Of a stretch of DNA of 64,000 nucleotides, positions 1 to 64,000 are shown piece after piece. A model generated the notes under the pieces. The model was not told the origin of the DNA. It did not search any database and saw nothing but the letters and a program-made list of their open reading frames with translations. Made by a program: the position numbers and the translations under genes. The stretch comes from Octopus vulgaris (lineage: Eukaryota). Each line of letters begins with the position of its first letter. Positions within the stretch are counted from its first letter, which is position 1. The DNA is taken from contig OX597825.1 of assembly GCA_951406725.2 (NCBI GenBank), positions 31,682,001 to 31,746,000 of the forward strand, read 5' to 3'.

Positions 1-494
1 ACGAAAACAAGATCGGTGATTGAACAGAGATGTTCCCGTAGTTAAAACATTTCCGAGCAATATACAATCATACATGCACATATATCTATATAAATATATA
101 TGTGTGTGTGCTTCATAGTAAACTATGTGTATGCATGTGTGTATGATATATGTGCGTGCATGTGTTTGGTTGTATGAGTGTGGGCGTGTGTAAATTTGTG
201 TGCTTGTAAGAGTGTATGCTTGTGTGTGTGTGTGAGTGAGGCTTTATAAGTGAGTGTGTGTGAATTTGTATGCTTGTCTGAGTGTATCCTTGTGTGTGTG
301 TGTAGGTGTGGGTGGGTGTGGTGGGGGCTGTGTGCTTCCCAAGGTACTTACACCCATGGCACCGGGTGTAGTACCTTGAGCAAGTGTCTTCTACTATAGC
401 CTCAGGCTGACCAAAGCCTTGTGAGTGGATTTGGTAGATGGAAACTAAAAGAAGCCCATCATATAATCGTATATATATATATATATATATATAG

Positions 495-671
495 GTGTAG
501 GAGTGGCTATAGGAGCAAGAGTGGCAGTGTGGTAAGTAGCTTGCTTACCAATCACATGGTTCCAGATTCAGTCCCATAACATAGCACCTTGGGCAAGTGT
601 CTTCTACTTTAGCTTCAGGCCGATCAAAGCCTCTTGAGTGGATTCGGTAGGCAGAAGCTGAAAGAAGCCCG

Positions 672-705
<34 letters not shown>

Positions 706-930
706 ATGTGTGTGTGCGTGTGTGTGCGTGTGTGTGCATGTGCGTGTGTGTATATATTTGTGTGTCTGTGTTTGTCCCCACCCCACCCCCACCATCAAGC
801 GAAGGGAGACCAATAGAATAAGTACTAGGCTTACAAAGAATAAATCCTGAGGTTGATTTGTTCAACAAAAGGCAGTGCTCCAGCATGGCTGCAGTCAAAT
901 GAATGAAACAAATTAAAAAATAAAAGAATA
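495..930 (+). mobile_element. tRNA-derived SINE family A (internal microsatellite), full copy; partial copy at ~325-470
   Basis: Head GGAGTGGC..GTGGTAAG with B-box-like GGTTCCAGATTCAGTCCC, then GCACCTTGGGCAAGTGTCTT, internal (TG)n and tail GTGCTCCAGCATGGCTGCAGTCAAATGA; same sequence recurs more than 10 times in the window. Confidence 0.85.
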
Positions 931-1629
931 TATAAATACACACACACACACGCATACATTCAAAGAGATAGGTATATGAAGAAATAAATCCTATCTACTT
1001 GTAACTCAACACTCTGAAGCATCTCAGGAAAGGACTGATGCAAGAGGAAGCATGACAATCTCCTGATCGAAATCGCTAAGTGGTTTACCTTCAAAGAGTG
1101 AAGTCCAACAATCAATGAGCATCCCCACCAAAAAATATCAAATTCTTTAGAAATTTAAGGCTCCTAAGGCAAAAGCAATTCTGGGTGACCAATTTTCTAT
1201 TTTACAGCAAGTCTTTGACTGGGAAATACCATTGGATCTGGAGGGTATGCTCATCTTTCTATCCAGGAGTACAGAAACAATCATCATAGCTGGACTCAGA
1301 GTGCTCTGGGAGGACACTATTGACATTATTCACCTTTTGAAAAAAAAGAAAAAAAAACTGATGCAGTTCTTGTCAAAGGATCACATGCAGCCTCATTCTC
1401 CATTGAAGATAGTTGCTAGTAAGTTTCCCAGTAAGATTAGCGTGTTATTTCTGACAAAAAATTGACTTGGAACCCAAACAATTGAAGGAATCCACTAGCA
1501 AGATAATCATGTCAGCTGAGGCCAGCTGAAGGTGGTTGTGATGAACAAGATTCTGCAAATGAATCCCTTCTCAAGACAAAAGCAATTTCCGTTCTTATTT
1601 CCCTCCACAGGTGAAGTGTACAGGCTAAA

Positions 1630-1860
1630 GGCAGTGAGCTGGCAGAAACGTTAGCACGCTGGGCAAAATGTTTAGCGGTATTTAAATCTGCCGCTACGAT
1701 CTGAGTTCAAATTCCGCCAAGGTCAACTTTGCCTTTCATCCTTTCGGGGTCGATCAAATAAGTACCACTTATGTACTAGGGTCGTTGTAATCGACTTAAT
1801 CCATTTGTCTGTCCTTGTTTGTCCTTTTTGCATGTAGCCCCTTGTGGGCAGTAAAGAAAT
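1630..1860 (+). mobile_element. SINE family B with long target-site duplication
   Basis: GGCAGTGAGCTGGCAGAA..GAGTTCAAATTCCGCC..GCCTTTCATCCTTTCGGGGTCGAT..; AGGTGAAGTGTACAGGCTAA duplicated at 1609-1628 and 1861-1880. Confidence 0.9.
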
Positions 1861-2217
1861 AGGTGAAGTGTACAGGCTAAAGGCCAAAATGCTTGTGACC
1901 CTGTGATATATGCTAAAGATACAGAAGAGTTCCCGACAATGGAGTAGCTTTAGTCACCATCAGGACAAGAGCTTACAACATCTTTTAGTTTCTGATGGTG
2001 GTATAGCATTTTTGATATTCATCTTACTCTCTAACTCACCCTCCTTTCTTTCCCAACTGGGGTGTCCATGTATCTACTCTACAGCAAGACCCTTATTCCT
2101 GTCCCTCTATACCTTTACTCTCTTGTCAACTGGCACAAAGCCATCCACCATCAATACTACCTCCCACCTCCCAACTGAGAGTTATTTTTTTTCTTTTGCG
2201 AAGTACTTGGTGACTCT

Positions 2218-2445
2218 GTTGGTGCTGGTGCCACATAAAAAGCACTGATGTTGGTACCACATGAAAAGCACCCAGTACAGCCTGTTAAGTGGTTAGCATT
2301 AGGAGGGGCATCTAGCTGTTGAAAGCATGTCAAAACAGACAAATGGACCAGGTGCAGTCTCCGGCCCTGCCAGCTGCTGTCAAACTGTCCAACCCGTGCC
2401 AGCATGGAAGACAGACATTAAACAATGATGATGATGATGATGGTG
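2218..2445 (+). mobile_element. SINE/LINE-tail family E ending in (GAT)n
   Basis: AAAAGCACC..AGGAGGGGCATCTAGC..CCAACCCGTGCCAGCATGGAA..TTAAAC(GAT)n; homologous to copies at 23347, 47338, 58325 and 63452. Confidence 0.75.
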
Positions 2446-2682
2446 ATATACCTTTTATCTTTCGTCATTAGACTTTGGGCATGCTGGAACACAGCCCTCA
2501 AGGGTTTTGTTGTGGTTGAACAAATTGTCCCCTGTACTTATTTTTAAAAATCTGTTTTTTTATTTTATCGGTCTCTTATGCTAAACCAGTAAGTTACAGG
2601 GATGTCAGTAAACCAACACCAGTTGCTAAGCAGGCTGGGAAAACAAACACAGACATAAATGCATACACACACACACACGCAC

Positions 2683-2713
<31 letters not shown>

Positions 2714-3514
2714 AACAAATAAATAAATGCACACACATATATAGTGAAAGCAAGATGTTTAAGCAATGATAATGATTATGATGAAGATGATGATGATAAC
2801 AACGATGATGGTGGTTGTGGTGGTGGTGGTGTTCGTCCTCTTCATCATTGTCATCATGGTCTTGGTGGTCATGATGGTGGCCATGGCAGCAGACTGCATG
2901 GGAGATTGCTCAGCATGAATTGTTTGCCATGCAGAATGTCAAAAGTGATGGAAGTTGGCTATGAGTGCTGTGGGCAAGGGGTCTGGGTTCTATAATTCTT
3001 CAACAGTTTTTGAGGGTCATTTCTACAATTTCACATAAGAACCAAGTCCTTTCTTTACTATGCCTCCAGGTCAATGAACAATTCCTAATGACTACCTTAA
3101 CAAAGGCTGTGAACTTGTCATGGAATTTTCACGGACGAAGAATACAAAATGGTTTATGTTGCCATTCTTTGAATATTTCCCACTTACAAAAAAAAAAACG
3201 GTCTGTTACTTAGATACAGGTGAGTTTGCCACATCTGCCAAGACAATCAGAATAGAAAGAAGTAGAACAAATTTTGCCAAGCATTTTGTCTAACACCTGA
3301 ATGATTCAATCCATCCACAATCCTAGTTGAGCTGACACTTTAATTTATTTACCTTGAAAAGGTGTTAAAAGCAAAGTTGATCAAGGTAGGTTTTGAACTC
3401 AGAGGAAAAGTGTGGAAAAAAGAAGCTGCCAGGCATTTTGTTCAATGCTCACAATTCTATCAAGTTCCCAGCATTTAAAGTTATTTCTTAAGTGGCATTC
3501 TATTGATTACAATG

Positions 3515-3818
3515 ATAGGGGTTCCAATTGATCTGATCAATAGAACAGCCAGTTTATGAAATTGAATGTACAAGTGGCTGAGTACTCCACAGCCATACAT
3601 ACCCTTAACGTAGTTCTCAGGGAGATTTAGCATGGCACAAACAAAATGTGACAAGGCTGGCCCCTTCAAATTACAGGTACAACTCATTTTTGCCAGCTGA
3701 GTGAAATGGAGCAATGGGAAATAAAGTGTCTTGCTCAAGGTCACAAAACACCACCAGTAATTGAACTTATAACCTTACAATTGGGAGCTGAATACCTTAA
3801 CCACTAAACCAAGCATTT
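3515..3818 (-). mobile_element. tRNA-derived SINE family F (CORE-like segment)
   Basis: Minus strand reads tRNA-like head (GGTTTAGTGGTTAAGGTATTC..GTTCAATTAC) then GTGACCTTGAGCAAGACACTTTATTTC. Confidence 0.65.
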
Positions 3819-3884
3819 TCACTATAAAATTATTAAGGACAACCAGTAATGGACCTACCTACTATTACTGTCTGAAGACATAGA

Positions 3885-4330
3885 TTAGATAAAAGTGGGC
3901 TGAGAACAGGAAAATAATGGATACTTCCCTGTATGGCCCAGTCATCTTTGAAATCCCTGTTTGTCATTGAGTTGCTTGTATATCATTTGTACATGACTTC
4001 AATTGCCCTCAGGAGTCATCTGTCTATCCCAAAATTTTCCCAGCACTTTTCACACTACAGAACATGCGATCCAGTGAAAGGCTTTCTGTAGGTCATAAAA
4101 TGCAAAGTAGAGTGGTATATTCTTAACTAAGAACTTCTTTGCCATTAGTACATAAGAAATATAGCATATTGGTACAAACCAAAATGATATCTTAATCAAA
4201 TAAATTCTATTTTGTATTAACTTCACTATAATGCTCCAAACTAATTTTGTTACATGTTCCAGCAGCTGCCAGCCTCTGTACCTTGTCTATCTCGGCAATT
4301 TAGATTGATTTTGCTACACCAGTCATGATG
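3885..4330 (-). pseudogene. RTE-clade LINE reverse transcriptase fragment, decayed
   Basis: Manual minus-strand translation KKFLVKNIPLYFAFYDLQKAFHWIACSVV*KVLGK..GIDR*LLRAIEVMY, then VLSPLL; matches RT motif F.DL.KAFD and the G..QGS.LSPLLF region. Confidence 0.6.
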
Positions 4331-5109
4331 ACTAACACATTCTTGCTTAATCTGATTAACTAAGTAACAAGCATACCTTTAATATATTCTTAGTATCTTC
4401 ACAGCTATCCCTGATAGACTTGCAAATTGTTTTCCTGACATCGTTTACTTCATACTTTGCAATCTCTCAAGGTGTCTCTTACATTGGCACTGCTCATATT
4501 AATTGTTCGCTATCACTTTCATAATTCTCATTAAACATTGTTTCATTGTGACACTTCCGTACCTCTTTCTTTCCCCTGTTATTGGGGGAAAGTTTTGTTT
4601 TGGTTACACTTTTCCCTCAAAGACATCCTGATAAATCTAAACAAAATGAACTGCAATTGAGAATGCAACATTCTTGTCACGCTTCCAACACAGAACATTA
4701 GCTTACATTTAACTCACAGCCTCTTACCTGATAACATAAATCTATCATCTTTTACCCCATCTAACTTCTTAACATTTTACCCAGCTAAAACCTTTTTTTT
4801 TTTTTTGTGCCTGTCAGGTCTGTCATTTAGCCTTTGTGGCCTAAAGCATTACTTGTCATGCATTGATTGACAGTGCTCCAACTACAGAATTATTCAAAAG
4901 TATTCAGAGTATATGATTCATTATAAGCATCCACCTATGTTTCTGTCTTGTACTTTTAACTTCCCAATTTCTCTCTATATATAAGTATCTCAGTACTGAA
5001 TAAAAACTTTACCTCACATAGGAATAATTCAACTTCTCTTTTATTCCTGATTTGTTTTACAACTTTCTTATTTTCAACTTGATTCTCATTAATTTACTCT
5101 CTTTTCTCT

Positions 5110-5505
5110 TTTACTCTTTTACTTGTTTCAGTCATTTGACTGTGGCCATGCTGGAGCACCACCTTTAGTCAAGAAAATCAACCCCAGAATAATTTATTCT
5201 TTGTAAGCCTAGTACTTATTCTATCGGTCTCTTTTGCTGAACTGCTAAGCTACGGGGACCTAAACACACCAGCATTGGTTGTCAAGCTATGTTGGGAGGA
5301 CAAAGACAGACATACAAACATATACACACACACACATACATATACATATATACGACGGGCTTCTTTCAGTTTCCATCTACCAAATCCACTCACAAGGCTC
5401 AAGGCTATAGTAGAGGACACTTGCCCAAGGTGCCATATAGTGGGACTGAACTTGGAACCATGTGCTTTGTAAGCAAGCAACTTACCACAGCCACTCCTAT
5501 GCCTA
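5110..5505 (-). mobile_element. SINE family A, full copy
   Basis: Reverse complement of the 495-930 family. Confidence 0.85.
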
Positions 5506-6342
5506 TCATAAATTTTTGTTAAGGACTTAATGTTTATAATCATTGACCAGACTCTTTTTATGGTCAAGAATAAAACTCCTCTTGCCCTCATCACATCTGG
5601 AATAGCAGGTAACCAGCTGTCTGATTTTCTTAAATTTCTATCATAAACAATCCAAGAACCCCTTCTTCACATCCTAAGCCACAGCAATGACCTCCATGTG
5701 CCTTTATGTGATTCCGTGGGTCAAATACTAATGTTTCCCAACATGATCATTGAAGTCCTCAGCTAGAAAGTGGACATCACTGTCATTGCATATAATGGAA
5801 CAGGATCTCTTAGAATGGAAAGTCAGGCTTTGTACATCATTCTGATACTTAAACAGAAGCAAGTTGCTGTGTCTGGGGGTGGGGTACATATACATATATA
5901 TATATATTCGCTGCTTTCTTCCAAGGAATCTAATGCTCTTAACTTCGTTTTTCCTTGGGGCTGGCCAGATTGGAGCAATCTTGTGTGTAACCAGCCATAA
6001 TTGCGAAGATAATCTGGAACTGAACTGAGGAAAGAAAACTCCGAATGACCCGTCCTTGTTTTCTTTGTATCGTCTATCTGGATTCTTTGTTGTACCTTTC
6101 TTGTATCACCTGACTGTCTGGATGTTTTGCATTCTTGTCCCATTTTACATTTTTATATATATATATATATATAATAATAGTTATCGCCATACTAATATGG
6201 CATTCTTATAAAAATAAGAAAAAAGCTGTCCGCTTATTAGCTCCATGAGGCCATCGCCTTAAGTTAGCTATTTGATACACAAACTGTATCCATATAACCT
6301 TCGAACAAGGGAGGTCAGTCGCTCCACACTACTTGACCGGCA

Positions 6343-6384
6343 GCTACAGACGCGTTTCGGGGTATTGCCCCTTTTCAATGCAGC
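6343..6384 (-). ncRNA. Type I hammerhead ribozyme motif, U3-A8 core variant (inverted copy)
   Basis: Reverse complement of 7058-7099. Confidence 0.75.
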
Positions 6385-7042
6385 GTAGCCAGCCAGTAGG
6401 TGTCGCTTCCGACAATCTCTGTTCGATGGTTTTATTTACCTAGTTTCGGTGGAATACATCCACTTGTTTTCAATAATAGAAATATTAAAATAACTAAGTC
6501 TCTCTAAAAGAGAACAGCGGCAGCGTTCCCGGAAAATAATAGTTATCGCCATACTAATATGGCATTCTTATAAAAATAAGAAAAAAGCTTAAGGCGATGG
6601 CCTTATAACTAAGTCTCTCTAAAAGAGAACAGCGGCAGCGTTCCCGGAAAATAATAGTTATCGCCATACTAATATGGCATTCTTATAAAAATAAGAAAAA
6701 AGCTTAAGGCGATGGCCTTATAACTAAGTCTCTCTAAAAGAGAACAGCGGCAGCGTTCCGGAAAATAATAGTTATCGCCATACTAATATGGCATTCTTAT
6801 AAAAATAAGAAAAAAGCTTAAGGCGATGGCCTTATGGAGCTAATAAGCGGACAGCTTTTTTCTTATTTTTATAAGAATGCCATATTAGTATGGCGATAAC
6901 TATTATTTTCCGGGAATGCTGCCGCTGTTCTCTTTTAGAGAGACTTAGTTATTTTAATATTTCTATTATTGAAAACAAGTGGATGTATTCCACCGAAACT
7001 AGGTAAATAAAACCATCGAACAGAGATTGTCGGAAGCGACAC

Positions 7043-7113
7043 CTACTGGCTGGCTACGCTGCATTGAAAAGGGGCAATACCCCGAAACGCGTCTGTAGCT
7101 GCCGGTCAAGTAG
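7043..7113 (+). ncRNA. Type I hammerhead ribozyme motif, U3-A8 core variant
   Basis: GCTGCA-TTGAAAA-GGGG caata CCCC-GAAA-CGCG-TC-TGTAGC; stem I extends past a UAC/U internal loop (TGGCTGGC pairs GCCGGTCA, CTAC pairs GTAG); palindromic stem III; GUC site. Confidence 0.8.
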
Positions 7114-7404
7114 TGTGGAGCGACTGACCTCCCTTGTTCGAAGGTTATATGGATACAGTTTGTGTATCAAATAGCTAACTTAAGGCGATGGCCTCATGGA
7201 GCTAATAAGCGGACAGCTTTTTTCTTATTTTTATAAGAATGCCATATTAGTATGGCGATAACTATTATTTTCCGGGAACGCTGCCGCTGTTCTCTTTTAG
7301 AGAGACTTAGTTATTTTAATATTTCTATTATTGAAAACAAGTGGATGTATTCCACCGAAACTAGGTAAATAAAACCATCGAACAGAGATTGTCGGAAGCG
7401 ACAC

Positions 7405-7475
7405 CTACTGGCTGGCTACGCTGCATTGAAAAGGGGCAATACCCCGAAACGCGTCTGTAGCTGCCGGTCAAGTAG
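7405..7475 (+). ncRNA. Type I hammerhead ribozyme motif, second tandem copy
   Basis: Identical to 7043-7113, offset 362 bp. Confidence 0.8.
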
Positions 7476-7776
7476 TGTGGAGCGACTGACCTCCCTTGTT
7501 CGAAGGTTATATGGATACAGTTTGTGTATCAAATAGCTAACTTAAGGCGATGGCCTCATGGAGCTAATAAGCGGACAGCTTTTTTCTTATTTTTATAAGA
7601 ATGCCATATTAGTATGGCGATAACTATTATTTTCCGGGAACGCTGCCGCTGTTCTCTTTTAGAGAGACTTAGTTATTTTAATATTTCTATTATATATATA
7701 TATATATATATATAGCTGTGTACATATACTTTGGTCTCTCTCTCACTCACTCTTTCTCTCTCTCTCTCTCTCTCTC

Positions 7777-7832
<56 letters not shown>

Positions 7833-8095
7833 CTAGCAGAGATACCAGGCATTGCTCAGGATTAAAATGTCATAGTTTTTTATTGTTTTACTTGTTTCAG
7901 TCATGTGACTGCAGACATGCTGGAGAACTGCTCCTAGTCGAAGAAATCGACCCCCAGGATTTACTCTTTGTAAGCCTAGCACTTATTGTATCAGAGTGTT
8001 CTGCCAAATGGCTAATTTACGGGGACATAAACACAACAATGATGCGAATACAAACACAGACACACACACACACACACAAGCACACGCACATCTAT

Positions 8096-8160
<65 letters not shown>

Positions 8161-8388
8161 CATATATATATACATATATATTTTTTTTTTAATAATATAT
8201 TATCATTAATATTAGGAAATCAATATCAGAAAACTCCTCAGAAAGATATACAAGTGTGAAAAATAATTGTTGTATTAAAAATATATAAATAGATAAATAT
8301 AAATTTGTATAAAAATATATGTAAATATGTATAAGTATAAATATATAATGTATATGACAGTTTAAAAGTTTTGAATGAAGTATTTAAA

Positions 8389-8482
8389 GCATCTTACAAT
8401 TGTTTCACAGAAGTGCTGTCACTATAATGAAATCCTATATTGATAAGCATTTATAGACAACTCTTCTGCTCTTCAGAGATAT
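8389..8482 (-). ncRNA. Hammerhead motif, canonical core, long stem II
   Basis: Minus: TATCT-CTGAAGA-GCAGAAG..CTTCTGT-GAAA-CAATTG-TA-AGATG; stem II extends via TGTCTATAA. Confidence 0.7.
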
Positions 8483-8684
8483 AAAATTTGAATTTTGTAT
8501 AACATATTGAATGGTAGTTTTTTTTTTGTTTTTTTTTATAAATTTGAAGTAATATTATAAAATGGTGTTTGTTTGAAAAATAAATTAAAAATTAAAAATT
8601 ACTGCTTTTGATGAGAGTCTTTAAATCCATATATACTTCCTAGGTTAGTCTTCTGCAATAATCCATAATATTCATATGTAAAAT

Positions 8685-8725
8685 CCGTTATACTGTCTTG
8701 TATTTCAAATATATTCATCAGATGG
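8685..8725 (-). ncRNA. Minimal hammerhead motif
   Basis: Minus: CCAT-CTGATGA-ATATATTT-GAAA-TAC aagaca GTA-TA-ACGG; one CpG-type mismatch in stem I, very weak stem II. Confidence 0.5.
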
Positions 8726-9089
8726 CAGGTGTTATACAACTCAAAAAGGAAACCACACTCCTGTCTGTCTCACTAAGGTGATCAATGAGTAGGGCATGCC
8801 ATTGGTTCTTTACCGGTTCCAATCTCCATTCCTAATTTTTTTCTTTCTTTCTGCTAACCTGGCCTTTTTCTTTTACATTCTCTATTCCAACAGACTATCT
8901 TCAATTAAACATTTGTATGTACCTGATGAAAAAGCACACCAGACATCTGCAAAACATTTGTAATATTATGTAAGATGTGTCCAATGTGCTTTTAAAACGG
9001 TTGTAGTGTGCATGTCCCTGTTTTCAATTGGTGTGTTTATGTGGGGCTGATGGATGTGTGTATATGAAGTTGATGTGTGTGTGTGTGTT

Positions 9090-9318
9090 CTTATTTCTTT
9101 ATTGCCCACAAGGGGCTAAACTTGGAGGAGACAAACAAGGACAGACAAAGGGATTAAGTCGATTACATCGACCCCAGTGCATAAATGGTACTTAATTTAT
9201 CGACCCCGAAAGGATGAAAGGAAAAGTCGACCTCGGCGGAATTTGAACTCAGAATGAAACAGCAGATAAAATACCAGCAGCATTTCACCCAGTGTGCTAA
9301 CGTTTCTGCCAGCTCACC
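9090..9318 (-). mobile_element. SINE family B
   Basis: Reverse complement of the 1630-1860 family. Confidence 0.85.
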
Positions 9319-9408
9319 ACCTTCATGTGTGTGTGTGTTCCATGTTTGTACATATATGTATGTGTGTAAGGGTGCTTGTATGTGTGTATGAGGCTATCTA
9401 TCTATCTA

Positions 9409-9444
<36 letters not shown>

Positions 9445-9456
9445 TGTGCATGTATG

Positions 9457-9495
<39 letters not shown>

Positions 9496-10384
9496 CTATA
9501 TATCCAAAAGAAGCTCTTGTAGACTCTAGGACAAAGAAAGAACCATGTCTTTTCTTCTTGGATAAGACAAAAATTTCTCTCACACAAAGTGTAACTTTTA
9601 TTTAGTACAACAATCTCTCAAGATTGGCCTTCTTTACTGTAACTATAGAAACCGTTTTATTCCTATATGGGATACATGAAACAAACTGGGAGATACATAG
9701 AAGGGAGTTGTTATTTTACATTCATTTTCTATGCTTGAATAAATCAGCTGGTTGATGAGGTAGAGCAATTGTTTTTGTGTAGCTATACATCTTTCCTACT
9801 GTAATATATCAAAAGACATGGACAGCTGTGAAGTAGGAATATAGAGTGTGTGCGTGTGTTTTGATCAGTCAAGCATACTGAAGCAAACAGAGTTATGTGC
9901 CCATTAAGGAACACCAAGCGATGGCTATTGTGAGATTTCAGTTATGGATTTGTGACGGGTTGTCAAGCACAAAGCATTTGTTGAAATTTATGTAGATAGT
10001 TTTTTTTTTGTTTTTTACATGTAAGTGTTTATGTACATATTGGTATGTGTGTGAGTGTGTGATTGAGAGTGTATTTGTGTATGTGTATGTGTTTGTCAGT
10101 GTGTGTGTGTATGTGTGTATCTGCATGTAAGCATGTATAACACTTGATGGTTCTTCGTGATAAAAAGTATTGTGTGTGTATGTGAGTGTATGTGTGTGTG
10201 TGCATGCATGCATGTGTGTGTGTGCGTGCCTGTGTGTCTGTAATTATTTGTAGACACTTGACAATTAGTATTGTACTACCATAAGCTCCATTTCTAGCCA
10301 AACATGGCAGGCATGCCCACACACATACATTCATATTTACATACACACACAAACACACACTTGCACATAGATTTACATGCCAAT

Positions 10385-10427
<43 letters not shown>

Positions 10428-10538
10428 TGTCAACAGGTTTTGTTGAATTTCTGCTGCTTTTAAATAAAGCATATTACTCTACCCCTGGAATTTGAGTACT
10501 CTTTTTTCCACCTTGTTTCACATTTATGTGTTTACTCT

Positions 10539-10598
<60 letters not shown>

Positions 10599-10775
10599 CA
10601 TACATATATGTATAATTTTACCCTTACGGGCTATCTTTTACTGGAAAGCAATACTTTCGTATTGCATTACTATTTTCATTGAAACTTCTTCACTGTTCTC
10701 ATTCTGTTAACGTTTTGGCGTTCAGACGAGTGTACTGGCATAGATGTGGCAACATTTTAAATTTTGTCGAGGTAT

Positions 10776-10846
10776 ATGCAGCTGATGAAGACAAATCAAA
10801 TCTACGTTGGCAAACGTATTTGAAGAGTCTGAAACCAGTACTGCAT
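10776..10846 (+). ncRNA. Type I hammerhead motif, canonical core
   Basis: ATGCAG-CTGATGA-AGAC..(TCAAA/TTTGA, TACGT/ACGTA)..GTCT-GAAA-CCAG-TA-CTGCAT; perfect 6-bp stem I; lies in a ~490-bp block bounded by (TA)n. Confidence 0.75.
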
Positions 10847-11093
10847 TATCCGTTTCTAGGTTTTTCATTTTTCAGATGTTCTTCCTAGAGGTAAGACAAA
10901 TTTTTTTCATGTTTGTTGCACACACACGTCTTTACTAGTACATACGCAGTGAAGCTATACAATAGCGTCGTATTTATTACGATCGCTATTTTCCAGTAAA
11001 TATCGGTACTTCGTTGTACCATTTATTTACTTTTATATGTATATATATATTTCCAATGTGCATTATCACTTATTTTTCTTCTTACTTTCCCAT

Positions 11094-11133
<40 letters not shown>

Positions 11134-11414
11134 ACAGCCTTCTTTTACTTTCTGTCAACAAAATCTACTCACAATACTTGGGTCAACCTAGGGCAGTAAT
11201 AGAAGCCATTTTCCCCAAGGTGCCATACAGTGGGACTGAACCTGGAACCAAGTGGTTGGGAAGCAAATTCCTTACCATACAACTATATCTGCATCTTTGA
11301 AGATTTTTGTGAATAGGTTTTGTATTTTGATGTGTTGTTTTTTTGCAGTGTATTTGTGTAGCATAATGGCTTTGTCTATTATTTTGTTTTGTCTATTATT
11401 TTGTCTATTATTTT

Positions 11415-11650
11415 GAATTCCTATTGTTGATTAGTGTTTGGCCTATTCAATAAATATCATTATCAAGTGTTTCTTTCATGGAAGAGAATTTAAATGCTCT
11501 TCTAAGTAGGGATTTCACGACTGATATTTTGCCTATCTCTGAACAATTGGTGTCTATGTAAGTATTGTGTCATGGGTGCCAATGAATATGATGCTTGTGT
11601 CATTTTCTATCTGAATGTTTATGTGTGAAAATGAAGTCATTGTATTACTA
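11415..11650 (-). pseudogene. Penelope-like element RT C-terminal (thumb) fragment
   Basis: Manual translation QYLH(fs)TNCSEIGKISVVKSLLRRAFKFSSMKETLDNDIY*IGQTLINN resembles PLE YL...S..P...K...I..L..RA..I.S...E...I...L..NGY. Confidence 0.6.
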
Positions 11651-11820
11651 AGAGATTTATTTACACTGATCACAATGTTGAATTTTAGCAGAGAGAAGGA
11701 TTTGGTTGACTCAGAGTTACACTGAAAGATAATTGTCCGAGTTGTCCCATTGTGGGACTGAACTAAAGATCACGGTGCTAGGAACCAAACTTCTTAACCA
11801 CACAGTTATGCCCATGCCTA

Positions 11821-11892
<72 letters not shown>

Positions 11893-11932
11893 GTGTGTGT
11901 GTGTGTGTGCGTGTGTGTGTGTATGTATGTGT

Positions 11933-11993
<61 letters not shown>

Positions 11994-12291
11994 CATAACA
12001 AAATAAAATTGTAAGATACCGCATGAGTGGAAATGTATATGGAAGAAAGTTTGAAAATGCAATTTTAAAGATGTTTATTCACTTGACTGGTTTCACTTTT
12101 ATAGAAAAAGAATGTCAAAAGTAAAATGTAAAGCTTTGTTGTGTTAAGAACTGGTTGTCACAAAAGTATTAAAATACATATATACATTCTTTGATAATAA
12201 GAAAATGTAAAAAACAGTTTACAAGAAAGTATTTAAGAAAGTATTCAACAAAAAGTATTAGGAGTTCAATAAAAATCATGTTTGTTTGGTA

Positions 12292-12358
<67 letters not shown>

Positions 12359-12751
12359 AGGAGATATATTTAAGAATTTACAAAAAAATTTAAGGGACAG
12401 TATGGGAGGTAGGTTGGGGGGAAAGGAAGAGCAATGTGGAATTAAAAGGATTTTTTTTGTTTCTGGGCTAGTCTGTCATGGCTCAGTGGTTTTTGGGACT
12501 GGTCTTAGAGGTCAGAATGTTGTGAGTGTGTGTATCTCTGTGCACGTCTAAATGAGTGTGTGTGTGTATATACATATGTTTGTGTGTGAGGGCTGTTTTT
12601 TATTGGTCCCAGGGTTTACTGTGGCATGTATATATGGGTCTGTATGTGCTTTACATTTGGTAGGATGGTGTGTGTATATGTGTACACATAGTGAAACTGG
12701 TCAAGTGAATAAACACCTATAAAATTGCATTTTCAAACCTTTTAAACCATC

Positions 12752-12790
<39 letters not shown>

Positions 12791-13004
12791 GTATGTATAT
12801 ATATATATATTCATTATCACTGTTTTAATGATCATTTTGCCAGGGAAGAGACATAATTTGCTGAGGTGGATTTTCTTTAATTGTATAATCTCCTGATTCC
12901 AAGTAAGGTAATATTTCCACTTGGGTGAACATGCTTTCATAGAAACCTGAAAATGAATGACATAGCTTGGATGATGGTGACTCTCACTTAAAACTATAAC
13001 ACAA

Positions 13005-13412
13005 TATCAAAACACGGAGACACACACAAACCGCTGGATCAATCTGTACCAAATTTGGCATGAAGGTTTTCCATTACTTGGGGAAGGTTCTAGGGGGCTC
13101 AAATTTTTGCTCTTATCTATATAGGAGTTGTAGCCCCCCCCATGACCTTTATGATTTTTCTTCAGCGTTATAATACCAAATTTGGCATGATGGTTTTCCA
13201 TTACTTGGGGAAGGTTGTAGGGAGATCAAATTTTGGCCCTTGTTCATATAGTGAGCTGTAACCTCTCCCCATACGACCATTTCAATTTTTTTCTGTGGTA
13301 TAATAGTTTCATTCTTGTTGTTTCACTCTTATTCTTACTCTGTGTGTGTGTATGTGTGTGTTGCCTCTATGCATGGCTAAACCGCTGAATCAATCTGCAC
13401 CAAATTTGGCTG
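13005..13412. mobile_element. Non-autonomous element with internal ~130-bp repeats, possibly Helitron/Helentron-associated
   Basis: ACCAAATTTGGC occurs three times; GGTTTTCCATTACTTGGGGAAGGTT duplicated; class inferred from motif resemblance only. Confidence 0.4.
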
Positions 13413-13620
13413 TCAGGAAATTACATCAGTTTTGTTTTTTCCCCTTAAAAGTAAACGATTCTGAAATGCTTTTTAATTGTGATAAAGAAACAAGAATTTT
13501 AAAGAAAAAGAAACAGTAAGGTTTCTAAATAACAAAAGCTCTCCATACAGACACATATTGTTGTTTGTTTACATATTTCATGATGTTTGAACCATTGGTG
13601 ATATCCTGTACCATATATGC

Positions 13621-13669
<49 letters not shown>

Positions 13670-14099
13670 TATTTACTATTTATTATTTAATTGAACGCCA
13701 CGCATCCAGTTCCAAGTAAGTTTATCTTCACCTTTTTGATGCGACTCTCTTCTCTGTACTGTTTTCTTCCTCTGTTCTTCTCTAATTCCCTTTTTTTCCC
13801 CCTTTCTCCTTCACTGTTTTTATCTATCTCTCTCTCTCTCTCCCTGCTCTTTCGCTTTTTCCATTTCTCTCTCTCTCTCTCTCTCTTCCCGTTCTTTCTC
13901 TTTTTCCCTCTATCCCTCTCTCGTTGCTCACACATGACCATCATCCATCTTTCTTTTCTTCCAAGGACGTTCAAAAGAGCAGACGTTTTTTCTCTCTCTT
14001 CTATCTTTTCTCGTTTCAAAAATATATTTCTCACAGCATTCACTATTTTCCTCTTGTTTTGGGCTAATGACCCACCATGTTTGTTTTCATTCGATTTCC

Positions 14100-14384
14100 T
14101 TTGTATTTCTATTGTATGTCTTCATTTGCGCATGCTTATATCTCTATGTGCGTTTATGTTTATTTAGTGTGTGTATGTGGGGGGATGCCTGTAATATTTG
14201 TATCTTCTGTTTATATATGTTCATGTAATTTGTATTTTGTTTTTGTTGTTTTTGTTTATTCTTATTTTGTTCATGTGTTTACATGCACTTATTATTATCA
14301 TTACATATGCTTGTATGTATAACAACAATACTAGTAATAATAATAATAAATTAAATTTATGAAAAAAAAAAAATATATATATAA

Positions 14385-14480
<96 letters not shown>

Positions 14481-14653
14481 TATTTCTATTAGTTTATTTA
14501 TCTGTGTATTTATTATGTTTTCAGGATCCTCTATCGTCATATAAACAGAAGATACAAATATTACAGGCATCCCCCCACATACACACTAAATAAACATAAA
14601 CGCACATAGAGATACAAGCATGCGCAAATGAGGACATACAATAGAAATACAAA
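14100..14653. repeat. Inverted repeat, ~115-bp arms (14100-14215 / 14539-14653) around a (TA)n-rich spacer
   Basis: TTGTATTTCTATTGTATGTC..GGGGGATGCCTGTAATATTTGTATCTTCTGTTTATAT is reverse-complemented on the right with few mismatches. Confidence 0.9.
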
Positions 14654-14703
14654 ATGGCTGACGGTTAGTAAGGAGAGACACAAATAAGAAAGAAGAAAAC
14701 AAA

Positions 14704-14748
14704 GGACCACTGATGCTGTCACAGGAGTGTGACGAAAGAACTCTGGCC
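14704..14748 (+). ncRNA. Decayed hammerhead-like motif
   Basis: CCA-CTGATGCT-GTCACA ggag TGTGAC-GAAA-GAAC-TC-TGG; A9 substituted. Confidence 0.5.
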
Positions 14749-15090
14749 AAAATAAGATTAAGATTAATGTAAAAAATAAATAACACTGAAGCAAAATAAC
14801 ACCAAATATATAGTGCGTGTGTTTTTATTGGCTAAACTGGCAAAATGACCATTCCGAAATATAACAATATATATATATGTATATATACATACATATACAA
14901 AAATTTTATAATTATAAGAATAATTATAATTAAGGTTCAGCAAATTGCTTCACAACATACCGAAATTTAGAAATAGCAGTTAAATACTATTCCTCTACCA
15001 TAAGATATCTCCTAGACAACATGCTATATATTATTTACTATTTAATTGAACACTGCGCATCCATTTCCAAGTAAGTTTAGATATATATAT

Positions 15091-15391
15091 CACCGTGACC
15101 GACCAGGCTATCAGATGTTGCTACACATCACTGGTCACAATGCGCTTCACATTGTTTTAGCCTTCAAATGATGCCACCCTGCTGGCTAAGTGAGCAGGCC
15201 AACAGAAGAAAGAGTGAGAGAAAGTTGTGGTGAAAGAGTACAGCAGGGATCACCACCACCCCCTGCTGGAGCCTCGTGGAGCTTTAGGGCATTTTCGCTC
15301 AATAAACACTCACAACGCCCGATCTGGGAATTAAAACCGCGATTCTACAATCGCGAGTCCACTGCCCTAACCACTGGGCCATTGCACCTCC
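15091..15391 (-). mobile_element. tRNA-Arg-headed SINE family D (octopus OR-like); second copy at 15428-15668
   Basis: Minus: GGAGGTGCAATGGCCCAGTGGTTAGGGCAGTGGACTCGCG.. tRNA-like head with TCG at the anticodon position; tandem second copy. Confidence 0.8.
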
Positions 15392-16288
15392 ACACACACA
15401 CACACACATATATATACATACATTGTATATTGTTTTAGCCTTCAAATAACACCACCCTGCTGGCTAAGCGAGCAGGCCAACAGAAGAAAGAGTGAGAGAA
15501 AGTTGTGGCAAAAGAGTACGGCAGGGATCGCCATCACTCTCTGCCAGAGCCTCGTGGAGCTTTAGGTATTTTCGCTCAATAAACACTCACAACGCCCGGT
15601 CAGGGAATTGAAACCGCAATCCTACAACTGCGAATCTGCTGCCCTAACCACTGGGCCATTACACCTCCACACATACACATATATATATATGTGTGTATAC
15701 ATATACATATAGGTGTGAGCTTATGTGTACATGTATACATGAATTTGCTTATACAACACACATATGCATGTGAAATAACAAGATCTAACAAATGAAAGTA
15801 AAAGAAAGAGAGATGGAGAAGGAAAAATGGAATGCAAAATGGATGAGAATAAAAGAATCAAGAATATAAACGAAAGAATCATAAAATAAAACCAAAGATG
15901 AATATAAAAAGAAATCAGAACAATGGCATCAACAACTACAACAGCAACAGCAACAACCACAAGAACGATAACACAGATGAATTATATAAAAGAACAAGAG
16001 AGGAGATAAGGAGAGTAAAGAAGAATGTAATAAGAAACCTGTTGGGTTGGAAGCTGCCAGCCCAAGTCTTTAAATGCCAATATTGGTTTCATGACAATGC
16101 AAAGCCAAAGAGAATTTAAGGATTTCTACATGTTTTCTTGGCACTACCAACAAAATACCACCAGACAGGTAGACTGACAGACTGACAGACTGACAGACTG
16201 GCGGGCTGGCGGGCTGGCAGACTGGCAGACAGACTGTCTGATAAACAAAATAGACTAAACAAAGTGTGTACAGAGATGTAGACACACA

Positions 16289-16328
<40 letters not shown>

Positions 16329-16333
16329 CATGT

Positions 16334-16377
<44 letters not shown>

Positions 16378-16614
16378 ACATACATACACACACAGGCATG
16401 TGCACACACAAACACATGCACACACACACATGTATATACATATGTATATACATATGTGTGTATATACATGGGGGAGGGGTGAGTGTGTATTTATTTACTT
16501 GGCAAAACAAATGAATAAATGTAATGCTTTACTTTCGTTGTCGCCATTGTCACTATTTATCCTCCCCTCCTCCTCCTCCCCTTCTTCCTCACCATCATTG
16601 TTGTTATCAATACA

Positions 16615-16687
16615 TCAGCAACACCCACATCATTATCATCAACATCATCAGCAGCACCATCAATATCACTGTCACCATCACCATCAC

Positions 16688-16722
<35 letters not shown>

Positions 16723-16729
16723 CCATCAC

Positions 16730-16764
<35 letters not shown>

Positions 16765-17130
16765 CCATCCATTGTCATCACCATCATCATCATCATCATC
16801 ATCACCATCACCATCATCATCATCATCCTCATCATCCTCATCATCACCATCACCATCTTCAACATCATCCATTGTCATTACCATCATTATCATCGGCAGT
16901 GTCATCTTCAGTGCTCTCTGTCTCCATTGTTATTGCTGCTGTGGGTCACTGTCCGACATGTTGTCAGTGTCATCATCGGCACCACCTTCAGCAGCAGCAG
17001 CAGCAGCAGCAGTATTGGCAATATATTATCTCCATGATTCCCATCATCATCATCATTATCATCGACACTGCTACCACCACTATCGGCGTCATCATCATCA
17101 TCATCATTGTCATCATTATCATCATCATCG

Positions 17131-17173
<43 letters not shown>

Positions 17174-17290
17174 TGTCGTCGTCGTCATCATCATCATCAT
17201 CATTGTCATCATTATCATCATCATCATCATCATCATCATCGTCATCATCATCATCATCATCATCATCGTCATCACTGTCGGTGTCATCAC
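16615..17290. repeat. Compound (CAT)n/(CAC)n/(CAG)n microsatellite
   Basis: Direct reading; source of the 380-aa and 261-aa spurious ORFs. Confidence 0.95.
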
Positions 17291-17629
17291 AATGGGATTA
17301 TCACTATGACCATTGTCATTAGCCTGTGCCCTCCCACTACTCTCTGCTTCTACCCTCTCTCCCCCTACTCCTCATCTCCAACATTATTTTTTACAACCAA
17401 GCTGCATTCCTCTTTCCCACCCACCTCAACCCGCCATGCTGTCTGTCATGTGTTAGATGTTGTTAAATATAACATCTTTCCACGCATCTTATCTCCCTCA
17501 TCCCCAGATGACAGCATGCACCACCATCACACCCTGTTCTAGCTCTGATGACACATACAAACCATGGTATTTCTATCTTATTCTTGTCTTGTTTTTGAGA
17601 TTTTTCACAGATTTCTTTGTTTTATTCTT

Positions 17630-18110
17630 CAAGCTGGCAGAATCATTAGCACATTGGACAAAATGCTTGGTGCCATTTCTTCTGGATTCAAGTTCTGAGT
17701 TCAAATCCTGCTAAGGTCGAGTTTGCCTTTCATCTTTTTGGGGTTGATAAATTAAGTACCAGTTGAGTATTGGGGTCAATGTAATTGACTTACCCCTCCC
17801 TGAAAATTTAAGGCCTTGTGCCTATAGTAGAAAGGATTATCATCATCATCATCATCATCGTCGTCATTGTTGTCATCGTCGTCGTCGTCATCATCATTAT
17901 TAAGGTGGCACACTGGCAGAATCATTAGCACACAGGGTAAAATGCTTAATAGCTTTTCATCTGTCTTTACATTCTGAGTTCAAATTCCACTGAAGTCAAC
18001 TTTGCCTTTCATTCTTTCAGGAGCGATAAAATAGGTGCCAGTTACTCATTGGGGTGGATGTAATCAACTAGACCCCACTCAACAAAATTCCAGGCCTTGT
18101 GCCTAATGTA
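17630..18110 (+). mobile_element. Two tandem SINE family B copies (alternative GGCCTTGTGCC tail)
   Basis: CTGGCAGAATCATTAGCAC..GAGTTCAAAT..TTTGCCTTTCAT..GGCCTTGTGCC twice; another copy at 18884-19085. Confidence 0.8.
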
Positions 18111-18198
18111 AACCCTTTGTGGTCAATAAAGAAATTATAATGGAATGGAAGGTTTATGATACCTGTAGAGTACCTCCTTCTCCCATTATAATTATTTT

Positions 18199-18578
18199 TG
18201 TAGTTTCAAGGACCTGGAACACGAAGTAGAAGTTCGGAAGCAGAGTAAAATTCAATAGCCATTTATTTACAGAGTTCTCATTCATGTGGTTCACTCTCGG
18301 TGACCATTACCTCTGGAGTTAAGCATGTTGAGTCAGAGTGGGACAAGAGTCTGCTATGAGCTGCTGGCTTTGCAGTGTTTCTTGGCATTGAATGTGAGAA
18401 GAGTGAGAGAGTGAATGTTGCCGTTTCTTGCTTAAATACTGGTTGCCAGTGAGAATCTCGTGGTCGTCTCGCGCATGGCAAATGGTTGCAAGTGAGATCT
18501 CGTTCTTGTCTCGTACATGGCAATGGCTACCACCGAGATCTCCTTCATAATGTCTCTGGCTTCTTGTGCCTCACTAGA
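18199..18578 (-). mobile_element. Possible solo LTR
   Basis: Termini TGTAGT..ACTAGA (near-inverted); minus-strand TATTTAA and AATAAA in LTR order; no TSD found. Confidence 0.35.
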
Positions 18579-19351
18579 ATGCTAGCGTGAAAATAGAGAA
18601 TAAGTGGAGCAGGCACAAGAAAAGAGCCAAGATTGCAAACAACAAGATATGGTACAAAATGTGACGAGTCAAAAGAAGATAATTACAAGAAATATAAATG
18701 GGCATGCACAAAATTTTGACAAAATGTTCAATGGCAAAGCATTGGAATTGTTAAGAAAGCAATTATCTATCACAGGAAACACAAAAGATGTCATATATAT
18801 ATCGTTGTGGTACATTTTTGGGGCCAATGCACAGTACGGCCTGTCCTGGTGACATAAGGTTTGTTTGTGTGTGTGTGTGTGAAGGCAGCAAGCTGGCAGG
18901 AACGTTAGCACACTGGGCTAAATGTTTAGTGGAATTTTGTCCATCTTTACATTTTGAGTTCAAATTCTGCCAAGGTTGACTTTGCTTTTCATACTTTGGG
19001 CAAGGACCAGTTGAGTACTAGGTTTGATGTGATTCATTTATCCCCAGCTTCTGAAATTGCTGGCCTTGTGCCAAAATTTAAAACCAATATATACATATAT
19101 ATATATATTTTTTTTTTTTTAAATTAAGGATAAAATCTTTATAAGAAATTATCAGTAGTTAGCGTGAAAAACCTCGTAAGAGAAAAAATCTAAATTTTTC
19201 CACTTTGAAAATATTTATTTATATTATATAGAGGGTACTATTATTCATAGGTACCGCATGCTAGGAGAGACTCTTGCAGTCAAAACTACTAAAATAAACA
19301 AATTGTACCAAATGCAAAACTTCAAAGCAAGTCATTTAAAAACAGAATTTA

Positions 19352-19415
19352 GTTACATATCACCTGTGATTTCGCAATCAATGCAGAATATGCATTCTAT
19401 GCTCTTCAGTGCAAC
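19352..19415 (-). ncRNA. Type I hammerhead motif, canonical core (left arm)
   Basis: Reverse complement of 19526-19589. Confidence 0.75.
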
Positions 19416-19525
19416 GAACTCAAGACATGTAAGGAAAAAACACAACATAGCATACCCGACAGCCAACCGTAGAATTCGTCATAGCATGTACGAATGTTTA
19501 TCTTTACATACGAATGTTTATCTTC

Positions 19526-19589
19526 GTTGCACTGAAGAGCATAGAATGCATATTCTGCATTGATTGCGAAATCACAGGTGATATGTAAC
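19526..19589 (+). ncRNA. Type I hammerhead motif, canonical core (right arm)
   Basis: GTTGCA-CTGAAGA-GCA..TGC-GAAA-TCAC ag GTGA-TA-TGTAAC; all three helices pair; AUA site. Confidence 0.78.
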
Positions 19590-19710
19590 TAAATTCTGTT
19601 TTTAAATGACTTGCTTTGAAGTTTTGCATTCGGTACAATTTGTATATTTTAGTAGTTTTGACTGCAAGAGTCCCTCCTAGCGTGCGGTACCTATGAATAA
19701 TAGTACCCTC

Positions 19711-19757
<47 letters not shown>

Positions 19758-19760
<3 letters not shown>

Positions 19761-20204
19761 GTCATCATTGACTTACAACCTATCCTACTTACGACGTACC
19801 CAAATTCTAACTCATCGATTTTACGATGATTGGCATGCTGGCTCCCGGCAGCAATAATAAATAGTCCAGTTGAAATATAATAGGTTTCATTTCTTAGAAA
19901 TTAACATATCTACTGATGATGTCAGCTAAGAAGTGCTTCTCCTAGGTTTGGTCATCAATCCCCACTGTGGTTATCCCAAATGTTGGATAAATATCCTGTC
20001 ATGGAGACATTGAGGCAACTTCATATTTGTTTATGAGATGATTGCTTGAAACTTCAAAATTTTTGACCAATGCTGTGTATAACTTTTACCTGAGAATGTA
20101 CCTTAAGAATGTAAAAATATAAAACAATGGTGTGTATAGGCCTATAGGCTGACTTACGACCAGCCAGTTGGAACCAGTTGTGGTAATAAGTTGACAACAA
20201 CCTG
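19758..20204. mobile_element. Tigger/pogo-like MITE
   Basis: TA flanks; TIRs CAGGTCATCATTGACTTACAACC / GGTAATAAGTTGACAACAACCTG, consistent with CpG decay of CAGGTCGTCGTCGACTTACGACC. Confidence 0.7.
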
Positions 20205-20919
20205 TATACATACATACATATATATATATATATATGTATATATATACATATATATATGTATATATGTATGTATATGTACACATGCTTGTGTTTATGTGCA
20301 TGTTTTTGGGTGTATATATACATACATACATATATATATGTATATTTATTTATATATTGACAGAGAGAGAAGGAGAGAGAGAGAGAGAAGGAGAGAGAGA
20401 GAGAGAAGGAGAGAGAGAGAGAGAAGGAGAGAGAGAGAGAGAAGGAGAGAGAGAGAGAAGGAGAGAGAGAGAGAGAAGGAGAGAGAGAGAGAGAGAGATG
20501 ATAAAAATATATAACACACACACACATATACACACACACATACACACACACACACATGACTGCCAATATTTTCATGTTCTTTATTGAAGTACAGTTAATC
20601 TCCAAGGGATGGAGTCATGCTCTTGCCATTATGATGTAAGCCTTCGTCATCACAGGAACACATGACAGAAAGGCACAGCATCTTTAGTTTCAGTGCATAA
20701 TGTGGTCATATGCCATATACATGTATGTGTGTGTGTATGCACACCCGCGTGTGTTTGTGTGTACATATGTATATGCACATACATATACATATGTATATAT
20801 CTATGTCTATCTACCTGTTTATATCCATCTATCTATATATATGTATGTATATATGTGTATATGTGTGTGTGTTTGCGTGTGTATATATATATATATATAC
20901 ACACATATATATATACAAT

Positions 20920-20962
<43 letters not shown>

Positions 20963-21051
20963 GATAGATAGATAGATAGATAGATTATACATACATTTAT
21001 GTATGGATATATCTGTGTGTGTATGTGTATATATATATTTATATATTTATG

Positions 21052-21211
21052 TGGAGTGGCTGTGTGGTAAGTAGCTTGCTTGCCAACCACATGGTTGCAG
21101 GTTCAGTCCCACTGCATGGCACCTCGGGCAAGTGTCTTCTACTATAGCCTCGGGCTGACCAAAGCCTTGTGAGTGGATTTGGTAGATGGAAACTGGAAGA
21201 AGCCCGTTGTA

Positions 21212-21261
<50 letters not shown>

Positions 21262-21304
21262 CCACCTGCCTTCGTTTTTTGTCTATTTTCATAAAGCTTC
21301 CCGT

Positions 21305-21377
<73 letters not shown>

Positions 21378-21575
21378 ATGTTTGTGTGTCTGTGTTTGTC
21401 CTCCTTGACAACCGATGCTGGTGTGTTTATGTCCCCGACCATTAGCGGTTCGGCTAAAGAGACCGATAGAATAAGTACTGGGCTTACAAAGAATAAGTCC
21501 CGGTTTCGAGTTGCTCGATTAAAGGCGTGCTCCAGCATGGCCGCAGTCAAATAACTGAAACAAGTAAAGGAGTAA
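21052..21575 (+). mobile_element. SINE family A, full copy with a ~50-bp foreign insert in its internal (TA)n
   Basis: Family A head and tail; non-SINE segment at 21256-21305. Confidence 0.85.
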
Positions 21576-21992
21576 GAGTAAAGAGTATATGTACATATAC
21601 AAACACACACACACACAAACACACACGCGCATATATGTACAAACATATGCATATATATGCATGTGTATATATAAATGTACTTGTATGTGCATGTAGAGTC
21701 AGTCAGTCAGACAGACAGACAGAGAAAGAGAGAGAGAGAGAGAGCCAGAATTAGAGAGAGGGTGTAGGAAGGTAAAGATGAAATATATAGACTTCGCACA
21801 AGAATATGAACATGTCTCTCCGTTATATTTGGGATCATATTTTCAGCTGCTCATAATTAAAAGGCCTAGAAAGATTTTGTTTCACTACAGTTTCTTGGAA
21901 TCTTGCTTTGCCATGATTGGCTGTCAAATTATGGGACAGGAAAAGAGGTGTGGAAGCAATGAAATCCAGTAACTGTGAAGTTAATGTTGTTG

Positions 21993-22057
<65 letters not shown>

Positions 22058-22121
22058 TTGCTGCTACTGTTGGAGTTGTTGCTGTTGTTCATATTTGATT
22101 TTAGACTGTTGAAAGTGGGTG

Positions 22122-22158
<37 letters not shown>

Positions 22159-22180
22159 TGTGTGTACACATGTGTGTTTG

Positions 22181-22230
<50 letters not shown>

Positions 22231-22519
22231 AGATCAGGATTCGAGTAAATCAGGCACTTAAACGGTAAGGCACCAGGGTGGGTCATAAAATAAAATGTTT
22301 ACACAACAAAAGGAGAGGAATACATATGTGAGTACCAAAGTACAGGTGGAAAAATATTCAGGTTATCTCTACGATGAACTGAACCTAACTGAGTACAGCA
22401 CAAACCCCAAGGCTAATCGAAGCAATGCACATTGCACTAGATGTACAGTTCATAATATATTTCGGATTCACGCAAGATGCAAGTTCTGAGTGAGGTGAAT
22501 AATAAACAAATAAATAAAT

Positions 22520-22728
22520 AACAGAGGGATAATGTATCACTCCACTACAGCTGTTTCCAACGAGTTTTTAATTGGTCATAGAGACATGAAGTGGCACAAG
22601 CTGTTGGCTTTCATGATTCATGTATTCACCTTAAAAAAACGGTTTTTTCTAATGATGTAATTTCACCATTTATAAATTAAAAACTTGTTGGAAACAGCTG
22701 TAGTGGATTGACACAATATCTATCTGTT
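22520..22728. repeat. Inverted repeat (54-bp arms) with decayed hammerhead at 22624-22708 (+)
   Basis: TCCACTACAGCTGTTTCCAACGAGTTTTTAATT vs AATTAAAAACTTGTTGGAAACAGCTGTAGTGGA; ATTCAC-CTTAAAA..GAAA-CAGCTG-TA-GTGGAT. Confidence 0.7.
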
Positions 22729-22772
22729 GTTATGTAAATAAATAAATATGTATGTATGTATGTGTGTATATA

Positions 22773-22815
<43 letters not shown>

Positions 22816-22877
22816 ATATATATTTCATTTTGGGATTTAGTTTGCAAGATTCTTTATGTGAGTTAGTGTGTTGAAGC

Positions 22878-23133
22878 ATATTCTGTTTTGTCTGGGAAGA
22901 GTCATTCTCTTTTAGTGCCTTATAATTTAATACACTCACAGTAAAATTTCTACTCATTTACTTGTTTATTTTTTTTTAATTTTCATTGCGTCTTACAACT
23001 TATGGAAAATATTGCAAGATTCAACGAAAATTTTAGAAAAATAAATAAGTGGATGAGTGGAATTTTTACCAGTGAATGTGTTAAATCATAAGGCACTAAA
23101 AGAGAATGACTCTCGCCAGACACAGCAGAATAT
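22878..23133. repeat. Hairpin, ~120-bp diverged arms with 13-nt spacer
   Basis: GAGTCATTCTCTTTTAGTGCCTTAT vs ATAAGGCACTAAAAGAGAATGACTC; same family as 42069-42190. Confidence 0.85.
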
Positions 23134-23346
23134 ATATATATATATATGCATATATGGGTACAGGACATCACCAACAGTAAACAACATGAAATGCGAAACA
23201 AACGAGTTAAATATTCAAACAACAAGAGAAATAAATGGAAAACAGGACAAGTAACACAAAGAACGACCCTTCATCAGTTGTCAGCTATCTATCTACTCCT
23301 CATTTTGAGCACTGAATGACAATATGAGTCTTTGAAGACAGTTGCC

Positions 23347-23835
23347 CATCATCATCATCTTTTAATGTCCGCTTTCCATGCTGGCATGGGTTGGACGGTT
23401 TGACTGAGGGCTGGTGACCCAGAAAGCTGCACCAGACTCCAGTCTTATCTGGTAAATTTCTACAGCTGGTTGCCCTTCTTAACGCCAACAACTCTGAGAG
23501 TGTAGTGGGTGCTTTTACATGCCACCAGCATGAGGGCCAGTCAGGCAGTACTGGCATTAGCCACACTCAAATGGTGCTTTTTGCATGCCACCTGCACAGG
23601 AGCCAGTCCAGTGGCACTGGCAATGATCACGCGCGAATGGTGCTTTTTGCATGCCACCAGCATGGGAGCCAGTCAGTGGCCCTGGCATCGATCACACTCA
23701 AATGGAGCTTTTAACATTCCAATGGCATGGGTGCCAATCAGGTGGTACTGTCATCAGCCACAACAGCGATTTCATTTGCCTCAACAGGTCTTCGCAAACG
23801 TAGTTTATTGTCCAATGATTGAAGAGTCCTCTTAA
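23347..23835 (-). mobile_element. Family E element with internal ~65-bp tandem repeats
   Basis: (ATC)n, TTTCCATGCTGGCATGGGTTGGACGG, then repeated TGCCACC.GCA..GCCAGTC..TGGCA..AATGGTGCTTTT. Confidence 0.75.
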
Positions 23836-23944
23836 ATGGGCTGGTTATACATACACACATACATACACATACATACATACATACATACATACATACATAC
23901 ATACATACATACATACATACATACATACATGCATACATATATAC

Positions 23945-24474
23945 ATGGTGGCTGCCCCCTCGTTATCAAGTATGGCCATTGCACGAAGCCTAATCAATGT
24001 TGTTATCGTGCAATGCCTGTGCAAGAAGATTTTTTTTAAAGTGAGGAAAGGCTGTGCACTGAGTCAATCCCACTCACTAAGCAACAGCAGCCATAATCCG
24101 AAAAGAAGAACAAGTCGACATCATCGGTAACCACTGAGCCACAGGTTTTATGTCGGAGTTATCCCAGTTACCTGAGTTACCTTCTCCTAGAAGGATGCCC
24201 TAACAAAGGCTAGGAGTCCTTCACTCCCAATGGTTTAATCGCGCGATCGGGTATTCAGTCCAATTATTTCTATGTCTCCGCACATGATATAGCCTTAAGA
24301 CATTTATTGGATGGCCATTGACACTCAAGAGTTCCTCCGCCCTTTGGCGGGTTTTGTTTTTCATCCCCCTCACCAAGCAAGCTTGGTGGGGTTGCCAGTT
24401 TAGTCGCTGACGACCGACCATGCAACAGGTTGTACTGGGTTGCATGTTACCAGCAGCACTCGAAAGTGACCTGA
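23945..24474. mobile_element. Unclassified ~530-bp insert within a (CATA)n array
   Basis: Higher-GC complex sequence with (CATA)n on both sides; class not determined. Confidence 0.4.
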
Positions 24475-24504
24475 CATACATACATACATACATACATACA
24501 TACA

Positions 24505-24565
<61 letters not shown>

Positions 24566-24619
24566 CATCATTTGATATGATTTGTTAAGTCATTTTTAAG
24601 TCAAATTTTGTGGCATTAT

Positions 24620-24880
24620 GGCCCATTCAAGTAGGGAGTTTTTTATTGACTGAAATGTATCCATGTATAGGTGGCTTATCTGGCATTCCTTGAAGGGTTT
24701 TGTCCAGATATTGTTTGAAGATGGTGGGATCTTTTTCTTTTCTCAGTTGCTTTGGGATGTTGTTAAATGGAGCAAGGCCTGTTAAGGAATAGAAATTGTT
24801 TTGCAGTGAATTTGTGTTGTGCGCCTGAATTGTGCTGGGAGAGTATGACCCATGACCCCAGCCTTAGATGAATTCTGAAC
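24620..24880 (-). pseudogene. CR1-group LINE ORF2 C-terminal fragment
   Basis: Manual translation NNFYSLTGLAPFNNIPKQLRKEKDPTIFKQYLDKTLQGMPDKPPIHGY resembles F...G..LFN.LP..IR....FK..LD..L...PD.P. Confidence 0.6.
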
Positions 24881-25808
24881 CTAGTGTGTGTGTGTGTGTG
24901 TACATACATACATATATGACAAGCTTCTTGTCAGCTTCTGTTGACCAGTTCCTTTGATGTGTAGACATTAGTCTCTTCAAAAGTATGGTACAATGCATTT
25001 TCCTGAAGTGTTATACCTCATTAGGATTGAACCTGAAACCATGTGGTTGTAAAAAAAAACTTCAAAAAAATGATCCACCAATCTCAACTTGTCCTTTATT
25101 TATTGACCCCTGTACAGATGAACATCAAAGTCAACACCAATATGATTCGAACTCAGAATGCAGGGATCCAGAATGAATGCAGCAAGCTATTCCTGCCAAC
25201 TCTCTAACAACCACTCTATCAATTTCCCTTGCCTTGAACACGAGGGAACTCTGGGTGTTGGATGGTTGACATTCACTGATATAATACCCGAAAGGCTGAC
25301 TGGTAGTGATCTGTGAAAGCAGCTGGCCATTAAAAGTATCAATGTGTAATTTTGAGATGCACAATGTTTGATGTGCATCATTAACTTGCATGAAAGGCAT
25401 GCTGGAAGTCAGCTGCAGAGGCAGTGAGGCATTGGTTGTTGTGTGTACAGAGAAAAGGCAACTGCACTGCTATCGGCATGTGATGCGAGTGAGATGCTAC
25501 ATTTATTTGAGAGGGAAAAGGGAAGGAGGAGGAGGAAAAGAAGAAAGGGTATTGGTGGAGTTAAGGGTGAAAAAAAAGCAGGGCTAGAGTGTAAAAAAAG
25601 GCAGACCAAGTAAGTATGTAAGAACTGGGAAAGGAGCGAGGAGACTAGCTCTGTGAGATATGATGGAAAATCTCGGGAAAAAATATTAATATGATTGAAA
25701 ATGTGCTGTGAGTCCGTGCCTGCAAAACTTGTTGCATTGCTGCACATAAGGAAGAAGCAGAAAAACAAAAACAAAAAAACTAAAAAAAAACAAATGGCAT
25801 TAAAATGA

Positions 25809-26153
<345 letters not shown>

Positions 26154-26525
26154 TAAAAAGAAGGCTAAAATGGGTGACCCAAATCATGGATGAATAGATT
26201 ATTTTTTTTTTGCAATATTTTAATATCAAATTCATTTCTGCATTTAGATTCTAATTTCAAAATATTAATTCATATTTGAAAACATTCTTAAAATTTAAAA
26301 AATAAATAGGACAGTTCCCCAAAATTAAAATGTAAAGCATACTCAACAACATCATCCTCATCTTCATCCTCCTCATCATCATATTATGTGTGTTTCTCTA
26401 TGGTTAAAATTATGATGATGTAATATAAATAGGATTGCGAATTACTAACATATGCACTAAAGTGGGTAACAGTTGAATTATGATACACACACACACATAA
26501 AGTGGACATTAAACGATGGTGGTGG

Positions 26526-26629
<104 letters not shown>

Positions 26630-26639
26630 GTGGTGATGG

Positions 26640-26694
<55 letters not shown>

Positions 26695-26810
26695 CATGAT
26701 GATGAAGATGATGAAGATGATGATGATGTATATGGTAGTGCATCTCTTCTTTGTTCCTGACTAAAAATAGATTTATCTTTCATTTCAGTTACCCTTTATG
26801 GACATTCGAA

Positions 26811-27485
26811 ATGGATAACAAAAAATTTCATATTCACGTTGTGCTGCTTTTCTTTTTTTGAAAAGGAGAAAATGCTCCAAGGATTGCAAAAACATTTGTG
26901 AAGTTTATGGTGATGATGCTGTTGGTGAACCAACTGTTTGAAGTTGGCTTGGAAAATTTAAAGCTGGAGAGTTTAGCTTGGAAGATGACAATTGCTTGGA
27001 ATCGAAATTGGATGAAGATGTTTTGAAGGCAAAAATCGAAGACAACTCAAATATCATGATTACAGAATTTGCATAGGAGTTGGAACTTTCTGAATGTATG
27101 ATGGTTCATGAACACTTAGTGAAGCTAGGATACATTTCTTGCTATAATGTACGGATCCCTCACAAACTCTCAGAAAAGAACTTCCATTTGTGATATGCTT
27201 TTGAAACAGGATGAAAACATGCCTTTTTTTTAAACATCTTGTGACTGGAAATGAAAAATGGATTGTGCACAAAAACATAGCAGGGAAACGATCTTGGAGT
27301 TTGCATAACAATCCCCCAAAACAGCAACCAAAGATGAATATTCATGCCAAAAATGCTATGCTTTGCATTTAGTGGAATCATAAAGACATTATTTATTATG
27401 AGTTTCTTCCACAAAACCAGACTATTAATTCTGATGTCTACTGTCATCAGCTGGCTAACTTGAAACAAAAAATCAAACGTAAGCA
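26811..27485 (+). pseudogene. mariner transposase pseudogene (N-terminal ~220 codons)
   Basis: ICEVYGDDAVGEPTV*SWLGKFKAGEFSLED, RIPHKLS (WVPHEL), LVTGNEKWI (TGDEKW), IIYYEFLPQNQTINSDVYCHQL; stops and frameshifts. Confidence 0.9.
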
Positions 27486-27953
27486 CTGACAGAAACACAC
27501 ATTTAGCCTATATAAGTGATTTATACCAGTCTGTATAGTTTGAACATTTAGTTCACCTCGCTCTTTACTTCCTTGGAAAAATCTACTTCCAAGCCTTTGA
27601 ACATTTTTTTCAACCAACATATCCCTCTATATTTCTCCTTTATTTGTTCTCTACTTATTTCTTTACCCCTTCTCTTTCTATGGTCTACCTTTGATGTCAG
27701 ATCTACTAATGGTTATTTTAAAATACTTAATAGCTTTCTGTTTATCATTTATGCAGTCATCAAAATTGTTATAATGTCTTGTTGTTGAGATGAGTTCTCT
27801 TTCTTTCCTGATGAGAAAATTTAGTTAAAATTTAGTTTACGGAATTTCTTCTATAAGAAGGAGCATGTTTTTATTTCTTTAAGAAATATTTTTTAATTCT
27901 GTTTGATTATTTATTAAAAATATGTATTTATTTAACTATTATTGTTATTATTG

Positions 27954-28062
27954 TTGACCTGAGGAGTGACTATATTTTAAATTGAATTATTCTTGGATTG
28001 ATTAAATTTAAATTTAATTGTAATTTGAATTGAAGATATAGACACAAAACATACGTAGTCTA
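27954..28062 (+). ncRNA. Decayed hammerhead motif with long AT-rich stem II
   Basis: GAC-CTGAGGA-GTGACTATA..TATAGACAC-AAAA-CATACG-TA-GTC; GAAA to AAAA and CGTACG to CATACG are CpG-type changes. Confidence 0.5.
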
Positions 28063-28206
28063 TTTACTAATTATATACTGTTTATTTATCATTGTGTACT
28101 TTATTGTGATCTAGATAAATGTTTTATCATATATTTTATTTTTTCTATATGGTATGATTTACATCTATCATTGTTTGAATTACATAATAGTGGTTTTTCT
28201 CTAATT

Positions 28207-28239
<33 letters not shown>

Positions 28240-28882
28240 ATGTATATGTATATGAAAATATTATAAGGGATGATGATAATGATGTTTATGTTTATGATGA
28301 TGATGAGGAGGATGAGGATGCTGGTTATGAAAAGATGAAGACAATATGATGATGAAGATTGTGATGGTGGTGAAAATGATGTTGACATCAATTATGATGC
28401 CAACTGATAATGGTAACCATTGGTCTGTTATATTTTCCAAGGGTCCTTAAGCAACCTGGTTTTAATTACAGGGCACATACAATTCCATGTGTTCTATTAT
28501 TATAGGAAACATGCAGGGTGGTGGAGAGTGTGGGATTGTGGTTGGGGCAGGGAGTTGAATGAAGGAGAGGGAAGTTTCATCCCACCCTGTCATAGAAACT
28601 GACGGATGAAAGTAACATCTTATCAACCATAACAAGCCTGTTGTTTTTAGAGTTGCATTTCATCAGAGAACTGTTTAGAAGAAATAAAATTCTCATGAGA
28701 ATTACAAAAATTTTTTCTGTGAAATAACAAATTTAAGGCAGAGCTATTGGCAGAGTTTGTACAGTAACAAGGAGATTATATGGCAGTATATGTCACAGAT
28801 CTCTGTATTCTGAGTTCAAATCCTTCTGAAGTCAGCTTTTGCCTTTCATTCTTACAATGTTTGGTAATTAAAATATTGGTTT

Positions 28883-28964
28883 ATAGCAGTGGAATAGCAG
28901 TGGAATGGCAGTGGAATGGTAGTGGAATGGCAGTGGAATGGCAGCGGAATGGCAGTGGAATAGC
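28883..28964. repeat. 11-bp minisatellite (GCAGTGGAATG) x7
   Basis: Direct reading. Confidence 0.9.
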
Positions 28965-29931
28965 TTCAGTTGAAATACTTGATGCTATCGGTTCTATCTT
29001 TTGACTTTTCGATGTCTAATTCTCCAAATTTCTTGATGGAATCTCATCAATAGTAATGTTGTTGTGAAGAGATGTCTAACAAAGGGCAACCACAAAGTGT
29101 GTGTGCATATGTGTGTGTGTGTGTGTGTGCATATGCGTGCGTGTGCATGTGCGTATGAAGCTACCCTACTCCACCCCTCTAGTACCACCCCATTACATGC
29201 TTCCTGTAATATGGAATATATGGAATTCTATAAGAAAACATGTAATTAAAAGCCAAGTTGCTGCAGAGAATCTTGGAAAACAAGTCAGAACGATCGTTAA
29301 CATCCTCATCATCATTGTTATCATTTTTGTTATCATCTTTATTGCTGTTATCATCATCATTATCATTATCATTATGACCATCATCATCATTGTCATCAGT
29401 GAGTGGCAGCAGCAGCAGCATTATCATCATTGTCACGAATTGTTTTTTCTTCACCATCATCATCATCTGTCATCATCCATCATCAGCAAGGTTAGTAGTG
29501 TTATCATCATCACTTTCAACATTTTAAACAGCAGTAATGCCTCCTCCCCTTCCTCCTCCACCTCATCCTCCTCCTCCTCCACCTCATCCTCATCCTCCTC
29601 CACCTCATCCTCATCCTCCTCCACCTCCTCCTCTCCTCCTCCTTCCTCATCCTCCTCCACCTACTCTCCTTCTCCTCCACCTCCTCCTCTCCTCCTTCTT
29701 CATCCTCCTCCACCTACTCACCTCCTCCTCCTACTCCACCTCATCTTCCACCTCCTTTCCTCATCCTACTCCACCCCTCCTCCTCCACCTCCTCTCCTCC
29801 TCCTTCCTCACCCTCCTCATCATCCTCATCCTCATCCTCATCCTCCTCACCACCACCACCACCATGCATATATACTTACATACAGACACTTATGCATACA
29901 TATGTATTTTATATATGTGTGTGTATATATA

Positions 29932-29971
<40 letters not shown>

Positions 29972-30003
29972 TGATGATGGTGATGATAATAATAATAATA
30001 ATA

Positions 30004-30044
<41 letters not shown>

Positions 30045-30423
30045 AATAATAATGATAATGCCCCAATGCTCTGATGCAGTACCAGACAGTGTGCTCTCAT
30101 GGCTTCTGATCTTAACCGATTGGAAGTGTTATCATGTACATTGTTTTGTCTTGGTATAAAAGATGGTCTACAGCAAATATTCTGCTCAATACCACAGATT
30201 TGCCTGTCAGTTGTTTGACCATAACCAGTTGAGCATGTCCCTTGGTGGCTGACGATATGTGCATCTCTGATCATGAGCAGAAGTAGTGGGGAAGCATCAT
30301 AGCCCATGTGTTGAAAGGAATTCTTAGAGGTTTGGATAATTCACCTTTGGAAACATGGATGGTTTGTTCAATATCCTTAAACAATCCTTATTCAGGGACC
30401 TTTTGAGCGGAATGGGCTACTTG

Positions 30424-30726
30424 AATCCTTTCCCTTGTCATAAGGGAAAGAGATGGATAGAATGAACCAATCTAACTTAAAATCCTTATTGTTGTCTTTA
30501 AGATACCAAACCAAGTTACTAAGCCCTGTGCTATTGCGTTTACTGCTATCCCTAAATGAAGAATAATGATTGGAAATTCTCTTAAATAACTGGGAAGAGG
30601 AAGTGCCAATATAGAAATAGACATCAGTACCTGAAGAAATTCTACATTGGTATATAGAATTCTTGATCTTAGAATTATTAGACATAAATATAATTCTGTT
30701 GGGGTTGTTCTCAGAGACCAAAACTG

Positions 30727-30760
<34 letters not shown>

Positions 30761-30950
30761 ACTATGGGAAGGGCTGGTATTAACATAATTAATGTTGGAA
30801 CTCTCAGTAAATGAACTTTTATTTAGCAGACTGGAGTTATGAGAAGATATAATTTGTGAAAGATTCTTTGTGTTGGAGAAGGCAACTCTAACTATATGAG
30901 AATTAATAATTGAATAATATCTAGAATTTTTGGAAAGTTCTTACTAATGT
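30424..30950 (-). pseudogene. Penelope-like element linker plus GIY-YIG endonuclease fragment
   Basis: ORF 30392-30721: NSIYQCRI..FYIGTS..LFKRISNHYSSF..NSTGLSNLVWYLK..LDWFIL..PY; upstream KNFPKNSRYYSIINSHIVRVAFSNTKNLSQIISSHNSSLL matches the PLE RT-EN linker. Confidence 0.8.
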
Positions 30951-30955
30951 ATATA

Positions 30956-30986
30956 TACTTCTTGTTAGACTTCAAACTTTTTCAAT

Positions 30987-31063
<77 letters not shown>

Positions 31064-31095
31064 AATTGAAAAAGTTTGGAGTCTAACAAGAAGTA
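30956..31095. repeat. Near-perfect 140-bp palindrome: 33-bp arms around (TA)n
   Basis: TACTTCTTGTTAGACTTCAAACTTTTTCAATTA / TAATTGAAAAAGTTTGGAGTCTAACAAGAAGTA, 1 mismatch. Confidence 0.92.
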
Positions 31096-31395
31096 GTACA
31101 GTTGGACATTTATTTTCAATCACTACAATTGTATCCACACAATGTGGTTCTCCAGGCATGCAGGTACTTGATTATGCAACCATTTCCCTGCATTATGAGA
31201 TCTAGTTGTGCCTCCTCAGGTGATATGTAAATATTTTCTCTGGAGAAAACACAACTAGATCTCATAATGTAGGGAAACAGTTGCATAATTAAGTACCTGC
31301 ATGACTGGAGAAATACCTTGCACAGAAATAATTGTAGTGATTAAAAATAAATGTCCAATTGTACTCCTCCTTGCTCCTTCAATTTTTTTCAATTA
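31063..31395. mobile_element. Fold-back insert with hammerhead motif at 31119-31224 (-)
   Basis: Arms share CATTATGAGATCTAGTTGTG/CACAACTAGATCTCATAATG; minus: ATCAC-CTGAGGA-GGCACAA..TTGTGTG-GATA-CAATTG-TA-GTGAT; right arm retains GAAA-TAATTG-TA-GTGAT. Confidence 0.75.
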
Positions 31396-32082
31396 TATAT
31401 TCACACATGACAGATGGCCAAATGCAAACCTGGAAGAACGTATAATACTTCTACTCGATAGCACAGAGTAAATCTGAAGGTGAACAATCTTTATACTGTA
31501 CTCTACTACAGCCTTAACAGAATATACCATAACTGTGTGTGTGTGTATGTGTGTGTGTGTGTGTGCCTGTGTGTGTGTGTCTGTGTGTGTGTGTAACATA
31601 TATATACATAAAAGCCTAAAAAAATTTACATACATACTTGCATACAACATGTATAGGTAATCATGCACACATACACACACACATACACATATATATGCAT
31701 GTATGTTTATATATATGTATGTATGCATGCATGTATGTATGCATGCATGTATGTATATATGTATGTATGTATGTATATATGTATGTATGTATGTATATAT
31801 GCACACACGCATAAATGTGTAGATGAATATGCAAATATACAGCCAATGGCTTTCTATTCACAACAGAACAATGGAAAAGTTTTTCTATGTGTTGAAAGAA
31901 CAGACCGAAGTTCTGCAGGGAAGTTGTAAATATTTAAACAAGCAAATGGGTTCCTTTCATTTGAAGAAAGCTTTCCAGAGAAATTTATATTTCCATTGCT
32001 ATTAGATGTTTGATTACAACTATCAGAATATTAGCCATTCTGCTGCTTACTGCTAGTTTATTTGTAGAAATATATTATACAT

Positions 32083-32137
<55 letters not shown>

Positions 32138-32209
32138 GTATATGTATGTGTGTATGTATTTATGTATGTATATGTGTGTGTGTATCCTTATATATATGTA
32201 TATATATAT

Positions 32210-32255
<46 letters not shown>

Positions 32256-32994
32256 ATAGATAGATATCAAGATTGCATCGAGAGATATTACCTTCACACA
32301 TGTTAGCAAGCCTTGAGTTAGTCAATGTAAAAACCACTGAATAAATAAAACCATATAACTCTTTGTTTTTGTTTTGGGTTTTTTTTCTTCATTCATTGTA
32401 TTTTGTTTTTTTTTTTCGTTCTTTTTGCATACCCAGAAATTAATACCAACTTCAACTGTTGTTTATGTAAGGATGTAAACAGAAGAAAAATGGATTGTTA
32501 TATAAATAATTAAAGATACCATATCAATCCCATAATATTCTCCTGCAACATAAATTTTCTTCTGTTTAGAATAGCTTATGTCAGTAATGGAGATTGAATC
32601 AGACATAGCTTTAGGTTTCTTTTGGAAAGAATTAGTTTCCAATTTACAGCTACTTCTTTGCCTCAATAATGTATTGTCTCTTCTGTAATGCAGCATCAGT
32701 TGACTTCTGAACTAAATATTTTCTAAAACTCTATCCTGTTGGCTTTTTTCTGGTTTTCAATGTTTCAGAGTTCTCACCCTGTTGGGGACAGTAAAGTAAA
32801 GTCTCACCCAGGCACAGAGTTGATTTCATTATCTGTTGTCTTCCCATACTTACAGCCTTGTAAGCCATCGTCATCGTCATCATTATCATCAGCGTCAACG
32901 TCATTGTTATCATCATTATCATCATCGTCATCGTTGTCATCATTTAAAGTTCACTATGTTGTTAGAAATACTCTAAGTAGCAGCAGTGGCAGCG

Positions 32995-33222
32995 ATGCTG
33001 AGCTGGCAGAAACGTTAGCACGCTGGGCGAAATGCTTAGCAGTATTTCGTCTGCCGCTACGTTCTGAGTTCAAATTCTGCCAAGGTCGACTTTACCTTTC
33101 ATCCTTTCAGGGTCGATTAAATAAGTACCAGTTACTGGGGTCGATATAATCGACTTAATCCGTTTGTCTGTCCTTGTTTGTCCTCTCTGTGTTTAGCCCC
33201 TTGTGGGTAGTAAAGAAATAGG
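32995..33222 (+). mobile_element. SINE family B
   Basis: Matches 1630-1860. Confidence 0.88.
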
Positions 33223-33524
33223 TATTGTTGGTTGCAGTAGCTGCAGTGGTAGTAGTAGATTCACTAGTAGCCTTATAACCCTGCCAGAAATATTTCCTTC
33301 AAAGCTGTCATATACTAAAATACTAAAATATAAGTTTTATCTGCGAGAGAGGCAGATTAATACTAAGAGGTGGTGGCAAATACTAAATACTCTTCTTCCT
33401 TGCTTCTGAAATAATCCCATTAATAGTTGCATAGAATCTGAAACCCATCTGACATTTTACTCTCTCACTCTCTCTCTTTCTCTCAGTATGTATATGCATA
33501 GGCATGTATGTATATATGTATAGG

Positions 33525-33684
33525 CATAGGAGTGGCTGCATGGTAAGTAGCTTGCTTACCAACCACATGGTTCCGGGTTCAGTCCCACTGCATGGCACCT
33601 TGGGCAAGTGTCTTCTACTATAGCTTTGGGCCAACCAAAGCCTTGTGAGTAGATTTGGTAGACAGAAACTGAAAGAAGCTCGTC

Positions 33685-33725
<41 letters not shown>

Positions 33726-33822
33726 TAGATAGATGTGTGTTAGTGTTTGTGTGTGTGTGTTTATGTTTGTGTGTCTGTGTTTGTCCCCCAACATCGCTTG
33801 ACAACCGATGCTGGTGTGTTTA
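33525..33822 (+). mobile_element. SINE family A, 3'-truncated
   Basis: Family A head and body. Confidence 0.85.
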
Positions 33823-34169
33823 CATCATGTATGTATGTATGTATGTATGTATGCATGTATGTATGCATGTATGTATGTATGTATGTACGTATGTATGTAT
33901 GTATGTATGTATGTATGTATGTATGAACACTTTTTCTTTGTGGGTCTTTTCATCTTTCTTTTTCTCTTTTGTTGATATGTCTGTCTTCAACTCCCTTCTC
34001 TCTTCCTCTCTCACTCACTCTTTTTCTTTCTTTCTCTCTCTCTCTCTTTCTTTCGCTTCTTTTATCTCTGTTTCCTTCTATTTCTCTCTTTCATTTTTCC
34101 TCCCTTCACCTCTCCCTCACTATTTTATTAATCCTTCTTTTGTATTTCTGTCTCTCCTCCAACACTTAT

Positions 34170-34251
<82 letters not shown>

Positions 34252-34379
34252 CATCCACCTATCTATCAATCTATCTATCTAAAAACCAACCTACCTATCT
34301 CCATCTAATTCAGCCTCTCTCTGTCTCTCTGTCTCTTTCTCTCTCTCTGTCTCTGTCTACCTCTCTCTCTCTTTCTCTT

Positions 34380-34413
<34 letters not shown>

Positions 34414-34899
34414 TGTCTCTCTCTGTCTCTCTCTGTCTCTGTCTCTCTCTCTCTCGCTCGCTCTCTCTCTCTCTCTCGCTCTCTCTCAATCAATCAGTCA
34501 ATCAGTCTTTATGTAACATAATATCTGTTTCTCTACCTAACTCTCCCCACAACACCTATGAGCTGCAGTTTCGTCCATCACTCCTCCTTAGCCAATTTTA
34601 ATCACCAATTTCCTCTCACATGGATTAAAGAATCTGCAGAAAATGTCACCATAATACTGATGTGATTTAAGCCGCAAATATTCACTGAGATATCAAAAAC
34701 ACATGTTTCCCAAATATTTCAACAGTTTTACATATTTTTCTCAAACAAATAATAATAATTACTAACATTGGTAAGAAGCTACAAATATTTCCCAAGGAGG
34801 GTAATAGTCAATGAAATTAACACCAGTATATGACTGGTACTTTCTTTCATTGGATCCTGAAGTGTTAAAGGTTAAGCTGACCTCAGAAAATGAATAAAT

Positions 34900-35386
34900 A
34901 ATAGTTTCAAATTTTGCCACAGGGGTAGCAATTTTGGGAGAAAGGATGAGTTGATTACATCAAACCCAGTGTGTAATTGGTAATTAATCTATTGACCCTG
35001 AAAGGTTGAAAAGCAAAGTCAACCTCAGCCGAATTTGAACTCAGAACGTAGTGATGGGTGAAATACTGCTAAGCATTTCGCCCAACATGCTAACAATCCT
35101 GCCAGCTCACCGACTTAATAATAAGAATCCTTTCTACTCTGTGCACAAGGCCTTGAATTTTTAGGAGATGGTGTAAGTCGATTACATTGACCCCCAGTAC
35201 TCAACTGGTACTTAATTTATCAACCCTGAAAGGATGAAAGGCAAAGTTGACCTCGGTGGAATTTGAACTCAGAACATGCAGATAGATGAAATAACACTAA
35301 GCATTTTGCTCAGTGTGCTAATGATTCTGCCAGCCCACTGCCTTGAAATAATGATAACAATAATAATATTAATAATAATGATGATG

Positions 35387-35445
<59 letters not shown>

Positions 35446-35550
35446 TTTGGCACAAGGCCAGCAATTTTGAGGGAGGGGGCTAGTCATTACATCAACCCCA
35501 GTACTCAACTGGGGCTTATTTCATCAACTCCGAGAAAATGCAAACAAAGT
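34900..35550 (-). mobile_element. Three tandem SINE family B copies (third partial)
   Basis: GAAAGG.TGAAA.GCAAAGT..ACCTC..GAATTTGAACTCAGAAC repeated. Confidence 0.8.
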
Positions 35551-36096
35551 GATGGTGATAATAATGAAGAATACACGACTTATAAAGATCATGATTTCCT
35601 CTGATCAAAACATTAACCAAATGGAAGCAGAGAAAAATGCCTGAATATATAAGTCAGGAGATAAAAGTAAACAGGATGCGAGAAATGAAAGTAAAAGGAT
35701 CACCAATAATAATTGGTGCCAACAGTGATAACATGGCAAAAATATGTGAACAAAAACATACAAAGGATACCATTTTATAGGATTACTGGGTAGGTGCTTT
35801 TTACAGGATATTGGCAAGTGCACACACACACACACGTGTGTGTGTGTGTGTGTGTGTGTCTTTATGTTTGTGTTTGTCACCGCACTGCTTGACAACCAGT
35901 GTTGGTTTAATTATGACCTCATAAATTGAGGTTTGGCAAGAGAAACCAATGCAATATGTACCAGACTTAAAACTATACCCACAGCTTATTTTGTTTAACT
36001 CTACAAGGCCATGCTCCAGCACAACCACACAGCTATGACTAAGCTTATGACTAAGTAAAAGAATAAAAGAATATAAATATGTGTGTTTGTATATAC

Positions 36097-36432
<336 letters not shown>

Positions 36433-36543
36433 GAGAGAGAGAGAGAGAGAGATACACACATACACACATATATATATATTATTGTCACCCTGCCTTCTAT
36501 GCATGCGCACTTACAGTCGGTAGTACTGTTGTCACGTGATCAT

Positions 36544-36992
36544 AGTTTGAGCCTGATCACGCAATTTTTCTTTCTGGCTTTACGGTGTAAGCATGGCTAC
36601 TCCACTAGCAATGTGCACTAAAGAAGAACAAAGAGCAGTGATCCGATTTCTCTGGTCGGAAGGTGTGTCAGGTGCTGAAATTCATCAGAGGCTTTTAACG
36701 CAATACAGGGACAGTGCACTAATGCATAGAAGTATGTATGAGTGAATCAAGAAGTTTGAAAGTGGCTGGATAAGCATGACATGCTAAGAAGGAGCAGGAC
36801 GCCCATCAACCTCCAATCCCCACCACTGACAAGAAGATTCAACAAGCTTGAGAGATGGTAATGGTGAACCATTTTACCATTATCATCTCTCAGATCACTG
36901 CTCTTTTTACTTCTTTGGTGCACATTGCTAGTGGAACGACCATGCTTACACTGTAAAGCCAGAAAGAAAAATGGCATGACCAGGCTCAAACT
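36544..36992 (+). pseudogene. mariner 5' fragment (ATG 36593) followed by an inverted copy of its first ~100 bp
   Basis: MATPLAMCTKEEQRAVIRFLWSEGVSGAEIHQRL..GAGRPST; 36892-36992 is the reverse complement of 36544-36648. Confidence 0.8.
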
Positions 36993-37300
36993 CCCATTTA
37001 AGGACCACAAATAGTACTGACTATAAACATACATGCACAAAAGGCAATGTGACAAAAATAAGTATTCATTATGGCAAAAGTGCAGACAATTTTTGACTTC
37101 CCTCAAATATATATACATATTTCACATAAATACACGCACACATCAAGACCACCAGCCCTCTTTCACACGCATATACATACTCTCTTATACACACATGCAC
37201 CAAGGTTTTGGTCAGCCAAAGGCTATGGTAGAAGACACTTGCCCAAAGTGCCATGCAGTGGGACTGAACCTAGAACCATGTGGTTGGGAAGCAAGCTTCT

Positions 37301-37339
<39 letters not shown>

Positions 37340-38620
37340 CATTTATATGTATAAACATAAGTATATACATATATATTTATATCTTTTATTTTTCACTTGC
37401 TCCAGTCATCAGATTGTGGCCGTGCTGGGGCAGCACCTTAAAGAATTTTTAGTCAAATGTACCAACCCCAATATTTATTTCTTTTTAAAGCCTGCTACTT
37501 ATTCTATCAGTTTCTTTTGGCAAACCACTAAGTTACAGGGACATAAACACACCACCACTGGTTGTCAAGAGGTGGTAGGGGACAAACACATACACAAAAG
37601 CATACATTTTCAGATCTATATTCATTATTCTTTAACAAGAATTATGTTGACAGTGACTTCGAAGCTTTGGCCAGCTAAACCATCTTTGTGCATATATACA
37701 TCTTCAGATGTATACACACACAAATATTTACATGTTTGTGTATGTATATATGTGTGTGTGTTTGTGCACGTGTGTGTGTGTTTGAATGTGTGTGTGTGTG
37801 TGTACGTACATGTGTGCTTGCATGCACAAATGTGGCAATTATGTAAAATACATGTTATATACATATCTCAAAAATTCAAAACAAAATAACAGAATAAAAC
37901 CACAAAGAAAATATCAAAAGCAACCAAAATGAAATAAACTTATACCACCTCTGCACACCTCATCCGTAACCTACCCACCAAATTATTCCAGCCGTGCATT
38001 TTACCATTCCATTTCTATCCTTTACATAATTTCGGCAAGTTTCTCATTACTCTTGACCCCAACCCTACACCAAACCACAAAAAAAAAAAATTTAAATAAA
38101 AAATCAAACTAGCTCTACATCACTTTTAATCACCCCCACTGCACCACCACCACCACCAAAACAAAAAAGAGTTCATAAAAATTTTTTTACCAAAACATAT
38201 AAGCGAAACTCGATTGAGATGCAGAAAAATGAAGACCTATTAATTCAGAAACCTAACCTTGACTGCAAACGGCTGAAAGGGATAATTTCTGGTTTTTCTT
38301 TGATAAAAAGAAATTAAAGATCCACTCAATGAGCTCCAATTTGCTCCCGTTTTTGATTCTTTTATTTTATTTTATTTCATTTTATTTATTTATGTGTTTG
38401 ATTTTTTTTTTCTGGTATGTAATCATCAAATGCCAAACTAATTGAACACACAACGTGGAACAATGTACTATATTGATTCACGGGAAACATATATGCATAC
38501 ACACACACATACATACACATGTTTATATGTATGTATGTGTATGCATGTGCATGTATGCATGTGCATGAATGTATGTGTATATATATATATGTGTGTTTAT
38601 GTATATAAATATGTTATGTG

Positions 38621-38655
<35 letters not shown>

Positions 38656-38859
38656 GAGTATATATGCATACATATATGTACACACACATACATATGTATA
38701 TATTATATACATATTTCAATTACATGGATGCATGTAAATTTTTCTACACAAATTGTCATATGAGTGTGTATAAGATTACATACACGTGTATATACATCCA
38801 CCAATCCATACGCATATGCATACATAAACACATATGTATGCATCTATGTTATTGTTGAT

Positions 38860-39435
38860 TCTTTATTCTTTTATTCTTGTATTTGTCTCAGTCATTTGAC
38901 TATGGCCATGCTGGAGCACAGACGAAGAAATCAACCCCAGGACTTATTTTTTGTAAGCCTGGTACTTATTCTATCAGTCGCTTTTGCCAAACCACTAAGT
39001 TACAGGGATGTAAATACACCAACATTGGTTGTCAAGTGATGGTGGGTGGGTATGGGGGTGACAAGCACAGACACAAACACACACACATATATATAAATCC
39101 AAAAAAGAACAAACACAAAAAACAACAACGCGAGGATGTGGCAGATGCTCAGGAAAGATGGTTTAATGTTTCAAGCAGACGCTCTTCATCGGAAACAGAG
39201 AAAAGTCCAAAAGAAGGGAAGATGGAGGAGGAAAATAGCCAACGTCTCACAAGTGGTTTTATTTTGTATATATATTTATACGACAGGCTTCTTTCAGTTT
39301 CTGTCTACCAAATCCACTCACAAGGCTTTGGTCGACCTGAGGCTATAGTAGAAAATACTTGCCCAAGGTGCCACGCAATGGAACTGAACCCAGAATCATG
39401 AGTTTAGGAAGCAAGCATCTTACCACACAGCCACA
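38860..39435 (-). mobile_element. SINE family A with nested hammerhead element (39095-39260; motif 39161-39196)
   Basis: SINE tail left, head right; insert homologous to 36233-36432; core CCGATGA. Confidence 0.8.
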
Positions 39436-39661
39436 CCTTCAGTTATATATAAAACTGATTAAAGAAATGATTATGAGCAATGCAGTACATTATCTGTATG
39501 CGTTTAATGATTAAAAGTGGCTTTGAAGTTTTGCACAATCACTGTTTGAAATGACAGACTGGGTGCAAAAGAAGACTACAAAATCACTGCCACCTTTTAA
39601 AATACATATATTTACATGAATGTGTGTATGTTTGTGTGTGTGTGTATACATATTACGTATT

Positions 39662-39863
39662 TGTTGTAGGGAATTAGTAATAATTGTACACCCCTCCCAC
39701 ATGATGAATGTAGTAACCTAGTAACTATAAGTAAAGAGAAGTACATGAAGTACCAGAGTATGTAGTAGGTGGTCAGAGATAGTCGTGTCTTTACTGGTTT
39801 TACTAAGTTTACTGTTTACCGAAGTGGGCATTATGACAATCCAACATGTTAAGGATTAAAACA
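39662..39863 (+). mobile_element. Putative 5' LTR of a Gypsy element
   Basis: TGTT..AACA termini immediately followed by PBS-like GTGGTGACAAGGAT. Confidence 0.55.
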
Positions 39864-39864
39864 G

Positions 39865-39877
39865 TGGTGACAAGGAT
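39865..39877 (+). promoter_or_regulatory. Primer-binding site, tRNA-Ser(GCT)-type
   Basis: TGGTGACAAGGAT equals TGGCGACGAGGAT with two CpG transitions. Confidence 0.6.
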
Positions 39878-39994
39878 TTAAACAACTCAGAAGGAATTAA
39901 TAAACTCGATGAGGATTTAAACAACTCACAAGGAATAAATAAACTTGACAAGGATTTTAACAACTCACAAGGAAATAACAACTCACTACAGAAG

Positions 39995-40740
39995 ATATTT
40001 TCTCATACTACGGAAGATATGAGAAAATCTTTCAGGAAGAATGTTAAGATTGGGACAAGATGAACTCACTTAATCTTGACAAAACTAGCTGCAACAAAAC
40101 ATGAACAATACAGTAATTATGTACTCCCAAGAAAACTTTCAGACATAAACTTCAATAACACAATAGATATATTGTATAAAATTTTCAGTGAGAAAAGCTC
40201 ATTGTTGGAAATGTCTGAACATAGAGAGAAACAATGATGAGGACCGCATCACAAATGCAGGTAGAGCAAACAGAAAATGTGAAAAGTTTAAGCTAGATAT
40301 GTTCAAATGCCTGAGTTTTACAGGGACTAACTGCTGAAAAGGATGTAGAAGTTTGAACTAGAATTCTCGCAAAGCTGGAACAAAACCAGGATGTAACCCT
40401 ACAGCAAGCGGCAGAAGAATGTGAAAGGATAGTCAAATTAAGACTTGACACAGAGAAAATTGAATGGAAAGATTATTTCCAAGTAAAATAAGTGAAAAAT
40501 AGTCAGAATAGAGATGAAATGTTTTCTAGAAAAACATGATAAAACCTGACGAAAAATTGTCAATTTTAAAAAAGCGGAGTGCTTTCATTGTGGAAATATA
40601 GGACATATAAAGTCACACATCAGAATAAAGATAAAAGAATAAATAGTATGTCAGAAGAAATTGGTAATATAATGATGAGGAAATTCATGAATTTGAAAAT
40701 CAGAATTTCAAGTGTTAAAATGCAGTTGGATACTGTTAGT
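39995..40740 (+). pseudogene. Gypsy (Mag / K02A2.6-like) gag-protease pseudogene
   Basis: SYYGRYEKIF..LTKLAATKHEQYSNYVLPRKLSDINFNNTIDILYKIFSEKSSL, DMFKCL, TRILAKLE, ECFHCGNIGHIKSH knuckle, MQLDTVS protease site. Confidence 0.8.
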
Positions 40741-40844
40741 ATCTGTAGTTCTGCACTAAAGTTCTGCACTGGGGTTGACATAATCGACCATCCCCTCCCC
40801 CAATGTCCAGGCCTTGTGCCTTTAGCAGCAATATCAAGAAAAGT

Positions 40845-41360
40845 TTAACAGGGAAAATAGCTTTTGTGTGTGGAAGATGCATAGGTACAATAAACATCAC
40901 AAATGTACAAAAAATAGACTCCATCAACTGCCAATGGTGTGAGCTAGAGGTTGTAGAGAGCTTCTGTTATCTAGGTGACTGAATTAGTAGTGGAGACGGA
41001 TGCTCCAAGAATGTAGCTGTGAGAATAAGATTAGGCTGGGCAAAGTTCAGAGAGCTCCTACCTTTGCTGGCAACATGGGGCCTCTCCCTCAGAATGAAAG
41101 GTAGATTGCATGCTGCCTGTGTGCAAACAGCTATGCTACATGACAGTGAAACATGGGCTGTGACAGCTGAGGACATGCATAGGCTTGAAAGAAATGAAAC
41201 CAGTATGCTTTGCTGAATGTGCAATGTCAGAGTGTAAGTATCTTGAAAGAAAAGTTAGGTATAAGAGGTATCAGATGTGGTGTGCAAGAGAGACTGTGCT
41301 GATAAGGCTATGTGATGTGCATGGATGAGGACAGTTGTATAAAGAAGTGCTGATCTCTAA
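40845..41360 (+). pseudogene. RTE-clade LINE ORF2 C-terminal fragment
   Basis: LEVVESFCYLGD..RIRLGWAKFRELLPLL..KGRLHAACVQTAMLHDSETWAVT..LERNETSML. Confidence 0.85.
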
Positions 41361-42030
41361 ATGGTATTTCATCCTATTGAAGTGTACAACATGCTGTATA
41401 ATCGAACCAAGCGAAACCAAGTTTATTGAACGTGGTATCTTTTTAAGAAAAGTCACTTGACAAGATGGGGCTGCACCTTAACGGATGCACCATAACCAGT
41501 TGAGTAGTATTTCTTCCATGAGGAATTGATGCAAGATGGGTCAAAACAATTTGTTGTGATTAATAAAGATTCTCATGAATTCCATTTTCAGTTTCTTTCA
41601 TTTGCGCTATACTCAGCAAACTCTGACAAATTCCTGAGGTAGATCAAGTGGCATTTATATCTATACTGTGGATACCAACTGATAGCCATAGACAGTGAAG
41701 GTACTTCAATTAGCATACTACCAGGTGTATACCCAATCTTTAACTAACTGCTTATATTTATCAACATCATGATCATCATTTGATGTCTGCTTTTCATGCT
41801 GGCATGGGTTAGATGGTTTCACTGGAACTGGTAAGCCAGAGAGCTATACCAGGTTCCAGTCTGATTTGGCATGGTTTCTACAGCTGGATGCCCTTCCTAA
41901 TGCCAACCACTTCAACCACTGGCATAGGCACCATTTACATAACCCCAGCAACAGCCATGGTTAAGATTTCACTTGCCTTAATGTCTCTTCTCAAGCCTAG
42001 CATATCACCAACAGTCTCAGATATAAATAT

Positions 42031-42068
<38 letters not shown>

Positions 42069-42070
<2 letters not shown>

Positions 42071-42372
42071 TGTTGTGTCTGGGGAGAGTCATTTTCTTTT
42101 TGTGCCTTATAATGTAACACACTCACCGGTAAAATTTCCTCTTATTTCTTTTTTTATTTTCCTAAAATTTTCGTTGCATCTTGCAACCTTTTCAATAGTC
42201 TTTATTGATTGCATTCTCACCTGGAATCAATTTTTGTAATTTTTTAAAGACTTATATACACCCTGATACCGTTGGTATCTACATATCAAATTTGAGCGCA
42301 ATTGGATGGAGGATGCCCGAGATTCTAGAAGACACACACACAGACAGACAGAACAGATTTTATATAATAGAT
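42069..42372. mobile_element. Non-autonomous element, possibly Helentron-associated
   Basis: Shares sequence with the 22878 hairpin arms; ends (CA)n(CAGA)n..TTTTATATAATAGAT. Confidence 0.45.
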
Positions 42373-42442
42373 ATACATGGAACATGGATGTTGACTGATG
42401 ATGATGATGATATACAAATATATATATATATATATAGATATA

Positions 42443-42519
<77 letters not shown>

Positions 42520-42690
42520 TTAAGTAGAAGGTAAAATAGCCTCACTAAGGGATAAAAATATCCAATGAATTACTGGTTCATTGCCTAGTATTTTTTGTGA
42601 ATAGCGATATTCATAAACCAGAAATACTAAATTTCTAAATCTCTCGTAGAGACATGTATGGTGGTGGTGCAATAGAATGGTTGTATACTG

Positions 42691-42853
42691 TCAATCTAAT
42701 ACGAACGTGACAGTAGGGGGGTACACCACCGCTGTTTAGCCCTAGTAAGCATCGACGCCTCCTGATGGCTTTGACACATATCAGGAGGCGTCGATGATTC
42801 CTAGGGCTAAACAGCGGTGATGTACCCCTACTGTCACATTCATGTTAGATTGA
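42691..42853. repeat. Hairpin, ~75-bp arms, 13-nt loop
   Basis: CACCGCTGTTTAGCCCTAG..CATCGACGCCTCCTGAT / ATCAGGAGGCGTCGATG..CTAGGGCTAAACAGCGGTG. Confidence 0.92.
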
Positions 42854-42913
42854 TATTCATAAAATAATAGATCTAAATATAAATCTTGGTTTATAAATAT
42901 TCAAATGAAAATA

Positions 42914-43076
42914 TATGGATCAAAACAGTTTGATTCAAATTCATTGGTACTCTTGAGTTTCAAGCATGATGCTAGTCATCAGCTATTTTGATTCAAATTC
43001 AAAATGGATGACGACTAGCATCACACTTGAAACTAAAGAGTACCAATGAATTTGAATCAAACTGTTTTGATCCATA
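42914..43076. repeat. Hairpin, ~75-bp arms each with a decayed hammerhead (42943-42987 -, 43003-43047 +)
   Basis: Minus arm: TAG-CTGATGA-CTAGCA tca TGCTT-GAAA-CTC aa GAG-TA-CCAAT; plus arm: ATGG-ATGACGA..GAAA-CTAAAGAG-TA-CCAAT. Confidence 0.75.
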
Positions 43077-43147
43077 GATGTAACTTCCAATGAATTTGTT
43101 GAGTACTCTTCTTTCGTTTGTTCAGTCACTCGTATATATATGTATTT

Positions 43148-43307
43148 AGGAGTGGCTGTGTGGTAAGTAGCTTGCTTACCAACCACATGGTTCTGAGTTC
43201 AGTCCCACGGCGTGGCATGTTGGGCAAGTGTCTTCTACTATAGCTTCAGGCCAACCAAAGCTTTGTGAATGGATTTGGTAGACGGAAATGGAAAGAAGCC
43301 CGTCTTA

Positions 43308-43376
<69 letters not shown>

Positions 43377-43572
43377 CAGTGTTTGTCCCCTCACCATCAC
43401 TTGACAACCGATGTAGGTGTGTTTACATACCCATAACTTAGCAGTTCAGCAAAAGAGACCAATAGGATAAGTACTAGGCTTACAAAGAATAAGTCCTGGG
43501 GTCAATTTGTTCGACTAAAGGTGGTGCTCCAGCATGGCTGCAGTCAAATGACTGAAACATATAAAAGAATAA
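43148..43572 (+). mobile_element. SINE family A, full copy
   Basis: Head, internal (TG)n, tail. Confidence 0.88.
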
Positions 43573-43724
43573 AACAATACACACACACACATATATATAC
43601 ACACCAAGAGATAGACAGAGAAGGAGGAGAGAGAGAGATAGCAAGAGAGAATATATATGCTCATGTGTTTGTATATGTTTATAAACATACAATCCATTGA
43701 CATGTGCGCATCTCATATATTGTT

Positions 43725-43827
43725 TCCTTCTTCTTCTTCTTCTTCTTCTTCTTCTTCTTCTTCTTCTTCTTCTTCTTCTTCTTCTTTTTCTTCTTCTTCT
43801 TTTTCTGCTGCTGCTGCTACTTTTGCC

Positions 43828-43858
<31 letters not shown>

Positions 43859-44032
43859 CTTCTTCTTCTTCTTCTTCTTCTTCTTCTTCTTCTTCTTCTC
43901 TCCTCCTCTTTCTTCTTCTTCTTCTCCTCCTCCTCCTCCTCTTTCTTCTTCTTCTTCTCCTCCTCCTCCTCCTCCTCCTCCTCTTCTTCTTTCTTCTTCT
44001 TCTTCTTCTTCTTCTTCTTCTTCTTCTTCTTC
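43725..44032. repeat. (TTC)n/(TCC)n polypyrimidine microsatellite
   Basis: Direct reading. Confidence 0.95.
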
Positions 44033-45444
44033 ACTCCATGCAACACCTCCCACACTTATTTGTCTTGTGTCATTCCCCTGCCATGCCCCTCACCATTTAG
44101 TTTATTCATCTCCATCAACAACAGACATTTTGTTAAGTCAATGTCAGTAGATGTGGGTGGGAGGGTGTAACGGAGGAGGAGTAGGAGGAGGAGGAGATGG
44201 TACAGAGTGATATTTGGAGGAAGAGAACTGAGAGTTATGATGCACAGCCGAGAGAAGCAGTGAAAGGCAGTGATGAGGAAACGTGCAGGGTCAGGGTGGG
44301 GCTCTGAGGGTGTTTGCTAAGGAATGGTAGTAAGAGAAAGACAAAAAGAAACTTTAGAATGTGTGGTAGGGAGAACTATTGGGTGGTGGTGATGACGAAG
44401 AAGAAGAAGAAGAAATGGAAGGTCAGAGGTTGATTGGAAGAGAAGGAAGCAAAGAGTAAGATCTGTAAGTTATTTGCAATTAACTGATTAGTTTTGAAGA
44501 ATTTTAGCGAAATGGGTGAGAGAGTCTGAAATGATGTCAAGAACAATAACAACTCTAACAAAGATATAAGAATTTATTAAACCATTTTCTTCATTCTCTG
44601 TTCAATTTCAAGGTATTTATATATCAGGAAACATCTATGGTGGAAAGCAATTATTGATGGTATTATATTGATCCGTAGAAGAGAAATAGATATATGGATA
44701 AAATAATCAATAGCTGTAGAGATCAGAAGTTCATTTTGTGAACACATCTTTCCAGGTTCAATTCCACTTGGATCACTGAGTCAATGTCTTCAACTGTAGC
44801 TTTGGTTTAGTTAATGATTTGTTAATGTCTTCTGAGCTGAATTCAGAAAAAGAAAGCTATCCAAGATGTGGCTGTGTGCTTAGAAGCTTGCTTCCCAACT
44901 ACATGGTTCTGGGTTCAGTCCCACTGTGTGGCACCTTGGGCAAGTGTCTTCTGCTATAGCCTCAGCGTTGTGAGTGGATTTTGTAGACAGGAGCTGGAAA
45001 AAGCCTATCATATAGGAATAAGATGGTCCACATCAAAATCCGAAATCGTTCGATCCGACTATATATATGCTAAGGACTTACCTCCCTTTGTTAGTCATTA
45101 AGGCAGTGGTTTTGTCTCTTTTGAGTTGTTTTAACTCTTGTTTCTAGCAATAACTGGTGCTGGTCTGTACCTTCTATCATTTTTGTGATCTCTATTAAAT
45201 TAGGTTCAAATTTCTAATAGCCACCCATTTAATTTGTTATATATATATATATATATATATATATTCCTCGGCGGAATTTTTACGTTCCGAGTTCAAATTC
45301 CGCCAAGGTCGACTTTGCCTTTCATCCTTTCGGGGTCGATAAATTAAGTACCAGTTACGCACTGGGGTCGATGTAATCGACTTAATCCCTTTGTCTGTCC
45401 TTGTTTGTTCCCTCTGTATTTAGCCCCTTGTGGGTAGTAAAGAA

Positions 45445-45529
<85 letters not shown>

Positions 45530-46848
45530 AGTACACATGCAAACACATGCACATACTTCCAGATGCACACGTACACACACACACATACACACATATGTAC
45601 ATAGGACAATTTTAGCATCTGTTTGGCCAAGTCTTGTATAGAGACCTTTTCAGATTTGTGATCTCTTTGATCTTTGATTGAAGATTTTTTCTTTATACAC
45701 ACACGCACACATACATACGTGCATACATACATACATACATACATACATACATACACACACATACATACATACATGCATAATATACTTACATATTCTCAGT
45801 GAGTTACAGACAATTACAGATTCAGAGGTTGTGGGAAGAGAGAGAATGTGCGATAGTAATGTCATTGGCCATTTAGATACGTCTGTACCAGTCTTCTACA
45901 AATATTCCTCCCACGCAAGCATCCTGAAAATCAGCAAGACAATTATTTATGTCATATCCCAACAAGCTACTTATGTATATGTGTGTGCATGTGTGTGTGT
46001 GTGTGTGTATTTTTATGTATATATGTATGCATGATGTATGTATGCACGTGTGTGTGTTTGTGAGTATGTATCACTTTAGATCAATAGTTCAGTGGATAGC
46101 CAAAGAATAAGAATGCATTCTTCGCATAGATTTTAAGAGGGTTCTCAACCATTCTCAGTTTACTTATGAGAGCAAAGCAATAAAATGTTTTCACATCACC
46201 TGCAATCTCTACAGCTAAAGCTTTCAAATAAAGATCTGTACATTTATCTATACTATTCACTATTTCTTCTGATTCTTTGTGCTTTAAAATCCCATCCTGT
46301 CCAAGTCACGCTTGTCTTTCATCCTTCCTGAACTGATAAAACAAAGTATCAGTCAAGTATTTAAGTTAATTTAATCAACTACTCTCTTTTCATCAAATTT
46401 CTGGTCTTGTGCCTGTGTTAGAAGGTCAAGTGGTATTGCATTGTTTGAAATAATGAAGGATTGGTTTTCCGGTCTTCAGTTTTTCTGGGGTTGAGTCCTT
46501 GAAATTCTTGGTTGCCACCACCACTACCACAATAGCAACAGCAGCAACCACCCCCACCACCCCCACTGCAACAACAACAACAATAACAACTACTCCCACC
46601 ACAACCACCACCACCACCACAACTACCACCACTACCACTGCCACCACAATCACTACTACCACTACAACCACCACCGCCAATATAACTGCCACAACCACTA
46701 CTACCAAGACCACCATCACCACCACAACCACCACAACCACAACTACCACCACTACCACCGCCGCCACAATCACCACCACTTCCACTGCTTAAGTACAAAT
46801 AATTGATCCTCTTAGACACACATACGCCCATCTACATATGCATATATA

Positions 46849-46902
<54 letters not shown>

Positions 46903-47337
46903 AACACACTAGCTTTTAAGTTAATGACTCCGAATGGGAAGATCCGCAAGCAGATCTCTGACTTGTTTTGGAGAATTTGTTGCAATTGCTTCCTCCAGAG
47001 GTATTTCCTTATGATGATCCTATTCGTCACAAAAAAATCCAGTAAAAAGATCACCAAAAATAATCCCTGGATTTTGCAATTAATTTCAGTTATTCCCAAA
47101 ATATATTTCCAAGCTATAAAAATTGTTATCATACAAAAGAAATTAATTGCAATAAGTCACATAAAAAAATCGCCAAAAACAATCGCAATAATGAAAACTT
47201 GGGAATCCAAAATTTCGGGATTGCATGTCTGGATTCAGCCTGGAACGTCAGCCTGATTCCAAAATGGTATGATATGTTGAGCTCTGGCCTCTAGGAGTAA
47301 AGTTGAAAAAGTGTGACACACTGACATACTAACATTC

Positions 47338-47647
47338 TCGTTGGCACGTAAAAGCACCATCCGCTCGTGTCCGTTGCCAGCCTCGCCTGGCCCCCTTGCC
47401 GGTAGCACGTAAAAGCACCATCCATTCATGGCCGTTTGCCAGCTCTGTCTGGCACCTGTGCAGGTGGCACGTAAAAAGCACCCACTACACTCACGGAGTG
47501 GTTGGCGTGAGGAAGGGCATCCATCCGTAGAAACACTGCCAGATCTGACTGTGCCTGATGAAGCCTTCCAATTTCACAGACCCCAGTTAAACCGTCCAAC
47601 CCATGCTAGCATGGAAAATGGACGCTAAATGATGATGATGATGATGA

Positions 47648-47650
<3 letters not shown>
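47338..47650 (+). mobile_element. Family E element with GCACGTAAAAGCACC repeated three times
   Basis: AGGAAGGGCATCC..CCAACCCATGCTAGCATGGAAAATGGACG(GAT)n. Confidence 0.8.
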
Positions 47651-47685
<35 letters not shown>

Positions 47686-48824
47686 GCCATGCTGGACCGC
47701 TGAACTCAACATGTTTTTTTCATTCTTTCTCTGCTTATTTCCTCTTATTGCCTTCTGTCAAAGAGCATAAGCTTGAAACATAAAAGGCTTTTCCCTTTTT
47801 CCCAAGCATCAAACTAATTCACTTGCTTGTTGTTCCTACACCTGTCTTCATCTTTGCTTTTCTATAAATTTCAAGTATATATATACATATATATACATAC
47901 AGATGCATAAGTAATATCACATACACACAGCAAGCTGTGATATCCCTGTAGACATAACACACACATACATCAACACTCGAATAATTCCCAAATATACACA
48001 CACATACAGATGCACAAACACATACACTCACGCACACATGCACACACATACACACACATGCCTGCCCGCATGCACACATTCACACACTCTCACACATATA
48101 GATAGATATAGATATACGTATACACACACATATACTGAATGAGCCATCAAGAGAGTTGACTTGCAAGAAGCAGCAGCTAAATCTCTCTCAAATGACATCC
48201 TTCCAGCTTTTACAAAAAAAATTCCAATTTGATAATGCAATATGAGAGACATTTTGTTTGACAAACAAAATGAAACATGATAGTCACAGCTGGAATGTCT
48301 TCTACTTATAGGAAGTGCTTGATCAGTCCTGGCTTATGACTTCCTTCAACAACAGGGTGAGATACAATTATTAATACACAATAAACAAAGAAAAATAACA
48401 CCCAATACAGATATTTCACAAATTTTAAAAACCAACTTGAGATTTGGTTAAGTGGGAAAAGGTGTGGGATTGCTAAGTGAAGAGCTTTTAGTTCCTATCA
48501 TGTCATAGGCAGTGTGTGTGTCAAAGCTTGCCAAATCGGATTCAAGTACTGGATAATGATAAACTTAAAAAGTGTTAGTTACCTTCTCTCTTTTTTTTTC
48601 TTTTTTTTTTCCTCTTGGCTATATGGTACTTAAAAATATTAACTTTCAACAGTAAGAATCTTATTGAATAACACATAATATCAACTAAATCAGAACTGAC
48701 TGACAGGTGTCTGTACTGGGGAAAGCCAAAAGTTGTCTGCACTTTTGCCAAAACTCTTTTAAGGTTGGCCACACCACCTTCAGTGTTTGCATGTTAAAAG
48801 GTGGGATATTTATGGTTATGTAAA

Positions 48825-49327
48825 TGAGGTTTGATCTTGATCACTCCAACCTTCTTTCTTGTGTTACAGAGTAAGCATGGCCACTCCATTGGCAGTGTGC
48901 ACCAAGCAAGAACAGAGATCACTGATCTGATTTCTCTGGTCTGCAGGTCTATCAGGAGCTGGAATTTGTCACAGGCTTTCAATGCAATTCAGGGACAGTA
49001 CTGTACTGTATCGAGGAGTGTGTGAATGAATAAAGAAGTTTTAAAATGGCTGGGCAAGCACAAAGTTCAAAGAGGGAGCACGATGTCTATCAACTGCCAA
49101 CACTGATGTGAAGATTCAACAAGTTGAATAGATTGTTCTGGTAGACAGATAAGTGACCATTGTTGAGGTGGCATGTCCTTTGCAAATTAGTTCAGCATAC
49201 AAAATCATCCACGACAAGCTTCATTTCATTAAATCTTTGCAATATGGGTACCAAGAGACCTTGTCGAAGCCCATAAGTGCAATTGTGTAGAGATCTGTCA
49301 ATGCTTACTCGATTGCTACAAGACTAT
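48825..49327 (+). pseudogene. mariner transposase 5' fragment (ATG 48877), same family as 36593
   Basis: MATPLAVCTKQEQRSLI*FLWS..VTIVEVA..IIHDKLHF..WVPRDL. Confidence 0.85.
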
Positions 49328-49634
49328 TCTCTCCAAAAAACTTTGCCTTCATAGTTTTGTAGCAATCGAGTAAGCATTGACAGATCTCTACACAATTGCA
49401 CTTATGGGCTTCGACAAGGTCTCTTGGTTCCCATCTTGCAAAGATTTAACGAAGTGAAGCTTGTTGTGGATGATTTTGTGTGCTGAACTAATTTGCAAAG
49501 GACATGCCACCTCAACAATGGTCACTTATCTGTTTACCAGAACAATCTATTCAACTTGCTGAATCTTCACATCAGTGGTGGCAGTTGATAAACATCCTGC
49601 TCCCTCTTTGAATTTTGTGCTTGCCCAGCCATTT
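49044..49634. repeat. Large hairpin: 284-bp arms, 23-nt spacer
   Basis: 49351-49634 is the reverse complement of 49044-49327, roughly 95% identical by eye. Confidence 0.92.
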
Positions 49635-50196
49635 GTTTTTGAAAGGAGTGGATTCCTGATTGCAGCCCTCCCATGAAATCCAGCTTCGTGCACCTCCCAG
49701 AGAACAGTTTTTGTGGAAAATGGGTTCTTGAGGTGGTCATTAAGCTCTGCAGTAATTTTGGGAGCTGTACTTTTGTGATCCTTTCTAACAATTCGCATAA
49801 GAGTCTGGGAGTCCTTGTCTGAACGTTTTGGTTTCCTTCTGGAGTTTTGTTTCGACGAGGAGGTTTTTCCCTCTTTCTCCAAGGCTGTCATTACTTTCAA
49901 GACATACTTCTTGATACACAAAGCATTTCGGCTGTTTTCATTAAGCTAGCGTCTGCCATACAAACACCAACAATTTGACCTCTTTGAAAGTCCAATAGAT
50001 CTGTCATTTTCATAAATTTTAATTACCTTTTTCTGAAGATATCTGAAAAGAAATAGCAATTTTAGCAAAACATATTAAGCAACACTAATAATAAATCAAA
50101 AAACAAAAAAATAAACAAGCTTTTGACAGTTTTATAGATATTTCAAAATTATGATGCTATGATGCTAAGTGTTTCCATTATTTTGTCCAACCCCTG
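49635..50196 (-). mobile_element. Tc1-like transposon 5' half (TIR plus DNA-binding domain, ATG 50007)
   Basis: TA-CAGGGGTTGGACAAAATAATGGAAAC terminus; MTDLLDFQRGQIVG..TAPKITAELN..STKTV..GFHGRAAIRNPLLSKTN. Confidence 0.88.
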
Positions 50197-50656
50197 TATA
50201 TATGTGTGTGTGTACATATATATGCACATTGGTTGAGAGGATTTCTTCTAAGATATTTTGAAATGTTTGTTATTCTTCTTGTCATGAGGATAGAAGCAGC
50301 CCAGATCCCCCTCTCTTTCTCTCTCTCTTTCTCTCTCTCTCTCCCTCCCCCCTTCTCTCTCTCCCTCTCTTGATTAGATGCTGTAGCAAAAAAGCATTGT
50401 TGGGTTTTACAAAATTCTCCCAACTACTTATTCTTTTGCCTTGGAACTCTATTACACCTAAGCCTTCTGGTTGTTGTATCTATGCTGGAATTAGAGCAAC
50501 ATTCACTTTAACAAAGCTATTGTGAATAATTCAGAGTGCTGAAAATAGTAATAGTATGGTTGAGAAGTTTACTTCCCAACCACGTGGTTGCAGGTTCAAT
50601 CCCACAGTATGGTACCTTGAGCAAGTGTCTTTGGTTGATAGAACTAAAAGAAGTAA

Positions 50657-50887
50657 GGCAGCGAGCTGGCAGAAATGTTAGCACGCCAGGCGAAATACTT
50701 AGCGGTATTTCGTCTGCCATTAGGTTCTGAGTTCAAATTCCGCCAAGGTCGACTTTGCCTTTCATCCTTTTGGGGTCGATAAATTAAGTACCAGTTACAC
50801 ACTGGGGTCGATGTAATTGACTTAATCCCTTTGTCTGTCCTTGTTTGTCCCCTCTATGTTTAGCCCCTTGTGGGCAATAAAGAAATA
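50657..50887 (+). mobile_element. SINE family B nested in a family A-like SINE, 14-bp TSD
   Basis: AGAACTAAAAGAAG (50640-50653) and AGAACTGAAAGAAG (50888-50901). Confidence 0.85.
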
Positions 50888-51763
50888 AGAACTGAAAGAA
50901 GCTTATTTAATATTTGTACATATAGATACAAATATGAGTTTGTGTGTGTGTGTGTGTGTGTGTATGCATGTGAGTGCGTGTAGCTGTGTGTGAATGTATA
51001 TTTTTATGTCTCCTTGTCTTGACATTGCGTGATAGTTGTGAATGAGTGTCACTGTCATACAAGCAGTGTCATTCTTCCCAGTATTCTGCAAGAAACATGT
51101 CTGTCTATAGGGAAGCAAGTGAGGTTTACTGACAGGAAGAGAATCTGGCTGTAGAAAATCTGCCACAAGAAATTCCATTTAACCCATGCCAGCATGCAAA
51201 AGTAAACTTTAAAGTGATGAGTCCTGGTCACCCCGACTGCCAAGGGTACCTCAGGCAGGCACCGCTCTCCCTTTCAACCTCTTTAACAACAAGAACAACA
51301 ACAATGATGATAATACAGGTTAGGGTTTCTAACATTAGCAGAAGGCACAAATTTGGGGGTGGGTGAGGTATATGCACTTGATTAAATGAGTCACAGTATT
51401 TGGCTGGTACTTATATACAAGCATGAGTGTGTGTGTGTGTGTGTGTGTGTGCATCTGTGTATAGACACACACCAAGCTTTCAATGATACCATCAACCATA
51501 TTTCACTCACAAGGCAGTGATCAACTCATTGTTGAAAACATTTGGCAACAAAAGTGGCACATTATGGGATTGAACCTGAAACCATGTGGTTGGTTGCAAA
51601 GGAAACTTCATAGCCGTACAGCCATGCTTGTGCCTGTGTCTAAGACTACATTATCATATGTTCTTTTCTTGTTAATCATGTTCAATGAATGGAGATTTGA
51701 CTGTTAGCTCTTGCAGGACAAAAGCCTACACTCTCTTGTTGATATGATATTAACCAAATATTT

Positions 51764-52066
51764 GGAGGTGCATGGCCTAGTGGGTAAAGCAGCGGACTCA
51801 CAGTCGAGGGATCGCAGGTTCAAATCTCAGACCGGGCGATGTGTGTGTTTATGAGCAAAACACCTAAGCTCCATGTGGCTCTGGCGGAAGGTAATGGCGA
51901 ACTTCTGCTGACTCTTTCGCCACAACTTTCTCTTACTCCTTCCTCCTGCATCTTGCAGCTCACTTGCGATGGACCGGCGTCCCATCCAGGTGGGGAACCT
52001 ATCCACCAAGGAAACTGGGAAACTAGCCCTTATGAGCCAGGCAGGCTCGAGAAGGAACAAACAACA
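51764..52066 (+). mobile_element. tRNA-Arg-headed SINE family C (octopus OR-like) with TSD
   Basis: GGAGGTGCATGGCCTAGTGG..GGTTCAAATCTC; TSD CAAATATTT at 51755 and 52067. Confidence 0.88.
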
Positions 52067-53256
52067 CAAATATTTGGGTGGGGGCAGGGTGAGTTGGCAG
52101 AATCATTAGCATGCCAGACAAAACGCTTAACAGCATTTCTTCCAGTTTTATGGCCTGAGTTCAAATGCTGCCAAGGCTGGCTTTATCTTACATCCTTCCA
52201 GAGTCAAATAAAATAAGTATCAGTTGGGCCCCGGGGGTCAATATAATCAACTTACCCATTTGCCTCGAAATTGCAGGCCTTGTGTCAAAACTTAGAAAGA
52301 ACTATTTAAGAAATAATATTTTAAATATGTACTAAACCACAGAGAAACCAGAATGAACATTTTATATAATGTCAACAATGCAGAACTCTGGAACTACCGT
52401 AATCAAGCAGCATATCTCACACAACATCTCTATTGTCTTAGTTAAAGAAGCATTGATGTAGCGCCGAATACTCTATGCTTGCCTGATTGTTGCTTGCTAG
52501 TTATCTTCTCATCAAATGGGAGAGTGACAGTCGTAAACAGTCATAATTACAAACCATTAATAATTCCACTTTCAATCATTCCAAAATTACAGACCGTTAA
52601 ATTTTTTTTTTTTTTCTCCTAGTCACCCTACCTCCACACCTTGTACGATTGGAATATTTATTCTATCAGAATTTTCAAAATTTAGCAGTAAAAGAACTCT
52701 TGTAGAATTTTGAGAATTGAATATTATTTTTTTTGTTTTGTTTTGTTTTGTTTATTTAAAAAAGCTTTTATTTTTTTAATTATATTTTTATATTTTCATT
52801 CGACATTCAAAGTTCGTTATGGTGAGTTCTAAGAGACATAAGAGAAATTGTCAGAAAATACAACAGAAAGAGAGAAAGAGCAAGAGGAAATGGTTAATGA
52901 TTAGAGATGCTGAGATACTAAAAGAGATTTAGGAAGAGAAAAAAGAGAAAAAGAAAAAGAGTATAACATGAGAGAGAGGGGGGAGAGAGAGAGGAAAAGA
53001 GGAAGGGAGAGAGAGGAGGAATGATGGAAAAAGAAAAAGTGAAAAATAAGGGGGAAAATATTAAATATGTGTGTGGTGGGGTTATTATTTTGAAGTTAAA
53101 ATTTCACAATAATTACAATTCCTAGTTTCACAATTTAGCTTCAAAACAAAGCTGGAAATTCTATTTCTTGCATTGAGTACCGTTTTTCTCCCTCTAGTTT
53201 GTAAACACAAACTTTTATATAATTGAGTTTGTATTTATAAATGTATGTGTGTGTAT

Positions 53257-53307
<51 letters not shown>

Positions 53308-53528
53308 TTCATACATACATACATTTGTATATACATATATGTTTGTGTGTGTGTATGCATATATATATGTATGTGTGTTTGTATGTATGTATGTATGTAT
53401 GTATGAAATATATATACATATATGTAATATATATATATAAATATACATATATATATACACATATATATATACATACACACATATATATATATATATATAT
53501 ATACATACATACATACATACATACATAC

Positions 53529-53579
<51 letters not shown>

Positions 53580-53814
53580 TCTCTCATGTACCTAAAGAAG
53601 GAGTGAGAAAGCGAATAGGTGGGTATTTGCTATGAAGAATTTTTCCAAGAATTTACCATTCGTTACCATGTATAATAATATTTGTGTTAAAATGCCACCA
53701 GAGCTGAAAGAATCAAAACAAAAGTAAAATGTTGTCTGTTTAAAGATAATGTAGTTCAAAGAAAATGTCATTAGGAAAGAGGAACTCAACCTTAATTATA
53801 GCAGAGATGGAGAA

Positions 53815-54288
53815 TCATAATGGTAAATATAATGTGATGGTTGGCCTATAAGTATGCTTTTCAATCGGATGGGGAGGAGTTTTGGAGGTAGGGGAATATT
53901 TGGGAGTTAGGGATGTGGGGTATGGGGAAGTGAGAGGAGATAGAGTATTGTGGGGAAATGTGAGGGGACGTAGGGGAGTAAAGGGGCATATGGGGAATGG
54001 TGGGGATGTGGGAGGAGTGGTCCAGATTGTTTTGCATGTGGTCCACCACTCTCCTCTGTTCATTACCCATATTGTGTTCATCCACCTAAATTTACATTTC
54101 ACATTAAGATCCCGGTGATGATGATGATGATGATGATGATGATGGTGGTGTTGGTGGTGGTGGGGATGGGGGTGATGATGATGACAACAATGATGATGAT
54201 GACAATGATGATGACTATGACAATAATGATGATGATGATGATGATGATGACAACTGTTACTGAGTGTTTCCCTCATCATCTCAGGTAT
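53815..54288 (-). other. Candidate terminal exon (His-rich then Pro/Thr-rich ORF)
   Basis: Acceptor-like TCTCTGTTTTTACAG directly precedes ATA CCT GAG ATG, in frame with the 154-aa ORF; no homology recognised. Confidence 0.25.
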
Positions 54289-54504
54289 CTGTAAAAACAG
54301 AGATTGTTTATTAATTTTATTTGTATACTTGAGACATTCAGTTATTGTTGTAATATAAGCATTTTACATTTTCCAGACAAGAAAATCTCATCTGTCATGA
54401 ATTTGTCGGCCTCAGTTTACAATTTTTCAACCAGTTGAATTTGATCATTTCAGTTAATCTTTTTGTCCATTCTTAGGTATTCGGGTATATTTAAATGTGT
54501 ATAA

Positions 54505-54830
54505 AAGAACAGAAAACAAATGATCTCCATGATATTTTAAATATTTCATTTGTGCTGCCCTACAGCTGTTTCTATAACACACTTGCAAACACTATCAACT
54601 ACATAATAATTGCAAAAACTAATTAGCTGAGTGTCATATGGAATTCATTATATGAGTAATGTTTTTGAAACTTTTCAAAAGTGTTCTTTATGAAATTAAC
54701 TCTACATGACATATAAGTAATTAATTTCATGACTACAGTTCATTTTTGTAATTATTATCTAGTTGATAGTATTTGCTTGTGTAGAGCAGAACAAATGAAA
54801 TGTTATGGAGATTATTTATTTTCTATTCTT
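54505..54830. repeat. Old degenerate fold-back; left arm carries a hammerhead 3' half (GAAA-CAGCTG-TA on -, 54557-54572)
   Basis: GCAAACACTATCAACTACATAATAATTGCAAAAA vs TTTTTGTAATTATTATCTAGTTGATAGTATTTGC; ATTTCATTTGTGCTGC vs GCAGAACAAATGAAAT. Confidence 0.65.
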
Positions 54831-55324
54831 CTAAATATTTTGTTCTAAGCATTCATTTTAGCCAGCTTTAAACTCTGTGCCATTTAATACCTAGTGTCAC
54901 ATTGAAGTAATAAGATACTGGAGTTCAGCAACATGGTAAAGAACTGAATTTTTGAATTTTATGAATTTATTTTCAAGTGCATTGCACTTATACTTTATGA
55001 TAAATTATATTATATTTGAATATGACCAAAGATTGAACTCTTCTGTTCCAGGGCTAGTATCAATCCTGAAAAAGAAAACCCTTCCTGAACTGTCTTCAGA
55101 CAGCTATCTCAGGCCATGAGAACTCCAGGCAGTGAGTGAGGTCATTGCATAATCTCACTTTTGGTGTACCCTATAGTCTGTTCCATTCTCTTGGTATCAA
55201 AGCTACTTCTCATATCAATTACTTGATGTCCTTAGATCATACAATGTAACCAGCACATCTGTGTTTGTTTTTCCTGAGGATCAAACATAAGGTCTTCCGT
55301 ATGTATTTCATGCCTGTGATGAAG

Positions 55325-55750
55325 TAGAGAATCAAGATGTGGGCATTAAACAACACCATAATGTGCAAACTTACAATTGCACAGTGCAAGGTAGAGCACG
55401 TCATGCTTGGCATTCTTCTTCAGGGTCAGAAGACAAGCACCTGGATTCGACAGCAAAACCAACAGCATCATCATTGCCATCATGACTGAACTGATCTAAT
55501 CAAATGTGGTGTGGCAGACAAATTCCTGTCAGATAACTTGTCCTTCTCTTTAGGGCCAGAAGATATTTCAGCCCTTAACAAGTTTCTGATATTCTACAAG
55601 GCTAAACTGAGCTTCACAAAAGAGTACTGCTTCTACATTTAATGACACTACAGCTATTGTGTACACTGAAATCTTGGATTATATCCAGAGAAGGGCCACT
55701 TGACTGACTGGCACTTCATTGCTAACAGATGCATTCCAGCCTCTGACATG
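55325..55750 (+). pseudogene. Adjacent decayed LINE ORF2 fragments (RTE-like, then CR1/Jockey-like)
   Basis: WALNNTIMCKLTIAQCKVEHVMLGILLQGQKTSTWIRQQ; LIFYKAKLSFTKEYCFYI..ILDYIQRRAT. Confidence 0.55.
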
Positions 55751-56278
55751 ATGTTTTCTCTTTTGGTTTCTTTTTTCTTAATCACTCCTATAGTGGCCTC
55801 TGCTTCTCAGGGCTGGCTAATCTAATACCTCCACAACTCAGGCACCCCTGGCCTACTCATTTCTTCAACTCTCAATCCTCTTAGTGCATCCAATTTCCTC
55901 CCACCAACCTGCATTAACCACTTCGCTAAATTCTTCATCTGCAGAACATTGGCCTTCTAGAATCTCCTTCATTTTCATATCTTTCTTTTAGATGTTGATT
56001 TTTAACACTTTAAACCAAATATTAATAGCATCAATCTTACCAATCTCAAAAGACCTTCAAAAGACTTCTTTCAGTTTCTATTTATCAAGTCTGCTTGCAT
56101 GATTTTTTTGTTTTTGGTCCACCTGAAGCTGTAGTATACAATATTATTCTGTTCATCATCATGTGTTTGATTGTTATACTTTTAACAACCTTAACCATGA
56201 AGTGAACTCAGAGAGACATAGTGAAAGAAATTCCAATGTCACACTTTAAACAACCAAATCTCTGGAACTACAAGATGT

Positions 56279-56582
56279 TTGTTTGTTCCTTCTCGAGCTA
56301 CGCCTGGCTCATAAGGGCCAGTTTCCCGGTTTCCTTGGCATATAGGTTCCCCGCCTGGACGGGATGTCGGTCTGTTGCAGGTGAGCTGCAAGATGCAGGA
56401 GGAAAGAGTGAGAGAAAGTTGTGGTGAAAGAGTCAACAGAAGTTCGCCATTACCTTTCTGTCGGAGCCGTGCAGAGCTTAGGTGTTTCGCTCATAAACAC
56501 ACACATCGCCCGGTCTGAGATTTGTACCTGTAATCCCTCGACCGCGAGTCCGTTGCTCTAACCACTAGGCCATGTGCCTTCA
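56279..56582 (-). mobile_element. SINE family C with 13-bp TSD
   Basis: Reverse complement of 51764-52066; AACTACAAGATGT at 56266 and 56585. Confidence 0.88.
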
Positions 56583-57362
56583 CTAACTACAAGATGTAAT
56601 CAATAACGTTTAAAATAATACAACAATGTAATGTATGTCTATAAATTTATGCAACAACATAGAAAAAGGAGCATTTACGAAAACATGGAAGAGCCATAGG
56701 TCACACAAATTTATTTATGATTTCGTAAACTGTTTTTTTTTGTCTATTTGTGTGTTGCAGAACATTCGTTTGTTGTATGGTGTCTGTCACCAACCAAAAT
56801 AGATAGTAAAAAACCTCCCACTTGTTATTATCTAAAGAGCTTTTGTTTCATTAGCAAAACTTATTACTACTGATGTTCCACCTTTTCTCACAGCCAGAAA
56901 GTATTCCAGCATTCCTAAACCCTCTATTATGAAACTTTAGCTTTATTTAACTTGTTTCTCATAATACACAATGACTTCAATATAATAAAATATTTTATTT
57001 CTGTATCCACCTCCTCATAATGTTCAATAAATTATGAAAAGCAATTCATTGTAAATACAATTAAATTGGTTGCTTGTATTTCTTTATCACATATATAAAC
57101 AGGGCACCGACTTGGCTGCGTAGTTAGAAGATTACTTCTGAACCATGTGGTTCAGAGTTCATTCGCACTGCTCAGTAACTTGGGCAAGTGTTTTCTACTT
57201 TAGCCCTAGGATGATCAAAGCAGCCTTGTGCATGGATCTGATAGACATAAACTGATAAAGAACCTCATTGTATGTGTGTGTGTGTGTGTTATCTGTGTGC
57301 ATGTGTATGTGTATGCATGTATGTGTGCTTGCATGTGTGTGTATGTTTGTGTGAGTGTGTGT

Positions 57363-57393
<31 letters not shown>

Positions 57394-57774
57394 CGTGCGT
57401 GTTCATGTCCCCTTGTCCTATGTTAATTGTCACTTGTGATTTAATGTTCACCATCCTACATTCAGTGTTGTTTGTTTGCAATCTTCATGAAAACATGTCC
57501 AGCCAATGGGCTCTCTATGTTCAAAGGACTTAGGGAAATATTACCTTTTTTGGAAATGACTGAGGATTATCTACAGGAAGAGCTGGACAGCCACAAAAAG
57601 TCTGCCTATAAGACAGGGTTTCAGTGGGATCTTGGTCTCTGGAGTCTAAAGATCCAAGAAAGGGGTTGTGGCAATCTGCCAGGTCCTTCAATTAAAGTGG
57701 GTAAAAAAACTCAACCCTTTGGATTTTAAGAAGGCCCCCACCATCACCACCTTAATTCCCCAAAGCAATATCTT

Positions 57775-58008
57775 TCTTATTTCTTTACTGCCCATAAGGG
57801 GCTACACACAGAGGGGACAAACAAGGACAGACAAAGGGACTAAGTCGATTATATTGACCCCAGTGCATAACTGGTACTTATTGAATCGACCCCGAAATGA
57901 TGAAAGGCAAAGTCGACCTCGGCAGAATTTGAACTCAGAACATAGCGGCAGATGAAATACCACTAAGCATTTCACCCGGTATGCAAACATTTCTGCCAGT
58001 TTGCCGCC
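57775..58008 (-). mobile_element. SINE family B
   Basis: Reverse complement of 1630-1860. Confidence 0.85.
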
Positions 58009-58101
58009 CTTAAACAATATCTTTCTGTTCTGCCATATTTCTCTTGGGGGCCCAGCCAGTGAATGTATTGGATACAAGGAGAATGATCTAACACACCTTA
58101 A

Positions 58102-58323
58102 CCCTTTAGTGTTTAGATTACTCTGTCAAATGTAATGTTTATTTATTCACATTGTTTTCAATTAATCATGCATCTCAGAGCTTTGAGATTTTGAAATGTG
58201 ATTTTTTTTTTTATTTTTAAAATGGCATTGTAGGATAGGTATGAAAGGCCAGATCTGGCTGCTTTGAAGATAAAACAGGTAGAAAATTATGACCAGGATA
58301 TGGCCAGTTTAAATGCTTAAAGG
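58102..58323. mobile_element. piggyBac-type MITE; second copy inverted at 61127-61312
   Basis: TTAA-CCCTTTAG..CTTAAAGG-TTAG; internal AGATTACTCTGTC shared in opposite orientation. Confidence 0.65.
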
Positions 58324-58627
58324 TTAGGAAGGGCAACCAGCCATAGAAACCATGCCAAATCAGACTGGAGTCTGGTGCAGCCCTTCAGCTTACCAACCCT
58401 GGCCTAACTGTCCAACCCATGCAGCATGGACAACAGACATTAAATGATGATGATGATGATGATGATAATGATAATGATAATGATGATGATGATGTTACAT
58501 ATATAATGCAAAAGCATGCACTTCACTGATGCATCAACAACCCGGTCAGTCATATTCTTAATTAAAGAATGTACATCTTTGTCCTGGTGTTTATATCATA
58601 TCTATGCATGGTATGCACTCTTTACAA

Positions 58628-58928
58628 CAGTGGTTCCCAAACTTTCAGGGTTTGCGGCCTCCTGCCCCTCTTGGCATTCAGGCCATATTTCTAGCACCAT
58701 CATCCACCCCCAACTCACCACCACAAACATAGACCCCTTTCTGCAGCAAATTCAAAACAACCATATTTCACAAATAAAACTTAACCTAATTAACCCATTA
58801 TTTAGTTGTTTCTACATCCATTGCCCTCATTTGGCCACCCCATCATTGCTCCCACATTTCTTCAGCACCCTACTGGATCTTTCTACTGCCCCGCACACGA
58901 GTAATACCACCCACTTTGGGAACCACTG
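58628..58928. mobile_element. hAT-type MITE
   Basis: Perfect 14-bp TIR CAGTGGTTCCCAAA / TTTGGGAACCACTG; decayed 8-bp TSD CTTTACAA / CTTTGTAT. Confidence 0.8.
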
Positions 58929-59686
58929 CTTTGTATTAAAACAGCTGAGATATTGTTCCAATAAACAAATTTCACCATCTAACATAAGAGGTTTATCACC
59001 ACCAGCTAAATCTCAAAATGGCCCAATTCTTGTTATAAGGAAGAGTCTAACGGTAAGAGATGAAATTTGAACTCAGAATACAATGGCTCAGAATAGGTAG
59101 TGTGATGCATCTCATCCTAGGCTCTAACAGTTCTGTCAATTCACCCTCCCTAGAATGATATTTTATTTGTCAACCCCAGGAGCAATGTGGATCTCAATAA
59201 GACTTGAACTTGGAGTGCAAAGATTCTGAAGAAATTCTGCCTGATATTCTCTCTGATACTTTAATAAATCTGTCATTTTAATGCATTAAGTGAATTTATT
59301 ACGTATAATATTTAAATAATGGGGCAAATATATATGTACAGTATATAATATTTGCCAGTGCATGTGTTCACTGGATATTGGTATCCATAGCAATGTGCAG
59401 GCCAAACGGTAGGATATGTGATGTGTTATGTAATTTAGATGGAGATGACCAACCAGATGAGATGTAGGTAGGAGTATGTAATAAAGTGTATCTTCATTTG
59501 CATGTGCTTGTGTATAATCATATACTTCGTCGTCAGCATCATCATCATCATCATCATCATCATCATTATCATCACAGTCATCACCATTATCATTGTCGTC
59601 GTCATCATTATTGCTGTTACTGCTGCCTATACTATCATTGTCATTGGGTTGATGACATTATAATTCTCATCATTGTTGTCGTCCCT

Positions 59687-59726
<40 letters not shown>

Positions 59727-60710
59727 ACCATCATCATCACCTTCATCATCATCACATCCATTATTTAATTATGAAGTTATTGTCCATATTTCCCAACTGA
59801 ATATCTATGCATATGAGAGAGAAAGATGAATAGATATGTATGTTATGTATGTATGTCTGTATATATGTATGTTTGTGTGTGTGTATGTATGTATGCCTGC
59901 ATGTATGTATGCTACATATGTATGTCTGACTGTATGTATGTATATCTTTATTCAATTTTATTTCAAGATTTCTTGCCAATAGAGAGAGAGTCAGTTCCTA
60001 ACCTAGATCCAAGGCTCCTTCATTGGAATTTCAACAACATCAATGGGGTATTTTTGCTTGTATGTATATGTGTTGTATGTATGTATGTATGTATGTATGT
60101 ACATACGTATGTATATGTGTTTATGTATATCTGTGTGCATGTATGAATGTGCATATATATATATAAATGTATGTAGATACATATGTATGAATGTATTTTT
60201 GTATGCATACATAAACATATGTATACTTGTATGTGTATGCATGTGCATTTGTATGTACTTATGTATATATGAATCTATACACATATATATGTGCATGCAT
60301 GCGTATATGCATGGATGTTTGAATTTGTCTAGCTGTCTTATGCATGTATATGTATGTATTTATAGATATGTATGTATACATATATATGTATTTGTGGATA
60401 TATATGTGTATGCAGATACACATATATGTGTATATAGATATGTATGTATGTTTGCATGTGTACATATATATATGTAAATGTATGTAGGTGTGTAAATATA
60501 TGTATGAGTAGATATGTGTGTATATGTAAATGTGTGTGTGTGGAGAGAGAGAGAAAGAGAGAGGGTGAGAGAGAAGTCATACATTAATGAATACATACAT
60601 ACATACATACATTCACACAACACACCTCTGTATATGTAAGCGCATGTATACCACATACACACATACACACATACACACACGCAAACACGCACACACGCAC
60701 ATGCACACCC

Positions 60711-60742
<32 letters not shown>

Positions 60743-61983
60743 CCACCCACACACACACACACAAACACACACACACGTGTACAAGCATATACATATTTGT
60801 ACTTTCCACACTCAACACTCCTTGTCATAAAACAATGAGTGACTTTGAGAGACCACTTTAAAGCTAAGTGACCATCAGCCTCTCCCAAGCCAGCTGCTAG
60901 CAACACACTGCTACATTTATAACCACACTACTAACCTACTAACCATACACAAGTAATACTAACTAGTAAATGGATCACTGTTAGTCTCCATGCTGACTGT
61001 TCAGTTGTTCAATCAACTGAGCCACCTTTCCCCACCCCACCTCCCATTGAATTAATGTCTTCATGGTTGAATATTCCTCAGACACTTTTTGGTTGGGAAA
61101 GATGAGCAAAGCATAGAACACTTTAACCCTTTAGCATTTAAACTGACCACATCCAGCCCGAATAGTCTACCTGTTTTAACTCTATAATGTCATTCTGAAA
61201 ATAAACAATCATATCATTGAAATCTTGAAGCTATTAGATAATGCTTGATTCATTCAAAACAATGTGAATAAACAAGCAATACACTCGACAGAGTAATCTA
61301 AAAACTGAAGGGAAAAGGAGAAGAAGATATCCTCAATCTGGAGATCTGGCTTGAATTGGTGTAGGCATAATGCCAGAATAGCTAAGAAGGTTTTCTTCAC
61401 AATCATGAGGCTTCATGTTTAATATTGATGTATGACATCTTGAGTAAGTACTTTCTACCATAGCCTCAATCCAACCCAGCTAAAACTGGGTAGATGGAAA
61501 CTGTGAGGAAGCCTTTTTGATAGATATTAACCACAAAAACCAGCCTTCTCACACACTGTGTCAAACTGATTCTATTAAGGATTACATAAATGATATATGT
61601 GTTTGAGGAATACCTTACTCAGCCAGGTGTACTCTTATACAATGTGTTGTGAGTTCAGTTGATCAAAGAGCTGAATATTCATTGTTGAAAGTGATGGATG
61701 ATTTATCCATTTTATTTTTTGTGTTATCAGGAGCTTTTTAGTCTTTCTGATGGAAAGGAAACCTCTGCAGTGTTGGTGCCATGGAAAATGCATGCAGTGT
61801 ACTCCATAAAGTGATTGGTGTTAGGAAGAGCATCCAACCATAGAAACCATGCCCAAAATGAGATGTTGGAATATGATGTGAGCCTCTGAATCACTATATT
61901 CTGGCAGAACCATCCAACTCATCCTACCATGGAAGAACGGATGTAAAATGATGGTGACAAGGATGATGATGATGATGATGTGG

Positions 61984-62047
<64 letters not shown>

Positions 62048-62074
62048 ATGATGTGTGTGTGTGTGTGTGTTTTC

Positions 62075-62290
62075 ACAGACAGATGACTGCACTGGTATGG
62101 GCTTGTGATATGATAGAGATTGAATGCTGGAATGATAAGTTGTGTGTTTTGTTGGGTTGGTGAAGAGTAAAGATGGAAATGGAAGACCAAGGAAGGTGTG
62201 AGGATGTGGGATGAAGTGGCTAAGTCAGATCTCTTAATGCTTGGCTTCTCTCATCAGATGATGAAAGATCGAGATAACTGATGCTATGCT
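62075..62290 (+). pseudogene. RTE LINE ORF2 3'-terminal relic
   Basis: LHWYGLV..GRPRK..WDEVAKSDLLMLG. Confidence 0.5.
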
Positions 62291-62696
62291 GTATTGCAGA
62301 CCCATTAACAATCACAATGACGACAATGGTGATGCTGATAGTGATGCTGCTGATGCCAATGATAACAACATCGATGACAGCAATGGCGGCAGTGATGATA
62401 ACGACAGTGATCGCGGTGGTGATGGAGGAGGGGGTGTGGAAGGTGGGGTGGGGTGGCAATGGTGACTGTGGTAGAGGTGGTAGCAACAGTGGTAGCAGTG
62501 GTGGGGGCAGTGGTTGTGGTGGTATTGGTGGTAGTGGTGGTGGTGGTGGTGGTGAGGGTTGTGGTTGTGTTGGTGGTTGTGGCAGTAGTAGCATTAGTGG
62601 TGGTTGTGGTGATGGCTGAGGACATAGTTGTGGTGGTGGCTGTGGTGGTAGTGGTGGCAACAGTAATGATAATGGAGATAACTATTATTATTATTA

Positions 62697-62762
<66 letters not shown>

Positions 62763-62807
62763 CATTGTTGTTATTATTATTATTATTATTATTTATTATT
62801 AATTATG

Positions 62808-62884
<77 letters not shown>

Positions 62885-63389
62885 AATTATTATTATTATT
62901 GTAATATTAAATACATATAGTTTTAAATTTCATCAGAATTTTTATTTTTTTATTTTTGCCCATATCTTGGAGACAATTTAGACGGAGACATAAATATTTG
63001 CCTGTCGGTCATCAATCAATGATAAACTATAGCTTGATCTTATTAATCAATATACAAATTCTATATTTTTATCGTGAAATATTTGTAAATAGAACTTCAT
63101 CTTAACATAGTCATATAAAAATATTGATTGGAATCGGCTCAAAGCCAATATTATTTAAAGGAGATGTATTTTCTCTTGATTCCATTTCACACACTCCAGT
63201 ATATTACAGTCAGATCATTGCAGGGTTTATTAACAGAGAAGCAAGCGAGCAGTTGAGTTGGTTATTTGGCATCATGGAAATTATCTGAAGGAACTAATTC
63301 TTGTTAGCCTTTAATGGTCCATCATTAACTACTAATGAGGCCTGTGCTAATTCCTTGCTTCACGAAAGCACATATTTCAATTTCCATCT

Positions 63390-63620
63390 GTTATTTTTTA
63401 CTTGTTCCAGTTATTAGACTGTGGCCATGCTGGAGTACCACTTTAACTAAAAGGCACCCACTACACTCACGGAGTAGTTGGCGTAAGGAAGGGCATCCAG
63501 CAGTAGAAACACTGCCAGATCAGACTGGAGCCTAGTGCAGCCTCCTAGCTTCCCATACCCCGGTCGAACCGTCAAACCCATGCTAGCATGGAAAACGGAC
63601 ATTAAACGATGATGATGATT

Positions 63621-63658
<38 letters not shown>

Positions 63659-63792
63659 ATTGACTCCAGTAATCATGTTTCTTTGTTAAGCTTGGTACTT
63701 ATTGTATCATTTCCTTTCTTACCAACCTGCTAAGTTACAGGAACGTAAACAAACCAACACCAGTTGTCAAACAGGTGTGTGCGTGTGTGTGT

Positions 63793-63840
<48 letters not shown>

Positions 63841-64000
63841 ATACAATGGGCTTCTTTCATTTACCACCTACCAAATCCACTCATAAGCTTTTGATTGGGC
63901 CAGGACTATAGAAGACATTGTCCAAGATGCCATACAGGAGAACTGAACCCAAAACCATGTGGTTGGGAAGCAAACTTCTTGACCACATAGCCACAATCCA
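63390..64000 (-). mobile_element. SINE family A interrupted by a family E copy (63452-63655, +)
   Basis: Family A tail at 63390-63445 resumes at ~63660; family E sequence and (GAT)n in between. Confidence 0.75.

Follow-up and report, generated by a model that had tools for sequence, protein, structure and literature searches.

How animal retrozymes reach new loci is an open question in the field. Penelope-like elements (PLEs) have been proposed as helpers from co-occurrence and pLTR trees, and the use of a ribozyme-made circle by PLEs is disputed by in vitro data. Both matters arise at a locus in a 64,000-nt stretch of the Octopus vulgaris genome (hereafter the window), where a preliminary description had noted a short non-coding tandem repeat with a hammerhead ribozyme in each monomer. 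We asked what this element is, how its copies are inserted and which form of RNA serves as their template.

The direct array spans 6817-7693 and contains 2.4 copies of a 362-nt unit with only 2 differences (6833 and 6917). An inverted arm of 417 nt at 6173-6589 is 100% complementary to 7215-7631. The monomer has a GC content of 41.7% and the longest stop-to-stop frames within the element are at most 55 aa. These direct measurements confirmed the first account of a near-identical, non-coding 362-nt tandem with about 2.4 direct copies and one inverted copy. Its extent of 6819 to 7692 was close to that of the array but not to that of the whole insertion, which starts at 6173 and of which both outer ends are 3' ends of the element adjoining (TA)n. 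The anatomy given earlier also stood. The first account had overlooked a 115-nt triplication, the 3' ends next to (TA)n and, most informative, the PLE two-site tail and the two-armed nature of the insertion. The parts of the insertion (locus L012) are as follows, with the monomer numbered so that 7094-7455 equals positions 1-362.

6150..6172 (start approximate), no strand: left (TA)n target flank
6173..7693, no strand: whole insertion, two diverging arms with 5' ends inside and 3' ends outside, within (TA)n
6173..6589, minus strand: inverted arm, 417 nt, from monomer position 122 through the junction to 176; its outer end is the short 'S' priming end at about 175
6349..6378, minus strand: hammerhead of the inverted arm, core to cleavage triplet
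6490..6835, no strand: unit of 115 nt, present three times at the inner junction
6817..7693, plus strand: direct arm of 877 nt (2.4 monomers) that begins at position 86, crosses two junctions and stops at the long 'L' priming end (238)
7058..7099, plus strand: hammerhead A, predicted to cut after 7093 (stem I 7058-7063 with 7094-7099; U3-A8 core 7064-7070; stem II 7071-7083; palindrome 7087-7092)
7094..7455, plus strand: cut-to-cut monomer, 362 nt, non-coding
7125..7149, plus strand: monomer positions 32-56, a genome-wide hot spot of arm 5' ends (28 observed against 9.2 expected, in a window picked post hoc)
7373..7508, plus strand: outer helix, 7373-7384 with 7497-7508, closing a long stem that spans the cleavage junction
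7420..7461, plus strand: hammerhead B, predicted to cut after 7455
7631..7693, plus strand: 63-nt PLE-type tail, positions 176-238, between the two priming ends and present on one arm only
7694..7712, no strand: right (TA)n target flank

The 115-nt unit combines positions 122-221 in inverted orientation with some 16 nt of sense strand, and its triplication is a local duplication or template-switch scar. High-copy short interspersed repeats, with very high summed contig depth, occur at 5890-6110 and 7868-8035, and we take the segment 9100-9330 to be likewise a high-copy short interspersed repeat flanking the insertion.

Each tandem unit contains a type I hammerhead with the core UUGAAAA, stem II GGGG/CCCC with loop CAAUA, the palindrome ACGCGU and the cleavage site GUC. 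Stem I is built of a proximal helix of 6 bp (GCUGCA/UGUAGC), an internal loop UAC/U and a long distal stem. The UAC/U and CAAUA loops presumably resemble those of the Schistosoma Sm-alpha ribozyme. Re-examination gave the same U3-A8 core, stems, loops, palindrome and GUC site as first described, and the 30-nt stretch from core to cleavage site was found in each unit (plus strand 7064-7093 and 7426-7455, minus strand 6349-6378), in agreement with one hammerhead per monomer. A U3-A8 hammerhead is reported to be natural and active in vitro (PMC3088659), and U3-A8 covariation is described for about 1,300 matches in Schistosoma Cercyon PLEs (PMC4209133); the view of U3-A8 as a compensatory variant is in line with these published PLE hammerheads. 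In an Rfam search of the whole window there were 0 matches at gathering score and no hammerhead family was among the 23 at E values up to 10. Since Rfam detects no hammerhead in the window, standard models miss the U3-A8 form, as had been anticipated for a canonical search, and searches based on CUGANGA or Rfam overlook whole retrozyme lineages with such cores. The miRNA-like Rfam matches were rejected; they correspond to the inner fold-back and lie far under their gathering scores.

The exact 30-nt core occurs in 892 dispersed copies in the genome (2.8 Gb, 227 contigs) and its reversed control in 0. The minimum free energy of the circular monomer is −121.9 kcal/mol, with a z-score of about −7 relative to 40 dinucleotide shuffles. 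Because of these two results the motif is not a product of chance. On contig C1 the 62 listed cores belong to 39 insertions, from which we extrapolate, with variant haplotypes uncounted, a family of roughly 560 loci. Our sample comprised 99 loci with 100 insertions, out of several hundred loci; 63 regions were chosen for an exact match to the motif (every listed one on C1, and on C2 the first 25) and 36 further loci as best full-length matches. Duplicates of other insertions (L003, L016, L028 and L029) and BLAST pieces below 85% identity were left uncounted. At least 2 complete hammerheads were present on one arm in 60/99 loci (26/63 in the motif-ascertained set), and the median longest arm was 658 nt.

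Divergence was 0.55% within an arm, 0.67% between arms and 1.87% between loci. Common variants were carried by all units in 175/215 cases, whereas private variants occurred in all units 6 times, in some units 7 times and in one unit 159 times. At least six haplotypes can be distinguished, each homogeneous over units and arms. A haplotype shared by all units requires a single-monomer bottleneck at some generation. There is also an older sister family of about 70% identity, which is tandem, colinear and monomeric with the same two end sites. It keeps the core and the stems, with changed stem sequences and the palindrome ACCGGU instead, and the outer helix (7373-7384/7497-7508) is preserved as well. 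A degenerate sister-core pattern gave only 3 genome matches, too few for use. Older non-coding relatives (L071-L090; L198:1-292; L148; L061) were seen at about 70%, 80% and 85-88% identity, colinear where aligned, and represent several waves of one lineage.

The 100 insertions comprised 71 simple two-armed, 26 one-armed and 3 complex cases. Because the arms diverge, both outer ends of a two-armed insertion are 3' ends of the element. These ends fall in two classes 63 nt apart, near 175 (S) and near 238 (L). Simple two-armed insertions combined one S and one L end in 64/71 cases, with 2 same-end insertions and 5 others, and the excess of S+L is significant by a binomial test (p 6e-17 on the 66 classifiable insertions). 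One locus (L006) was scored one-armed owing to the 85% cut-off, though its layout is S+L. Outer 3' ends adjoined (TA)3 or more in 152/173 cases, compared to 371/3532 background positions and 7/27 outer 5' ends. The insertions thus display partial tandems, 5' truncation, an inverted 5'-truncated arm, a tail at one end and a microsatellite target, all traits of the PLE type. Published PLEs form partial tandems with an inverted 5'-truncated copy, an often one-ended tail of 30-40 bp and (TA)n targets (PMC8557442). In the mechanism described for them, both target strands are cut and extended; the reverse transcriptase (RT) starts at two internal sites downstream of the hammerhead, and the sequence that separates these sites is the tail (PMC11167929). 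The insertion ends of the octopus family show the use of PLE-type machinery with two-site priming. It is highly probable that the element is a non-coding, PLE-mobilised sequence.

No RT/GIY-YIG frame lay in or was continuous with the element across the 99 loci, so that it did not classify as an autonomous PLE, and an LTR-internal-LTR layout was found in none of them. PLE frames near three copies (L023, L042 and L053) are separate insertions beyond a microsatellite, with their own ends. A comparison of the monomer with 45 loci around RT-EN matches gave no nucleotide similarity except for the element's own copy in L091. In 38 further loci there was a single match (L198, 80%), which is a separate convergent insertion facing a PLE end to end. 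Loci of three young coding families and of older relatives sampled shared no pLTR sequence with the monomer, and a homologous pLTR or a 63-nt tail was seen in no coding PLE of the part of the genome examined, a sample drawn from 6,000-30,000 first-look candidates per search.

The genome does contain young coding PLEs. Family A (L121 type) has a unit of 4007 nt with an 811-aa RT-EN frame, 84 scored matches at 96-100% identity, and ends at 332/374, two sites 42 nt apart. In L121:2171-5916 (minus strand), and also in L122, L125, L126 and L128, overlapping long frames of 495 and 811 aa stop to stop were seen; compared with the single ORF usual in PLEs, these two frames may reflect an intron, a frameshift or an extra ORF. 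In family B (L172-L179, L042:3855-6001) all scored matches (150/150) had 100% identity across a GIY-YIG stretch of 140 aa, and open frames reached about 1200 aa; this is a very recent PLE burst. Family C (L184-L209, 20 loci read) has a 781-aa frame, ends about 38 nt apart and a long 3' region with internal repeats; its hammerhead-like motif has a U3-A8 core, the palindrome ACAUGU and a weak AU-rich stem I. In families A and C alike the hammerhead-like motif combines a U3-A8 core with a palindromic stem III, so that the U3-A8 form is common among the PLEs of this genome. By a cysteine motif before the GIY-YIG domain, of the kind described in PMC8557442, families A, B and C and the L053 family look like the Neptune/Nematis type. 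Pfam recognized only RVT_1 in the long frame of family A and nothing in the other three proteins, and a search of solved structures with the PLE proteins gave no match. As helper candidates related to the monomer by nucleotide sequence these four families were rejected, and a 13-nt match between the family B pLTR and the minus strand of the monomer is probably due to chance.

Other possible traces of such elements were noted in the window. At 36354 (minus strand) lies a hammerhead-like motif of minimal form whose core is the standard C3-G8, with similar motifs in L049, L006 and the family B pLTR. A 182-aa frame at 30392-30940 (minus strand) includes a GIY-YIG-like stretch and is by eye probably a remnant of another PLE. 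Further long inverted repeats at 49044-49634, 19211-19730 and 50657-58008 (284 nt at 95%, 208 nt at 97% and 235 nt at 87% identity) are possibly additional two-armed PLE-type insertions or MITEs.

Mismatches in the catalytic core numbered 8/2808 letters against 1116/83999 elsewhere. Stem positions had 92/4672 mismatches, no lower than the remaining positions; the stems are not better conserved by raw mismatch rate because variants that form G-U pairs (350, 352, 330) are frequent. At well-paired positions, substitutions shared by at least 3 loci preserved the pair in 11/13 cases, a count in which the double changes 9-322 and 47-286 each figure twice, and singletons did so in 20/94 cases (Fisher p 1.4e-5, indicative since haplotypes are related). 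The RNA fold is under selection. In an alignment of 15 young and sister rows U3 was present in 15 and A8 in 12, and both U16.1 and C17 in 15/15. A three-helix test on the young/sister alignment gave 88% paired cells against 29-43% in slid controls and 86.9% in shuffles, a figure that comes from related sequences and is given with no probability attached.

Folding of the genomic dimer (6970-7520) predicted a double hammerhead in which stems I pair crosswise and the 6-bp palindromes form a stem III duplex, with pair probabilities of 0.75-0.93 for cross stem I and the stem III duplex. This fold lies 1.9 kcal/mol below one forced into two separate hammerheads. The low stem I values in an earlier fold analysis are explained by the cross pairing. 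The dimeric folding through the palindrome that had been proposed for tandem copies is thereby upheld by the predicted structure and by the evidence that the fold is selected. The cut sites predicted to follow 7093 and 7455 gain support from the genome-wide anatomy, the fold selection and the modelled structure.

A linear cut monomer would yield at most 238 nt, since the priming sites sit in its first two thirds. The arms are longer: at least 724 nt in 36/99 loci, with a longest arm of 2737 nt, and they wrap into further monomers up to 7.5. The junctions bear no scars, as only 1 of 232 indels is situated within 8 nt of one. In set A the arms crossing 1, 2, 3, 4 and 5 junctions numbered 51, 24, 5, 1 and 1. 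In this stop-rate test, for arms with ends in the S or L class, the continuation per junction was roughly constant and the mean RT run was 334 nt. Arm 5' ends were in excess at the cut site (353-10, 16 against 6.6 expected; 1-10, 10 against 2.9), an excess noticed before testing and modest allowing for 18 bins; it hints that some templates start there. The pile-up at positions 32-56 is a larger excess and may be a structural RT stop or an RNA 5' end or start. In one locus (L168) a private variant is confined to the first pass of each arm, and in two others (L154 and L165) variants occur in blocks; such unlike units fit multi-unit templates or later DNA-level duplication or conversion. Variants alternating between monomers with period 2 were observed in arm 2 of L002 (variant at 139) and in L139 (variant at 63). 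This would fit a dimeric template read twice, and a later dimer duplication would look alike. Judged from the insertion sequences, a circular RNA template is somewhat more likely than not.

Published biochemistry sets limits to this view. With the anole PLE in vitro, hammerhead mutants had no effect on insertion and uncut RNA was the main substrate, and in that paper the hammerhead site was not the end of any RNA-seq read (PMC11167929). Dimers of Xenopus retrozymes were cleaved in vitro in 1/9 cases, according to the preprint 10.64898/2026.07.22.740005.

Among 20 runs with seven coded organism labels, 78-93% of the words of the window were present, and contigs of four runs (X1, X9, X10 and X15) cover the element piecewise. 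Contigs of X1, a run guessed to be RNA, had A-to-G differences over 7546-7667, with seven sites at 7577-7606 at a depth of 4-10. These sites were absent in X15, and the genomic letters there included 1 G among 2,191. The cluster resembles editing, possibly ADAR hyper-editing, of the double-stranded RNA expected from two-armed insertions, and is a weak hint in that direction.

Three other explanations have to be weighed. The most serious accepts the same non-autonomous PLE and takes as its template linear, multimeric RNA that is transcribed from tandem source loci and left uncut, with the hammerhead fold serving end processing, protein binding or a later step, and the monomer number restored by RT template jumps or DNA-level duplication. 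It agrees with the dominance of uncut RNA as substrate in vitro (PMC11167929) and with the unlike units of the three loci just described; the 5' ends at 32-56 could mark the transcription start of a linear RNA, and the 115-nt triplication at the present locus shows that DNA-level duplication or template switching does occur. On such a template, however, arms should shorten with each generation unless long masters exist, yet the continuation per junction stays roughly constant. The homogeneity of at least six haplotypes across units and arms, the scarless junctions and a catalytic core kept through about 30% divergence also speak against it, and we regard linear templating as rather unlikely.

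Much less credit is due to the idea that some coding PLE has this 362-nt unit as its terminal repeat and that the copies are its solo pLTRs or remnants of it with heavy 5' truncation, a caveat already raised in the preliminary description. A pLTR likewise has a hammerhead, a tail, an inverted arm and a (TA)n target (PMC8557442), and the genome has at least three young coding PLE families. Nevertheless, no arm enters a PLE frame in the 99 loci and the arms wrap into more monomers instead; the RT-EN loci sampled have no similarity to the monomer, given that the L198 match belongs to a separate convergent insertion, and the 70% identical sister family is likewise monomeric and colinear. We consider this origin very improbable. 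Still less probable, to the point of being scarcely tenable, is a minisatellite or satellite amplified at the DNA level by unequal crossing-over or extrachromosomal circles, with a decayed or chance hammerhead. Its units are head-to-tail, a preprint proposes local tandem amplification of inserted pLTRs (10.64898/2026.07.22.740005), and variants are block-wise at a few loci. The copies, however, are scattered over many chromosomes as short arrays that end at two fixed 3' sites, start at variable 5' positions and include inverted arms; they are not long local arrays lacking fixed ends, and the RNA fold has compensatory changes. The fixed two-end pattern largely refutes a satellite.

The retrozyme reading put forward at the outset is supported by the genome-wide anatomy, the selection on the fold and the predicted double hammerhead. 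Our preferred explanation is that the element is a young non-autonomous PLE that is also a non-LTR retrozyme and is multimerised on a circular template, a scheme that we hold as probable in its entirety. A tandem copy would first be transcribed. Neighbouring hammerheads would then pair through ACGCGU into the predicted double hammerhead and excise the 362-nt monomer, the ends of which would be held together by stem I and could be ligated into a circle. The lone hammerhead in the circle would have no stable stem III and hence stay uncut. As the insertion anatomy shows, a PLE-type RT-endonuclease nicks both strands of a (TA)n tract. RT is primed within the RNA at two places, for one strand about 175 and for the other about 238 nt downstream from the cut, so that the arms diverge and one of them is longer by the 63-nt tail. 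RT would pass the cleavage junction without scars, for up to 7.5 monomers and with a mean run of about 330 nt. Such read-through would regenerate tandem hammerheads in the daughter insertion, after which both cDNAs would be joined at their far ends.

A bolder form of this proposal, which we put forward tentatively and at somewhat less than an even chance, is that of a viroid-sized genomic RNA circle that has persisted on its own line of descent over no fewer than two or three amplification waves. A PLE RT-endonuclease would recognize it by its shape, prime the two target strands from a pair of internal sites on the circle and roll around it. It would be consistent with relatives that are young, about 80-88% and about 70% identical, and with no sequence-related parent among the PLEs examined. 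If it is true, rolling-circle reverse transcription would be preserved in each insertion, and the period-2 patterns (L002, L139) would stem from dimeric circles. The element would then be a 362-nt minimal substrate for the question whether PLE transposition uses a hammerhead-made circle, on which the model of 2014 and 2020 conflicts with the in vitro result of 2024. The family offers hundreds of nearly unmutated insertions with the PLE-specific two-site tail, and it sits alongside young, intact candidate helper elements. Due to the tailed insertions, the fold selection and the nearby candidate helpers, both the entry of retrozymes and the use of a circle are testable with one short RNA.

Retrozymes are known from mussel (repeats of 350-390 nt), coral and axolotl (Cervera and de la Pena 2020, PMC7229834), and the few hundred nucleotides initially cited for metazoan monomers agree with this molluscan range. 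The octopus family resembles these metazoan non-LTR retrozymes in its non-coding tandem monomers of a few hundred nt with GC under 45-50%, a type I hammerhead per unit, a highly paired monomer and the presence of PLEs in the genome. It differs by its U3-A8 core and by its insertions, which are two-armed, carry a PLE tail and lie in (TA)n. Circles were demonstrated for the retrozymes of PMC7229834 and are proposed for the octopus family. The words 'inverted', 'tail' and 'microsatellite' each occur 0 times in the main text of that paper. With the endonuclease-bearing (EN+) PLEs of PMC8557442, PMC11167929 and PMC4209133 it shares partial tandems, the inverted 5'-truncated arm, a one-end tail, the microsatellite target, the palindromic stem III and U3-A8 covariation. 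Unlike these, it has no ORF, its tail is 63 nt compared to 30-40 nt in print and 38-42 nt in the coding families of the genome, and its hammerhead is canonical, with a 6-bp helix I with internal loop and a 4-bp helix II, where that of EN+ PLEs is minimal. By the sequence-level definition the family is a non-LTR retrozyme, and it works like a non-autonomous PLE.

Further counterparts are the non-autonomous Chlamys elements, e.g. MRC1 (PMC8557442), which are likewise non-autonomous PLEs with pLTRs and multi-copy head-to-tail insertions. The Chlamys elements share 3' sequence with an autonomous family, whereas the octopus family has no sequence-related partner in the sample; they also belong to the clade with N-terminal EN and are said to be without canonical hammerheads, whereas the octopus family has one. 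A 2026 bioRxiv preprint (10.64898/2026.07.22.740005) already derives retrozymes from PLEs, on the basis of co-occurrence and pLTR phylogeny in vertebrates, three insects and a coral, and invokes local DNA-level amplification; the octopus family adds insertion anatomy as evidence, and its multimers appear to be made at insertion. The word 'tail' occurs 0 times in the preprint text searched. Neither the octopus family nor a two-site tail in a retrozyme was described in the papers searched. Retrozymes, U3-A8 cores and the PLE link are already published, and what is new within the literature searched is the insertion-level evidence for PLE two-site priming.

What the first reader, a model, noticed from the sequence alone, without database searches (positions are those of the whole stretch)
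19221..19720. Recent fold-back with two intact back-to-back hammerheads
Seen: 198-bp arms at ~98% identity; each has an unmutated canonical core, 6-bp stem I and a hairpin stem III. Arms start 3 nt before stem I. The 104-nt spacer includes a duplicated TACGAATGTTTATCTT at the junction. Inference: either strand's transcript carries one sense ribozyme plus its antisense, so the long hairpin could mask cleavage and be an ADAR or Dicer substrate.
Basis: partly seen in the sequence, partly recalled or inferred. Interest (0 to 1): 0.72.

Follow-up and report, generated by a model that had tools for sequence, protein, structure and literature searches.

The report
Fold-back retrozyme insertion with Penelope footprint
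This hairpin is one of hundreds of young insertions of a 495-base non-coding jumping element that carries one hammerhead-ribozyme motif per unit; most copies are folded back in the same way, so the two opposed ribozyme motifs are likely a by-product of copying by a Penelope-type enzyme rather than a regulatory switch.

Summary
In detail: 198-bp arms, 194 of 198 identical, one type I hammerhead motif on each strand, exact 16-nt duplication. But the feature is larger (about 19119-19721) and not unique. It is one insertion of a ~492-497-nt, ORF-less, tandem-unit repeat (291 exact tag matches in the genome; 102 cores identical to this one). The 'spacer' is the unit's own upstream sequence plus a short templated duplication. 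In two samples, 76 of 132 loci are head-to-head fold-backs; 67 of 76 have one outer end at unit ~200-208 and the other at ~305-312, nearly all in (TA)n. That is the Penelope 'inverted copy plus tail' signature, with a ~104-nt tail instead of 30-40. Seven of 67 carry hammerhead cores on both arms. The right-arm motif has lost its distal stem I; read-through transcripts are predicted to mask both motifs. Cleavage, transcription and editing are untested. The mobilising enzyme is inferred; Neptune-type elements are candidates, with no sequence link found. Opposite-strand hammerhead pairs are in print (PMC4209133), and this scan noted the same layout before on other DNA (e1-8673239, e1-8829949). 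Ordinary locus; mildly useful family.

The parts
19119..19721 (.). Whole insertion: two head-to-head arms of the ~495-nt unit; both outer ends blur by a few bases into (TA)n or A-run
19119..19510 (-). Long arm: unit positions 405-492 then 1-~303 (numbering on the 492-nt L027 copy, position 1 = first base of the paired arm)
19119..19220 (-).
19345..19421 (-). Left type I hammerhead motif with distal stem I (19421-19418 with 19348-19345); core 19409-19403; predicted cut between 19358 and 19357
19419..19510 (-). Most of the 'spacer': the unit's own sequence upstream of the hammerhead
19511..19524 (+). Junction: templated re-copy of 19491-19504 (2-nt TA microhomology at its start, 2-nt TT microhomology with the right arm)
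   Evidence: end-joining origin inferred
19523..19721 (+). Short arm: unit positions 1-~200, 5'-truncated
19526..19589 (+). Right type I hammerhead motif, core 19532-19538, predicted cut after 19583; 5' strand of distal stem I lost by truncation
19087..19120 (.). Left target: (TA)n plus a 13-nt A-run (element sense) at the long end
19716..19758 (.). Right target: (TA)n; no target duplication can be read inside the microsatellite

Best explanation
This is one insertion of a young, ORF-less, ~495-nt tandem-unit element with one type I hammerhead motif per unit, and its fold-back was likely made during integration, when a Penelope-type reverse transcriptase/endonuclease supplied in trans would have primed cDNA from both cut strands of a (TA)n target. 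Shown: copy number, unit, tandem arrays, (TA)n targets, two fixed 3' ends ~104 nt apart, variable 5' starts, one end of each kind per fold-back. Inferred: one strand's cDNA starts at unit ~305, the other's at ~200, on an uncleaved multimeric or circular RNA; both run toward the RNA's 5' side and their 3' ends are joined by microhomology, here with a 14-nt templated re-copy. Both arms happened to pass the hammerhead. With one motif per strand this copy cannot excise a monomer, and read-through RNA is predicted to zip both motifs into the duplex, so it is probably a dead-end copy; tandem arrays such as L160, L159, L204, L027 are the likelier sources.
For: Genome search: arm matches at 98-99% on many contigs, 2295 candidates incl. 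a sister family; 291 exact 28-nt tags, 216 exact long-end tags, 102 exact 52-nt cores. Unit 487-497 nt in 7 same-strand arrays. Sample 1: 46 of 75 loci head-to-head, 40 of 46 short+long. Sample 2, other tag: 30 of 57 head-to-head, 27 short+long. 3' ends abut (TA)n. 5' starts of the two arms lie within 15 nt (modulo the unit) in 12 of 40 (3.9 by permutation, p=0.0002) and 7 of 27 (2.5, p=0.007). Some fold-backs share no sequence between arms (L122, L132, L152), so both arms need RNA template. 85 of 114 arms reaching unit 80 continue past the predicted cut. An older sister family (~80% identical) has the same two ends and compensatory stem II changes. Intact RT+GIY-YIG ORFs with a Cys-finger linker are in the genome, end in (TA)n and have two ends 32-35 nt apart. 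A purified Penelope-type protein extends both target strands from two internal RNA sites that delimit the tail, without needing hammerhead cleavage (PMC11167929); inverted 5'-truncated copy plus one-sided tail is the class signature (PMC8557442; PMC3846280).
Against: No autonomous partner with a homologous terminal repeat was found (35 endonuclease-bearing loci; three Neptune-type proteins against the family loci, hits in flanks only, none abutting an arm in register). The tail is ~104 nt against 30-40 nt in the papers and 32-35 nt in the local autonomous families. One fold-back has two long ends (L237) and 8 of 76 are complex or end elsewhere. This copy's own 5' starts are 88 nt apart, so it does not show the paired-start pattern. 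No Rfam hit; ViennaRNA gives the hammerhead fold in only 0-0.4% of samples even for isolated motifs, and 8 of 9 Xenopus dimers did not cleave in vitro, so catalysis is open. The covariation rests on two changes between two families, in rows picked for an intact core.
Confidence: 0.78

Rival explanations
1. Same element, but the second arm is made by snap-back: one cDNA folds on itself and copies itself out to the other end site.
For: Paired 5' starts in 19 of 67 fold-backs; cases such as L155, L156, L186, L123 where the second arm copies the first arm's 5' part up to the next end site; self-priming was proposed for palindromic Penelope junctions (PMC3846280 passages).
Against: Offsets fall on both sides of zero, whereas snap-back needs one sign per order of synthesis; several short arms reach further 5' than the long arm they would copy; L122, L132, L152 share no sequence between arms; at this locus the arms start 88 nt apart.
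Confidence: 0.15
2. The unit is simply the terminal repeat of an autonomous Penelope-like element and this is a 5'-truncated stump of it, not a separate retrozyme family.
For: Layout is that of Penelope stumps; opposite-strand hammerhead pairs 100-700 bp apart were ascribed to truncated elements (PMC4209133); the genome could not be scanned whole, and protein checks used three Neptune-type queries only.
Against: Arms up to ~1.3 kb are pure unit sequence running head-to-tail; no sense ORF over 47 codons in the young family's arrays; the motif has a full stem III and distal stem I, unlike the minimal motifs of animal Penelope repeats and of the local Neptune-type family.
Confidence: 0.15
3. One reading: a selected pair of ribozymes masked by their own antisense, feeding ADAR or Dicer.
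For: Masking and a ~200-bp duplex are predicted for read-through RNA.
Against: Fold-backs are the family's commonest product and double cores occur in 7 of 67; arm identity equals family age; right motif is truncated; the copy sits among microsatellites and repeats, and the 12 window frames scanned against Pfam gave no hit over a cut-off.
Confidence: 0.04
4. A MITE or fold-back DNA transposon with terminal inverted repeats and TA target.
For: Long inverted repeat, no ORF, TA-rich flanks.
Against: Ends are asymmetric (short and long), inner ends vary, 29 of 75 loci have one orientation only, tandem arrays exist.
Confidence: 0.02

Closest known systems
Metazoan non-LTR retrozymes (coral, mussel, axolotl; PMC7229834, parts 2-3 of 6 and passages read; Xenopus, bioRxiv 10.64898/2026.07.22.740005, parts 1 and 3 of 5 and passages read)
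   Same: ORF-less, low-GC unit with one type I hammerhead, in short tandem arrays and dispersed singles; predicted self-paired circle (z=-3.3, 60 shuffles); Penelope-like elements present in the same genome.
   Different: Unit ~495 nt (150-450 bp quoted there); mostly dispersed fold-back insertions in (TA)n; the word 'inverted' does not occur in PMC7229834 and 'tail' not in the 2026 preprint; cleavage and circular RNA untested here; no homologous autonomous repeat found.
Complex insertions of endonuclease-bearing Penelope-like elements (PMC8557442, PMC3846280 passages; PMC11167929 parts 1-2 of 4)
   Same: Partial tandems, adjacent inverted 5'-truncated copy, tail on one side only, microsatellite target, hammerhead upstream of the two ends.
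   Different: No ORF or ORF start in the unit; tail ~104 nt rather than 30-40; full-type rather than minimal hammerhead.
Opposite-strand hammerhead pairs in Schistosoma (PMC4209133, passages)
   Same: Two motifs 100-700 bp apart on opposite strands, ascribed to truncated Penelope-like elements.
   Different: Those are minimal motifs; the ends and tail were not analysed in the passages read.

Membership tests
Type I hammerhead ribozyme | Conserved core CUGANGA, GAAA, UH with three helices, stem I open | tested here: met
   92.8% of cells paired, slid controls 15-44%; two family-level compensatory changes
Type I hammerhead ribozyme | Match to an Rfam hammerhead model | tested here: not met
   no hit at gathering score or E<=10
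Type I hammerhead ribozyme | Distal stem I with internal loop for the loop 1-loop 2 contact | tested here: inconclusive
   present in left arm and sister family, lost in right arm; the contact itself not modelled
Type I hammerhead ribozyme | Self-cleavage | not testable with these tools
   fold sampled at 0-0.4% without tertiary terms
Non-LTR retrozyme | Non-coding unit of a few hundred bases with one type I hammerhead, at least two consecutive units somewhere | tested here: met
   family: 7 arrays at 487-497 nt spacing; this locus alone has no same-strand pair
Non-LTR retrozyme | No protein-coding capacity | tested here: met
   sense frames <=47 codons in the young family; antisense 156-codon frame has no Pfam or database match and is closed in related copies
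Non-LTR retrozyme | Expressed as linear and circular monomer RNA | not testable with these tools
   no raw reads were offered
Non-LTR retrozyme | Homology to the terminal repeat of an autonomous Penelope-like element | tested here: inconclusive
   none among 35 endonuclease-bearing loci; genome not scanned whole
Penelope-type insertion | Inverted 5'-truncated copy with tail on one side only | tested here: met
   67 of 76 fold-backs short+long
Penelope-type insertion | Tail of 30-40 nt | tested here: not met
   ~104 nt
Penelope-type insertion | AT-rich or microsatellite target | tested here: met
Autonomous Penelope-like element | RT plus GIY-YIG ORF | tested here: not met
   no hit in the window or abutting any arm
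MITE / fold-back DNA transposon | Symmetric terminal inverted repeats at both ends of every copy | tested here: not met

The most novel reading that the evidence does not exclude
The family is a genomic record that full-type hammerhead retrozymes are integrated by a Penelope RT/endonuclease dimer that primes both target strands at two fixed internal sites of one multimeric or circular RNA, with a threefold longer tail (~104 nt) than described; the paired 5' starts of the two arms would show both cDNAs running off the same RNA end. It would give mechanistic, not only phylogenetic, evidence for the retrozyme-Penelope partnership and a ready substrate for an in vitro test.
Probability: 0.5. Interest if true: 0.5.

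Novelty: new member of a known kind. Interest (0 to 1): 0.25.

Why it matters
The locus itself is an ordinary, probably inert copy. The family matters modestly: who mobilises animal retrozymes is still argued from co-occurrence and phylogeny (PMC7229834; 2026 preprint), and here hundreds of young copies carry the Penelope two-end footprint with a strict short/long rule, which turns the question into a direct test (map reverse-transcription starts on this RNA with resident Neptune-type proteins). If transcribed, such fold-backs would also be a standing source of long duplex RNA, but that was not shown.

Tried and rejected
Cut-site templates: 5' starts looked enriched just 3' of the predicted cut in sample 1 (unit 57-80: 15 against 7.1 expected, p=0.007, one of 12 bins) but this did not replicate (7 against 5.4, p=0.30; the neighbouring bin 41-56 was high instead, 9 against 2.9); the pooled bin 49-80 (31 against 16.4) is post hoc and fits stalling at the ribozyme as well. 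Expression: no RNA holder listed. Contigs of guessed-RNA runs laid on 18870-19720 and on the L160 array cover family sequence, but where they cover this copy's private positions they mostly carry other letters, none of the listed pieces bridges the junction, and A>G plus T>C places were 4 of 10, 3 of 16, 7 of 24 against 4 of 15 in a probable DNA run; none of this is evidence for or against transcription or editing. Antisense 156-codon open frame in one subfamily (1 in 2000 mononucleotide shuffles): no Pfam or protein match, frameshifted in this copy's subfamily and closed by the same stops in related copies; rejected as coding. Core conservation count (6 of 840) is biased by picking copies on the core and was not used. 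Autonomous partner by homology: not found; a shared AT-rich word at the long end of one Neptune-type family is too short to count. Empty site and target duplication: not readable in (TA)n. Sequence and place look-ups in earlier notes gave nothing for this locus.

Full report
Observation. The arms 19221-19418 (-) and 19523-19720 (+) are 194 of 198 identical, 104 nt apart. A strict scan of both strands of the window found two type I hammerhead motifs and no others, one per arm, pointing outwards. The 16-nt duplication is exact. Rfam found no hammerhead, at gathering score or at E<=10, and the hammerhead fold is 1.2 kcal/mol above the minimum for the 64-nt motif and rare in sampling (0-0.4%); the energy model has no tertiary terms, so catalysis is open.

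The family. The window lies in a 2.8-Gb genome of 227 contigs; that it is an octopus-like animal is my inference from size and repeat content, and earlier notes use the same label. The arm matches at 98-99% on many contigs. Exact tags give 291, 216 and 102 matches, so the young family has some hundreds of copies. Tandem copies define a unit of 487-497 nt with one hammerhead. Numbered on the 492-nt L027 copy, this locus is unit 405-492 plus 1-~303 on the - strand (19510 to ~19119) and unit 1-~200 on the + strand (19523-19721). The spacer is thus mostly the unit's upstream part; 19511-19524 re-copies 19491-19504 with 2-nt microhomologies at both ends, which I read, from general knowledge, as a templated end-joining scar. 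Seventy distinct full arms differ from the majority letter by 1.9% on average; the right arm has 1 and the left 3 private changes, so 98% is the age of the family. An older sister family, ~80% identical, has the same ends and a hammerhead with compensatory changes in stem II (92.8% of cells paired, slid controls 15-44%; only two family-level double changes, rows chosen for an intact core). Both families show a distal stem I beyond an internal loop; the left arm has it, the right arm lost three of four pairs by truncation.

End survey. Sample 1: the first 100 of 291 tag matches fell in 79 loci; I dropped 4 as copies within duplicated blocks (L134-L136, L142), leaving 75, classified by hand from the tables. 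46 are head-to-head; 40 of these have one outer end at unit ~200-208 and the other at ~305-312; 6 are nested or end elsewhere; 29 loci have one orientation (18 short, 11 long). Sample 2: of the first 100 of 216 long-end tags, the 57 loci not in sample 1: 30 head-to-head, 27 short+long, 1 long+long (L237), 2 other; one pair cut by a locus edge was not scored. Ends nearly always run into (TA)n. Both arms carry the core in 7 of 67 simple fold-backs, and in further loci of the first search, so this layout is recurrent. The 5' starts of the two arms lie within 15 nt, modulo the unit, in 12 of 40 (3.9 expected, p=0.0002) and 7 of 27 (2.5 expected, p=0.007); this copy's starts are 88 nt apart. 85 of 114 arms that reach unit 80 go on past the predicted cut at 61/62; an apparent excess of starts just after the cut did not replicate.

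Mechanism. Partial tandems, an adjacent inverted 5'-truncated copy, a one-sided tail and microsatellite targets define Penelope-type insertions (PMC8557442, passages; PMC3846280, passages). A purified Penelope-type protein cuts and extends both target strands, starting at two internal RNA sites that bound the tail, and does not need hammerhead cleavage (PMC11167929, parts 1-2 of 4). I infer the same here: top-strand cDNA from unit ~305, bottom-strand cDNA from ~200, on an uncleaved multimer or a circle (arms up to 2.7 units), joined at their 3' ends. Snap-back of one cDNA explains some junctions but not offsets of both signs or arms that share no sequence. The enzyme must come in trans: the young family's arrays have no sense frame over 47 codons, and the antisense frame was rejected. 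The genome holds intact RT+GIY-YIG ORFs with a Cys-finger linker (Neptune/Nematis type; the clade label is my reading); they end in (TA)n with two ends 32-35 nt apart, but share no sequence with the unit. The partner is therefore unidentified, and the ~104-nt tail is unexplained.

What this copy can do. It has one motif per strand, so it cannot release a monomer. In read-through RNA of either strand the antisense arm is made first and the core was paired to it in 500 of 500 sampled folds. Whether the locus is transcribed, edited or diced is untested.

Comparison and novelty. It works like a Penelope-type insertion and, as a family, meets the sequence criteria of a non-LTR retrozyme (PMC7229834, parts 2-3 of 6 and passages; bioRxiv 10.64898/2026.07.22.740005, parts 1 and 3 of 5 and passages); cleavage and circular RNA are untested, and Rfam membership and canonical tail length are not met. 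Opposite-strand hammerhead pairs 100-700 bp apart are already reported and ascribed to truncated Penelope-like elements (PMC4209133, passages). Five literature searches (listings only for the other papers) showed no description of this family or of a retrozyme with the inverted-plus-tail footprint; I read no supplements, where retrozyme lists may include it, and repeat libraries such as Repbase could not be searched. Earlier notes of this scan report the same layout in other genomes; they are unchecked and not counted as support. Verdict: new member of a known kind; interest 0.25.

Noticed in passing
L039:150-570: An unrelated fold-back element with two opposite-strand type I hammerhead motifs beside a Neptune-type end in (TA)n; the layout recurs in other families of this genome.
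   Followed up: no
L054, L055, L064 (781-aa ORFs); L057-L060: Young RT+GIY-YIG elements with intact ORFs, a degenerate hammerhead-like motif in the L055 family and two 3' ends 32-35 nt apart in (TA)n.
   Followed up: partly
L096-L120: Older sister family, ~80% identical to the unit, ~90% among copies, same short and long ends.
   Followed up: partly
L207, L215, L218, L222, L238: Tail-only insertions: unit ~186-190 to ~312 between (TA)n on both sides; long-end cDNA often stops at the short-end site (bin not significant).
   Followed up: partly
window 19108-19120; L074, L083, L217, L226, L234: A-run of several extra letters at the long end before (TA)n, suggesting slippage at the start of reverse transcription.
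   Followed up: no
unit ~385-395 (absent from this copy; e.g. L160, L119): A short GC-rich word kept in both families that resembles a YY1 site (label recalled); possible internal promoter element just upstream of where this copy's long arm begins.
   Followed up: no
L027:1949-2416 (+): 156-codon stop-free frame antisense to the hammerhead in one subfamily; no homologue, closed in relatives.
   Followed up: yes
L237; L153; L161: Clusters or nested palindromes of several arms within 1-10 kb, suggesting secondary duplication.
   Followed up: no
window 17634-19085: Three copies of a very abundant SINE-like repeat (D8, D13; heavy cover); the insertion sits in the (TA)n after the third.
   Followed up: no

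Follow-up and report, generated by a model that had tools for sequence, protein, structure and literature searches.

The locus analysed here, part of a 64,000-nt stretch of Octopus vulgaris DNA (the window), is dead repeat DNA in which pieces of a Penelope-like element of the Hydra clade lie in one TA microsatellite. Its coding relic and its hammerhead ribozyme probably (about 65%) belong to one octopus Hydra-clade family and represent two dead insertions in a single (TA)n tract. Hydra elements in octopus are already published, and the cluster is unusual only in the lost zinc-binding linker of its lineage and in the long extra arm of its hammerhead. The features are given in Table 1.

Table 1. 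Features of the relic and hammerhead locus, in window coordinates
Feature	Position	Strand	Remarks
High-copy repeat, 5′-truncated (SINE- or LINE-3′-end-like)	30060..30424	-	loose ends at 30421/30424
Hydra-clade coding relic	30425..30949	-	end of the RT thumb/linker and GIY-YIG endonuclease, to just before the C-terminal CxxC..E; 5′-truncated
TATATA	30950..30955		separates the truncated 5′ end of the relic from the inverted 33-nt terminus; leftover target or filler, no coding homology
33-nt 3′ terminus of the hammerhead family	30956..30988	+	inverted relative to the relic, ends at (TA)n; 32/33 identical to 31095-31063
(TA)n target tract	30989..31062		
Arm 1	31063..31240	-	3′ end of the element, truncated on its 5′ side; ends 61 nt past the cleavage site of the hammerhead
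Type I hammerhead	31119..31224	-	core 31219-31213; 77-nt stem II region 31212-31136; palindromic stem III
Arm 2	31240..31395	+	inverted copy, truncated at a decayed core; 83% identical to arm 1
Family sequence past the internal TATAT	31396..31520	+	probable tail / 5′ UTR equivalent

A reading of the letters alone (the sequence-only reading) had recognised the linker/endonuclease fragment of a Penelope-like element, ending near 30950 on the minus strand, and homology indeed covers 30949 down to ~30425, the frame shifting by 1 nt near 30930. The stop-free frame (30392-30940(-), 182 aa) is matched by 886 proteins at E<=0.001, the best 150 of which were listed. The relic gives a profile match of 159 bits (iE 3.9e-50), the sole such match in the six frames of the window, in which the profile search found no further pieces of the protein family. 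The nearest named proteins (P0001, P0002, P0003 and P0151) are Octopus sinensis gene models that consist of pieces of this retroelement and are mis-named as myb-like, dyrk1-like or DDB_G-like. Pfam and PDB sequence searches returned nothing significant, and no GIY-YIG match in Pfam, and a fold search with an alignment model (A3, whose first row is P0129 and not the relic) weakly placed I-TevI, T4 EndoII and UvrC on top (best E 0.15). A search for relatives among viral contigs found none. P0129 is a Hydra-type protein annotated in the pipefish Nerophis ophidion, from a phylum outside the clade list given in the available text of PMC8557442. On its left side, the relic adjoins the high-copy repeat flush, which cuts off the endonuclease. 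The repeat has an (ATT/ATC)n tail at ~29930-30059 and a summed contig depth in run X1 of 1e6-7e6, versus 1e3-4e4 over the relic. At the loose ends, the family sequence of the repeat past the junction has a CTGAAGA box.

By sequence comparison, the relic is identified as the C-terminal GIY-YIG endonuclease of a Hydra-clade element. The clade was described with the features RWK, DKT, CxC..C and CxxC..E..N..CxH (Craig et al. 2021, PMC8557442). Among long homologues, P0151 is the closest: its identity is 62% to one part of the relic and 76% to the other, and it has RT motifs 4-7 upstream of the linker and endonuclease; this RT4-7 region aligns (E 5e-20) with the full-length P0011, a 720-aa protein that has all four features. 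The position of the endonuclease downstream of the RT is thus assigned to the relic through P0151. The N-terminal part of the RT, with RWK and DKT, lies further upstream than any subfamily protein extends. The CxxC and CxH around the conserved E/N fall beyond the cut end of the relic and are found elsewhere in the subfamily, CxxC..E in P0004 and CxH in P0022, P0014 and P0038. As in Hydra, the endonuclease has no CCHH motif, two termini adjoin (TA)n and the 5′ end of the relic adjoins TATATA.

From the motif ST.LS...W.LK, the sequence-only reading had instead proposed a Naiad-like clade. Naiads share with the locus the (TA)n target, inverted arrangements and presence in octopus (PMC8557442). 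However, the T.LS..W.LK motif of the relic occurs in the published Hydra alignment, and P0151 has its RT before the endonuclease, whereas Naiads are described with an N-terminal endonuclease containing CxxC and CCHH and without canonical hammerheads (PMC8557442). The relic has neither a CxxC between GIY and YIG nor a CCHH, and the N-terminal endonucleases of both Naiad_Obim and Naiad_Ovul have CxxC and the His ligands. A Naiad-like element is therefore extremely improbable, and this assignment was abandoned.

The relic does not carry the CxCX5C linker of Hydra, and has an (AAC)n run at ~30729-30760. In a midpoint-rooted endonuclease tree made of search hits alone (the relic and the 45 best of 151 matches, aligned over at least 55 aa), it groups with P0002, P0003 and P0151 (99/94), and this group is nested in a clade of 10 rows (98/93). 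In seven of the eight subfamily rows that cover the linker, none of the four linker cysteines is present at the aligned places, while the eighth, P0013, has a CVC within an unaligned insertion; the cysteines are kept in the sister row P0005 and in P0107 of Argonauta. In this family, a long Asn-rich linker has replaced the cysteine linker. The tree label 'no_CxC' also takes in proteins that start after the linker, and the count of changes based on it was set aside. On these alignments, the missing CxCX5C is read as a derived loss inside the Hydra clade and, because it is common to independent copies, it would be a trait of the active ancestor and not the result of decay. The linker has been connected with (TA)n targeting (Craig et al., PMC8557442), a proposed role that a subfamily without the four cysteines puts to the test.

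The hammerhead had been placed correctly, at 31119-31224: the core box CTGAGGA, stem I (ATCAC/GTGAT), the palindromic stem III and a cleavage triplet GTA ending at 31124 are all present. In this copy, however, A14, an invariant position of the hammerhead, is mutated at 31133, which gives GA(U)A instead of GAAA. The majority letter of the family at 31133 restores GAAA in 109, 100, 111 and 103 contigs of four DNA runs (counts up to 128), and at 31329 in arm 2 the majority letter likewise restores the core (65, 41, 54 and 50 contigs in four runs, among the places listed). The family core is thus canonical (CUGANGA, GAAA and UH with three stems) and both copies in the window are defective; in arm 2, the first box is decayed and the 5′ strand of stem I is lost. 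CpG decay was considered for four adjacent differences between the arms but was given up, since it disagrees with the majority letter at 31323. Were both arms transcribed together, they would pair with each other. The family hammerhead may self-cleave, and its palindromic stem III suggests dimer-dependent cleavage, with which such stems have been linked (PMC4209133).

A purine-purine mismatch closes stem II. The 77-nt stem II region folds as a long interrupted hairpin (-22.7 kcal/mol, a stability reached by 17 of 300 shuffles). For the whole motif, the predicted fold does not stand out from those of shuffled sequences (z -0.24). An internal loop GAAA/AGUA in this region is reminiscent of a bulged-G motif. 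Rfam gave no hammerhead match at the gathering score in the window, and its 33 matches on 30900-31600 were all microRNA-hairpin or other chance ones. In related loci, stem II spans 10-25 nt in 52/52 strict matches, and up to 36 nt after inspection of the missed loci. Spans of 104 nt in L002 and L008 were pattern artefacts, for which the strict descriptor gives 14 nt.

The two termini that had been seen to face each other across one (TA)n do so at 30988 and 31063, and form the sole palindrome among the 52 (TA)>=6 runs of the window. The hammerhead fold-back was also recovered, with arms of 131 nt (31087-31217 and 31243-31373) that are 83-84% identical. Arm 1 is covered by paralogous contigs over 31085-31240. 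Three termini had each been thought to end in TA; all three copies are present, but the third and more diverged one, at 31362-31395, is not an end, since paralogous contigs continue to at least 31520. Four contigs, two of them from one run, bridge 31395 at ~81-84% identity and reach 31482-31520. The sequence from 31396 to 31520 is quite probably a tail, judged from these contigs, and with at least 120 nt would be longer than the tails of relatives. Paralogous contigs also join the hammerhead arms to the tail region near 31446 (31230-31489 and 31306-31446), suggesting further inverted junctions.

The relatives examined are the best 80 of 571 Hydra-type loci, many of which are one family seen in several samples. 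Of the 51 loci with at least 300 nt downstream, 38 have, by the strict descriptor, a hammerhead 74-345 nt past the ORF match, followed by 30-60 nt and a TA-rich end like that in the window (e.g., L011, L013 and L036). Any inverted self-match was found in 15 of the 80 loci, and inverted copies of their own family lie at the 5′ side of L008, L011, L016, L042 and L076. Five related loci contain a full copy whose 5′ UTR and start codon follow directly on a true upstream pLTR. Downstream of the hammerhead, a bulged hairpin (GCTC-stem-loop-TH-GAGCAC) is found in 49 of the 80 loci, with 79 sense versus 4 antisense matches (e.g., L006:3461-3548; L025:1076-1162 and 3487; L036:5-85 and 2417). In all 58 distinct inner segments, the first inner positions form a pair (37 C-G, 21 T-A), and 43 have the second pair as well, versus a shuffled mean of 22 and a maximum of 31 in 1000, the relatedness among segments being uncorrected. 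These pairs were counted by script; MAFFT alignments of the hairpin and of the hammerheads were poor, and no covariance model was made. Rfam had no match for the hairpin in the 8 of the 80 loci that were submitted to it. The hairpin is also visible by eye in the published Hydra consensus ends.

The hairpin is present twice in the 5′ UTR, with the second copy 8-40 nt before the start codon in 16/16 loci inspected. Thirty-nine of the 80 loci have classifiable 3′ ends, of which 13 end before hairpin 1, 21 contain hairpin 1 only and 5 are tandem; 35 loci were too short and 6 had no hammerhead. The end classes and the twin hairpins together indicate that the tail repeats the element's own 5′ end, each class ending just upstream of a hairpin. 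The hairpin is a candidate RT-positioning signal. The two 3′ end classes fit the two internal start sites of a Poseidon element of Anolis; in vitro, this element made double-strand cuts from which both strands were extended, primed internally at two sites and gave a tail (PMC11167929). The termini at 30988 and 31063 are short-class ends. No recognisable copy of the hairpin was found in 31395-31545 or elsewhere in the window.

Hydra families insert into (TA)n and carry hammerheads (PMC8557442), and by analogy the arrangement could have arisen as follows. The GIY-YIG endonuclease would cut both strands of a TA tract, and at each cut end the RT would start copying the element RNA from an internal position, downstream of the hammerhead. 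Both cDNAs would stop early and be joined at their truncation points, leaving a head-to-head pair with its 3′ termini outward. In the first insertion, the long left arm would be the relic, its 3′ part later lost at the high-copy repeat, and the right arm the 33-nt terminus. In the second, arm 1 would have been primed at the near site, and arm 2 further downstream, hence its tail. The palindrome would then be two neighbouring termini facing each other across leftover target. Two head-to-head insertions in one tract, relic with 33-mer and arm 1 with arm 2, is the simplest reading.

The sequence-only reading had seen here a link between ribozyme and Penelope-like element. The element, the hammerhead and the TA targeting hold, and the link is probable, but the reason given, a hammerhead on the same strand as the relic and upstream of it, does not provide it. 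Arm 1 was rejected as the canonical pLTR upstream of the relic: between the two there is no 5′ UTR or start codon, and they are separated by the (TA)n and the inverted 33-mer. If there is a real link, it lies in the inverted 33-nt terminus next to the truncated 5′ end of the relic. No contig bridging relic and hammerhead was found among the 32 pieces listed, which skip the TA tract, and a DNA pattern search of metagenome contigs gave 0 matches. None of 157 proteins reads through into the hammerhead, nor does any of the 1, 0 and 3 matches from word-indexed searches.

Several observations weaken the assignment of relic and hammerhead to one family. Arm 1 is matched better by the 33-mer (32/33) than by arm 2 (83%), the relatives' hairpin is unrecognisable in 31395-31545 and the tail is longer than theirs, while the flush joint between relic and high-copy repeat would also be expected of a template-switch chimera. 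The TATATA at the junction of relic and 33-mer, moreover, is what separate hits on a TA tract would leave, and an unrelated 3′ end at 8350-8630 likewise has TATATA at its 5′ side. Hence the hammerhead unit may be the 3′ end of another TA-targeting Hydra family, with relic, 33-mer and fold-back inserted independently. This co-insertion is realistic because the window contains two other hammerhead families (at 8.4 and 19.5 kb), making three in 64 kb, and a second octopus Hydra family with a short hammerhead, Hydra-1_Obim, has been published (PMC8557442). We nevertheless consider it unlikely: the 33-mer and the truncation are 6 nt apart, its orientation is the usual one of 5′-attached inverted copies, only 3 of ~40 TA units fall on the relic side of it, and relic and hammerhead have summed contig depths of similar magnitude, although such depths are not a copy number.

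A non-autonomous, retrozyme-like hammerhead unit without a coding region, mobilised in trans by Penelope-like machinery, is improbable. It would account for the many paralogous contigs on hammerhead and tail, for the other fold-back junctions of paralogues (31209-31273 and 31205-31247) and for a long stem II and tail unlike those of autonomous relatives, and animal retrozymes were proposed to derive from pLTRs (10.64898/2026.07.22.740005). However, the tandem array of units is absent at the locus, the 15 joints listed (there are 140 more) contain none from the tail to the region upstream of the hammerhead, and spacing and terminus match autonomous Hydra 3′ ends. Quite improbable, too, is a palindrome that arose secondarily, through local duplication (by fold-back synthesis, or by conversion at a TA cruciform) or as an assembly chimera, which would make the 33-mer uninformative on the relic. 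The 32/33 identity, compared with 83% between the arms, would be expected of it, and the palindrome has no independent cover, as reads skip the TA tract. But the two termini differ inside and at the TA junction, the internal difference of the 33-mer being the arm 2 letter; only 1 of 52 TA runs is palindromic; and a near-identical contig from another run spans the fold-back itself. One Hydra-clade family for both relic and hammerhead is thus preferred.

This family, if it comprises both relic and hammerhead, resembles the published Hydra clade, including Hydra-1_Obim of Octopus bimaculoides, in the C-terminal GIY-YIG without CCHH, the T.LS..W.LK helix, the RT motifs (in P0151), the (TA)n target, the type I hammerhead, the palindromic stem III shortly before the terminus and the 5′-attached inverted copy, as described for Penelope-13_HM (PMC8557442). 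It differs from the clade in its long Asn-rich linker in place of CxCX5C..C, in the 77-nt stem II region, versus the short stems and loops of published Hydra (File S2), and in the probable tail of at least 120 nt. Compared by eye, it also differs from Hydra-1_Obim, two short motifs being absent from the supplement of PMC8557442. The Poseidon element PAc of Anolis provides a mechanistic model, in which the hammerhead is not needed for insertion in vitro, but belongs to another clade and primes inside the ORF, in an AC-rich stem-loop (PMC11167929). Non-LTR retrozymes, as far as described in PMC7229834 and 10.64898/2026.07.22.740005, share the type I hammerhead and a short, high-copy non-coding stretch. 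They are tandem repeats with a hammerhead per unit, whereas the copies at the locus are inverted and truncated.

Tentatively, an octopus Hydra lineage may have amplified and kept (TA)n targeting after losing its linker, with a remodelled RNA in which a structured 77-nt stem II is present and the bulged hairpin is lost or replaced. If so, the linker would be dispensable for TA targeting, and elements with and without linker and hairpin would form a natural pair for how Penelope-like RTs choose internal start sites. The value of the locus is comparative, and the strongest side result is the hairpin of the relatives, rather than the window: the twin hairpin is a candidate RNA signal behind the two start sites and the tail. 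The literature searched contained no mention of this family, of a linker without the cysteines, of the long stem II or of the twin hairpin; Repbase/Dfam, subscription papers or the O. vulgaris repeat library deposited on Zenodo (PMC13282606) may hold the family.

Two further hammerhead loci lie in the window. At 8350-8630(-), with its core at 8476-8395, the 3′ end of another family has an intact type I hammerhead with the same palindromic stem III, a 63-nt stem II hairpin (1 of 300 shuffles as stable) and TA-rich sequence on both sides. Long stem II hammerheads escape Rfam and are found in two of the three hammerhead families of the window; cephalopod ribozyme counts may therefore be too low. 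In squid, 235 hammerheads were counted, without detail in the text available (PMC6962438). A third family forms a hammerhead fold-back at ~19200-19735, whose arms share 93% identity over 237 columns; its cores lie at 19532(+) and 19409(-), and its ends are TA-rich. A 20/23-nt match (E 5.6e-4) between 31217-31240 and 19575-19597 pairs the antisense 5′ flank of the arm 1 hammerhead with the 3′ half of the 19.5-kb hammerhead.
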